Source: an uncultured bacterium | GTDB lineage: Bacteria > Cyanobacteriota > Vampirovibrionia > Gastranaerophilales > Gastranaerophilaceae | Assembly: GCA_937894665.1 (NCBI GenBank) | Contig: CALAWF010000027.1 | Location: forward strand, 1-35,752 | Length of the DNA stretch: 35,752 nt | Direction of reading: 5' to 3' | Part shown: piece by piece, positions 1 to 35,752 of the stretch | How positions within the stretch are numbered: the stretch's first letter is position 1 | Layout of the letters: each line of letters starts with the position of its first letter | Program-made: the position numbers and the translations under genes | Notes under the pieces: model-generated | The model's database searches: none | What the model saw: only the letters and a program-made list of their open reading frames with translations | What the model was told of the DNA's origin: nothing

Positions 1-357
1 GCAAGTTTCATAAGACCAATCAGCATCCAATTCTCGCAAAAGATTAATAACTGTAATTTTAACTTCATTGTTCAAATTAGGATTTTTTAAAGTATCCCAC
101 AATTTGTTTATAAGTTCTTCTTTGGGGGTATAATGCTCTAATAAAAAGCATATTACAGGTATTTTTTCAGTCTTTGCATTAACCAATTCTTTTAACAAAA
201 GTTTTGATAAAACAGTCTTATCTGTTTGAGAATCAAGCATTTCAAAATCTGCGAGGCAATTTGGAATATCCTGCACAGAATTAATTTTATTTAAAAGAGC
301 CGTTAATGAAGCCTTTAGCTCAAATGGATTTAGCTGTTTGAATTTTGGAGATGTCAT
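1..357 (-). CDS. hypothetical protein, C-terminal part cut by window edge
   Basis: Reverse-strand ATG at 355-357 opens a frame with no stop down to position 1 (MTSPKFKQLNPFELKASLTALLNK...). It lies 10 nt downstream of the ClpX-ZnF gene on the same strand. It is absent from the ORF track because no stop falls inside the window. Confidence 0.5.
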   Translation of the reverse strand, partial: MTSPKFKQLNPFELKASLTALLNKINSVQDIPNCLADFEMLDSQTDKTVLSKLLLKELVNAKTEKIPVICFLLEHYTPKEELINKLWDTLKNPNLNNEVKITVINLLRELDADWSYETC

Positions 358-366
358 AAAATCTTT

Positions 367-642
367 TTATCTAGCCTTTCCCCAGAACGCATCCAAAATT
401 TGCTGAGCTTCAGCAGATGGCATTCGGTCTTGCAATATCAAATACTGAACTGCAATCATTGTACATTCAGAACAAATATTAACCCCCGGACCTTGTATCA
501 TTTTTACGACCTGAGTATTTGGACGACCGCAAAAACTACAATATACAAGTTCGTTGTTATGACTTTCTTCATTATGGTTATGTGCTTCTTCAGCTAGATG
601 TTTCTTTTTTGCACCAAGGCTGACTACTTTATCATCTGACAT
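367..642 (-). CDS. ClpX-type C4 zinc-finger domain protein
   Basis: CSFCG...CSEC spacing and context (VVKMIQGPGVNICSECTMIA) match the ClpX N-terminal zinc-binding domain. I prefer the internal ATG (M18 of track ORF 367..693) because AAGGAGAA precedes it. Confidence 0.6.
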   Translation of the reverse strand: MSDDKVVSLGAKKKHLAEEAHNHNEESHNNELVYCSFCGRPNTQVVKMIQGPGVNICSECTMIAVQYLILQDRMPSAEAQQILDAFWGKAR

Positions 643-754
643 ATAATTCTCCTTTACGCTCCTATTGTAACTTAAATTAATGAAATTTGCCATATTTTTA
701 TTATTAAATTATAATTACGTTAACAACAACTTAACATGTTATAGAGAGGGATGT

Positions 755-1351
755 ATGAAAAAAGTTTTATTGTTGGTTAGTATTTTATTTGTTGCGGTTG
801 TTTCAACTGCGTGTATTAACAATCTTGCAGTACAAGATTTAAACAATAAGGCTCAGAGCTTTATGGAAAAAGGGGATTATACTCAAGCAATTGAAAGATT
901 AAAATCAAGTATAGACTTAGACCCATCGATTTTTGAAACTCATTACAACCTTGCAGTTGCTTATACAAAAGCAGAAGATTACATCAATGCGATGGATGAA
1001 TTCAAAAAAGCTCAAGAATTAAAACCGAATTTCCCAGATGTATATTACTCTCTTGCAACAGCAGAAAACAATTTAGCAGTTGATATGACTCAATTAAAAG
1101 TCCGTATGAATATGGATGATACCCTTTTTACTCCAAAGTCAGAAGACTCATCAACCTTAGAGTTATCTAAAACTCTTACAGACAAAGAAAAGAATTTAAT
1201 TTCTGAATTATACGATTCTGCAGTCTCTAATTATGAAAAATATCTTGAATTAAATCCTAACGCTGAAGATAAAGCAGAAGTAAATGCTCAAATCGAAAAA
1301 ATTCAAGAAGAACAAAATCCACAAAAAGCTAAAAGGCAAATAGAAGAATAA
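755..1351 (+). CDS. TPR-repeat protein, probable lipoprotein
   Basis: Internal start MKKVLLLVSILFVAVVSTAC gives a signal peptide ending in Cys. TPR-like repeats are present (GDYTQAIERLKSSIDLDP, HYNLAVAYTKAEDYINAMDEFKKAQELKPN). AGAGAGGG lies upstream of the ATG at 755. Confidence 0.75.
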   Translation: MKKVLLLVSILFVAVVSTACINNLAVQDLNNKAQSFMEKGDYTQAIERLKSSIDLDPSIFETHYNLAVAYTKAEDYINAMDEFKKAQELKPNFPDVYYSLATAENNLAVDMTQLKVRMNMDDTLFTPKSEDSSTLELSKTLTDKEKNLISELYDSAVSNYEKYLELNPNAEDKAEVNAQIEKIQEEQNPQKAKRQIEE

Positions 1352-1355
1352 AAAT

Positions 1356-2153
1356 ATGATTATTCCAGCCCCAGAGGATATTGCATTTAATTTATTTTCA
1401 ATTCCTATTTATTGGTACGGGATAACAATGGCAAGTGCAATATTTGTCGCTATTTTATGTGCAAATTTTTTGTTTAATAAAACAAACCCAAAACTTAAAA
1501 AGGATACCATCTTAGAATATGCCCCCGTTTTAATCATTTCGGGAATTTTATGTGCAAGATTGTATTTCTGTCTTTTGAATGCACCACACTATCTAAATAA
1601 CCCACTAGAAATTTTAGATATAAGAGAAGGGGGACTATCAATCCATGGGGCAATTATAGGCGGATTGATTAGTATGTACGTAATAGCAAAGAAATCAAAG
1701 ACGCCATTTTTCAATATAATAGATGCAATTTCTTGCTCTACAATTTTAGGACAAGCTATCGGACGTTGGGGAAATTATTTTAACTCCGAAGCCTACGGAC
1801 TCCCTGTTGCAAATCAAACTTGGGGGCTATTTATACCGGAAAGCAAAAGAATTGCACAATACGCAGACTTTTCACTTTTTCACCCGACATTTTTGTATGA
1901 GAGTATTTTAGACCTGATTTCGTTTTTCATCCTTACATTTATTTATTTAAAATTCGGGAAAAAATATAGAGGGCTAACATTTTTTGCGTATTTAATCTTT
2001 TATTCAATTATCAGATTTTTTATCGAACAAATAAGAATTGACAGTGCAATGAATATACATTCTATTCCAATTGCTGAAATAGTTTCGGTATTATTATTTG
2101 TATGCGGAATAGTTGGACTTTTATTCGTTACTTTCAAATCAAAAAGAATTTAA
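1356..2153 (+). CDS. lgt: prolipoprotein diacylglyceryl transferase
   Basis: Polytopic membrane protein with the Lgt signature GRWGNYFNSEAYG and the conserved LSIHGAIIGG segment. Confidence 0.93.
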   Translation: MIIPAPEDIAFNLFSIPIYWYGITMASAIFVAILCANFLFNKTNPKLKKDTILEYAPVLIISGILCARLYFCLLNAPHYLNNPLEILDIREGGLSIHGAIIGGLISMYVIAKKSKTPFFNIIDAISCSTILGQAIGRWGNYFNSEAYGLPVANQTWGLFIPESKRIAQYADFSLFHPTFLYESILDLISFFILTFIYLKFGKKYRGLTFFAYLIFYSIIRFFIEQIRIDSAMNIHSIPIAEIVSVLLFVCGIVGLLFVTFKSKRI

Positions 2154-2668
2154 CCAAGAACAACATCATCAACTTTTTGGTCATAATTATCAATCGGAAG
2201 CTCTTCGACAAATAAACACTCTGGAATAACAACTATCGATTGAAAACTTTTACCATATTTTGCCAAAAATCTATCATAAAACCCTCCGCCATAGCCTAAG
2301 CGATAACCTCTTTTATCAGCCATCAAGGCAGGAACAATAACCAAATCCAAAACGCTAGGACTTACAGAATTTGAAGTTGGTTCAAAGATATTAAATTCGG
2401 ACTTTTTTAATTCTGCACCATTAGAAAAATCACAAACTTCAAGCTCTAAACCATTCACTCTTGGCAAAAAAAAGTTCTTTCCAGAATTTTCAACCAAATC
2501 CAAAAGATTAACTTCATATTTTGTCGGGTAAAAAATCATTATATTTTTTGAATTTTTGTAAAATGAATGAGCCGCAAGATTTTCTCTAATCTTTGTTGAA
2601 ATATTTACAATATCTAAAGTTTTTCGAATATCTTTTGCGTTTCTACGCAAAGTAGTTTTATTATCCAT
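2150..2668 (-). CDS. 5-formyltetrahydrofolate cyclo-ligase
   Basis: C-terminal GYRLGYGGGFYDRFL motif and a ~170-aa length are typical of the MTHFS family. Confidence 0.88.
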   Translation of the reverse strand: MDNKTTLRRNAKDIRKTLDIVNISTKIRENLAAHSFYKNSKNIMIFYPTKYEVNLLDLVENSGKNFFLPRVNGLELEVCDFSNGAELKKSEFNIFEPTSNSVSPSVLDLVIVPALMADKRGYRLGYGGGFYDRFLAKYGKSFQSIVVIPECLFVEELPIDNYDQKVDDVVLG

Positions 2669-2748
2669 CCTTTTAATATATAATAAAAACGTATCAAGAT
2701 CTTCATCCGTAAAACTAATTTTATTTTAAAAAGGGGTAATAAATTAAC

Positions 2749-3321
2749 ATGGGAAATGAGAATAAATTAATCAATCCGAATTGGGCAAAACACGGATATA
2801 TCCAAGTTTACACCGGAGATGGGAAAGGTAAAACTACAGCATCTTTAGGACTTGCGATGCGTGCATTAGGGCGAAATTGGAAGGTCTTAATTGTCATGTT
2901 CACCAAGGGGGGAAACGATTACGGAGAATTAAACAGCTTTAGAGAACTTTCTCCAAAAATTTCTGATAATCTTAAAATTGTTCAAGCAGGATTAGATAGG
3001 ATTGTTTACCTCGACAACGAAACAGACGACGACGTCAAAGAAATAAAAAAAGGGTGGGAATTAGCAAAACAAGCTATCCAAAACGACGAATATCAGCTAA
3101 TAATCCTAGATGAAGCCAATATAGCAATTGATTTGAGAATTCTTAATGTAGATGAAGTACTTGATGTTTTGAAAAACAAACCGGAAGAGATGGAAATCGT
3201 TTTGACCGGACGAAATGCACACCCCAAAATTATTGAAATCGCACATCTTGTTTCTGAAATCAAACCAATTAAACATTACTGGGATACAGGAATTGCTGCA
3301 AGAAAAGGAATTGAATACTAA
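2749..3321 (+). CDS. cobO: cob(I)yrinic acid a,c-diamide adenosyltransferase (CobO/BtuR type)
   Basis: GYIQVYTGDGKGKTTASLGLAMRALG P-loop, ILDE Walker-B-like segment and VLTGR motif. Confidence 0.88.
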   Translation: MGNENKLINPNWAKHGYIQVYTGDGKGKTTASLGLAMRALGRNWKVLIVMFTKGGNDYGELNSFRELSPKISDNLKIVQAGLDRIVYLDNETDDDVKEIKKGWELAKQAIQNDEYQLIILDEANIAIDLRILNVDEVLDVLKNKPEEMEIVLTGRNAHPKIIEIAHLVSEIKPIKHYWDTGIAARKGIEY

Positions 3322-3332
3322 AATTCATTCAC

Positions 3333-5210
3333 CTAGTTTTGGAACATTTGGAATGTCTTTTCAATACTCTTAGAAATTAACTGTTTAACTGTTTCATATT
3401 CTGTTGATAATGAAGAAATTTCAGCATCTAATTTCTTAGATTTCATATCAATTGAATCTTCTTTATATGTTAATTCAGCTTTCTTTTGAGTAAATTCTGC
3501 CTCTGCTCTTGCAATTGCATCAGAATCAGTTTCTTCAACAACATAGCCTGTTTCATTATATCTTGTTTGGTAGAAATAGCCATCATCGTGAAGAGAACTC
3601 ATTGCATATTTACCTGTTTTTAGGGCATTTTCAAGATATTCATTATCCTGAACAGAAGCATCTTCTCTCCAACCGTTTTCGCAAAGATTGTTATACAATT
3701 GGTCATAGAAATCAGCCAATTTTTCTTTTTGAGAAGTAACGGTAGTACTTGCCTGACCAAAATATTTGTAGCTGCTATCATCTGTTACAAATGCAGATGT
3801 ATCAGTAGATTTACCAACAACATATCCTGAATCACTGCCATTCATATAGTTATCAAAATATGTTAAGAATGATGATACTAAGTTTGATAAACTTACAGCT
3901 TGGTAAGAAACTTTTTTACCACTACAAGTACCAATTCTGTTATTTTCATTTGCATTTATAAACGCACTGTTTTCAGTCATTGAAGTATCACTGGTTTTTG
4001 AACCTACAGAAATAGCATTTGCTGCTTTCAAGTTTACGTTTTGAATCATTGTCATTGCATATTTCAATGCTTCATTTGTTGTTGAATCAACATTCAAACC
4101 GGTTCCAATTGCTTGGTTATAACCAAATGCTTCTGCTATCGTGTACATCAACTTTTGTGCATATTTAGCCATATCATCAGCACTGCCATTTTGAGTCATC
4201 AAAACAATATTTGATGCCAACAAATCACCAATAGTCATGTTTTTAATAGTATCAGAATCTTTTTCGATAACTCCGTTAGAAATGATTGTAAATCCATCGT
4301 CTTTGATATTATTTTCATCCATTTGAAATTTACTATCATCGACATCAATAACTTTATTACTGTCATCATCCGTTTTGGGATATTGCTTAATAAAATCAGC
4401 TTTTTCTTTCTGTAAATCAGTCAATATTTTTTCTTTAGCAGTATAATCTTCTGGATCATTATCTTTATCTGCTAATTGAAGAGTTTGTTGAGCCTTTTTA
4501 ATCTTAGTATCATAATCAGAAATTGTAGCATTATATTTTACAGAACTGATTTGCCCATCTCCTAAAGTAAGTTGAGCCAAATCAAGAACTTTTTTACCAA
4601 TTGCATCAGACAAAATCAAAGCAGCTTTATCCATACCATCAACAGAATTTTTATCTAATGGAGTAGAACCCATGCCAGCCCCTGCATTCCAACCTACATT
4701 ACCTGTAGTCGCAGAGGTATCAACAGCACTGGTATCTAAAGTCAAAGAACCATCATTTGACTTTTTATAAACATAATCTGTTGTAGTAATTGAATTAGCA
4801 GTATCTTGAGTAACAATTCCATTAGGAACTAATGCTGCAATAAACTTATCTCTTGAGTCCGCAGATGGAATTCCGCCAGCTTTAGAAATACCTGCCGCTC
4901 TTGCTGCTGCTGCATATTCAGAGTTCAAAACAATTGCACCTGATGAAGTTGTAACCATATAAGGGTTATAATCATTAGCTGCAGATGGGGCCATCAGTAA
5001 ATTATAAGTCAAACCATAATCATTTTCTACTAAATCGTTTTTCCAAACTAATTTAGTTGCATTCATGGCATTGGCATAAGTAGCAGAAATATCAGATAAC
5101 TGATTAGTTATCTCAAGTTTTTGCTGAGCAAGTTCGGTTGATTTGTATTCACAATCAGCCTTTCTCGCCGTTATGCACAAAAATCTTGCTTGTGACGTTG
5201 CCAATCCCAT
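3333..5210 (-). CDS. large hypothetical protein with coiled-coil termini and a Ser/Thr/Asn/Asp-rich centre
   Basis: 625-aa ORF. The N-terminus (MGLATSQARFLCITARKADCEYKSTELAQQKLEITNQL) and C-terminus (AEAEFTQKKAELTYKEDSIDMKSKKLDAEISSLSTEYETVKQLISKSIEK) are heptad-like. The centre is polar. I recognise no family. Confidence 0.8.
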   Translation of the reverse strand: MGLATSQARFLCITARKADCEYKSTELAQQKLEITNQLSDISATYANAMNATKLVWKNDLVENDYGLTYNLLMAPSAANDYNPYMVTTSSGAIVLNSEYAAAARAAGISKAGGIPSADSRDKFIAALVPNGIVTQDTANSITTTDYVYKKSNDGSLTLDTSAVDTSATTGNVGWNAGAGMGSTPLDKNSVDGMDKAALILSDAIGKKVLDLAQLTLGDGQISSVKYNATISDYDTKIKKAQQTLQLADKDNDPEDYTAKEKILTDLQKEKADFIKQYPKTDDDSNKVIDVDDSKFQMDENNIKDDGFTIISNGVIEKDSDTIKNMTIGDLLASNIVLMTQNGSADDMAKYAQKLMYTIAEAFGYNQAIGTGLNVDSTTNEALKYAMTMIQNVNLKAANAISVGSKTSDTSMTENSAFINANENNRIGTCSGKKVSYQAVSLSNLVSSFLTYFDNYMNGSDSGYVVGKSTDTSAFVTDDSSYKYFGQASTTVTSQKEKLADFYDQLYNNLCENGWREDASVQDNEYLENALKTGKYAMSSLHDDGYFYQTRYNETGYVVEETDSDAIARAEAEFTQKKAELTYKEDSIDMKSKKLDAEISSLSTEYETVKQLISKSIEKTFQMFQN

Positions 5211-5325
5211 TTTTCTAAATCCTTTCGATTTATAGTATTCCTTTGGTTACCTATGTTATCGGCATTTTTAATCAAAACTTTAGACATGTTTAAGACTTTT
5301 GTAATATTTTGTTACAATTAACATT

Positions 5326-5853
5326 TTATTTCAGAATCTGCCGAGTCATAATAACTTTTCCATCGGAGTTATAGCAATTTTGCCCTTTCCAATGTGCAAT
5401 TAAATTACCGGAATTATTAAAAATAAATGTTTCGCCTTCCGAAACTCGAAATGTCATATTAACAAGATTTCCTCTTGTATCATACTTGTAAGATTTATAA
5501 GGATAATTTGTAGAAGTTCGCTCTTCCGTATGAGTTAGAACACCATTTTTGCCATAATACAAAACGGTTAAAGGATTATCTTTATACACAATCCCATAGC
5601 TTCCATCAGAAAAATATGCCAAAGTTCGATCTTTCAAATCCGTAAAACCTTTTAACATATTTTGAATATTTTCATCTCTATCAATATCAAGATAATTATT
5701 TTTCAAATTTTCTATACTTAAAGGTTTTGGTTTATCTTGCAAAATTATATCTTGAGCCTCACTTGCCGTATATTCAACCCCTCCGGTAATAACAGTCGCC
5801 ATTGAAGCCGTAGGAAATAATAATATTGCAAGTAAAAATATCCATTTTTTCAT
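5326..5853 (-). CDS. secreted hypothetical protein
   Basis: N-terminal signal peptide MKKWIFLLAILLFPTASMA, then a beta-rich repeat-like sequence (GSYGIVYKDN, GKNGVLTHTE, RGNLVNMTF, SGNLIAHW). Confidence 0.75.
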   Translation of the reverse strand: MKKWIFLLAILLFPTASMATVITGGVEYTASEAQDIILQDKPKPLSIENLKNNYLDIDRDENIQNMLKGFTDLKDRTLAYFSDGSYGIVYKDNPLTVLYYGKNGVLTHTEERTSTNYPYKSYKYDTRGNLVNMTFRVSEGETFIFNNSGNLIAHWKGQNCYNSDGKVIMTRQILK

Positions 5854-5964
5854 ACTTTTATTATAATGAAATTTTTACAAAATCCAACTTGAACTATTTA
5901 AAAATATACGATAATTTGCTATAATATTTGAAAAATATGCAGTTGGAAGAAAAAGGGAAATATT

Positions 5965-6459
5965 ATGAAAAAGATATTAGCTTCATTATTAGTTTTAAGT
6001 GTTACACTTCCTGCTTTTGCAATCAATGAACAAAAATTGAGCAGAAAATGCAGAAGACATCCTGAAAAATGTCAAGTTCAAATGACAACACCAATCAAAG
6101 AACAACAAATGACTTTAGGAATTGTTCAACGCAATGTAAAAGTTGGAACATCGCAAGCTGAAGTTGCTGAAATTTTAGGCTCTCCAAATATCGTTACTCA
6201 AGATGCTGATGGGTTAGAAACTTGGGTTTATGACAAAGTTTCTTCAATTACAGCATATAACAATTCCGGTTTTGGAGTTGGAGTAGGCGGACTCGGCGGA
6301 GGATACGGTTCCGGAGGTTTCGGCGGAGGACTTGCCAATGTCGGATACAACAAAAATGGAGGAGTTGCTCAATCTGTCCAAAAAACACTTACCGTTGTTC
6401 TAAAATTTGATTCAACCGGAAAAGTTTCAAAAGTGTCATACCACATGAGTACATTCTAG
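5965..6459 (+). CDS. secreted protein with a SmpA/OmlA (BamE-like) segment and a Gly-rich tract
   Basis: Signal peptide MKKILASLLVLSVTLPAFA. GTSQAEVAEILGSPNIVTQDADGLETWVYD resembles the BamE/SmpA_OmlA fold signature. A GFGVGVGGLGGGYGSGGFGGG tract follows. Confidence 0.7.
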   Translation: MKKILASLLVLSVTLPAFAINEQKLSRKCRRHPEKCQVQMTTPIKEQQMTLGIVQRNVKVGTSQAEVAEILGSPNIVTQDADGLETWVYDKVSSITAYNNSGFGVGVGGLGGGYGSGGFGGGLANVGYNKNGGVAQSVQKTLTVVLKFDSTGKVSKVSYHMSTF

Positions 6460-6469
6460 GAGAAAATTA

Positions 6470-6994
6470 ATGTTTAAGAAAATATTATTAATTCTCTTTG
6501 TTTTATGCCTTTCACTTCCTGTTTGTGCAAAGAAAAGAGAAGCAGAACAAATTATTACTCCAATGACTCAATTGGAAAAACGACAATTCCAAACAAGAAC
6601 GTATGATATAAGCGACAAACCTTTAATTATGAAAGCAATGCTAAATGTATTACAAGATGAAGGTTTTATCGTTTATAATGCCAACCCTTTATTAGGTTTT
6701 ATCTATGGAGTAAAGGATTTCGACACCTCTGATCCCAATATTGATATTACAAAAGAATTTGGGCTTTCTAAATCTCGTCTAAATTGGAACGGTGTAAAAG
6801 TTGCGACAATAGAAACAACGGCAAACGTTACTGAATACGGAAAAAGTATAAAGGTTAGAGTTAATTTCAAACGCAAATTGTTGAATATGTACGGAAACGC
6901 ACAATTCATTGATGATGTTAATGACGAAAATTATTACCAAGACTTTTTCTCAAAAGTAGATAAAGCAATATTCTTACAAAAGCAAAAAATATGA
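6470..6994 (+). CDS. secreted hypothetical protein, paralogue A
   Basis: Signal peptide is present. It shares QTRTYD..KPLIMKAMLNVLQDEGFIV...LGFIYG with the next ORF. Confidence 0.75.
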   Translation: MFKKILLILFVLCLSLPVCAKKREAEQIITPMTQLEKRQFQTRTYDISDKPLIMKAMLNVLQDEGFIVYNANPLLGFIYGVKDFDTSDPNIDITKEFGLSKSRLNWNGVKVATIETTANVTEYGKSIKVRVNFKRKLLNMYGNAQFIDDVNDENYYQDFFSKVDKAIFLQKQKI

Positions 6995-7596
6995 TAAAAA
7001 AACTTTTTACAACTACATTAGCTTTTTTGATTCTTTTTGCAACAAGCAACTGTGCAATCGCAAAAAGAACTAAAAAAATGAGCCTGCTTGAGTTAAGGGA
7101 AATGCAAACCCGAGTTTTTGAAACCCCTGATACTACAAGAGTTATGAAATCTGCTATAAACACCTTACAAGATAGCGGATTTGTAATTCAAGAAATTGAT
7201 ACCGACTTAGGCTTCATTAGAGCTCAAAAGACATTCAAAAAACACCACATTGACAAAAAACGTGTTGCCGGGTGGTCAATGGTTTTAGCATTAATGACAG
7301 CGACAACAGTTTTATCCTATGGTTCAAATATCGGTTCAATGTATGATCCTTCAATGCGGATCTCTAATGAAATGAAAGATAAAACCGCAATTGTGGATGC
7401 CAATGTAGATGTAGAAAAATTTGGAAATTCTAAAACAAAAGTGAGATTTGTTTTAGTCGAAAAAATATTACAAAATGCAGATGGATATTCATTCGTAAAA
7501 TCTGCACCAACAAATGTTATTAGACTTTACAAACCGAATGTTTATCAAGAATTTTTTGCCCAATTGGATAAAAGTATTTTTTATGAGGGGATATAA
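6991..7596 (+). CDS. secreted hypothetical protein, paralogue B
   Basis: ATGA overlap with the upstream gene. Signal peptide is present. MQTRVFETPDTTRVMKSAINTLQDSGFVIQEIDTDLGFIRA aligns to paralogue A. Confidence 0.75.
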   Translation: MIKKLFTTTLAFLILFATSNCAIAKRTKKMSLLELREMQTRVFETPDTTRVMKSAINTLQDSGFVIQEIDTDLGFIRAQKTFKKHHIDKKRVAGWSMVLALMTATTVLSYGSNIGSMYDPSMRISNEMKDKTAIVDANVDVEKFGNSKTKVRFVLVEKILQNADGYSFVKSAPTNVIRLYKPNVYQEFFAQLDKSIFYEGI

Positions 7597-7599
7597 TTT

Positions 7600-8280
7600 A
7601 TGCAATATGTTGCAATAAAAAAAGAAATAAAAAATAATGAAGAAGTTTTTGTTGTTAATGCCATTCCACTCAAAAATAAAAACAAATCAATTGTTCAAAA
7701 AATTCCGCACCCGCTAGGTTCTGACGGAATGGAATTCAAAACACTGGAAGAAGCAAAGGATGCAATTATTAGAGCCGGTTTTTCGTATATTTTACCAAAC
7801 GGTCAAAAAGAAACAAAAGCTCCTCAAAAAACGCCTAAAATAACCTACACAACAAATAGTTATGACGAACTTATTTATACCACAATTAAAGAAAAAACAA
7901 ATTCATCCAATGCGAATGTTTGTGCTGCTGCAATCCTTGCAATCTCGGAATTTCCTAAAGAAGAAACCTTTAAAATTCTCTTTTCAAAATTCGGAGAAGA
8001 TAATGATTTGATAAGAAAAAATGCAATATCCGGAGTGTGCAGATATGCTAAAATTCTACAAAACAAAATTATAGAAACGCTAAAATCCTCAAACTGGGTT
8101 GAAATAAATTCTGCAATCTCCTGCATTACTAATCTCGCAACAAATTCTGATATTGAATTAGATAAATTTATTATTCCACTAATCAATGCAACAAAAGACT
8201 CCAATCCTATAGTTCAAACAAATGCACTACAGGCTTTGGCTATTGTTTACCAAAATTACAAAAAAAATCAAAAAATTTAA
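7600..8280 (+). CDS. HEAT-repeat protein
   Basis: The C-terminal two thirds carry HEAT/PBS-lyase-like repeats (NVCAAAILAISEF, LIRKNAISGVCRY, NWVEINSAISCITNL, NPIVQTNALQALAIVY). Confidence 0.7.
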   Translation: MQYVAIKKEIKNNEEVFVVNAIPLKNKNKSIVQKIPHPLGSDGMEFKTLEEAKDAIIRAGFSYILPNGQKETKAPQKTPKITYTTNSYDELIYTTIKEKTNSSNANVCAAAILAISEFPKEETFKILFSKFGEDNDLIRKNAISGVCRYAKILQNKIIETLKSSNWVEINSAISCITNLATNSDIELDKFIIPLINATKDSNPIVQTNALQALAIVYQNYKKNQKI

Positions 8281-8456
8281 CAACTGCTTTTTCGCATCAA
8301 ATCAGATAATTTAAGTTCTTTTGGAGTATGATTTACTCTTGAAACTTTTTTTTCTACAGGAGATTTTTCTTCTCTAAAATCTGCCAATCCGATTTTTACA
8401 CTATTATTTTCTTTAAGCATAAATATTTCTTGAAAAAAAGATATAATATTTTCCAT
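8277..8456 (-). CDS. small hypothetical protein (59 aa)
   Basis: Internal ATG (M19 of track ORF 8277..8510) is preceded by a strong AGGAGAA RBS. It fills the gap between two plus-strand genes. No family recognised. Confidence 0.35.
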   Translation of the reverse strand: MENIISFFQEIFMLKENNSVKIGLADFREEKSPVEKKVSRVNHTPKELKLSDLMRKSSC

Positions 8457-8545
8457 AACAAATTCTCCTAGAACCATTATAGCCCAAGTTTCGGCTCTTA
8501 TATCATACATTTAAACGATTTTGGAGTAAAAAATCATTATGCTTT

Positions 8546-9295
8546 GTGTTATATTTGTTGTACAGGGTGATTGAGGAATATAATTTGAATAATAGTTACT
8601 ATGAAACTTTAGATGAAAATTTTAAACAAGCGTTGAATTTATGCGAAAATGAATATTCGCATTCTGAATTGTTAGAATTTTTGCAATCAGGAAACATTGT
8701 TCAAAAACAACTTTCGGCATTGAAACTTGAAACAATAAATTCTCAAAAAGAAGCTCAAATTCTTGTATCTAATCTTGTAGGTCAAGATGGCAAAATTCGA
8801 GAAGCCGTATCCTTAAGACTAAATGAATTTATGGCTAATCCTCAAACCCTAAAATACTTTGAAACTCCTGAAAATTACAAAATATTTTTAGCTGCGATTA
8901 TTGATATAAATGGGAACATTTGTAGAAATGTTATCGGAGCAATTTCTTATTTAAAAAATAACAAAGATTTTTGCAACCGTTTTTGTCCAGAACTTGTTAA
9001 GTTAACAAAAGACCTATTAGACAAAATCGAAAAAGAAGATTTTTTTGAAGGGAAATACAAAGTTAATAAAGAGGTTTTTAAGTTATATTGGTGTCTTGAA
9101 ACCATTTATGTATTTTGGGATAAGGTTAACTTTGAAGATTTAAAAAAAATAATCTTACGGACCAAAAATATTCAAGAATATACAATCAGAGAAAAAGCTG
9201 CAAAAATATTAACAAGAAATTTCTCTGACCCAGAACTTTTAAAAGCAAAAGAATCGCTAAAAAACGATTCTAATTACTACGTTAGAAGATTTTAG
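8546..9295 (+). CDS. HEAT-like repeat protein, start uncertain
   Basis: Repeats GNIVQKQLSALKLE, DGKIREAVSLRLNEF, YTIREKAAKIL and NYYVRRF. The track start is a non-ATG codon. A TTG at about 8585 preceded by GAGGAA is an alternative start. Confidence 0.7.
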   Translation: MLYLLYRVIEEYNLNNSYYETLDENFKQALNLCENEYSHSELLEFLQSGNIVQKQLSALKLETINSQKEAQILVSNLVGQDGKIREAVSLRLNEFMANPQTLKYFETPENYKIFLAAIIDINGNICRNVIGAISYLKNNKDFCNRFCPELVKLTKDLLDKIEKEDFFEGKYKVNKEVFKLYWCLETIYVFWDKVNFEDLKKIILRTKNIQEYTIREKAAKILTRNFSDPELLKAKESLKNDSNYYVRRF

Positions 9296-9350
9296 TGCTA
9301 AACCTTTAACCCCCCGAAGCCCTTATAAATGAATAATGCGTAATAAGACT

Positions 9351-10493
9351 TTATCCAATTATTTCTCTGGTCTTGATTCTTACTTCTTTATCAATTGCAA
9401 AAATTTCATCAATTGAAGGAGCCTTAACAAGTTTGTGCTGCTCCATCATTTTTGACGTAATTTGATAAATTTCATAAAGTTTAATTTTATCTTCCAAGAA
9501 TGCAAATACAGCTTCTTCATTTGCAGCATTCATACAAACGGTAGCACTTCCACCAGTTTTACCAGCCTCATAAGCCATTCTTACGCTCGGGAATTTTTCA
9601 TAATCAGGTTTTTCAAAGTCAAGTCTTGCAATATCAGCAAAACTAAAACTCTTAGACTTTATCCCCTCAAATCGTTCAGGATAAGTAATTGCATACTGAA
9701 TAGGAATGTGCATACTTGGAAGTCCTAATTGAGCAATCACGCTACCATCAACATACTCAATTGCTGAATGCACAACACTTTGCGGATGAACAACAACATC
9801 AATTCTATCATATGGCATATTGAATAAATGGTGAGCTTCAATAATTTCTAAACCTTTATTCATTAATGTTGCAGAATCAACAGTAATTTTTTTACCCATA
9901 CTCCATCTTGGATGATTTAGGGCTTGGGCTACAGTTGCATTTTTCATATCACCAATTGTTTTATGCAAAAAAGGTCCGCCACTAGCAGTAATAATAAGTT
10001 TATCAACTTGTGAAATATCTTTGATACATTGATGAATAGCACAATGTTCACTATCTACAGGAATAATATTTACACCTTTTGCCTTTGCTCTTGGCATAAC
10101 AATATCACCAGCCATAACAAGAGTTTCTTTATTTGCTAATGCAATATCTATACCATTATCAATTGCGGTAAGAGTCGGTTTTAAACCAACTTTTCCGGAA
10201 ACAGAAACTAAAATTATATCATTCTCTTTATTTGAACAAATTTCTTCTAAGCCTTCAGCACCATATAGAGTTTTTATTCCGGCGATTTCTAATTTTTCTC
10301 CATTTGCATTCCCAACACAAACATATTTTGGTTTAAATTTCAAAGCCTGCTCTTTTAAAAGTTCAACATTTGAACCACCGGTCAAGGCAATAATTTCAAA
10401 CTTATCCTGAAGTTTTTCTATAACTTCAAGAGCTTGCCTACCTATAGAACCTGTAGAACCAATTATACTAATTTTTCTTTTATTACTATTCAT
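9351..10493 (-). CDS. dxr: 1-deoxy-D-xylulose 5-phosphate reductoisomerase
   Basis: N-terminal IIGSTGSIGRQALEV NADPH-binding motif, LANKETLV, DSEHCAIHQC and NAANEEAV motifs over the full ~380-aa length. Confidence 0.95.
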   Translation of the reverse strand: MNSNKRKISIIGSTGSIGRQALEVIEKLQDKFEIIALTGGSNVELLKEQALKFKPKYVCVGNANGEKLEIAGIKTLYGAEGLEEICSNKENDIILVSVSGKVGLKPTLTAIDNGIDIALANKETLVMAGDIVMPRAKAKGVNIIPVDSEHCAIHQCIKDISQVDKLIITASGGPFLHKTIGDMKNATVAQALNHPRWSMGKKITVDSATLMNKGLEIIEAHHLFNMPYDRIDVVVHPQSVVHSAIEYVDGSVIAQLGLPSMHIPIQYAITYPERFEGIKSKSFSFADIARLDFEKPDYEKFPSVRMAYEAGKTGGSATVCMNAANEEAVFAFLEDKIKLYEIYQITSKMMEQHKLVKAPSIDEIFAIDKEVRIKTREIIG

Positions 10494-10510
10494 TATTATT
10501 TCCTTTGTGA

Positions 10511-12235
10511 TTAATTTAAAAGCTCTTTTTGAATTGTAACACCTTCTGAATTTTCGGTATTTACAGGTAATGCAAAATGGAAACTTGAGCCTTTTTCCTC
10601 TTCACTATCACACCAAATTGTACCTTTGTGTGCTTTTATCAATTGTCTTGCAATAGGTAAACCCAGTCCCGTGCCACCAACTTTTCGGGACAGTGAATTT
10701 TCAATTTGTGTAAATTTATCAAATGCTTTAAGCAAGTTTTCTTCTTTTATACCTATACCTTGGTCAATTACACTAACTACAATGTAATCGCCATGAAGTT
10801 GTTTAATTTCATTTTCAAAATATTTGTTCGTAATAATATCATTTGCATTTTTGAGTTCAGATTTTATAGTGATATTTTTACCTTTAGGAGTAAATTTGAT
10901 AGCATTAGAAACAAGATTTGTTAAAACTTGCCCCAAACGTTGAGAATCTGCGTATATATCAGGAAGACCGCTTTGTTCCTCAGCAGAGAAAATAATTTCA
11001 TGCTCTTTTGCAACGCAATCAAAATTAGTTTTGACATTTTCAATTACAGAATGAATATTCATTATCCGATAGTTGAAATCCATTTTACCCGCTTCAATTT
11101 TATTAATATCCAAAATGTCATTAATAATGCTTGTTAAATTTTCAACATTACGTTTTGCCATATCAATAAATTTCTTGGCACTTTCGCCAAAATCACCACA
11201 TCTACCGCTAGACAAAATATACAAAGCATTTTTGATAGGAGTTAAAGGAGTTCTCAATTCGTGAGAAACAATCGAAATAAATTCAGATTTTACTCTTTCT
11301 AATTTTTCTAACTCTTCATTCTTTTCTATAATTTCTTTATAAAGTTTTGCACTCTTTAATGGTAAGGAAACCTGTTGAATAATGGTTCTGAAATATGCCG
11401 CATCATCAGTAGAAAAAGGATGTTCTTTAAATATTTCAATACAGCCAAAGAAATTTTCCCCAATATCAATAGGTGCAAACATATTATCGTACTGAAAAAT
11501 TGTAAATGTGAATTTATTATTTGGATTTTTTATATTTTTAATTATTTTTAAATTCTTATCATCTATTTCAAAAGGGATAACCCCATTATGAAACATTGAT
11601 TTGTAATTCAATACAGTACGAAGTTTCAATGCACTTAGAATTTCTTCTGAAAGCTCATAAAGAGAATTAATAATTAAAACAGGTTCCTGTTCAAACCCGA
11701 AAGTCAAAGTACAGGTCAAATCAAAACTCAACGACTTGTCTAACCCTTCTATCATATATCCAAGAAGCTCTTTTGTATCCAATGTTCCGGCAAATTGAGA
11801 ACTGGTATTATACAAAACATTCAATCTATATAAACTGTCCGCCAAATCCTTATTCTTACCGGACAAATTATCCAAATTTTCTTTAGTTTTTAGATGTGTA
11901 TTCACAGTTGAAAAAATAAAATCATCAGAAAAACTGTTTAGAATATAACCGCTAACATGTTTTGCTATATCCTCTTTAACACTAGTTCCATCAGATAATA
12001 GTAATATTTGAGAGTTTTCCAACTTTGTTTTGATTTTTTTTAGAATTAGGGATAAGTTAAAAATTTCAACATTTTCATCAACTATAATTATATCCTGAGG
12101 TTCAACCTCTATCAAATCAAAAATTGAAGTTTCTGTACAACAAGAATTGAAGGTATAAGGTTTATTCTTAAAAAGCCCTCTATACCTCATTATAATATTC
12201 TCATCTTCTGAAATAAGTAATATACTATTCCCCAT
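10511..12235 (-). CDS. hybrid sensor histidine kinase (N-terminal receiver-like domain, GAF-like middle, HisKA/HATPase_c)
   Basis: H-box SHELRTPLTPI, N-box LVSNAIKFTP, G-boxes DQGIGI and GGTGLGLPIARQL. The N-terminal ~120 aa resemble a CheY-like receiver (ILLISEDE...IIIVDENV). Confidence 0.88.
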   Translation of the reverse strand: MGNSILLISEDENIIMRYRGLFKNKPYTFNSCCTETSIFDLIEVEPQDIIIVDENVEIFNLSLILKKIKTKLENSQILLLSDGTSVKEDIAKHVSGYILNSFSDDFIFSTVNTHLKTKENLDNLSGKNKDLADSLYRLNVLYNTSSQFAGTLDTKELLGYMIEGLDKSLSFDLTCTLTFGFEQEPVLIINSLYELSEEILSALKLRTVLNYKSMFHNGVIPFEIDDKNLKIIKNIKNPNNKFTFTIFQYDNMFAPIDIGENFFGCIEIFKEHPFSTDDAAYFRTIIQQVSLPLKSAKLYKEIIEKNEELEKLERVKSEFISIVSHELRTPLTPIKNALYILSSGRCGDFGESAKKFIDMAKRNVENLTSIINDILDINKIEAGKMDFNYRIMNIHSVIENVKTNFDCVAKEHEIIFSAEEQSGLPDIYADSQRLGQVLTNLVSNAIKFTPKGKNITIKSELKNANDIITNKYFENEIKQLHGDYIVVSVIDQGIGIKEENLLKAFDKFTQIENSLSRKVGGTGLGLPIARQLIKAHKGTIWCDSEEEKGSSFHFALPVNTENSEGVTIQKELLN

Positions 12236-12283
12236 AATATTATTGTAAACGGAGCAACATATTTGGCAAGTCAGTAATGTTTT

Positions 12284-12949
12284 TTAATAACCATATTGTT
12301 CGTGAGCATTCAAGTATTCACGAACAGAGTTTAAGGATGATTGAACAATACGGGTAACTCTTGATGGAGATAGACCGATTTGTTGTGCAATATCTTTAAC
12401 CTGCATATTACGATAAAATCTATATTCAACAACTGTTCTTTCTTTTGGTGGAAGTTTAGAAATTGCAGTTCTAATCATTTTACCCATTTCGGAAATCTCA
12501 GCATTTTCATCCGGCATTGCATGAGTATCTTTTACAAAATCAAACGGAGAATCATTATCACTCGCAGCGGCAGCAAGTCCATCGATAGACAAGACAGTTT
12601 CGTAAATTGCTTCACGGACTTTTGCCTGCTTCATATCCATGCCTTCAACTGCTTCATCCTCATCATAATCATCCTCAGCTTTATGCTTCAATGAATACCA
12701 TTTATATCTGATTCTCAACTCATTACGGATAGCCCATCTTACGGCAGTTGCAATGTATGCGGCATTATATTTTTGAAGTTGTTCAGGCGTTTTATTCTTA
12801 ATCATTACCTGAATTGCAATAATACCAATAGACAACAATTCTTCGTATTCGACCATGTGTGATGGAATACGTCTATGTTCTACACGTGCGACTTTTTGCA
12901 CAATGTCTATATAATGTTGTAAATTTTTCTTATCTTCGTTACTTGCCAT
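12284..12949 (-). CDS. fliA: sigma-70 family sigma factor, FliA/WhiG (sigma-28) type
   Basis: Region 2 (YNAAYIATAVRWAIRNELR) and region 4 HTH (LPPKERTVVEYRFYRNMQVKDIAQQIGLSPSRVTRIVQSSL). It lies directly downstream of flhB. I prefer the ATG at 12949 over the non-ATG track start at 12964. Confidence 0.8.
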   Translation of the reverse strand: MASNEDKKNLQHYIDIVQKVARVEHRRIPSHMVEYEELLSIGIIAIQVMIKNKTPEQLQKYNAAYIATAVRWAIRNELRIRYKWYSLKHKAEDDYDEDEAVEGMDMKQAKVREAIYETVLSIDGLAAAASDNDSPFDFVKDTHAMPDENAEISEMGKMIRTAISKLPPKERTVVEYRFYRNMQVKDIAQQIGLSPSRVTRIVQSSLNSVREYLNAHEQYGY

Positions 12950-12979
12950 AATTTTACAAATCAATAGTACTACAATAAA

Positions 12980-14062
12980 TTATTTTTGCGGTCGTTTATT
13001 TGATGTATTTTTATTTTTCATTTTATAAACAAACATCAGAATTTCTGCAACCGCTTTATAAAGTTCTGGTGGAATAGGTTGATTAATATCAACCATCTTA
13101 AACAAAGCCCTTGCTACAGGCGGATTTTCGATTACCGGAACATTATGTTCTTTGGCGATTCCTATAATTTTCTTTGCAATAAGCTCTGTACCTTTTGCAA
13201 TCAACATAGGAGAATCCATCTCTTCTGCGACGTATTTCAATGCACAAGCAACGTGAGTTGGATTCGTTACAACAAAATCCGCTGTTGGAACAGCATCCAT
13301 TGCACCCTGTTGAAGCATTTGCATACGGCGTTGACGAAGTTGAGCTTTTACATTAGGGTCGCCTTCAGAGTTTTTATATTCATCTTTAATTTCTTTAAAA
13401 GACATCTTTTGGTCTTTCAAAAACTTCCACTTGGTAACCCCATAATCCGCAGCAGCAATAATCAAAAAGGCTATGCATGCTTTAAAAATAAATTCTGTAA
13501 TCAATTTTCCAAATTCAATCATTACTGCAAAATTGTTATCCACCGATGCAAGCATTAAAATTGATTCGATGTGATCCTTATAAACCATCCAACCAATATA
13601 ACCAAGAATTACAACCTTCACAATATTTTTAAACAATTCAAAAAGAGTCTTTATAGACATTATATTTTTGAAATATTTAGTCGGATTTAATTTGTCGAGC
13701 TTTGGCATCAATGGAGCAATCGCAACCAAAGGACCAACCTGAACAAAATCAGCCAAAACAGCAACTAACCATGCAATAGCTAAAATCGGACCAATAATTA
13801 GTGCCGCCCCTTTAACCGCAACGAGCAAAATATACATATAACCAATTTGCTCCGTGTGGGCATTTGGAATTTGTTCATACAGAAGGGTAAAAACTTGAAC
13901 AATTTGATCCCATATAAAAGGTGCAAGACCAAAAATTACGGAAAACAAAATAAGCAAAGAAACAGCAGTTGAAAAATCCTTGGATTTAACAACCTGACCT
14001 TCTTTTCTTGCCTGTTCCAGCTTTCTGGGGGTAGCATCAAATTGCTTGTCCTCATCACCCAT
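12980..14062 (-). CDS. flhB: flagellar biosynthesis protein FlhB
   Basis: N-terminal FDATPRKLEQARKEGQVVKSKDF, four TM segments and the NPTH autocleavage site (VVTNPTHVACAL). Confidence 0.94.
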   Translation of the reverse strand: MGDEDKQFDATPRKLEQARKEGQVVKSKDFSTAVSLLILFSVIFGLAPFIWDQIVQVFTLLYEQIPNAHTEQIGYMYILLVAVKGAALIIGPILAIAWLVAVLADFVQVGPLVAIAPLMPKLDKLNPTKYFKNIMSIKTLFELFKNIVKVVILGYIGWMVYKDHIESILMLASVDNNFAVMIEFGKLITEFIFKACIAFLIIAAADYGVTKWKFLKDQKMSFKEIKDEYKNSEGDPNVKAQLRQRRMQMLQQGAMDAVPTADFVVTNPTHVACALKYVAEEMDSPMLIAKGTELIAKKIIGIAKEHNVPVIENPPVARALFKMVDINQPIPPELYKAVAEILMFVYKMKNKNTSNKRPQK

Positions 14063-14138
14063 GCAGCATTTCCTTTCTGGTTGATTACATTATAGCATGG
14101 AATATTTAAGGACAAATTAAAGCAATGCAAATTTTAGC

Positions 14139-14792
14139 TTATACTTCTACAATTTTAACACCGGAACTTGTACCCAAACGAGTCGCACCAGCTTCAATCA
14201 TTTTGATAGCAGTTTCTTTATCTCTAATTCCGCCAGATGCTTTCACTTTCAAACCGGCATCTTTTACTGTATTGAACATCAATTCAACATCTTCAAATTT
14301 TGCACCAACTCCGCCTTTTACAAATCCGGTTGATGTTTTGACAAAATCTGCACCACCTTTAATTGCACATTCACAGGCATATTTGATTTCTTCTTTAGTA
14401 AGCAAATCTGTTTCTAAAATAACCTTCAAATTATGTCCGCCGCAAGCTGATTTAATCAACTTAATTTCTTCTACAATATAATCGGTTTCTCTATCTTTAA
14501 CCTTTGTATCATTGATAACCATATCAATTTCATCTGCACCATCTTTAACAGCCTGAATTGTTTCAAAAATTTTAGTTTCTGTAGTATTAGCACCCAGAGG
14601 GAAACCAATAACCGTAACCACTCTAACATCTGTATCTTTCAGAAAATCTTTTGCCATTTTCACATAACAAGGATTTATACAAACACCCAAGAAATTATGT
14701 TCTTTAGCTTCTGTAAAAAGTTTTACTAAATCTTCTTTTTTCGCATCTTGTTTTAATAAAGTGTGTTCAATAAATTTGTTCAAATCTTTCAT
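14139..14792 (-). CDS. deoC: deoxyribose-phosphate aldolase
   Basis: Class I aldolase motifs VCINPCYV, DMVIN and ADFVKTSTGF (Schiff-base Lys) at ~217 aa. Confidence 0.93.
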   Translation of the reverse strand: MKDLNKFIEHTLLKQDAKKEDLVKLFTEAKEHNFLGVCINPCYVKMAKDFLKDTDVRVVTVIGFPLGANTTETKIFETIQAVKDGADEIDMVINDTKVKDRETDYIVEEIKLIKSACGGHNLKVILETDLLTKEEIKYACECAIKGGADFVKTSTGFVKGGVGAKFEDVELMFNTVKDAGLKVKASGGIRDKETAIKMIEAGATRLGTSSGVKIVEV

Positions 14793-14862
14793 TTCCCTCT
14801 TCTCCTTTAATCCTTAAGTTAATTATACCACAGGGTTTATCTATTGTATAATACTTTTAGGT

Positions 14863-15789
14863 ATGAATGTCGAAATATTGAAAAGAATAAGAATAGAACG
14901 TTACATTTTCGCCGGATTAATGGCAGTTGTAATGATTGTAATTGCAGAACTGAGTGGAGAAAGAGAAATAATTTTCCCCGAGATTTGTGCGTTAACAATT
15001 GGAGCGTGGATTTCTGAACAACAACCATGGATGTGTAACAAAAGAAAAATGTTTTTCCTTGTTTCTATAGCTTCTCTTTTTGGAATGCTTATAACAAGAT
15101 ATGTTCACCTTCCATTGATTTTTCAAACTGCATTATGCTTTGCATTCACCGGTTTTATCCTTACCTTGACCAGAACAACTTTAATTCCAATAATTTCAGC
15201 ATGTATTTTGCCCGTGTACCTAGGTACAAAAAGTTGGGTTTACCCTATTTCAGTAACGATTATGGCGTTGATGATAATTACAGCCCAATGGATTATGGAG
15301 AAAAAACACCTCAAGCCAAAAAATGAATATATTCCATGCAATTTTGATTTAAAATATCAGATAATAAAATGGACAAAACTATTAGTTGTATTTTGTTTGT
15401 TAGCATTAATTCCTTTTAAAAGTCATCAAATTTATTTTTTAGCACCTCCTTTAATTGTTACCTTTGCGGAATTTTCTAACCCTAAAAGTCCACTGAGAAA
15501 CAAACCTTTTCATATCATTGGTTTAATGACATTAGCTTCTGCTACAGGATGTACACTAAGAGAAGGATTAAATTTGTATCTGCATTTACCATTAAGTATT
15601 TGTGCAACTTTCGCATGTTGTGTTTTATTTGTAACTTTTGATAAAGTAAAAACACTATTTCCACCGGCAGGAGCAATTTTGTTAATCCCAATGATACTCA
15701 AAACTCAATATTTGCAAGTATTACCCATTGAAGTTTGCATTGGAGCTACAGTTTTAATATTCACAGCAAAACTTCTTTTTAGGGATTAA
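14863..15789 (+). CDS. polytopic membrane protein, unknown function
   Basis: 308-aa ORF with about 8 hydrophobic helices. No family recognised. Confidence 0.75.
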   Translation: MNVEILKRIRIERYIFAGLMAVVMIVIAELSGEREIIFPEICALTIGAWISEQQPWMCNKRKMFFLVSIASLFGMLITRYVHLPLIFQTALCFAFTGFILTLTRTTLIPIISACILPVYLGTKSWVYPISVTIMALMIITAQWIMEKKHLKPKNEYIPCNFDLKYQIIKWTKLLVVFCLLALIPFKSHQIYFLAPPLIVTFAEFSNPKSPLRNKPFHIIGLMTLASATGCTLREGLNLYLHLPLSICATFACCVLFVTFDKVKTLFPPAGAILLIPMILKTQYLQVLPIEVCIGATVLIFTAKLLFRD

Positions 15790-15818
15790 TTTATTAGTTT
15801 TCATGTTATAATTCAATT

Positions 15819-16628
15819 ATGGCTATGTTACATAAATATTTACGTCAGTCTGCTACTTATAGAGTGTTCAAGCACTTTATGGTTACTTTTGCGGATTTTT
15901 TAGACACATTGGGTAAAATTACTCAAATCGGATACCATGTACTTATTGCTATACTTAAAGGAAACATTGAAAAAAAAGAATTGCTAACTCAATGCGATAG
16001 ATTTGGGGTAAGCTCATTGCCAATTACTCTATCTATTGTTGGTATGACATCAATCATTGTTGCATCTCAAGTTGCACATGAAATGGTTAAGCAAGGCGGA
16101 AGTGGATTTGTCGGACTTTTAATGACGATATTGATTGTCCGAGAAGTTGGTGCAATTATGTCAGGTTTTGCGATTACATCAATGATTGGTTCTTCTTTAG
16201 CATCTGAACTTGCAACAATGAGAGTAACTGAACAAGTTGATGCAATTGACGTTTTAGGTGTTGATTCCATAAATTACTTATTCGTTCCGAGGGTATTGTC
16301 AGGAATTATTATGATGCCGTTTGTTGTAATTTTGGCATCTGTTGTCGGAGTTTTGCTTGGAGCTGTAACGTCTGATATGTTTGCAGGTTTAACTTATCGA
16401 GCATATTTTGATTCTGCTTGGCTCGGACTTTATATGAAAGATTTATGGGTAAGTTTACTTAAATCAGCAGTATTTGGAGGAACAATTTCCCTAATTAGCT
16501 GCACTTGCGGATATTTTGCCTCCGGCGGAGCTAAGGGTGTTGGTATAGCAACAACAAAAGCAGTTGTTTGGTCATTCATCGCCATCGTTGTTTGGGACAT
16601 GGTTTTTGCAATTTTATTTTTCTTTTAA
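15819..16628 (+). CDS. mlaE: MlaE-family ABC transporter permease
   Basis: ~265-aa permease with the conserved LIVREVGAIMSGFAITSMIGSSLASELATMRVTEQVDAIDVLGVD block, followed by its ATPase partner. Confidence 0.85.
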   Translation: MAMLHKYLRQSATYRVFKHFMVTFADFLDTLGKITQIGYHVLIAILKGNIEKKELLTQCDRFGVSSLPITLSIVGMTSIIVASQVAHEMVKQGGSGFVGLLMTILIVREVGAIMSGFAITSMIGSSLASELATMRVTEQVDAIDVLGVDSINYLFVPRVLSGIIMMPFVVILASVVGVLLGAVTSDMFAGLTYRAYFDSAWLGLYMKDLWVSLLKSAVFGGTISLISCTCGYFASGGAKGVGIATTKAVVWSFIAIVVWDMVFAILFFF

Positions 16629-16654
16629 TTTGTTTGTGTAAGGATATTATTGTT

Positions 16655-17374
16655 ATGAGTATTGAAGTTCGTAATTTAGTAAAAAAATTTGATGATAAAG
16701 TTGTCATAGATGATATTTCATTCAAAGTTGCAGATGGAGAAATTCTTGCAATTGTTGGATTTTCAGGTTCCGGTAAAAGTACTGTTTTGAAATTAATCTG
16801 TGGACTAATTCCATATGATAATGGAGAAGTTTTAACCTCTGAAGGCGATATTGCAATGGTTTTCCAATATTCAGCACTTTTTGATTCTTTGAATGTATAT
16901 GACAACATATCTTTTGCCCTACACGAAAGAAAAGATTTACGTTCAAAATATACAGAAGAAGAAATTAAAAAAATTGTTTCTCAAAAATTGGAACTCGTTG
17001 GACTTAAAGGAATTGAAAACAAATTTCCATCTGAACTATCTGGCGGGATGCAAAAACGTGTAAGTTTTGCCCGTGCAATCGTAACAAAACCAAACACCAT
17101 TCTTTATGATGAACCGACAGCAGGTCTTGACCCAATGTCATCAACATTGATTGAAGATTATATTGTTAGACTAAAAAGAGAAACAAATGCAGCATCTATC
17201 GTTGTTACACACCAAATGTCAACAATTACAAGAACTGCTGATAGAGTTATTATGCTTTATGATGGAAAAATTGTTTTTGAAGGAACTCCATCAGAATTAT
17301 TAAAACAAGATAATCCATATACAAAACAATTCGTAACGGCTTCATTAGAAGGTCCAATGAAAATGAAAGCATAA
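16655..17374 (+). CDS. mlaF: MlaF-family ABC transporter ATP-binding protein
   Basis: Walker A GFSGSGKST, signature LSGGMQKRVSFARA, Walker B ILYDEPTAGLD. The start is moved to MSIEVRNLVKKF (M30 of the track ORF). Confidence 0.9.
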   Translation: MSIEVRNLVKKFDDKVVIDDISFKVADGEILAIVGFSGSGKSTVLKLICGLIPYDNGEVLTSEGDIAMVFQYSALFDSLNVYDNISFALHERKDLRSKYTEEEIKKIVSQKLELVGLKGIENKFPSELSGGMQKRVSFARAIVTKPNTILYDEPTAGLDPMSSTLIEDYIVRLKRETNAASIVVTHQMSTITRTADRVIMLYDGKIVFEGTPSELLKQDNPYTKQFVTASLEGPMKMKA

Positions 17375-17405
17375 GTTTTAAAATATAAAAAATAAGGATA
17401 AGAAT

Positions 17406-18650
17406 ATGAGAAAAGATTTATTTAACAGTGATGCAATGTCAATTGACACTTATATTATGGTTAAGTTGAAGGAAAAAACAGCTCAATTGAAAGAAAAACT
17501 TGAAAAGAAAAATAGAACACCAATTTCTCTTTCTATGGGAGCTCCAACAGCAAACCCTCCAACTGTTTTAATTGACAAGTTAAAAGAATTTTTGACAGAA
17601 AATAATATCCACACATATTCTGTAACAAGAGGGGAACCATATTATAGACAAGCAGTTGCAGAAAGAATGAAGAACCGATTTGGAGTTGAACTTGATGTAG
17701 ATACTGAAATAATGTCGCTTTTGGGTTCAAAAGATGGACTAGCAAACCTTATCAGATTTATTATCACTCCTCAAGCAGAAGAAAAAGACAAAGATATTAT
17801 TCTAGTTCCAGACCCTGGATATGCTTCTTATTCTCAAATGATTAAAATTTCCGGCGGTATGGCTTATTCTATGCCGTTAACTGCAGAAAATAATTATCAA
17901 CCAAATATTGAAGAAGTTTTTGAAAACTTAAAAAATGAAGGTTATGACGAAAACAAGGTTAAAGCAATTGTTATAAATTATCCGAATAATCCGTTAGGAG
18001 TTAGTGCAACAAGAGAATACGTAAAATCATTAGTTGATTTTTGTAAAAAACACGATATTTTGCTAATTTCTGATGCAGCATATTGCGATGTTTATTTTGA
18101 TGAAAACGAAAAACCTTTCAGTGTTTTGGAATTTGATGGGGCAAAGGATATTGCAGTAGAATTTTTCAGCTTGTCTAAACCATATGCAATCACTGGTTGG
18201 AGATTAGGTTGGATATGCGGAAATAGTGAAGTTGTAACAAGACTTGCAAAAGCTAAGTCAACTATTGATAACGGAATTTTCAAAGCTCTTCAAAAGGCTT
18301 GTGCTTACGTAATGAACTCTCCGGAAGGGGATGATTATATTGCCTGTGCAAACAATGCTTACAAACGCAAACAGGCTATTATGGTAAAAGGATTGAGAGA
18401 ACTTGGTTGGGAAATCGAGGATGAAAAACTTCCACATACAACATTCTATCTATGGCTACCAATTCCAAGAAAATACGATTCAGCTTTCAAATTCTGTGAA
18501 GATATGTTAGAAAAATCCGGAATAGTAATTGTTCCTGGAGATGCTTTCGGGAAATACGGAGCGGGATTTTTCAGAATTTCATTTGTTTGCAGTGATGAAA
18601 AGTTGCAAGAAGTTATCGACCGAATGAAAGCTGATGGTTTCAAATACTAA
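17406..18650 (+). CDS. class I/II PLP-dependent aminotransferase (LL-diaminopimelate aminotransferase-like)
   Basis: PLP-lysine motif FSLSKPYAITGWRLGW, NYPNNPLG and the terminal FFRISF motif. Assignment to DapL versus aspartate aminotransferase is not decidable by eye. Confidence 0.85.
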   Translation: MRKDLFNSDAMSIDTYIMVKLKEKTAQLKEKLEKKNRTPISLSMGAPTANPPTVLIDKLKEFLTENNIHTYSVTRGEPYYRQAVAERMKNRFGVELDVDTEIMSLLGSKDGLANLIRFIITPQAEEKDKDIILVPDPGYASYSQMIKISGGMAYSMPLTAENNYQPNIEEVFENLKNEGYDENKVKAIVINYPNNPLGVSATREYVKSLVDFCKKHDILLISDAAYCDVYFDENEKPFSVLEFDGAKDIAVEFFSLSKPYAITGWRLGWICGNSEVVTRLAKAKSTIDNGIFKALQKACAYVMNSPEGDDYIACANNAYKRKQAIMVKGLRELGWEIEDEKLPHTTFYLWLPIPRKYDSAFKFCEDMLEKSGIVIVPGDAFGKYGAGFFRISFVCSDEKLQEVIDRMKADGFKY

Positions 18651-18700
18651 TAAATTCAACTAAAATATAAAAAATTTGTTTTGCAAAGGAGAATTGTATT

Positions 18701-19621
18701 ATGAAAATTGCGAATGATTTGACTGACTTGATTGGCGGAACTCCGCTTGTAAGATTGAATAAATTAAACACAGGAGATGCAGAAATTGCAGTAAAACTGG
18801 AGTATTTTAATCCGGCAAATTCTGTAAAAGATAGAGCGGCACTAAAAATGATAGTTGATGCAGAAAAAGCAGGAAAAATCAATCCCGACACAATTATAAT
18901 TGAACCAACAAGTGGAAATACCGGAATTGGGCTGGCAATGATTTGTGCTATTCGTGGTTACAAAATTATTCTAACCATGCCTGAATCAATGAGTATTGAA
19001 CGCCGAATGTTATTGAAAGCATATGGAGCAGAACTTGTCCTAACCGAAGCAAAACTTGGAATGAAAGGGGCTGTAGATAAAGCAATTGAACTAAATAAAA
19101 AATATCAAAACTCATTTATTCCATCACAATTTAATAACAAATCAAACCCACAAGCTCACTATGAAACAACAGCAGAAGAAATTTGGAACGATACAGATGG
19201 CAAAGTTGATATTATTGTTGCAGGAGTAGGAACAGGTGGAACAATTTCCGGAACAGCAAAAAAATTAAAAGAACACAATCCAAAAATTAAAGCAGTTGCA
19301 GTTGAGCCTTATGTTTCTCAAGTTTTAGCAGGTGGACAAGCAGGTCCACACAAAATTCAAGGTATTGGAGCAAATTTTGTACCGGAAAACTTTGATAGAA
19401 ACGTTATCGATGAAATTATCCCTGTAAAAAACGAAGATGCCATCGAAACTGCAAGAAATCTTTCTAAAAAAGAAGGTATTTTATCAGGATTTTCAGGAGG
19501 TGCCAACATTTGGGCAGCAATTGAATTATCTCAAAGACCAGAAAACAAGGGGAAATTAATCGTTGCTATTCTTCCTGATTGTGGAGAAAGATACTTGAGT
19601 AGCGAACTATATTCATCATAA
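18701..19621 (+). CDS. cysK: cysteine synthase A (O-acetylserine sulfhydrylase)
   Basis: [12 protein letters not shown] (PLP lysine), [10 protein letters not shown] and GTGGTISG motifs at 306 aa. Confidence 0.94.
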
Positions 19622-19692
19622 ATGCTATATATATTTACACATTATAAATTTTGGGATAGAATGTAATATATATTTTGATTAGGGGTAACTAT

Positions 19693-21369
19693 ATGAAGTA
19701 TGAAAATGTGTTTTCTTTGTTGGAAGAAATTACGGTAAATAATAGCGAAAAAATTTCACTTGGGATGAAATCTAAATGGGGCTGGAATGAATTTACCTAC
19801 AAAGGATTAGGACTTTTATCAAGACGCCTTGCTTCCTACTTGATAGAAGATTTACAAATTGAAAAAGGTGAAAAATTAGCAATTCTATCAGAATCTAAAC
19901 CGGAATATGGAGCATGCGTATTTGGTTCTGTTTTAGCAGGTTTAACTACAGTTCCACTAGACAACAAACTTACAATTTTTGAATTAAATTCAATTCTTTC
20001 AAACTGCGAGCCAACAGTAATGCTTGTTTCAAGCACCTATATTGACAAAGCAAAAGAATTAAAAAATAAAATTCCATCAATCAAACACATAATACTTATG
20101 GATTCTTCACCTAGTGAAGATGAACTTATTCCTAGTTTATATTCAATTCCTGAAAAATATAGTGCAAAATGGAGAAGACGTCCACTAAGTGCAACTGCAT
20201 TCACTATCTATACATCAGGAACAACCGGAGCTCCTAAAGGAGTAGAAATTACATTTAAAAACATGCTTGCTCAAATGCATGATTTAAAAATTGCGTTGAA
20301 ACAAATTCTTCCATTAAACGAAGAAATGAGAATGCTTTCAATATTGCCAATGAATCATTTATTTGAGTTAACTGTCGGATTTTTTACATTCTTAAATCAC
20401 GGCTACTCAATATATTATACAAAAAGTTTAAAGCCTAACGATATTCTTGAAGTAATGAAAGAAAAGAAAATCCGCTTTATGATTACCGTTCCAGCATTTT
20501 TGAAACTTTTAAAAGCCTCTATTGAATCCGAAATAAATAAGAAATCTCCAATTATAAAATTCCTATTTAATATGAATTATGCAATAGCAAAAATCTTACC
20601 AATAAAAATGAGAAAATATTTATTCGCTCCAATACATAAAAAATTTGGAGGGGAATTCTTTGGCTGTATCGCTGGAGGAGCACCATTAGATGTTCATGTT
20701 GGAGAATTTTTTGAAAGAATTGGAATATCTGTTCACCAAGGCTACGGATTATCAGAAACTAGCCCTGTTGTTGCAGTTAATAGGGGGAAATACCAAGATA
20801 TGAAGTCTGTTGGACCGGTACTTGATTCTTTTGAAGTTAAAATAGATGATTCTACAGGTGAATTAATGCTCAAAGGACCATCTGTTATGAAAGGTTATTA
20901 CAAAAGGCCGGACTTAACGAATGAAGTAATAAATCCGGATGGTTGGCTGCACACAGGCGATATTGCAAGAATTGATAGCAAAACAAAGCTAATTTATATA
21001 ACAGGACGTATTAAAAATATGATTGTTCTATCAGGCGGCAAGAAAGTATTTCCTGAAGAAATCGAAGCCGTATTAGAACAAAGTCCAAATTTTGCAGAAG
21101 TATGCGTTACAGGGGTAAAAAGAAGTTTTGGAGAAAAAGACGGCTGTGAAGAAATTGCAGTTGTAATAGTTCCAACTGTCGAATTTTCGTCAAATTTTGA
21201 CTCATTTGAAAATTTAGAAAAATCTATTCAAACAGAAGTTAAATATCTGTCAACACAACTCGCACCATACAAACGTCCGATTAAAATAATCGTACGAAAA
21301 GAAAATCTACCAAGAACCACAACAAGAAAATTAAAACGAAAAGAAATTAAAGAATTAATTATGCAATAA
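19693..21369 (+). CDS. AMP-dependent acyl-CoA synthetase/ligase (long-chain fatty acid type)
   Basis: AMP-binding motifs YTSGTTGAPKGV, QGYGLSETSP, TGDIARID and the terminal PRTTTRKLKR. The start is moved to MKYENVF, preceded by AGGGG. Confidence 0.88.
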   Translation: MKYENVFSLLEEITVNNSEKISLGMKSKWGWNEFTYKGLGLLSRRLASYLIEDLQIEKGEKLAILSESKPEYGACVFGSVLAGLTTVPLDNKLTIFELNSILSNCEPTVMLVSSTYIDKAKELKNKIPSIKHIILMDSSPSEDELIPSLYSIPEKYSAKWRRRPLSATAFTIYTSGTTGAPKGVEITFKNMLAQMHDLKIALKQILPLNEEMRMLSILPMNHLFELTVGFFTFLNHGYSIYYTKSLKPNDILEVMKEKKIRFMITVPAFLKLLKASIESEINKKSPIIKFLFNMNYAIAKILPIKMRKYLFAPIHKKFGGEFFGCIAGGAPLDVHVGEFFERIGISVHQGYGLSETSPVVAVNRGKYQDMKSVGPVLDSFEVKIDDSTGELMLKGPSVMKGYYKRPDLTNEVINPDGWLHTGDIARIDSKTKLIYITGRIKNMIVLSGGKKVFPEEIEAVLEQSPNFAEVCVTGVKRSFGEKDGCEEIAVVIVPTVEFSSNFDSFENLEKSIQTEVKYLSTQLAPYKRPIKIIVRKENLPRTTTRKLKRKEIKELIMQ

Positions 21370-21380
21370 AAATATTAATA

Positions 21381-22055
21381 TCACTTTTTTAAATATTTTT
21401 GATTTTTTTCAGATAAAATATATGCGGCACAGCCTCGACCTGTACCCTCTAAAGTACAAGTACCATAAGCATATCCGCCTTTTAAACCATCCGGATATAT
21501 TCCATCTAAAGCGGTTGTGAAACCAAAAACATCTTTTCCTAAAGTATTTGGACCATTATTAGCTCCATTTATATCTACAATAATATCTGAACCCATACCA
21601 CAAGCAGTTAATTTCCCCGTTTGCAACCAATATCCTCCACAGTTTCTATCATGCCCAAAAGGAATTGTCATTCCATTATTCAAATCGAGTGAGGGCAAAT
21701 TCGAAACAGGTCGGAACCATACAGACCCATTCAAGTAATAGATATATCCGTTTGTTCTTGAATGCCCACCAAGTTGCGATTTATACAAATCTCTTTTTAT
21801 CCCTGCACAAGCATGGCAATTTGCATTTGAATCTTCTATTCCTGGATAATTCGTTGGAGTTACGCCATATTCTTCAGTAATTTGTCTGAACGCCAGAGAT
21901 AATAAACTGTAAGCCTTTTGAACTCGAGTTATTGTTGCCTTTTCTCTATATTTACTAATCATAGTAGGTATTGTAATCGCAGCAACAACACCGATTATAC
22001 CAAGCGTGATAAGGACTTCTGCAAGTGTAAATGCTTTGTTTTTAAAAATCTTCAT
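21381..22055 (-). CDS. prepilin-type N-terminal cleavage/methylation domain protein (type IV pilin or pseudopilin-like)
   Basis: N-terminus MKIFKNKAFTLAEVLITLGIIGVVAAITIP matches the class III signal (FTL-E +5 Glu, hydrophobic helix). The C-terminal domain is Cys-rich. Confidence 0.85.
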   Translation of the reverse strand: MKIFKNKAFTLAEVLITLGIIGVVAAITIPTMISKYREKATITRVQKAYSLLSLAFRQITEEYGVTPTNYPGIEDSNANCHACAGIKRDLYKSQLGGHSRTNGYIYYLNGSVWFRPVSNLPSLDLNNGMTIPFGHDRNCGGYWLQTGKLTACGMGSDIIVDINGANNGPNTLGKDVFGFTTALDGIYPDGLKGGYAYGTCTLEGTGRGCAAYILSEKNQKYLKK

Positions 22056-22100
22056 ATGTAAATTATAAAGATTTTTTTACTTGGTGTACACTGTCCCTCA

Positions 22101-22124
22101 CATCATATCATATCATATCATATC
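22101..22124. repeat. pentanucleotide microsatellite, (TATCA/ATCAT) about 4.8 units
   Basis: catca-tatca-tatca-tatca-tatc read directly, 46-70 nt upstream of the pilin-like gene ATG (22055, minus strand). Confidence 0.9.
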
Positions 22125-22209
22125 GGGCATTATAACTGGGTTTCAGACCTTTGCATAGAAGATTCACATTTCGTTACAATTCACTCAATTGAGAAAACTT
22201 AACGCAGCC

Positions 22210-22375
22210 GTCATCCTGAGCAAAGCGAAGGATCTCTAACTTAGGCGTACAGATAGAGATTCCAAACTAAATTCGGAATGACAGTGCGAATAGAATACCT
22301 TGCATTTAGTCAGAGATTCTTCGGGGAAATTTGCAAAACTACTTTCATATACAACAGCTTACCCCTCAGAATGAC
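22210..22375. repeat. cluster of REP/MITE-like units (GTCATYCTGAG...CGAAGRATCTCT), one forward and two inverted
   Basis: Unit A is 22210-22237 (gtcatcctgagcaaagcgaaggatctct). Unit B is 22255-22282 (agagattcc..ttcggaatgac, reverse orientation). Unit C is 22312-22375 (agagattcttcgggg...cccctcagaatgac, reverse orientation) with a GGGG/CCCC-closed insertion. A further gtcattcg lies near 22428. Confidence 0.7.
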
Positions 22376-22466
22376 GTAAATTTGATAAGGGGGTCGGGGG
22401 CGTTGCCCCAGAGAACTCGAGCCATTTGGTCATTCGTGTTTTTCTTTTTCAGCATACATTATACTT

Positions 22467-23903
22467 CTACGCAACTTGAGATTGTTGAACTTGTGTAGGA
22501 TTGTTTTGTTGTGCAGCTTCTCTTTTCATTTCTTTGTACATCTCAATTCCTTCAATCCAGTTAGGAACAATATTCAAATCCTTTTCTACAATTTCTTGCG
22601 GAAGAGCAGCATGGTGAATTTTTGGAAGGAAGTAATCTTCTGAATATTCAATTGGCTTCGAAATATTATCATCCGTATCATTACAAATAAATGTCATTTT
22701 ACCTTTATTGTCAGTTTTATACCCAACAATAGTAATCTCATGACCGTTTATAATAATATTATTGTTATCTGTTTCTGTATAACCAATGATTACATTTTCA
22801 CCCATTTCCAAAGCCTGTACGATATGACGTTTCATTGTACCCAAGTCGGTTTCATAACCAACTAGTCTAGCATTTTCATCAACTGTTTGATAAGTTACAG
22901 AAAGAATATTTTTATCAAATACCACAGATTCTGTAAAAGTTTTTTCAAATTCTATCAAACCCTTGTCGTTTTGGTTAAATTTTCCGCCCCTTTTATCAGT
23001 TATTGTATTATATGATTGCTCTGAACCTATTTGCATGAATGTTGATTGCATCAACACATCAAGAGGAGTTCTTTCGTACGGGTCTTTATCTGTTGTTTGA
23101 ATTTGAGCTCTTAATAAAGCATTTTTATCAGGTGCAAATTTTAATTTTGCATCCGAAAAATTGTGCATTTCATATGGAATTTCAAAAGCATTTAATAACC
23201 AAATTGCATTCAAGGTATTATCTGCAAGATTTTTTAATTCTATCTTTTTATCTACAGATAATTTTGGAGAACTTAATTCATTTGCAAATCTAGAAAATTC
23301 CGCAGGTTGCTGTTTGGCTAACTTAAATTCTGTACTTGCAGCAACACAAGTTCCGGAAAGATCAACATCAATATCTTGTTTTCCTTGCTGAATATCAAAA
23401 TAATTAGTTTTGCCTTCATTATTCTGAGCAATAGCTTGTTGTCTATATTTTTTAGGAATATCACCGAATTTTTGAGTAATAACATAAGGATAAGCAATTG
23501 TGGCTATGGTATCTTTCAAAATTCCATCCGCACTTAGTCCTTCTGCTCTTGGTTCTGTGGCTATTTTATAAAGATTGTCTAATACGGTAGATTTATCATT
23601 TGATTCACAGTTCAACAGTACTCCATTTTTCAATAAAGTATCTAAAACTTTTCTATTATTTTTATCCAATTTTGAGGATAAAAACGTATATTTTTGAGTT
23701 TCGTCTTTTCCACTCAAAGTAGTTCTCAAGTTTAAATTTTGAGTTTGTCCCGTTGCTGTCATAGGAACGGGTTTTGCAGAAGTAAATGATGGTACACTCA
23801 CCGCCTGAACATTATTTGACGGCATGGTAACATTCTTTGCACGTTGAATTGTGTTATAATTATATTGTTGGATATGAGAATTTATTCTATCTACCATATT
23901 CAC
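22467..23903 (-). CDS. large hypothetical protein with a possible papain-fold Cys/His peptidase-like C-terminal region
   Basis: 478-aa ORF with candidate catalytic residues DLSGTCVAASTEF (Cys), INGHEITIVGY (His) and NDTDD (Asp). The N-terminal 60 aa are low complexity. The family call is tentative. Confidence 0.8.
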   Translation of the reverse strand: MNMVDRINSHIQQYNYNTIQRAKNVTMPSNNVQAVSVPSFTSAKPVPMTATGQTQNLNLRTTLSGKDETQKYTFLSSKLDKNNRKVLDTLLKNGVLLNCESNDKSTVLDNLYKIATEPRAEGLSADGILKDTIATIAYPYVITQKFGDIPKKYRQQAIAQNNEGKTNYFDIQQGKQDIDVDLSGTCVAASTEFKLAKQQPAEFSRFANELSSPKLSVDKKIELKNLADNTLNAIWLLNAFEIPYEMHNFSDAKLKFAPDKNALLRAQIQTTDKDPYERTPLDVLMQSTFMQIGSEQSYNTITDKRGGKFNQNDKGLIEFEKTFTESVVFDKNILSVTYQTVDENARLVGYETDLGTMKRHIVQALEMGENVIIGYTETDNNNIIINGHEITIVGYKTDNKGKMTFICNDTDDNISKPIEYSEDYFLPKIHHAALPQEIVEKDLNIVPNWIEGIEMYKEMKREAAQQNNPTQVQQSQVA

Positions 23904-23987
23904 TCCACAAGTATATTAAAAATAGAAAATACGAAAAATTGCTAAATACCAGCTATTTTTGTAAATAAATATTAAAAGAGGTTATCA

Positions 23988-24992
23988 TTGAAAAACTCAA
24001 AAGTCAAACCAATGACAAAAGAACAAATTCTAATTTCTATAGATAGATTAACAAGGTTCAAAAGTACCGAAGTAAAATATTTAAGAGTTTTTCGAGATAT
24101 TTTAACAAATAATTTAATCACCCCAAAATTCAAAAAGTCCGAATTGGAACAGATGAATTATGAAGAACTAAAAAATTGGGCAGAATTTGTTATAAACTAT
24201 TCACTTCAAGAAATGGGAGAAGATTTAGACGAAGATTATATAATTAATCAAAAATTATATAATTATGAAAAATCAGTATTTATTTTTGGTAAAGATGTTG
24301 AAAACTTACTAAAAAATAAAATTAATTATAAGGCATGCTTAAGTTTAATAGAAGAAAACGCACCTAAGAATTTGCAATGGCTAAAAATATTGTCCCAAGG
24401 AAATGATGTTGAATTTCGCCAGAAAAAAGCATTAAGATTTCCCGTAGAAAAAGTTGTAATAGCAGAAGGAGCAACAGAAGAAACATTACTTCCGGAATTT
24501 GGAAAACATTGCGAATTCGATTTTGATAAAGAGGGAATTTACGTCCTTTCTGCCGGAGGAAAAAATCAAGTTGTTAAATTATATTATAGCCTTTCTGAAA
24601 TATTGAGATTACCTATCTTTGTACTTTTAGACAAAGACGCAAGCGAAAATCTTGAAGAAATTAAACCTAAACTTAGACCTTGTGATAAAATTCATTTGTT
24701 AAAATGCGGAGAATTTGAAGATTTATTGCCAATTGACTTAGTATTAAGAACATTGGAATATGAATTAAAAAACATTTCGATACTAGAAAAAGAAAAATTA
24801 AATGAAGATATTCCAAGAGTTCAATTTTTGGAAGAAGTTTTCAAAACTCGAGGCATGCACGAATTTAAAAAAGTAGAATTTGCTCAAATGGTAAAATTAA
24901 ACATCAAAACAGATGCAGATATTTCACCTGAAATCCGTGATATTATTGAAGAAATAAGAAAAGCAAAATTAAATATAAAAAAATTGGGATGA
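23988..24992 (+). CDS. standalone OLD-family TOPRIM-domain protein
   Basis: VEKVVIAEGATEETLLPEF (TOPRIM Glu), LSAGGKNQV and FVLLDKDAS (DxD) lie in the C-terminal half, with FEDLLP after them. The N-terminal ~150 aa are helical with no ATPase motifs. The track start is TTG preceded by AAAGAGG. An in-frame ATG lies at 24012. Confidence 0.8.
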   Translation: MKNSKVKPMTKEQILISIDRLTRFKSTEVKYLRVFRDILTNNLITPKFKKSELEQMNYEELKNWAEFVINYSLQEMGEDLDEDYIINQKLYNYEKSVFIFGKDVENLLKNKINYKACLSLIEENAPKNLQWLKILSQGNDVEFRQKKALRFPVEKVVIAEGATEETLLPEFGKHCEFDFDKEGIYVLSAGGKNQVVKLYYSLSEILRLPIFVLLDKDASENLEEIKPKLRPCDKIHLLKCGEFEDLLPIDLVLRTLEYELKNISILEKEKLNEDIPRVQFLEEVFKTRGMHEFKKVEFAQMVKLNIKTDADISPEIRDIIEEIRKAKLNIKKLG

Positions 24993-24997
24993 AGTGG

Positions 24998-25026
24998 TTG
25001 ACATTTAATTTTGTTTAGCCTACAAT
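24998..25026 (+). promoter_or_regulatory. sigma-70-type promoter for tRNA-Glu
   Basis: TTGACA (24998-25003), 17-nt spacer, TACAAT (25021-25026), 24 nt upstream of the tRNA 5' end. Confidence 0.7.
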
Positions 25027-25049
25027 AACTCTTGTAGCAAAAAGTTCAA

Positions 25050-25122
25050 GCCCCCATCGTCTAGAGGCCTAGGACAACACCCTTTCACGGTGTAGACAGC
25101 GATTCGAATTCGCTTGGGGGTA
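25050..25122 (+). tRNA. trnE: tRNA-Glu (anticodon UUC), CCA not encoded
   Basis: Hand-folded cloverleaf. Acceptor GCCCCCA/TGGGGGT (G1-U72 wobble). D stem GTCT/GGAC. Anticodon stem ACACC/GGTGT with loop CT-TTC-AC. T arm AGCGA-TTCGAAT-TCGCT. Discriminator A. The gene is followed by TTT rather than CCA. Confidence 0.9.
25082..25122 (+). repeat. attL: 41-bp direct repeat (tRNA-Glu from the anticodon loop to the discriminator)
   Basis: ctttcacggtgtagacagcgattcgaattcgcttgggggta is identical at 25082-25122 and 33070-33110. Flanking bases differ on both sides. Confidence 0.9.
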
Positions 25123-25140
25123 TTTTATAAAAATAAAGAT

Positions 25141-25172
25141 ATGACTAGCTTTGAGGCTAGTTATTTTTTTTG
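25141..25172. terminator. bidirectional intrinsic terminator (tRNA-Glu on plus, int on minus)
   Basis: Stem ATGACTAGC/GCTAGTTAT with a 6-nt loop. It is followed by a T8 run on the plus strand and by a T-rich run on the minus strand. Confidence 0.6.
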
Positions 25173-25205
25173 TTTAGTTTTCAAATCCTCCCTAAAATTA
25201 ACTAA

Positions 25206-25226
25206 ATGGTAACAACTATGGTAACA
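25206..25226 (+). repeat. tandem ATGGTAACA doublet (candidate integrase arm-type sites, attL arm)
   Basis: atggtaaca at 25206-25214 and 25218-25226. The same 9-mer doublet recurs at 32934-32953 in the same orientation. Confidence 0.6.
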
Positions 25227-25232
25227 AAAATT

Positions 25233-26363
25233 TTAATCCAGTTTTTGACTACCAAAAATTTTCTTATCCAGTAATGCGTTCGCTTGGACTGGTAACTCAT
25301 GTAAAATTTGCGTATAAACTTTTGACGTAACGATAGTATTACTATGTCCAACTTGTCTAGATATATACTCTAGAGGCACACCACACAAGTGCATTATATC
25401 TACATACTGTCCTCTTAGGTCATGCACTCGACAATAGTCTTCATCATACCCACATTCGATTAATAAAGCTCGGAACTTACGTTCAACCCACTTTGCTCCG
25501 ACAATATTTCCTTGTGAGGTTCTAAATAAAAAATCGTCATTACTAACCACAAATTTATCAATATGCCACTGAATAATATTAAGCACCTGTTCCGATATAT
25601 CAACAATTCTAGTTGACGCTTCTTTCTTAGTTCTGTTCTTTAATTGTCCTTTAGTAAACTGCTTGTTAATAAATATTCGCCTATTTGGTATATCTATATC
25701 GCTAATTTTTAAGGCTGAATATTCTCCAACCCTTGCACCCGTAAGAGTTGCAAGTACAAACAGACAGTAATATTCAGGGAACTTTTTCTTGCAAACTGAT
25801 ATAAGCTCAGCTAATTCCTTGGTCGAAAACCGATTTCGTAGCTTTTGGGGAATTGACTTATTACTCATTCCTACGAATGGATTAGTTCTCACTTGTTCCA
25901 ATTTCATAGCATAGTTGAATGAGGCTTTTAATACTTTGACACACATGTTATAGGCGTGCGGACTTGCTTTTTTGTTGTGCATACTTCTCTCCCATGCCTG
26001 TATCAATGTGGGTGTGATTTTAGTAACTTTAATATCTTTGAAAAATGATAAGTGATTACGTAACACTCCCTCATAGTTTGATACTGTGCCGAGAGAATAT
26101 TCTCCCTCATTCTTTGCGAAATCGAGAAATAATTTGACAACGTCATATACAGTAGCTTCGTTGTTTAATTCTATTTTGTTTGCTTCAAAGTTGTTTAGAA
26201 ACTCTCTCTCGGCTTTTTCGGCTTCTTTTTTGGTCAAGAATGTTCCAACAACTTTTTGCTTTCGCTCTGAGTTGCCGAACCTGTCATATTTACCTGTTTC
26301 GACCCTCACAACAGAACGCCAACGAATAGCACCGCTGGGATTTGTTCGCTTTTGAACCACCAT
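25233..26363 (-). CDS. int: tyrosine-type site-specific integrase (phage integrase family)
   Basis: The N-terminal arm-type DNA-binding segment (GAIRWRSVVRVETGKYDRFGNSERKQKVVGTFLTKKEAEKAEREF) comes first. Catalytic residues are TGARVGE (Arg), HDLRGQY (HxxR) and GHSNTIVTSKVYTQ (His...Tyr). Confidence 0.93.
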   Translation of the reverse strand: MVVQKRTNPSGAIRWRSVVRVETGKYDRFGNSERKQKVVGTFLTKKEAEKAEREFLNNFEANKIELNNEATVYDVVKLFLDFAKNEGEYSLGTVSNYEGVLRNHLSFFKDIKVTKITPTLIQAWERSMHNKKASPHAYNMCVKVLKASFNYAMKLEQVRTNPFVGMSNKSIPQKLRNRFSTKELAELISVCKKKFPEYYCLFVLATLTGARVGEYSALKISDIDIPNRRIFINKQFTKGQLKNRTKKEASTRIVDISEQVLNIIQWHIDKFVVSNDDFLFRTSQGNIVGAKWVERKFRALLIECGYDEDYCRVHDLRGQYVDIMHLCGVPLEYISRQVGHSNTIVTSKVYTQILHELPVQANALLDKKIFGSQKLD

Positions 26364-26584
26364 TACTGCACCTCAGGCTGATGATAGTGTGCTTCTTTGA
26401 ATTTAATTATTTCATCTTTAACCCAAAGTTTTTTACCGCCGTAATTGACGAAACCAATACTTTTTTCGTTCAACATTAATTTTCGGGCATAGTGGTATTT
26501 TAAACCGAGAATTTCTGCAACCTGTTTCAAAGTAATAAGCACTTTTTCACCAATGTTACTGTTTGTTATCGTGTTAACTGCCAT
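26363..26584 (-). CDS. xis: excisionase-family/MerR-like HTH DNA-binding protein
   Basis: 73 aa. LTLKQVAEILGLKYHYARKLM...GGKKLWVKDEIIKF fits the excisionase-type winged HTH. Its stop overlaps the int ATG (TAATG), indicating translational coupling. Confidence 0.8.
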   Translation of the reverse strand: MAVNTITNSNIGEKVLITLKQVAEILGLKYHYARKLMLNEKSIGFVNYGGKKLWVKDEIIKFKEAHYHQPEVQ

Positions 26585-26695
26585 ATTTTGTCTCCTTTAT
26601 TGTTGTCAATATTTTCTATTTTTCTTAACGGTGTTCATTATTTATTTACATTTACTGTAATTAATATACAACAAAAATTTTTATTGTCAACTATA

Positions 26696-26712
26696 AATGA
26701 ACAATGTTCATT
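26696..26712. promoter_or_regulatory. 17-bp palindromic operator candidate in the xis/int - XRE divergent region
   Basis: AATGAACA-A-TGTTCATT is a perfect palindrome. An extra half-site TGTTCATT lies at 26632-26639. A TTGCCA-N16-TAAAGT promoter-like element lies immediately downstream, before the XRE gene. Confidence 0.5.
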
Positions 26713-26758
26713 AATTTGCCACAATATTTTTTTGTGTTAAAGTTAAAGTGGAGGTTTT

Positions 26759-27151
26759 ATGTCAATACGGAAACGAATAACAAATACAGACTATGATAGT
26801 CTTTCTGAAAACATCGGTAAAAAATTCAAGCAGTACAGACTTAAAGCTGGATTATCTTTACGTGATATTTACAGAGAGGAACAGATTAGTATTGCCTTAA
26901 TATCAGATTTGGAAGCAGGAAAGAAGCTACCTAGAATGGAAACGTTAGTTCGCCTATGCAACAAAGTTGGCATGCCTTTAGACGAAGTTTTTAGCTCTAG
27001 AATTACTCCCTCTCGAGTTGATTTAATTGCTGGAGGGCAGAGTACTGAGGATAAAATGAGAACAATCCTGTTGAATGACAATATTCCAACCAGCCTTGCT
27101 GATGAACTAGTCAAATACTTTGAGTTTTTAAAGACAAAAGAAAATTTGTAA
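26759..27151 (+). CDS. XRE-family HTH transcriptional regulator (cI-like island repressor candidate)
   Basis: HTH_XRE segment LKAGLSLRDIYREEQISIALISDLEAGKKLPRMETLVRLCNKVGMPLDEVF. GGAGG RBS. Divergent from xis-int. Confidence 0.85.
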   Translation: MSIRKRITNTDYDSLSENIGKKFKQYRLKAGLSLRDIYREEQISIALISDLEAGKKLPRMETLVRLCNKVGMPLDEVFSSRITPSRVDLIAGGQSTEDKMRTILLNDNIPTSLADELVKYFEFLKTKENL

Positions 27152-27197
27152 CATGCACTTGAAAAGGAAACTTAATCATGTTATAATAGGAGTAGAA

Positions 27198-27530
27198 ATG
27201 GATAAACAATATACAGCAGTGCTTACCGATGAAGCAGATGAACAGTTGCTTGAGCTATCCTCGGAGGACAGAGAAACTATACTTGAAGCAATTCGTGCAT
27301 TTGAATTAATCGGAAGAGGTTATAAAAACCTCAATACACTGGGCGACAAGCTCTTTGAAATAAAACCGCAAGGGGTAAGAGCATACTTCATGTACCACCC
27401 CAAACAACGAAAGATTATAATAGTAGGTTTTATATGCTTAAAAACTACAAAGAAAGCTCCGCCACGATATAAAGAACAGGCACGCAGAAATGTTGCAAAA
27501 TACCTTGAACAGGAGGCTCAAAATGGCTAG
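27198..27530 (+). CDS. RelE/ParE-superfamily toxin, Gp49/HigB-like
   Basis: Start at MDKQYT, preceded by AGGAG. LFEIKPQGVRAYFMYHPKQRKIIIVGFICLKTTKKAPP follows the Gp49-like pattern (L.E.r...G.yRv.y......i.ll..f.KK....P). Confidence 0.7.
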   Translation: MDKQYTAVLTDEADEQLLELSSEDRETILEAIRAFELIGRGYKNLNTLGDKLFEIKPQGVRAYFMYHPKQRKIIIVGFICLKTTKKAPPRYKEQARRNVAKYLEQEAQNG

Positions 27531-27828
27531 AACACTTGATGAAATCCTTAAGGATAGAAAAATAGTTACCCAAGAACAAGCTGACAGAATTGAGAAAAAT
27601 GCAATCACTGAAGCTGAGCATTATTGGGGTGGAAAACGTGCTAATTCAGGTAGAAAAGCAAAAATTGCAGATAGCCCACGAAATAAGCAGATTAAGGTAT
27701 CTGACGGGGTAAAAGTTGCAATCCAGTATGCCTATGCCAATGGTATTGTTATAAGTATCGATGACATTAAATTACTCCAATATGCAAAAGAAACAGGTAT
27801 TACTTTAGATAAATTGCAGCATGCTTAA
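27523..27828 (+). CDS. putative antitoxin/DNA-binding partner of the Gp49-like toxin
   Basis: Start at MARTLDE, preceded by AGGAGG and overlapping the toxin stop by 8 nt. It carries a basic GGKRANSGRKAK tract followed by a beta-strand-like KQIKVSDGVKVAIQ. No canonical XRE HTH is visible. Confidence 0.55.
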   Translation: MARTLDEILKDRKIVTQEQADRIEKNAITEAEHYWGGKRANSGRKAKIADSPRNKQIKVSDGVKVAIQYAYANGIVISIDDIKLLQYAKETGITLDKLQHA

Positions 27829-27855
27829 TCATAACAAAAGACATAATTACACTAG

Positions 27856-27890
27856 AAACTCACTTTTCCTATAGAAAAGTGAGTTTTTGA
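27856..27890 (+). terminator. intrinsic terminator after the toxin module
   Basis: 13-bp stem AAACTCACTTTTC/GAAAAGTGAGTTT with loop CTATA, followed by TTGA within a T-rich run. Confidence 0.7.
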
Positions 27891-27940
27891 TAAATCCTAA
27901 AATCTCTTTCTAGACTTATAATACAGCCTGTTTTTAGGAG

Positions 27941-27960
27941 AGAAATGTCAACACATTTCT
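27941..27960. repeat. 20-bp palindrome AGAAATGT-CAAC-ACATTTCT, with a related inverted copy (ATGTTGACAT) near 27979-27988
   Basis: Read directly. It lies upstream of the small coiled-coil gene and second recombinase. A TTGACA-N17-AATAAT promoter-like element overlaps the downstream copy. Confidence 0.6.
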
Positions 27961-28045
27961 TTATAAACTCACTCCAATATGTTGACATAGTGAGTAAATG
28001 GAGTAATAATAGAGATATAGAGAACGCAAAAACAGGAGATACAAA

Positions 28046-28321
28046 ATGAAAAATTCAGACATCAGGAACACAGTTGAAGAACTTCAAAACCTTTACGCTC
28101 AAGCTGACGAATTAAAAGCTCAAATCACTGCAAGAGAAGCGATGATTAAAGAAGAAATGGAAGCTAGAGAAACAGAAACACTCGATTTGGGTAATGTTAT
28201 CATAAGATTTACTTCAATTATTTCTAATAGATTTGACACTACTAACTTCAAAAAGCAATATTCAGACCTATACAACTCGTTCATTAAACAGGTAGCAAGT
28301 AGAAGATTTTCAATAGCATAG
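28046..28321 (+). CDS. small coiled-coil protein, unknown function
   Basis: 91 aa. N-terminal coiled coil (VEELQNLYAQADELKAQITAREAMIKEEMEARE), then a beta-rich tail (LGNVIIRFTSIISNRFDTTNFKKQYSDLY). AGGAG RBS. Confidence 0.75.
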   Translation: MKNSDIRNTVEELQNLYAQADELKAQITAREAMIKEEMEARETETLDLGNVIIRFTSIISNRFDTTNFKKQYSDLYNSFIKQVASRRFSIA

Positions 28322-28355
28322 GGGTAAAAGCCCCTATGGGGGCGGGAGATTAGAC

Positions 28356-29036
28356 ATGGAAAGAACAACTGACACATATACTACAACTAGGTATGGAAAA
28401 GAAGTAGAAATACACAAACCAAGCGGAAGTACACCTATTACTGAACAGAGTAAATTATATGAGATAAAAAAAGCTCTAACTAAGGGAATTATGAACGAAA
28501 AAGGAAAAGTAATCATCAAGGCTCCACATGAAAAATATTACATACTTTGGAGTTTATCTCTTGGTCTTGGTTTCAGAATTTCGGATACATTAAAATTGAC
28601 TGTGAAAGATGTTACTTCTTCTAATGCAGAAATAACCGAGCAAAAAACAGGCAAAAGGCGTATGGTAACTGTACCCGCAGGGTTACAACCTGTGATTAAT
28701 GAATACATTAGAAAATACGACCTAAAAGAAAACGACAAGCTGATTTTTGCCAACAGAAAAGACGGGACTAAAGACAAAGCTATCGACAAATCTCAGGCAT
28801 ATAGAAAATTGCGAGAGATAGTAGAAGCTGTTTGTCCTGATGTGCAATTTTCTAACCATACTACGAGAAAGACTTGGGCTTACTTCTTATACTTAAAAGA
28901 GGACAAGAATATAGCTATTGTACAAAAAGCCCTTAATCACACGTCTAGCCTTACGACCTGCGATTATATAGGATTATCGAAAAAGGAATTGAAAGAAACT
29001 CTGATTAAATATGACCCAATGTCGGGAGAATGGTAG
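28356..29036 (+). CDS. small tyrosine recombinase, catalytic domain only
   Basis: Catalytic residues GLGFRISD (Arg), EQKTGKRR (Lys region), NHTTRKTWAY (HxxR) and LNHTSSLTTCDYIG (His...Tyr). At 226 aa it has no recognisable SAM-like core-binding domain. GGGAG RBS. Confidence 0.82.
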   Translation: MERTTDTYTTTRYGKEVEIHKPSGSTPITEQSKLYEIKKALTKGIMNEKGKVIIKAPHEKYYILWSLSLGLGFRISDTLKLTVKDVTSSNAEITEQKTGKRRMVTVPAGLQPVINEYIRKYDLKENDKLIFANRKDGTKDKAIDKSQAYRKLREIVEAVCPDVQFSNHTTRKTWAYFLYLKEDKNIAIVQKALNHTSSLTTCDYIGLSKKELKETLIKYDPMSGEW

Positions 29037-29038
29037 AG

Positions 29039-29383
29039 TTAGTCTTTTAAACTATCCATTCCCTTTTGGGCAGTCTTTAATAGGTTATAGTAAAATTCAA
29101 TTTCTTGCTCATTTGCATTACTTAGTATCTGCATAGCTTTAATAAAAAATGGGTTGTCATTAGTTGATACTTTAGATAAATCAACACCAACATCTTCAAG
29201 TTTTAAATCTAGTGCTCTTAGAATTTTATTTAATGTTTCGAAATTTGGGTGAAAACGCCCTGTTTCTATCTTTGAAATATGCTTTTCATGAATATTCGCC
29301 ATTTCCGCTAACTTTGCTTGCGAAAGCCCTCGAGATATCCTAATTTGTTTTAATTTATCTCCAAAAGTATTGTCTTTGCTCAT
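29039..29383 (-). CDS. XRE-family HTH transcriptional regulator
   Basis: FGDKLKQIRISRGLSQAKLAEMANIHEKHISKIETGRFHPNFETLNKILRALDLKLEDV is a canonical HTH_XRE. Divergent from the zinc-ribbon membrane gene pair. Confidence 0.88.
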   Translation of the reverse strand: MSKDNTFGDKLKQIRISRGLSQAKLAEMANIHEKHISKIETGRFHPNFETLNKILRALDLKLEDVGVDLSKVSTNDNPFFIKAMQILSNANEQEIEFYYNLLKTAQKGMDSLKD

Positions 29384-29434
29384 CCTTATACTCCTCTGTT
29401 ATCTTAAAGAGTACACATAGCAAATTAAACAAAT

Positions 29435-29482
29435 CTTATTGATATTATCTGTTTACAATTTGTATCAACTTATTGATATTAT
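29435..29482 (+). promoter_or_regulatory. two 14-bp direct repeats CTTATTGATATTAT (candidate operators/promoter elements)
   Basis: Identical copies at 29435-29448 and 29469-29482, 34 bp centre to centre, in the 146-bp divergent intergenic region. Each contains TTGATA. Confidence 0.55.
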
Positions 29483-29529
29483 ATCTTTTTCATGATTTTA
29501 TCTATTTAGAATTGTAATAGGAGGAAAGT

Positions 29530-29946
29530 ATGGCACAAAACTCTTGGTTTAGAACAGGTATTTTATATTTTGTTGATACTTGGTTAGAATATACCGTATT
29601 TATTTTATTTGCTGGGCTAATTTATGTGTCATGGCAATTTTTAAAAGATGAAAATACAATATGGCTAGGACTTCTTATCCTTTGTGTTGGGATATTAACA
29701 TTGTCACTTATTTCATGGCTAATCTTTAGTTTAATTGATATTAGGTACTTATTAAAAACGATATCAGAAAACACCAAGAGAGAAATTGATATAAATGCTA
29801 TAACAAAACAAGAGTCCAAGACATTACCTCCAGTTCCAGCAGAAGATGAAAAATATTGTCCATACTGCAATTCAATAATAAAAAAGAACGCTAAAAAATG
29901 TAGATTTTGTAATATGTGGTTAGGTAATAATGGAGGTAACGCATAA
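29530..29946 (+). CDS. membrane protein with a C-terminal zinc ribbon
   Basis: Three hydrophobic helices, then CPYCNSIIKKNAKKCRFCNMW (CxxC-N10-CxxC). GGAGGA RBS. Confidence 0.8.
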   Translation: MAQNSWFRTGILYFVDTWLEYTVFILFAGLIYVSWQFLKDENTIWLGLLILCVGILTLSLISWLIFSLIDIRYLLKTISENTKREIDINAITKQESKTLPPVPAEDEKYCPYCNSIIKKNAKKCRFCNMWLGNNGGNA

Positions 29947-30767
29947 TGAAATGTCCTTACTGTCATGAAGAAGTTGAAAAAAATTCTATTATATGTTCTG
30001 TTTGTGGAGAAAAAATTCCCACAATATATAGTATTTTTGACTCAATAAAAACTCAACTTCCCAAAATCCGAAAAATATTCACTATATGTATGTTTAGTAT
30101 ATTATTTGTAATTTGCATTTTTTTTCTAGTTAATTTCATGATTAAAACTATAGACAGTAATAAACTTACAGATACAGGGTATAAATCAATAGAGTTAAGT
30201 TATACTCCTGTGGGAAGTTTTTATGACGTTCTTTCTTCCCTTGGACAGCAAGAACAAGATTTGATAACATTTTTCAAAAAAAGTAAAAAAGAACAAGATA
30301 ATTCAAAATTATTTGCAATATTCATGGATAATGTGAATAAAACACGTCAATATTTTACGGATAACTTCAATTATGAAAAAAGTTTAAGTGAACAAGGTAT
30401 TATGACTGCAACAAAAATTACAGACGCAAATCCAAACCCAATAAGAATAACCAGCCCTGCTATAAATATTCTTAAGGTCGGTTTTAGGGGAGCTGTCGGT
30501 TTAATGATAGATTATGATTATGTACTAAAAACATATACTCCATACTTGACAGACGACTGGAAAGAATACTTTGAATTGTCAAAGCAATTGGACAATGATT
30601 TACAAATTGCAGAATATAACGATGACGGAATAAGTTTCGTACGGGCTTATTCCAAATGGGCAAACAAATGGAAAGAGTTTATAAAAAAATATCCTGACTT
30701 TCACATGAATGGTGATATATATGAAATGATACAGGAGTATGAGGGATTTGTTAATAATTATTATTAA
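29946..30767 (+). CDS. N-terminal zinc-ribbon, single-pass membrane protein with an unknown C-terminal domain
   Basis: KCPYCHEEVEKNSIICSVCGEKI (CxxC-N11-CxxC), a TM helix (IFTICMFSILFVICIFFLVNFMI) and a ~200-aa extracytoplasmic domain. TAATG overlap with the upstream gene. Confidence 0.8.
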   Translation: MKCPYCHEEVEKNSIICSVCGEKIPTIYSIFDSIKTQLPKIRKIFTICMFSILFVICIFFLVNFMIKTIDSNKLTDTGYKSIELSYTPVGSFYDVLSSLGQQEQDLITFFKKSKKEQDNSKLFAIFMDNVNKTRQYFTDNFNYEKSLSEQGIMTATKITDANPNPIRITSPAINILKVGFRGAVGLMIDYDYVLKTYTPYLTDDWKEYFELSKQLDNDLQIAEYNDDGISFVRAYSKWANKWKEFIKKYPDFHMNGDIYEMIQEYEGFVNNYY

Positions 30768-30825
30768 TCAGAATTAAGTTGAGCCCCAAATATTAAGATT
30801 TTGAAAAAAGTTGTATGTTTTAGCA

Positions 30826-31021
30826 CCTGAGCCCTCAAAACCTGTTCATGCCAGTTTAAATTGTCGTTTGAAAGCTGAAACGAGGCTGACAGCGAGTAGC
30901 GGCTCAGCTAAGAGTGAAAGCGAGAAGTCAGCAAAAGACTTCAAAGCAGAACGGTTTCAGTCTTGGATGAGTGGCGTGAGCCACCTCAGGAAAGAGTAAC
31001 AACTGAAAACGGGCTCTTTTT
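30826..31021 (+). ncRNA. candidate structured non-coding RNA, family not recognised
   Basis: A 200-nt block (30821-31020) is 95/200 G+C by my count, in an AT-rich context. It has several perfect local hairpins, including a GNRA-capped one (GUGGC-GUGA-GCCAC, 30971-30984), and long-range complementarities. It ends in GGGCUC plus a U5 run. The only ORF across it (30811..30999) starts at TTG, lacks an RBS and has an unprotein-like composition. Confidence 0.4.
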
Positions 31022-31074
31022 GTCCATTTTTCTTTTATTATTCTACTAATTTCTTCAAATTCTGCAAAAGAAAA

Positions 31075-31100
31075 ACCCCGCTACTATTACGTAACGGGGT
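31075..31100 (-). terminator. intrinsic terminator of the minus-strand four-gene operon
   Basis: ACCCCG/CGGGGT stem with a 14-nt loop, followed on the minus strand by TTTTTCTTTT. It lies 25 nt after the stop at 31125. Confidence 0.55.
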
Positions 31101-31124
31101 AAATAATTACATGGAAGATTTCAA

Positions 31125-31409
31125 TTATAATAATTCACATTTATGCAGAATATCCGTTATTCGTTCAAGTTGTAAGTCATTCAAGCCCTCAGCTCTGAGT
31201 GCACTCTCAACCTTATGTATAACCTTACCTTTAAATTCCGCATTTATCACAATGTCTGGTCTATTTCTGTACCTGTACAAAGGCATGTGTACCTGATAAA
31301 TACAGTCTATTACAATACCTTTGTATGCACTCGGAATTGCACTAACCTTTACTTTATTTATCAACTTAATTTGTAATGATTTCAAACAACCTATATCGAT
31401 GTTACTCAT
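31125..31409 (-). CDS. hypothetical protein (94 aa), last gene of the operon
   Basis: ATGA overlap with the upstream gene. It has a weak, unverified resemblance to Mor/C-type activators (QVHMPLYRY...RPDIVINAEFKGK...LNDLQLERITDIL). Confidence 0.7.
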   Translation of the reverse strand: MSNIDIGCLKSLQIKLINKVKVSAIPSAYKGIVIDCIYQVHMPLYRYRNRPDIVINAEFKGKVIHKVESALRAEGLNDLQLERITDILHKCELL

Positions 31410-31723
31410 TTAATTATTACTCCTATCTCCTCACGTATTGCCCTCTGTAACAGTGATAACACCTGTTTTCGCCAAATACCTCTTGGATTATCTCTTTCAA
31501 TTTTATCAGATACGGATTTGATGAGGATAAAGCAATACCGCTCCACCTCAACATCAACCCCCGCACCGCTTTTGACACTTTCTCGAATGATAAAGGAGTT
31601 CAGAACATCGAGCAGATAATCTCGGGATTTACCTTTTCGATACCTGCGAACCCTCGCTATAACAGCAGAAACAGCGCTATTAACAAGAAATTTACTTGCT
31701 ATCACTTTATTACAGCTCCTCAA
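31406..31723 (-). CDS. hypothetical protein (about 100 aa)
   Basis: The track start is a non-ATG codon overlapping the upstream gene by 14 nt. A GTG at 31705 preceded by GAGGAG is an alternative. The protein is basic and helical (VIARVRRYRKGKSRDYLL...RGIWRKQVLSLLQRAIRE). No family recognised. Confidence 0.65.
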   Translation of the reverse strand: MRSCNKVIASKFLVNSAVSAVIARVRRYRKGKSRDYLLDVLNSFIIRESVKSGAGVDVEVERYCFILIKSVSDKIERDNPRGIWRKQVLSLLQRAIREEIGVIIK

Positions 31724-32333
31724 TATCTTGGTATTCCCAGTCCTGAATTTCTCGTTTTATCCCTAAGTCGCTCCAATTTAGCGGGTTAGAAACGACTACA
31801 TAACCCATTTTTTCGTCTTTTTCAAAGTACGGTTCAACAGTTTTTCCGTTTCCTTTACCATCGTCAACATCAAGCCACACTTGGCGGAGTAAGCGATTGT
31901 CCTCCCATTTCATGTATTCTTCTGAAATTTCGCCATTGTTGTAATACTTTTGCTCAGGTTCTTTCCACACCTGTTGCAACTTTTCTTCAACAGCCTGCTT
32001 GACGAATTCTTGTACATTTTGGCACTTCGTAAGGTTAAGTGCGATAGCTATTATAACCTCGTCATGTAAAGAAAATGGAATATATGTACGACTAAGTCTT
32101 TCGCTTGGGGTATGCGGTTTGCGAGGATATTCGACATTACGTGGCATGTGTTTTTGATTGAAAGTGCCATCTAGTGCGGAATTGATAATTTCAATCACAC
32201 CACTGCGAATTGACTTAATTTTTCTCCAATTTCGCAATCTAACTAGACGATTATAAGTTGCACTATCAACACTTACAACCTTGTTATTATTGTTTTTTCT
32301 TCTAACATCTGTATATTTGCGTCTTATAGCCAT
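31710..32333 (-). CDS. hypothetical protein (207 aa) with two RHH-like segments and an acidic Trp-rich C-terminus
   Basis: GGAGG RBS lies inside the end of the upstream small ORF. KVVSVDSATYNRLVRLRNWRK...GVIEIINSALDG and RTYIPFSLHDEVIIAIALNLTK...VQEFVKQAVEEKL both look like strand-helix-helix units. The RHH assignment is by eye only. Confidence 0.75.
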   Translation of the reverse strand: MAIRRKYTDVRRKNNNNKVVSVDSATYNRLVRLRNWRKIKSIRSGVIEIINSALDGTFNQKHMPRNVEYPRKPHTPSERLSRTYIPFSLHDEVIIAIALNLTKCQNVQEFVKQAVEEKLQQVWKEPEQKYYNNGEISEEYMKWEDNRLLRQVWLDVDDGKGNGKTVEPYFEKDEKMGYVVVSNPLNWSDLGIKREIQDWEYQDIEEL

Positions 32334-32335
32334 TT

Positions 32336-32494
32336 TTAATTTTCTCCTCCGTTTTGTAATAATTCTGCTAACTTGTCTTTTAAAAGCTCATTTACAAGTG
32401 AGCTTGGGTTTACGTTTAATTTTGCTTTCGCTTCCATTAAGTCCATTAATGTCTGGACTTCGATACTGAATGATTTTGTTACTTTGGGTTTCAT
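32336..32494 (-). CDS. ribbon-helix-helix (CopG/Arc/MetJ-like) small DNA-binding protein, 52 aa
   Basis: Not in the ORF track because it is under 60 aa. Translated by hand as MKPKVTKSFSIEVQTLMDLMEAKAKLNVNPSSLVNELLKDKLAELLQNGGEN. A GGAGAGGAA RBS precedes the ATG at 32494. The stop lies 2 nt before the next ATG. It shows a beta-strand (KSFSIE) plus two-helix pattern. Confidence 0.65.
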   Translation of the reverse strand: MKPKVTKSFSIEVQTLMDLMEAKAKLNVNPSSLVNELLKDKLAELLQNGGEN

Positions 32495-32667
32495 TTCCTC
32501 TCCCTATCTGTTTTCTAGTACATTTTAGCTTTCGCTTTCTATACATAATTTAAACAGGAGAGACAACGAACAATAATAATGACAATAATAATGTTGTGTA
32601 ATCCAGAGGCAAATACACCTAAACCTAATTTTCCCCCTCTTAAAGCCATTCTGAGGGCTGTAGATTT

Positions 32668-32711
32668 AACATTCAAGAATGTTTGACAGAATAAAAAATT
32701 GATATTAAAAC
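32668..32711 (+). promoter_or_regulatory. promoter-like element with an overlapping 16-bp palindrome, reading toward attR
   Basis: AACATTC-AA-GAATGTT (32668-32683) abuts TTGACA (32683-32688), then a 17-nt spacer and TAAAAC (32706-32711). Confidence 0.4.
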
Positions 32712-32933
32712 ATAGATGTAATTATTGATTGCACTAGAAATATAAAAAGGCGGATAGAGGCACTATGAGCGACTTTCTAGCTCTTGCGCATAAAACTCTC
32801 ACAGAAATTTTCCGGAATTTCAAAACCTTTTACCCCACTGTTATTAGGTTAATAGTATCTATTTTTATAAAAACAAACACTACGTCTATATAGAGATTTT
32901 CTACTTTCTCAGAAATTTTTAAAAGCTCTGGAA

Positions 32934-32953
32934 ATGGTAACACAATGGTAACA
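32934..32953 (+). repeat. tandem ATGGTAACA doublet (candidate integrase arm-type sites, attR arm)
   Basis: atggtaaca at 32934-32942 and 32945-32953, about 117-136 bp left of the attR core, in the same orientation as the attL-side doublet. Confidence 0.6.
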
Positions 32954-33069
32954 ATAGCAATTTAATTAATAAAAATTAATCCTATTTATTAAATTAAAAA
33001 ATCAAGATATTATTCACTTTTCGCCACTTCGTCAACTCAGTAAATTATATAAAACAGCCCCGATAAAAA

Positions 33070-33110
33070 CTTTCACGGTGTAGACAGCGATTCGAATTCG
33101 CTTGGGGGTA
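33070..33110 (+). repeat. attR: displaced 3' half of tRNA-Glu (41-bp direct repeat), followed by genomic CCA
   Basis: Identical to 25082-25122. Here the discriminator A is followed by CCA and then the terminator below. This looks like the ancestral tRNA 3' end. Confidence 0.9.
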
Positions 33111-33119
33111 CCATTTAAT

Positions 33120-33146
33120 AAGCCACGTATAGCGTGGCTTTTTTAG
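33120..33146 (+). terminator. intrinsic terminator (ancestral tRNA-Glu terminator)
   Basis: AAGCCACG/CGTGGCTT 8-bp stem with a 5-nt loop (TATAG), followed by a T-run. Confidence 0.7.
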
Positions 33147-33467
33147 TGTTTAATTTTTAAAACATACATTATTATTGTATTTAAGCTAGTGTTAAACGAA
33201 AAATGCTTATTATATCTGCCTTATAGAGCTGTTTATTTTGCTAAAATTTCTAAAAATTTCGTATAGCGGCAACAAAAGTGGTAATAAAAAAAGTGCCTCA
33301 GAAAAATTCTATCATTTGTACAGCTCCCTATAACCCTCTCGTAGTCTAATTCTGGACTGTTGTAAATAAAATTCCGAAGTGGCAACATTAACAATCTTGC
33401 CACTATAAAATGTTAATAATAAAAATAGTCGTAAGCCTGTCATTGATACAGTTTTGAGCAATATCAG

Positions 33468-34247
33468 CTAAAAAAACAAAACTTCACCATCTGCAGGTAT
33501 CAGTAAATTATCTATATTATTATTGTTTTTAAGATGTTCTAAATCTTTTCTTGTAACTGTTAAATGACTTACTGTATCCATGTGGCTTGCAATTACGGTC
33601 GCATTTTTAGAATTTTTTAAAACTTCTTTCAAATCATCAATATTCATAATTAAGCGTTCCCCATTTAATACTGTTGCGGCACAAGCATTAACTACAACTA
33701 CATTTGGAGAATATTTCCTTAAGGCTTCTTTTACTTCTTCACACCAAATCGTATCACCAGCAATATAAAGTGTTTTTTCTACTTTAGCTTTGAAAACAAT
33801 ACCCATTGCATCGTAAGGCATTCCAATAGAATCACATAAAGGTTTTAAAATGTCTCGTTTTCCATGTTGTGTATGAGTTTTGTATAAAGTTATATTTCCA
33901 TAGCTTGTACCTTGTTCTGCTAAAATTTCAACATCTTTAAAACCTTTTGATAATATAAAGTTTCTATCAAATTCTGATTGAACAAAAATTTTAAGATTTT
34001 TATCTATTGCATGTTCTGCATATTCGTCCCAGTGATCAGGGTGAATATGAGTAATGATAACAGCATCGACATCTACAATTTTATCAATAGAAAAAGGTAA
34101 TTCTACTCTCGGTTGTCGAATTTCAGAATTAACTGCTGTTTCAAAACCCGGCATATACTCCTTTGGTCCAAGCCAAGGGTCTATTAAGAATCTTGTATTG
34201 TCGTATTCTATAATTAATGTTGCATTTCTAACTTGAGTAATTTTCAT
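33468..34247 (-). CDS. MBL-fold metallo-hydrolase
   Basis: HxHxDH motif ITHIHPDHWDE plus downstream His/Asp ligand positions (GDTIW, SHMD) at 259 aa. Confidence 0.88.
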   Translation of the reverse strand: MKITQVRNATLIIEYDNTRFLIDPWLGPKEYMPGFETAVNSEIRQPRVELPFSIDKIVDVDAVIITHIHPDHWDEYAEHAIDKNLKIFVQSEFDRNFILSKGFKDVEILAEQGTSYGNITLYKTHTQHGKRDILKPLCDSIGMPYDAMGIVFKAKVEKTLYIAGDTIWCEEVKEALRKYSPNVVVVNACAATVLNGERLIMNIDDLKEVLKNSKNATVIASHMDTVSHLTVTRKDLEHLKNNNNIDNLLIPADGEVLFF

Positions 34248-34339
34248 GTAATCATCTCCTTTTATAATAATATTAAATTCTTATTTACTTTATTTCAAGA
34301 ATGCACTATTTTGTATAATATACACATAAAAGTATAATA

Positions 34340-34540
34340 GTTACCAAAGCCGAAGGCATAAAACTAGCCAAAGAAAAAGGAAAACGTTTAGGTAAACCGC
34401 CTATTAAGTACCCAGAGAATTGGGATAATGTTTACAGAATTTGGAAATCTGGAGCTATTACAGCCAGAAAAGCAATGAAACAACTCAATTTAAAACCAAC
34501 AAGTTTTTATAAACTGGCTAAAAAGTATAAGAACAATTAA
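34340..34540 (+). pseudogene. serine recombinase (resolvase/invertase) C-terminal fragment
   Basis: The frame is open only from 34319 and has no start codon or catalytic domain. It encodes VTKAEGIKLAKEKGKRLGKPPIKYPENWDNVYRIWKSGAITARKAMKQLNLKPTSFYKLAKKYKNN, the typical resolvase linker plus C-terminal HTH. Confidence 0.55.
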
Positions 34541-34664
34541 AATAAACGTCTAAGAATTTTATTTTACAAAATTAAAATAATTTCAATTTTGTAAAATGTA
34601 TTTTGCATTTTGTTGATTTTTTCATTATTGTAAAGTATTATAAAAACATAATGGAGCTAATATT

Positions 34665-35752
34665 ATGACCAACAATGAAAAACTTATCAACAGACCCGAA
34701 TATATAAAGAAATTAAATCAGTGGAAAAACCAAGAGGATTTAGTAAAAATAATTACCGGCGTTAGAAGATGTGGTAAATCTAAATTATTTGTACTGTTTC
34801 AAAATGAGTTATTAAAAGAAGATAATATTGAAGAAAGCCAAATTGTAAGTATCAATTTGGAAGATATCATTACAACAAGAAAAATCGGGCTTGAATACAA
34901 CAATAAAAACATTTTAGTAGGTTATGAAAAACTGCTGGATTATATTTTGTCAAAGTTACAAGAAAATAAGATGAATTATGTATTCATTGATGAAATACAG
35001 TTGTTAGAAAATTGGCAAAATGTTGCTAATGCACTAAGACTGCAACCTAATATTGATGTCTATTTGACGGGTTCAAATGCTTATATGTTTTCAGGTGATT
35101 TGGCAAACTCTTTCGGAGGTCGGTATATTGAAATAAAAATGCAGCCTTTTTCGTTTGCAGAATTCTATAATTCATTATCAAAAGAAACACAAGCTAAACC
35201 TTTGCAAGAAATTTACCTGAAATACATTAAAGAAAGCGGTTTCCCTCAAACTATTAAATTTAATTCTGACATGGAATTGATTAACGATTATTTACTAAAC
35301 ACTGTTTATTTAAACACGGTGCAAAAAGATATTATACAAAGATATAATATTACAAATACCAACAAACTAGATTCTGTGATTCGTTACATGTTTGATAATA
35401 TTGGAAATGAAACTTCTTTGAGAAATATAGAACGTGGGCTAAAATCATTTGGTTATAGTGTTTCAACACCAACAATAGACACCTATCTAAAAGGGCTTTT
35501 AGACAGTTATTTACTTTATAAGTGCGACCAATATGATATAAAAGGAAAACGAATATTAAATACCAACTCAAAATACTATGTTGCTGATATCGGATTGAGA
35601 AATGCTATTTTAAACAGCTCTGATAGGGATTTTGGGCATATTTTAGAAAATGTTGTTTACTTGGAACTTATAAAGCGAGGTTATAAAGTCAATGTTGGTA
35701 AATGCTATAATGCAGAGGTTGATTTTGTTGCAACAAAGAATAATACGGTAGA
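34665..35752 (+). CDS. AAA-family ATPase with DUF4143-type C-terminal region, 3' end cut by window edge
   Basis: ATG at 34665 preceded by GGAG. Walker A ITGVRRCGKS and Walker B YVFIDEIQ, then GSNAYMFSGDLANSFGGRY and YYVADIGLRN segments typical of this family. It is absent from the track because no stop falls inside the window. Confidence 0.85.
   Translation, partial: MTNNEKLINRPEYIKKLNQWKNQEDLVKIITGVRRCGKSKLFVLFQNELLKEDNIEESQIVSINLEDIITTRKIGLEYNNKNILVGYEKLLDYILSKLQENKMNYVFIDEIQLLENWQNVANALRLQPNIDVYLTGSNAYMFSGDLANSFGGRYIEIKMQPFSFAEFYNSLSKETQAKPLQEIYLKYIKESGFPQTIKFNSDMELINDYLLNTVYLNTVQKDIIQRYNITNTNKLDSVIRYMFDNIGNETSLRNIERGLKSFGYSVSTPTIDTYLKGLLDSYLLYKCDQYDIKGKRILNTNSKYYVADIGLRNAILNSSDRDFGHILENVVYLELIKRGYKVNVGKCYNAEVDFVATKNNTV

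Follow-up and report, generated by a model that had tools for sequence, protein, structure and literature searches.

A candidate plus-strand structured RNA lying tail to tail with an orphan four-gene operon in mobile DNA

The window considered here, by which we mean the whole stretch of 35,752 nucleotides that was analyzed, contains an 8-kb island integrated in tRNA-Glu of a gut bacterium. Within the island, a gap is bounded by the stop of a zinc-ribbon gene (30767) and the stop of a convergent 94-aa gene (31125), the last of a four-gene operon (Table 1). The only open reading frames in the gap are a 62-aa TTG ORF on the plus strand (30811-30999) and a 32-aa ORF on the minus strand. Its central portion, 30821-31020, contains 95 G+C in 200 positions (47.5%), exactly the count given in a preliminary description of this DNA, and is the highest-G+C 200-nt window of the whole 35.7 kb, for which the mean is 32.5% (SD 4.5% over 200-nt windows). 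Folding of the gap exceeds chance. The whole gap folds at -94.9 kcal/mol on the plus strand (z = -3.07; minus strand, z = -2.53), and a 159-nt core (30863-31021) at -52.6 kcal/mol (z = -2.86), with none of 200 shuffles as good; the minus strand of the core reaches -40.6 kcal/mol (z = -1.52), equaled or bettered by 16 of 200 shuffles. The left edge of the conserved element lies at ~30788, and positions 30768-30787 are absent from relatives.

The operon facing the gap encodes proteins with little resemblance to anything described. Comparison with Pfam, PADLOC and PHROGs provided no assignment for any of them. A profile search with the 207-aa protein recovered 3 representatives among 1.84 billion proteins, and tblastn with the same protein found no match among plasmid and phage records. 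Structure models of the 207-aa protein (pLDDT 63) and of the very conserved 94-aa protein (pLDDT 79, a four-helix bundle) gave no significant match in a PDB fold search and suggested no RNA-binding or other assignment. By eye, the first two operon proteins are ribbon-helix-helix-like; Pfam gives just CcdA, at an E value of 0.076. The operon ends in an intrinsic terminator of 10 pairs (6 of them G-C) with a U-rich tail, which is canonical by consensus scan and whose stem is kept in relatives via compensating changes.

Table 1. Coordinates of the operon, its terminator and the predicted parts of the element in the window
Feature	Position	Strand	Description
Four-gene orphan operon	31125-32494	-	Gene calls
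52-aa gene	32336-32494	-	Operon gene
207-aa gene	31710-32333	-	Operon gene
99-aa gene	31406-31705	-	Operon gene
94-aa gene	31125-31409	-	Operon gene
Operon terminator, intrinsic	31100-31075	-	ACCCCGUUACGUAAUAGUAGCGGGGU then UUUUUCUUUU
Leader (A+T-rich 5' flank)	30788-30862	+	Conserved in all variants; without conserved helix
Leader invariant ATTAAGATTT		+	TAAGAT at 30794-30799 is the best -10 candidate
Leader invariant AAAAGTTGTA	30807-30816	+	
Leader invariant TTTAAATT	30855-30862	+	Abuts closing stem
P0 closing stem, 5' strand	30863-30869	+	GUCGUUU; pairs with 31007-31014, G31011 bulged
Pa 5' strand in junction	30874-30881	+	GCUGAAAC; alternative partner of 30953-30960
P2 hairpin	30884-30909	+	GGCUGACAGC, loop GAGUA, GCGGCUCAGCU; one-base 3'-side bulge C30903
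P3 5' strand	30909-30919	+	UAAGAG-UGAAA; pairs with 30955-30965
P3 arm tip	30920-30947	+	Two G-C pairs (30920-21/30946-47), then HB
HB hairpin	30924-30942	+	GAAGUC 30924-29, loop AGCAAAA, GACUUC 30937-42; 3/6 pairs covary
Internal-loop strand, then P3 3' strand	30948-30965	+	GAACGG, then UUUCAGUCUUG (30955-30965)
HA hairpin	30968-30988	+	UGAGUGGC, loop GUGA, GCCAC[C]UCA
Purine-rich 3' linker	30989-31006	+	Holds AAAGAG 30991-30996, a repeat of the P3 5' outer sequence
P0 3' strand, then U run	31007-31021	+	AAACGGGC (31007-31014), then UCUUUUU; U5 at 31017-31021

Homologs of the element were gathered from at least 35 metagenomic contigs and comprise 11 distinct variants. A covariance model (R1) built on 5 of these detected exactly one match per locus in each of the 30 loci searched that carry the operon, the window copy counted, and every match was antisense to the operon; unrelated loci (L004, L010, L030-L041, L062-L139) yielded no match. 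Among the 11 variants, in an alignment fitted to the model itself, standard pairs occupy 92.1% of 433 pair cells, compared with 31-40% after sliding the partners by 1-3 columns, and 27 of the 43 pairs change on both sides, compared with 0-6 in the slid controls. The covariation score is 0.428 versus 0.009-0.069. An unfitted MAFFT alignment of 5 variants has 93.8% of cells paired and 7 covarying pairs; RNAalifold, unaided, recovers P0 (on the unfitted alignment), HB and the outer part of P3, with P2 and HA recovered partly. Because the 11 variants represent approximately six lineages with mosaic recombination, the covarying cells are not independent events. Nonetheless, helices held by compensatory changes above controls indicate that the structure is selected and conserved, and indels among the variants correspond to matched base pairs rather than codons.

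The core, ~160 nt in length (30863-31021) and possibly preceded by a 5' leader from ~30807, is predicted to form a four-way junction composed of P0 running into a U tract, a bulged P2, a long P3 arm tipped by HB, and a GNNA-capped HA. In the model-fitted alignment, 3 of the 7 P0 pairs covary. In variants L014 and L026, the G that bulges in the window copy is paired with an additional C, and type-B variants have a different but complementary sequence in the same place (GUUGAC/GGCAAC). Hairpin P2, which the preliminary description had drawn at 30885-30908, is borne out by changes on both sides of 8 of its 9 pairs, with 93% of cells paired; L014 and L026 have an inserted base pair there, matched on both strands. 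Its loop is a GRRYA pentaloop in 5 of 7 loop types and differs in type B (AGAA). The P3 arm shows covariation at 7 of 11 pairs with 92% of cells paired when aligned to the model, and in an unfitted type-A alignment it is 100% paired with 3 covarying pairs. Within it, G30914 lies opposite G30960, a mismatch in the window and L014 that is replaced by a bulged G in most other variants. HB, also proposed previously (30924-30942), holds up well: every cell is paired, through the versions GAAGUC/GACUUC, GUAGUC/GACUAC, GAUGUC/GACAUC and GAGGUU/AACCUC. The 3' side of the arm (30948-30965) contains CGGUU, 0-1 more U, then CAG in 11 of 11 variants, and CAGC is likewise conserved.

In HA, covariation is seen at 4 of 8 pairs, with 94% of cells paired; the alternatives are GUGGC/GCCAC, GGGAGC/GCUCCC and GGGGUG/CACCCC, as well as UGAG/CUCA versus UAAG/CUUA. 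A shorter form of this hairpin (30971-30984) had been described as GNRA-capped; the helix stands, but the cap does not. Loops across variants are GUGA, GUUA, GUAA, GAAA, GGUA, GACA and once CUCG, and GNNA is the fairer label since the flanking G and A are kept in 6 of the 7 types. All motifs listed in the preliminary description occur exactly where it placed them (CCTGAG 30826-31, CTCAGG 30985-90, GAGCCC 30829-34, GGGCTC 31011-16, CTGAAAC 30875-81, GTTTCAG 30954-60, AAG/CTT, GCTGA/TCAGC, GAAGTC/GACTTC and GTGGC/GCCAC), but its two outer helices were lost on comparison with relatives. CCUGAG/CUCAGG is not conserved, its CUCA belonging to the extended HA hairpin, and neither is GAGCCC/GGGCUC, for which most variants have GAACCY and type B lacks GGGCUC. 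A candidate 5' hairpin at 30820-30852 was rejected as well, as an alignment read found it broken without compensation in L026, L046 and L020.

The remaining helix proposed at the outset, CUGAAAC/GUUUCAG (Pa), can form in all variants (88.9% of cells paired) but shows no covariation, with no pair changed on both sides, and it excludes the better-supported P3 helix (30909-19/30955-65, 7 covarying pairs). Forced folds containing one or the other differ by 1-7 kcal/mol in all nine variants tested. The junction segment that supplies the 5' strand of Pa contains GCUGA in 11 of 11 variants. With an invariant segment farther upstream as a second possible partner for the P3 3' strand, the RNA may switch between two folds. 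By eye and without statistics, the repeat in the 3' linker follows changes in the P3 3' strand in L026 (CAAGAG) and L043 (AAUGAG); a third pairing, between the strand 3' of HA and the P3 3' strand, is possible by the same kind of reading. At the 3' boundary, type-A variants and L045 all carry ACGGGCUCUUUUUGUC unchanged, and in type-B variants, too, a U run comes soon after the closing helix. The RNA probably ends at the U5 of 31017-31021. P0 plus U5 is not a canonical terminator by consensus scan.

The preliminary description had been unable to place the block in a known RNA family, and formal searches agree. At gathering thresholds, Rfam 15 (4227 models) detected no family in the gap, the sole match at this level in the window being the tRNA-Glu at 25050-25122. 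With E values up to 10, the region 30600-31300 returned sub-threshold matches only, most of them on the operon terminator; the best within the core was ssnA, at 16.6 bits against a threshold of 37.3. Four other variants searched with E values up to 1 gave nothing, and ARAGORN found no tRNA or tmRNA in the gap. The element thus appears to constitute a previously undescribed RNA family outside of Rfam 15. DNA of the gap showed no similarity to phage and plasmid collections, and a tandem-repeat search of 30600-31300 (minimum score 30) was negative.

Comparison of loci shows that the element is tied to the 52/207/99/94-aa operon and not to the zinc-ribbon genes; of the two associations raised previously, therefore, only that with the convergent operon survives. 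The element was found in every locus with enough sequence 3' of the operon's last gene, and in every context it lies beyond the operon's own terminator. This complete co-occurrence is partly a matter of ascertainment, since all variants were found via the operon proteins. The co-directional gene upstream of the element varies: it can be a zinc-ribbon gene, a short tyrosine recombinase or a serine resolvase, and relatives without the zinc-ribbon cassette have a tyrosine recombinase of 184-226 aa or a serine resolvase directly upstream. Zinc-ribbon homologs on L004-L013 occur without the element, and linkage to these genes was rejected.

Element and operon also travel on circular plasmids of 5.3-6.2 kb, making up approximately one third of the 5.3-kb plasmid, which together with the island supports the earlier view of the block as cargo of mobile elements, facing the 3' end of an operon of uncharacterized proteins. 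Among plasmid proteins, Pfam recognizes an HTH_36/DnaD_N-like winged-helix initiator, a coiled-coil protein and a resolvase, and no Rep_1, Rep_2 or Rep_trans; the plasmid Rep had no tblastn match among plasmid records. Recombinase domains in island and plasmid proteins are limited to Phage_integrase and Resolvase, with no reverse transcriptase and no DEDD/IS110 protein detected by Pfam. The integrase bears a loose resemblance to Firmicutes-type phage integrases. Searches farther afield added little. Viral contigs, scanned at the protein level with the zinc-ribbon and 207-aa proteins as queries, yielded no relatives, a protein-profile scan of GTDB genomes found nothing, and a metagenome scan found no relative beyond a contig already in the set. 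Two DNA-pattern scans of viral contigs produced 78 loci, all chance matches, and a DNA-pattern scan of GTDB genomes produced 12 loci in unrelated taxa; none of either group was matched by the model. The family appears narrow in distribution.

Our preferred interpretation, to which we assign a probability of roughly 55%, is that the block encodes a new plus-strand structured noncoding RNA acting with or on the convergent operon. The RNA gene and the tail-to-tail orphan operon would then form a fixed mobile module, with the RNA produced as a separate transcript and serving as a ribonucleoprotein subunit or scaffold, or as a regulator, of the operon products in plasmid or island maintenance. A structured plus-strand RNA had been proposed in the preliminary description, and covariation (27 of 43 pairs), the strand indicators considered below, absence from Rfam and lack of a conserved ORF support this. 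In a more specific form, which we offer tentatively and with distinctly less conviction, the RNA would be the nucleic-acid subunit of a mobile-module RNP, flipping between Pa and P3 for maintenance or for antisense silencing of the operon. An RNA-mRNA duplex screen of the element against the operon transcript identified no site at a conserved position. The plus strand has no convincing promoter candidate and no sigma-70 consensus match, and a closing stem that encloses ~140 nt and leads into U5 would be an uncommon way for a transcript to end, which counts against a noncoding RNA.

The same helices could instead belong to the operon mRNA, as a structured extension of its 3' end arising on the minus strand when transcription reads through the terminator at 31100-31075. 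The element always lies directly downstream of the operon at a fixed distance and orientation, without a promoter of its own, and Watson-Crick helices fold on either strand; indeed, RNAalifold consensus energies of -28.3 and -27.6 kcal/mol do not separate the strands, and in L020-type variants the far end, read on the minus strand, shows a weak hairpin with U7. Several indicators (wobbles, core fold z, the HA loop and the U run) nevertheless favor the plus strand. In plus orientation, G.U/U.G cells outnumber A.C/C.A cells 13 to 2, and one P2 pair is G-C, G.U or A-U depending on the variant, a path tolerated only on the plus strand and therefore supportive of it. Core folding is stronger on plus (z = -2.86 versus -1.52), the GNNA loops would read UNNC on minus, and on that strand a strong, conserved terminator precedes the element. 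We regard a minus-strand product as improbable. Still harder to credit, to the point of being nearly negligible, is a patch without selected structure, whether a decayed or small coding gene or a G+C-rich stretch in which hairpins arose by chance. The 62-aa ORF is present in the window, but most relatives, including L014, L026, L043 and L045, have it broken, and no reading frame is common to the variants on either strand, in keeping with the earlier view that the gap holds no convincing coding sequence. Moreover, the indels are matched base pairs, covariation is far above the slid controls, and the DNA resembles no phage or plasmid record.

Two further explanations accept the structure and differ from a noncoding RNA acting with the operon in what the structure does. 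The element could be a cis-acting, riboswitch-like conditional terminator, in which the junction senses a ligand or protein and the closing stem sets whether transcription stops at 31021; read-through would then yield an antisense RNA into the operon and tune it. The operon terminator hairpin lacks a U tail on the plus strand, so such read-through would continue into the 94-aa gene. A multi-helix junction closed by a stem abutting a U run suits this scheme, as do exclusive Pa and P3 pairings of similar energy whose 5' partners are both conserved. Riboswitch-controlled antisense RNAs are known, including the Listeria B12 riboswitch/AspocR system and the Clostridium acetobutylicum S-box antisense to ubiG-mccBA, and, as in these, the element lies convergently downstream of an operon and leads into a U tract. 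Unlike them, it matches no known aptamer class and has no distinct terminator/antiterminator platform; the terminator scan found no such separate pair, the closing stem is not an obvious participant in the alternative pairings, a promoter could not be identified, and an orphan plasmid operon suggests no ligand. Nor does it resemble a riboswitch leader in a 5' UTR, as no plus-strand gene follows it and the convergent operon comes next. On this balance, a conditional terminator seems unlikely, if a little less so than the minus-strand product. Alternatively, selection could act on single-stranded DNA, the element being a transfer origin or a single-strand initiation or origin site with the ribbon-helix-helix-like proteins as relaxosome accessory factors. 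Single-strand origins and initiation sites (ssoA, ssoU and Frpo types) occur on rolling-circle plasmids and conjugative elements as strand-specific, heavily folded noncoding blocks of 150-300 nt, and the present module similarly occurs on both small plasmids and an integrative element, as mobilization modules do. Strand-specific hairpins, G.T wobbles and stable loops can also be tolerated or selected in single-stranded DNA. However, a four-way junction with a long-range stem, a GNNA loop and a U run is more intricate than the single nick-site hairpin of known transfer origins and differs from the one long imperfect hairpin of single-strand origins. The element lies downstream of the operon, not in its promoter region. 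The ssoA CS-6 loop is TAGCGT; the possible counterpart in P2, GUAGCGG in the window, is not conserved, reading GUAGACA, GCAGACA or ACAGCAA in other variants. The replicons lack a detectable rolling-circle Rep, their winged-helix DnaD_N-like initiator suggesting theta replication, and no relaxase family was found among operon or plasmid proteins, although orphan proteins could hide one. We therefore view a DNA site as improbable.

Placed among known systems, the proposed noncoding RNA resembles the orphan structured RNA motifs of mobile elements, known from surveys of intergenic regions and cataloged as Rfam motif families. Like these, it is intergenic, G+C-enriched, multi-helix and covarying, is carried on plasmids and integrated elements, and is tied to neighboring genes. 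It differs in matching none of the 4227 Rfam models, in its very narrow distribution and in having an orphan operon as its partner. With IS110 bridge RNAs (seekRNAs), which are recombinase-associated guide RNAs, it shares the format of a structured RNA of ~150-200 nt beside a small recombinase gene on a mobile element. The recombinases here are, however, ordinary tyrosine or serine types and interchangeable, with no DEDD/IS110 protein, and the element lies downstream of the recombinase rather than in its 5' UTR and tracks the operon rather than recombinase type. Retron msr-msd does not match, as Pfam finds no reverse transcriptase in island or plasmids, and type III toxin-antitoxin ToxI RNAs differ from the element, which has no tandem repeats and is convergent with its operon rather than upstream of it.

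If transcribed, the element would represent a new family of bacterial RNAs, complex in fold (a four-way junction and perhaps a two-state switch) and hard-wired to four proteins without relatives outside of a tiny clade. The small replicon, an RNA of ~160 nt and a defined set of partner candidates make the system experimentally tractable. A plasmid this small rarely carries dead weight, so the RNA-operon pair probably has a core role in maintenance, transfer or conflict, exerted through an as yet undescribed mechanism. If the RNP reading is true, the module would constitute a new RNA-protein system without a described relative.

The block lies between the stop of the 273-aa zinc-ribbon gene (30767) and that of the convergent 94-aa gene (31125), the last of four orphan genes in a minus-strand operon. 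A count confirmed 95/200 G+C for 30821-31020, the highest 200-nt value in 35.7 kb (mean 32.5%, sd 4.5% in 200-nt windows), and all 14 motif coordinates of the preliminary description were exact to the base. Against shuffles, the folding energy of the whole gap gave z = -3.07 on the plus strand and z = -2.53 on the minus strand; for the 159-nt core (30863-31021), these values were z = -2.86 (0/200 shuffles as good) and z = -1.52. The sole gathering-level Rfam 15 match in the window is tRNA-Glu (25050-25122), and none falls in the gap, which the preliminary description had been unable to match by eye to several known RNA classes. From 30600 to 31300, at E up to 10, only sub-threshold matches were obtained, most of them on the operon terminator. 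ARAGORN found no match in the gap, nor did its DNA match phage and plasmid collections. Two relatives share a weak Rfam match to mir-12 at corresponding places (E = 0.49; L045 3448-3493, L046 4710-4755); it is certainly not a real microRNA, and suggests a further conserved hairpin 3' of a 91-aa gene, between that gene and the next.

Inspection of individual folds on a MAFFT alignment of five type-A variants (A5) yielded a structure with a closing stem (P0), hairpins P2 and HA, and a long helix (P3) with hairpin HB at the tip of its arm, beyond two inner G-C pairs. R1, a covariance model built from five variants, found exactly one match per locus in 30 of 30 operon-bearing loci searched (the window included), in each case antisense to the operon, and none in 92 unrelated loci; the divergent L045 and L046 and the type-B variants scored at E = 3e-8 to 2e-4. 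On an alignment of 11 distinct variants fitted to R1, standard pairs occupy 92.1% of 433 cells, compared with 31-40% when partners are slid by one to three columns, and the covariation score is 0.428 (slid, 0.009-0.069). Both sides change in 27 of 43 pairs (slid, 0-6), counts that represent non-independent events because the variants form about six mosaic lineages. Given the fitting, two unfitted sources were checked. The MAFFT alignment (five type-A variants) is 93.8% paired, with seven covarying pairs versus 0-4 when slid, and from it RNAalifold recovered P0, outer P3 and HB unaided, and P2 and HA partly.

Compensation is explicit in HB (GAAGUC/GACUUC, GUAGUC/GACUAC, GAUGUC/GACAUC, GAGGUU/AACCUC) and HA (GUGGC/GCCAC, GGGAGC/GCUCCC, GGGGUG/CACCCC). 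In L014 and L026, P2 is longer by one matched U-A pair, and another of its pairs is G-C, G.U or A-U depending on the variant. Two loci combine segments, with pairing kept across the join: in L046 (3385-3538) a type-B body is fused to the HB hairpin of L045, and in L061 (1156-1316) the window body to the 3' tail of L043. Segments have been reassorted without loss of pairing. The block is a genuine conserved structured element.

Features of the element, its operon and the surrounding island
Feature	Position	Strand	Detail
Island, integrated, ~8 kb	25123-33110		bounded by direct repeat of tRNA-Glu 3' half
Direct repeat, 41 nt	25082-25122 and 33070-33110		tRNA-Glu 3' half
Island tyrosine integrase	25233-26363
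Short tyrosine recombinase, 226 aa	28356-29036		catalytic domain only; additional to the island's full-length integrase
Zinc-ribbon cassette	29039-30767		HTH gene 29039-29383 (-); two zinc-ribbon membrane-protein genes 29530-30767
P0	30863-30869/31007-31014	+	3/7 pairs covary
P2	30885-30908	+	8/9 pairs covary
P3	30909-30919/30955-30965	+	7/11 pairs covary
Inner G-C pairs		+	2/2 covary
HB	30924-30942	+	3/6 pairs covary
HA	30968-30988	+	4/8 pairs covary; bulged C
Canonical operon terminator	31100-31075	-
94-aa protein gene	31125-31409	-	family identity 82-97%
207-aa protein gene	31710-32333	-	family identity 51-57%; one close relative 89%

Hairpins P2, HB and HA, all drawn in the preliminary description, are confirmed; HA had been drawn in a shorter form (30971-30984) and with a GNRA cap (GUGA), for which the family-wide sequence is GNNA. 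Its two outer pairings, CCUGAG/CUCAGG and GAGCCC/GGGCUC, are not conserved: the 5' site reads GAACCY in most variants, CUCA is the 3' end of the extended HA, and type-B variants lack GGGCUC. The proposed CUGAAAC/GUUUCAG helix (Pa) is able to form in every variant (88.9% of cells), but none of its pairs covaries, and it is mutually exclusive with P3. GCUGA and UCAGC are invariant in 11/11 variants, and a matched A/U insertion makes Pa longer in L045. Forced Pa and P3 folds differ by only 1-7 kcal/mol, and the outer 5' sequence of P3 occurs again 3' of HA, as AAAGAG (30991-96). The conserved Pa strands, near-equal energies and second copy make a two-state RNA possible but unproven.

Searches for exact matches to the flanking proteins brought up identical copies only. 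Homologues of the 207-aa protein always lie in the same four-gene operon (52-57, 185-212, 98-102 and 93-94 aa), which always has on its 3' side 340-410 nt of non-coding DNA with homology to the gap in the window; further loci were obtained through homologues of the 94-aa protein. The gene upstream of the element on the same strand is a zinc-ribbon gene in the window, L020-L025 and L056, a 184-226 aa tyrosine recombinase in L014, L045, L046, L057 and L058, and a serine resolvase in L016, L017, L026 and L043. With the upstream gene variable and the operon constant, the element goes with the operon; of the two co-occurrences raised earlier, that with the zinc-ribbon genes was rejected. The zinc-ribbon pair recurs elsewhere, on an unrelated circular plasmid of 9.9 kb and next to an Mrr-like nuclease; no locus found with homologues of the 273-aa protein has a comparable gap. 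Homology to relatives ends on the left at ~30788. The zinc-ribbon cassette is inserted between the short recombinase and the RNA; L014, L045, L057 and L058 lack it and have an extra conserved non-coding block (~75 nt) left of ~30788.

None of the four operon proteins received an assignment in Pfam, PADLOC or PHROG, and in a search of 1.84 billion proteins the 207-aa family profile found only three representatives. Structure modelling was poor for the 207-aa protein (pLDDT 63) and gave a four-helix bundle for the 94-aa protein (pLDDT 79), with no significant PDB match for either. Visual inspection suggests ribbon-helix-helix units in the 52-aa protein and in two segments of the 207-aa one, the one support being a CcdA match (E = 0.076). 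Judging from family identities, the four-helix-bundle protein is under much stronger constraint than the 207-aa protein.

An HTH_17 excisionase-like 73-aa gene adjoins the island integrase. An XRE-type HTH gene, a Gp49/HigB-like gene and a small ORF, in that order (26759-27828), resemble a toxin-antitoxin pair within the island that only some relatives have. The 8-mer GACAGCGA in P2 (30888-30895) recurs in the tRNA-Glu attachment core (25093-25100; repeat copy 33081-33088) and in the leader of type-B variants; the recurrence is probably chance (~0.2 expected for one such match). The RNA and operon also reside on circular plasmids L016, L017 and L026, beside which L004 is listed as a circular-plasmid locus. 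L016 (5,448 nt) has a 141-nt terminal overlap from a k141 assembly, so that the circle measures 5.3 kb, and L017 and L026 have 30-nt overlaps, each length matching the assembler k-mer. Over the aligned stretch, the elements of L016 and the window differ at a single base, within the A+T-rich 5' flank. At the position of the 226-aa recombinase, plasmid relatives have either a 184-aa form of it or a serine resolvase, as if these were an interchangeable multimer-resolution gene.

In the plus orientation, wobble cells comprise 13 G.U/U.G versus 2 A.C/C.A, the core is 12 kcal/mol more stable than on the minus strand, and a U run follows the closing stem; the consensus energies from RNAalifold do not discriminate between the strands. 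The element is quite probably read from the plus strand. A 3' extension of the operon mRNA on the minus strand, which we consider improbable, would lie beyond the canonical terminator, a portion of the gap that belongs to the operon. The only ORFs in the gap are a 62-aa TTG ORF (plus) and a 32-aa ORF (minus). The 62-aa frame (30811-30999), raised earlier as a possible protein, is interrupted in L014, L026, L043 and L045, and the variants share no reading frame on either strand; a coding sequence, or chance, is very unlikely. The element could also be a single-stranded DNA site, to which we give little weight: the plasmids encode a winged-helix, DnaD_N-like initiator together with a serine resolvase and a coiled-coil protein, and no rolling-circle Rep or relaxase was found among their proteins.

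No sigma-70 consensus promoter was found on the plus strand; the invariant TAAGAT (30794-99) is the best -10 candidate, with a predicted RNA start near 30807, and the conserved 5' flank has no conserved helix. Nor is there a canonical plus-strand terminator, only P0 followed by U5. A conditional terminator controlling antisense read-through, for which P0 and its U tract might serve, is an unlikely reading. The preliminary proposal of a new structured RNA has held at the level of sequence, with covarying helices, no Rfam 15 family and no conserved ORF, and the element most likely specifies a plus-strand non-coding RNA whose family is absent from Rfam 15. We favor, at a probability of roughly 0.55, a separately transcribed RNA acting with or on the operon's products; element and orphan operon together constitute one mobile module.

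What the first reader, a model, noticed from the sequence alone, without database searches (positions are those of the whole stretch)
31125..32494. Four-gene operon of an RHH regulator plus three unplaceable proteins, convergent on the RNA candidate
The minus-strand genes are tightly coupled. A 52-aa RHH ORF that I found by hand (32494-32336) stops 2 nt before the ATG of a 207-aa protein. That gene overlaps or abuts a ~100-aa basic protein, which has an ATGA overlap with a 94-aa protein. A GC stem plus U-run terminator follows at 31075-31100.

None of the three larger proteins shows a motif I can assign. There is no NTPase, nuclease, protease or TM segment. The 207-aa protein seems to contain two further strand-helix-helix units and an acidic Trp-rich tail. 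The last gene has only a faint Mor-like look.

A small DNA-binding protein leading a compact unknown operon in island cargo next to an unexplained structured element has three readings. It could be an uncharacterised regulatory or interference module, as in phage satellites. It could be a toxin-antitoxin-like module or a defence module. I cannot distinguish between these from sequence.
Basis: partly seen in the sequence, partly recalled or inferred. Interest (0 to 1): 0.7.

Follow-up and report, generated by a model that had tools for sequence, protein, structure and literature searches.

The report
Portable four-gene module with structured flanks
The four small genes are real and always travel together with two conserved non-coding DNA stretches as a 2.2-kb unit, shared by tiny plasmids and several unrelated integrating islands of uncultured gut bacteria; no known family matches it, and it most plausibly prepares the element's DNA for transfer between cells.

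Summary
The operon is real. It has four translationally coupled minus-strand genes: A 32494-32336, B 32333-31710, C 31705-31406 and D 31409-31125. An intrinsic terminator follows at 31100-31066. All four genes are under purifying selection.

None of the four hits Pfam, PHROGs, NCBIfam, PADLOC, PDB sequences, known plasmids or known phages. B has no relatives outside its own clusters among 1.84 billion representative proteins.

The operon is the coding core of a 2.2-kb unit (about 32920-30785). The unit consists of a ~430-nt conserved leader, A-B-C-D, the terminator and a ~230-nt structured block. This unit recurs intact in at least five backbones. These are three circular 5.3-6.1-kb plasmids and four integrase-defined island types, probably in Gastranaerophilales.

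A and B have RHH-like N-termini and swap types, with four non-alignable B tails. C, D, the leader and the block stay conserved.

The block shows strong covariation and folds on the operon strand, so it is not convergent.

Best reading (about 0.35): a relaxase-less DNA-processing or mobilisation module. In this reading the leader is oriT-like, A and B are RHH accessory factors, C and D are unknown adaptors, and the block is a single-strand priming element. TA, defence and satellite readings gain no positive support.

The parts
32495..32920 (-). Conserved non-coding leader of the module. It contains a left boundary box (32884-32920), 17-nt direct repeats ACTYTCWCAGAAATTTT (32795-32811 and 32903-32919), box GGGGTAAAAGG..GAAAATTTCTGTGAG (32794-32836), CCTCTATCCGCCTTTTT (32744-32761) and an AGAATG..TTAAG box (32633-32653).
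   Evidence: It aligns between the islands and plasmids L003, L059 and L064. nhmmer finds it in every element, including the most divergent one, L061.
32570..32593 (-). Tandem 12-mer CATTATTATTGT x2, just upstream of a conserved -10-like box (TAAATT/TATATT, 32544-32554). It is the candidate operator for the RHH proteins A and B.
   Evidence: The repeat was found. This ~100-nt stretch is the part of the leader that changes together with the A/B type (L059 against L003), while the -10-like box is kept in all clades. The operator and promoter roles are inferred.
32336..32494 (-). Gene A: a 52-aa protein with an RHH-like pattern (strand KSFSIE, then two helices). SD GGGAGAGG at 32497-32504.
   Evidence: The ORF is. 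It is conserved as the first gene in all contexts. Ka/Ks is 0.04-0.22. Only sub-threshold CcdA hits were found.
31710..32333 (-). Gene B: a 207-aa protein with an RHH-like N-terminus (VVSVDSATYNRL...), a possible second strand-helix-helix unit, and an acidic Trp/Tyr-rich C-terminus.
   Evidence: The family has 10 clusters and nothing else in 1.84 billion representatives. AF2 gave pLDDT 52. Four non-alignable types (207-212, 185, 168-170 and 206 aa) share only the N-terminal RHH-like unit.
31406..31705 (-). Gene C: a 99-aa basic protein (GTG start) predicted to be a four-helix bundle. Invariant residues include R28, Y30, Y57, K63, S64 and D67.
   Evidence: 42 clusters, including a clade at 40% identity. 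The AF2 model has pLDDT 83.8 and pTM 0.76. Foldseek against PDB and BFVD gave no match below E 0.09.
31125..31409 (-). Gene D: a 94-aa basic protein and the most conserved of the four. It overlaps C by ATGA.
   Evidence: 20 clusters at 82-97% identity plus one at 53%. pN is 0.07-0.13 where pS is 0.6-0.9. There is no hit in PLSDB plasmids, INPHARED phages or IMG/VR.
31066..31100 (-). Intrinsic terminator of the operon (stem 31100-31075 plus T-run).
   Evidence: Found. A hairpin plus T-run is present at the same place, with different stem sequences, in all clades.
30785..31017 (-). Structured non-coding block, co-oriented with the operon. Helices: P0 31002-31008 with 30955-30961; P1 30970-30985; P2 30924-30942; P3 30885-30908; P5 30838-30857. 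Conserved linkers: CGCTTTCAC, TCAGC, AATTTAAAC, CATGAA.
   Evidence: The covariance model finds exactly one copy per element in 16 sources. 91.9% of cells are paired against 74.1% in shuffles. 20 of 29 pairs change on both sides. The covariation score is 0.41 against 0.15 (0 of 500 shuffles). Slid partners pair in 31-51% of cells. G.T 24 against A.C 4 on this strand. There is no Rfam family.
30788..30803 (-). Conserved 15-16-mer at the distal edge of the module. The core AAATCTTAA is invariant across the clades read, and the full motif AAAATCTTAATATTT is kept in most, including the clades where D is only 51-54% identical.
   Evidence: It resembles the left boundary box (GAAAATCTMTRTATAGAC), so the module is bracketed by similar AAAATCT motifs. 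That resemblance is an observation only, and the sequence is AT-rich.

Best explanation
The operon is the protein part of a self-contained 2.2-kb DNA-processing (mobilisation-type) module. Small plasmids and integrative islands of gut Gastranaerophilales-like bacteria share this module.

Proposed mechanism, all inferred:
- The leader acts as an origin-of-transfer-like site and also holds the operon promoter.
- A and the RHH head of B bind type-specific repeats next to that promoter. They autoregulate the operon and build a relaxosome-like nucleoprotein complex.
- B's variable, acidic/aromatic tail recruits partners.
- The two strongly conserved basic helical proteins C and D bind the invariant DNA boxes or link the complex to a helper machine.
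- Nicking and transport are supplied in trans by a helper element, because no relaxase or coupling protein is encoded.
- The strand-specific structured block downstream serves, in single-stranded form, as a priming (sso/ssi-like) element for complementary-strand synthesis.

What is shown: the anatomy, the linkage, the purifying selection, the covariation and the strandedness. What is inferred: every biochemical role.
For: 1. Linkage. Leader, A-B-C-D, terminator and block are kept as one unit in at least five backbones:
- the tRNA-Glu island with Int376;
- circular Rep(HTH_36) plasmids L003 (5307 bp), L059 (5657 bp) and L064;
- the Int367, Int437 and Int328 elements.

2. By elimination. The plasmids already have a Rep, a recombinase and a HigB-like TA pair. 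The islands have Int and Xis instead of Rep. The module is the one function common to both.

3. Non-coding conservation. About 720 nt of non-coding sequence is as conserved as the proteins or more so, which argues for cis-acting sites.

4. Precedents for N-terminal RHH proteins ahead of a DNA-processing locus:
- pLS20 has two RHH auxiliary genes between oriT and the relaxase (PMC5675868).
- PcfF combines an RHH with a C-terminal stalk (PMC6514445).
- Relaxase-less plasmids carrying an oriT plus the RHH factor SmpO are mobilised in trans (PMC8136818).

5. Type swapping. A/B types swap together with about 100 nt around the promoter, while the rest of the leader, C, D and the block stay fixed. 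This is the pattern expected for specificity factors.

6. The block. It has covarying hairpins on one strand only and lies behind a conserved terminator. Single-strand origins have the same properties: they are orientation-specific and fold in the single-stranded state (PMC5703833).
Against: - No relaxase, coupling protein or T4SS gene occurs in any of the elements, and no helper was identified.
- No protein of the module has detectable homology to any relaxosome factor.
- The RHH folds are not established at significance.
- C and D have no counterpart in known relaxosomes.
- No nic-site consensus or RSB/CS-6-type motif was matched.
- T4SS genes are reported as over-represented in Vampirovibrio relative to other Melainabacteria (PMC4451040), so helpers in the host order are unproven.
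- The block could equally be a transcribed RNA.
Confidence: 0.35

Rival explanations
1. This is a regulatory RNA-protein module controlling the element's own life cycle (copy number, excision or maintenance) or its interplay with a helper phage, as in satellites. The block, and perhaps part of the leader, are transcribed structured RNAs. C and D are RNA-binding or transcription factors. A and B are type-specific repressors.
For: - Strand-specific covariation fits an RNA as well as ssDNA.
- A promoter-like TTTGCA-17-TAGAAT lies between the terminator and the block.
- C is a four-helix bundle, a shape used by some RNA-binding proteins such as Rop, but there was only a weak Foldseek row.
- The islands have prophage-like int, xis and cI-type switches.
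- A conserved hairpin of varying sequence lies in the A 5' UTR.
Against: - There is no Rfam family.
- Whole-block folding z-scores are modest on both strands.
- The promoter-like site is not clearly conserved.
- There are no relatives of D, and no copies of the block motif, in IMG/VR or in phage records.
- None of the elements carries capsid, terminase or replication-hijack genes.
Confidence: 0.2
2. This is an autoregulated addiction, toxin-antitoxin or exclusion module. A and B are RHH antitoxins or regulators, and the highly conserved C and/or D is a toxin or effector.
For: - The sub-threshold hits of A and of B N-termini are all to RHH antitoxin families (CcdA, DUF6290, VAPB_antitox).
- Variable upstream partners with conserved downstream proteins, and ATGA coupling, are common in TA loci.
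- The top (non-significant) fold rows for C include four-helix immunity proteins.
Against: - C and D match no toxin family or defence model.
- Residues that look catalytic in D are not kept in the 53% clade.
- B tails of four unrelated types would have to neutralise the same toxin.
- TA loci do not carry about 720 nt of conserved structured flanks.
- The same elements already carry a HigB-like pair.
Confidence: 0.12
3. This is a rolling-circle-type replication module built like pMV158. The leader would be the double-strand origin, A a CopG-like repressor, B the initiator and the block the single-strand origin.
For: The order matches cop-rep replicons with an sso: origin-like leader, small RHH gene, ~200-aa protein, then a strand-specific structured element (PMC5703833). 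The type-specific repeats next to a conserved region recall bind and nic loci, but that comparison rests on my own knowledge and was not tested.
Against: - B has no HUH or Rep family hit.
- The four B types share no catalytic motif.
- The plasmids carry their own Rep-like HTH_36/DnaD_N protein.
- C and D have no place in this scheme.
Confidence: 0.08
4. These are ordinary, unlinked phage regulatory genes (Mor/C, Cro-like) that happen to be adjacent.
For: The genes are small, basic and helical, in an integrase-bearing island.
Against: There are no Mor, C or Cro hits. The genes show strict linkage and order in all contexts, including plasmids. They are absent from phage collections.
Confidence: 0.02

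Closest known systems
pLS20 oriT-aux1-aux2-relaxase region (Bacillus subtilis), PMC5675868
   Same: Two consecutive genes for proteins with an N-terminal RHH motif lie directly downstream of a conserved cis-acting region and act as a DNA-processing unit of a mobile element.
   Different: There is no relaxase gene after them; two unrelated small helical proteins follow instead. There is no sequence similarity. The host is a different phylum. The oriT function of the leader is unproven.
pWBG749-family SmpO and oriT mimics on non-conjugative staphylococcal plasmids, PMC8136818
   Same: Relaxase-less small plasmids carry a cis site plus an RHH specificity factor and rely on a helper in trans. The specificity factor varies while the rest is conserved.
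   Different: SmpO systems are one gene plus about 150 bp. Here there are four genes plus two long conserved flanks, and no helper is known.
PcfF of pCF10 (RHH head plus C-terminal stalk that recruits the relaxase), PMC6514445
   Same: The architecture resembles B: an N-terminal RHH-like unit followed by a partner-binding C-terminal part.
   Different: There is no homology. B tails come in four unrelated types, and the partner is unknown.
pMV158-type cop-rep replicons with single-strand origins (ssoA, ssoU), PMC5703833
   Same: A small RHH-type repressor gene leads the operon. A ~160-300-nt orientation-specific element folds as a single strand.
   Different: There is no HUH initiator and no tested RSB/CS-6 motif. 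The module also sits in integrative islands and in plasmids that have another Rep.
Three-component RHH-regulated TA loci (omega-epsilon-zeta, paaR-paaA-parE; from my own knowledge)
   Same: An RHH regulator leads a compact, multi-gene, autoregulated operon on plasmids.
   Different: There is no recognisable toxin, there are four genes rather than three, and there are long conserved structured flanks.

Membership tests
RHH relaxosome accessory factors with oriT (Aux1/Aux2, SmpO, PcfF, TraY/TraM) | N-terminal ribbon-helix-helix DNA-binding domain | tested here: inconclusive
   The strand-helix-helix pattern is kept in A and at the N-terminus of all four B types. Only sub-threshold Pfam hits to RHH antitoxin families were found. 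The AF2 model of B is low-confidence.
RHH relaxosome accessory factors with oriT (Aux1/Aux2, SmpO, PcfF, TraY/TraM) | Encoded next to a relaxase gene, between oriT and the relaxase | tested here: not met
   No relaxase, MobA, Mob_Pre or Rep_trans domain occurs in any of the elements carrying the module.
RHH relaxosome accessory factors with oriT (Aux1/Aux2, SmpO, PcfF, TraY/TraM) | Sequence or profile homology to a described accessory-factor family | tested here: not met
   There are no hits in Pfam, NCBIfam, PDB sequences or PLSDB.
RHH relaxosome accessory factors with oriT (Aux1/Aux2, SmpO, PcfF, TraY/TraM) | Binds its oriT and is required for transfer | not testable with these tools
   This needs EMSA or footprinting and mobilisation assays.
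Single-strand origin / ssi element | Orientation-specific element that folds as a single strand | tested here: met
   Covariation in 20 of 29 pairs, with 0 of 500 shuffles reaching the score. G.T 24 against A.C 4 on the operon strand. The orientation relative to the operon is the same in all 16 sources. An RNA would give the same result.
Single-strand origin / ssi element | Conserved RSB / CS-6 motifs of ssoA-type origins, and RNAP or primase priming | not tested
   No consensus library was at hand. Priming needs experiments.
Type II toxin-antitoxin system | A toxin of a recognised family or fold | tested here: not met
   C and D have no Pfam, NCBIfam, PADLOC or PDB hit. The C model is a four-helix bundle without a significant match.
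Type II toxin-antitoxin system | Growth arrest by the toxin, relieved by the antitoxin | not testable with these tools
   This needs expression assays.
pMV158-type rolling-circle replicon | HUH (Rep_2-type) initiator | tested here: not met
   B has no Rep hit, and no motif is shared by the four B types.
Mor/C phage transcription activators | Match to the Mor family profile | tested here: not met
   D has no Pfam or PHROG family at E<=1 other than noise.
Known anti-phage defence systems (PADLOC) | Any component matching a defence-system model | tested here: not met
   There are zero families for A, B, C and D.
Rfam RNA families | Block or leader reaching any family's score | tested here: not met
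   Only tRNA-Glu passes at gathering threshold. The permissive scan of 30600-33500 gives chance-level rows only.

The most novel reading that the evidence does not exclude
The module is a previously undescribed kind of nucleoprotein machine. In this reading, two new small helical proteins (C and D) act directly on two structured nucleic-acid elements, with interchangeable RHH specificity subunits. Examples would be a relaxase-independent way of generating, priming or exporting single-stranded DNA, or an RNA-guided or RNA-scaffolded maintenance system. This would be distinct from all known MOB, Rep, TA and defence families.
Probability: 0.25. Interest if true: 0.85.

Novelty: new variant of a known kind. 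Interest (0 to 1): 0.6.

Why it matters
Non-photosynthetic relatives of cyanobacteria in the gut (Gastranaerophilales) are uncultured, and their mobile elements are essentially undescribed.

Here one compact unit makes up about 40% of a 5.3-kb plasmid. The same unit sits in four different integrase-defined islands. It is therefore likely the shared "transfer or maintenance engine" of this mobilome.

The unit is built from four protein families and two structured nucleic-acid elements, none of which has a known relative. Working out its role would give:
- a handle on how DNA moves in this lineage;
- possibly a new class of origin or relaxosome components;
- minimal parts (a 2.2-kb cassette, type-swappable RHH specificity factors) for building genetic tools for these organisms.

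Tried and rejected
- **Family searches.** A-D were scanned against Pfam, PHROGs, NCBIfam and PADLOC with nothing above noise.
- **Profile searches.** Profiles of A, B, C and D against PDB sequences gave chance hits only.
- **B profile.** Against 1.84 billion representatives it found only its own family, plus one repetitive junk protein.
- **AF2 of B.** pLDDT was 52, and its Foldseek result was meaningless as expected.
- **AF2 of C.** The model was good, but PDB and BFVD returned only generic helical bundles.
- **C and D as paralogues.** Rejected by hhalign.
- **B type 1 against type 2.** No homology beyond the N-terminal ~40 residues.
- **Species genomes.** A scan of 185,579 species genomes for B found nothing.
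- **Viral contigs.** The block motif and D were absent from IMG/VR.
- **Known plasmids and phages.** D and A were absent from PLSDB and INPHARED.
- **Metagenome motif scan.** Most of the 33 hits were chance. Only L051 and L059 carry the block.
- **Block as a gene.** A protein-coding reading of the block (the 62-aa plus-strand ORF 30811-30999) was rejected, because the alignment has indels that are not multiples of three and open frames differ between variants.
- **MAFFT-based RNAalifold.** It recovered only two helices. A hand-seeded covariance model was needed.
- **Single-sequence folding.** The z-scores did not discriminate between strands.
- **Relaxase search.** The larger unknown proteins of the related islands gave no relaxase, primase or coupling-protein hit.
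- **HEPN-like Rx5H in D.** Rejected, because it is not kept in the 53% clade.
Full report
**1. What is in the window**

The window is about 32% G+C. A tRNA-Glu gene lies at 25050-25122. It is followed by a 376-aa tyrosine integrase gene on the minus strand.

The last 41 bases of the tRNA (25082-25122) are repeated exactly at 33070-33110. An ~8-kb island therefore occupies about 25123-33110. Its contents, in order, are:
- int and an HTH_17 Xis-like gene;
- a cI-type HTH gene;
- a Gp49/HigB-like pair;
- a 91-aa gene plus a short 226-aa tyrosine recombinase;
- an HTH gene;
- two zinc-ribbon membrane proteins;
- the finding's region, next to attR.

**2. The observation**

The four minus-strand ORFs exist and are tightly coupled. 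They are A 32494-32336 (52 aa), B 32333-31710 (207 aa), C and D 31409-31125 (94 aa).
- A's stop codon is 2 nt from B's ATG.
- C and D overlap by ATGA.
- C is best started at GTG 31705, giving 99 aa, behind GAGGAG. Gene callers place it there in identical contigs, and homologues begin there.
- A terminator-like hairpin with a T-run lies at 31100-31075. It recurs at the same place in all relatives with different stem sequences.

All four are real genes. In pairwise comparisons pN is far below pS, with Ka/Ks 0.04-0.4. This holds for the hand-found 52-aa ORF too. D is the most constrained, with pN 0.07-0.13 where pS is 0.6-0.9.

**3. No known family**

- Pfam, PHROGs, NCBIfam and PADLOC give nothing above noise for A-D.
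- Profiles against all PDB sequences give only chance rows.
- B has 10 clusters among 5.8 billion proteins. A profile search of 1.84 billion representatives finds nothing beyond its own family.
- D has 20 clusters and C has 42.
- Neither D nor A has a relative in PLSDB plasmids. D has none in INPHARED phages or IMG/VR.
- B is absent from 185,579 GTDB species genomes.

The RHH calls rest on limited evidence. There is a conserved strand-helix-helix pattern, and there are sub-threshold hits to RHH antitoxin families. A hits CcdA at E 0.017-0.076. B N-termini hit DUF6290 and VAPB_antitox at E 0.03-0.07.

AF2 of B is poor (pLDDT 52). Its secondary structure is compatible with two strand-helix-helix units followed by helix, hairpin and helix. 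AF2 of C is good (pLDDT 83.8, pTM 0.76) and shows a four-helix bundle. Foldseek finds no match better than E 0.09 in PDB or BFVD. C and D are not paralogues.

**4. The genes are part of a larger portable unit**

Contigs carrying homologues always show the same four genes in the same order. The backbones differ:
- The tRNA-Glu island with Int376, with or without the HTH/zinc-ribbon cassette.
- Circular plasmids L003 (5448-bp contig with a 141-bp terminal overlap, so 5307 bp), L059 (55-bp overlap, 5657 bp) and L064 (127-bp overlap). These carry a Rep-like HTH_36/DnaD_N protein, a recombinase and sometimes a HigB-like pair.
- An Int367/resolvase element (L061).
- An Int437 island of about 10 kb (L069-L072).
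- An Int328/resolvase element (L073).

Nucleotide comparison of the plasmid L003 with the islands shows what they share. The shared unit runs from about 430 nt upstream of A to about 340 nt downstream of D. In the window this is about 32920 to 30785. nhmmer finds both the leader and the downstream block even in L061, where D is only 53% identical.

The nearest integrase relatives (53-57% identity) are in Gastranaerophilales/Melainabacteria MAGs from gut and rumen, and one of them shares flanking synteny. The host assignment is therefore an inference.

**5. Pattern of variation**

A and B are swappable. A comes in diverged but related versions. B comes in four types (207-212, 185, 168-170 and 206 aa). 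The B types share only an N-terminal RHH-like unit, and hhalign sees nothing else.

A and B also reassort with each other. Window against L018 gives A 96%, B 53%, C 75% and D 89% identity.

Between plasmids L003 and L059 the leader, C, D and the block are homologous while A and B are of different types. The breakpoint lies about 100 nt upstream of A's ATG. There the window has a tandem 12-mer (32570-32593), next to a -10-like box that is kept in all clades. This fits A and/or B being type-specific autoregulators. That role is inferred.

All B types carry short acidic/aromatic motifs, such as FDPFDDEDFDE or EIQDWEYQDIEEL. These are candidate docking motifs for the basic proteins C and D. This is also inferred.

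**6. The structured block**

There is no Rfam match. Single-sequence folding is only modestly better than shuffles on either strand. MAFFT-based RNAalifold recovers two helices.

A covariance model seeded with five hand-identified helices finds exactly one copy per element in 16 sources. On its alignment:
- 91.9% of cells pair, against 74.1% in shuffles.
- 20 of 29 pairs change on both sides.
- The covariation score is 0.41 against 0.15, reached by 0 of 500 shuffles.
- Sliding the partners drops pairing to 31-51%.

The alignment is fitted to the model, which inflates these numbers somewhat. However, helices P1-P3 have several fully different stem sequences that are visible by eye.

On the operon strand there are 24 G.T cells against 4 A.C cells. 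The element therefore folds on the operon strand and is co-oriented with the operon, not convergent. Its distal edge carries a motif (AAAATCTTAATATTT) that is kept in nearly all clades, with an invariant core AAATCTTAA.

The plus-strand 62-aa ORF inside the block is not conserved as a frame.

**7. Interpretation**

The small plasmids already encode replication, recombination and TA functions. The islands encode integration instead of replication. The module is what they have in common, and about a third of it is conserved non-coding sequence. This points to a cis-acting DNA (or RNA) processing role shared by elements that must move between cells.

The nearest mechanistic precedents are relaxosome loci:
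- Two N-terminal-RHH auxiliary proteins lie between oriT and the relaxase in pLS20 (PMC5675868).
- PcfF combines an RHH with a stalk (PMC6514445).
- Relaxase-less plasmids are mobilised in trans through an oriT plus the RHH specificity factor SmpO (PMC8136818).

A strand-specific structured element behind the operon behaves like a single-strand origin (PMC5703833). I therefore favour a relaxase-less DNA-processing/mobilisation module, at about 0.35.

The weaknesses are serious:
- There is no relaxase or coupling protein anywhere in these elements.
- No helper was identified.
- There is no homology to any relaxosome protein.
- C and D have no counterpart in known systems.
- T4SS genes are not known to be common in this order (PMC4451040).

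Rivals and their confidences:
- An RNA-protein regulatory module: 0.2.
- A TA or exclusion module: 0.12.
- A cop-rep-sso-type replication module: 0.08.
- Unlinked phage regulators: 0.02.

The remainder is "something not yet imagined".

**8. Verdict**

The three functional readings offered are not supported by positive evidence.

The feature is a genuine, conserved, previously undescribed module of a poorly known mobilome. Its mechanism remains inferential.

Noticed in passing
window 25082-25122 and 33070-33110: An exact 41-bp direct repeat of the 3' end of tRNA-Glu delimits an ~8-kb integrated island (attL/attR). Two TGTTACCATT repeats at 32933-32953 next to attR look like arm-type integrase sites.
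   Followed up: partly
window 28046-29036 (+); L064, L014, L061, L073: A 91-aa protein (weak PHROG hits to the C-terminal part of RecE-like proteins) is paired with a short 184-226-aa tyrosine recombinase that lacks an N-terminal domain. The pair recurs in islands and plasmids. In other elements a serine resolvase takes the recombinase's place. A recombinase gene is almost always the convergent neighbour of the structured block.
   Followed up: partly
window 29039-30767; L073:5868-7639; L069:6325-7926: The HTH plus two zinc-ribbon membrane proteins (138 and 273 aa) form an optional cassette inserted between the recombinase and the block. It is absent in L001, L002, L014 and L068. Homologues of the 273-aa protein (35% identity in L073, 22% in the L069 533-aa protein) accompany the four-gene module in two other island backbones. 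They could be a functional partner or recurrent cargo.
   Followed up: partly
window 32633-32653 (-); leaders of L003, L059, L012, L064, L069, L073, L015, L018: The conserved leader box reads as a 6-codon mini-ORF, ATG-NNN-KTW-AAG-NNN-NNN-TAA (MAFKRG*, MPVKAG*, MRFKVG*, MAFKTD* and others). No Shine-Dalgarno sequence precedes it. In the window itself a 1-nt deletion breaks the frame. It may be a leader peptide or simply a protein-binding site.
   Followed up: no
window 27153-27828 (+): A Gp49/HigB-like toxin gene (Pfam E 7e-7) has an overlapping 112-aa partner. This is a separate TA-like pair inside the same island, and it is also present on plasmids L059 and L064.
   Followed up: partly
L003 (1-5448), L059 (1-5712), L064 (1-6088): These contigs have terminal overlaps equal to the assembler k-mer (141, 55 and 127 bp). 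They are complete circular 5.3-6.0-kb plasmids with a Rep-like HTH_36/DnaD_N protein and a wHTH/coiled-coil/TM protein. This appears to be an undescribed plasmid family of gut Melainabacteria, seen in tens of metagenome contigs.
   Followed up: partly
window 32884-32920 and 30788-30803: Both edges of the 2.2-kb module carry similar AAAATCT(N)3TAT motifs in direct orientation. This might mark recombination sites by which the cassette moves between replicons. The sequence is AT-rich, so chance is not excluded.
   Followed up: no
window 23988-24992 (+): The host gene immediately upstream of the tRNA-Glu integration site encodes an OLD-like TOPRIM protein. The same neighbour is seen in all related loci.
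   Followed up: no
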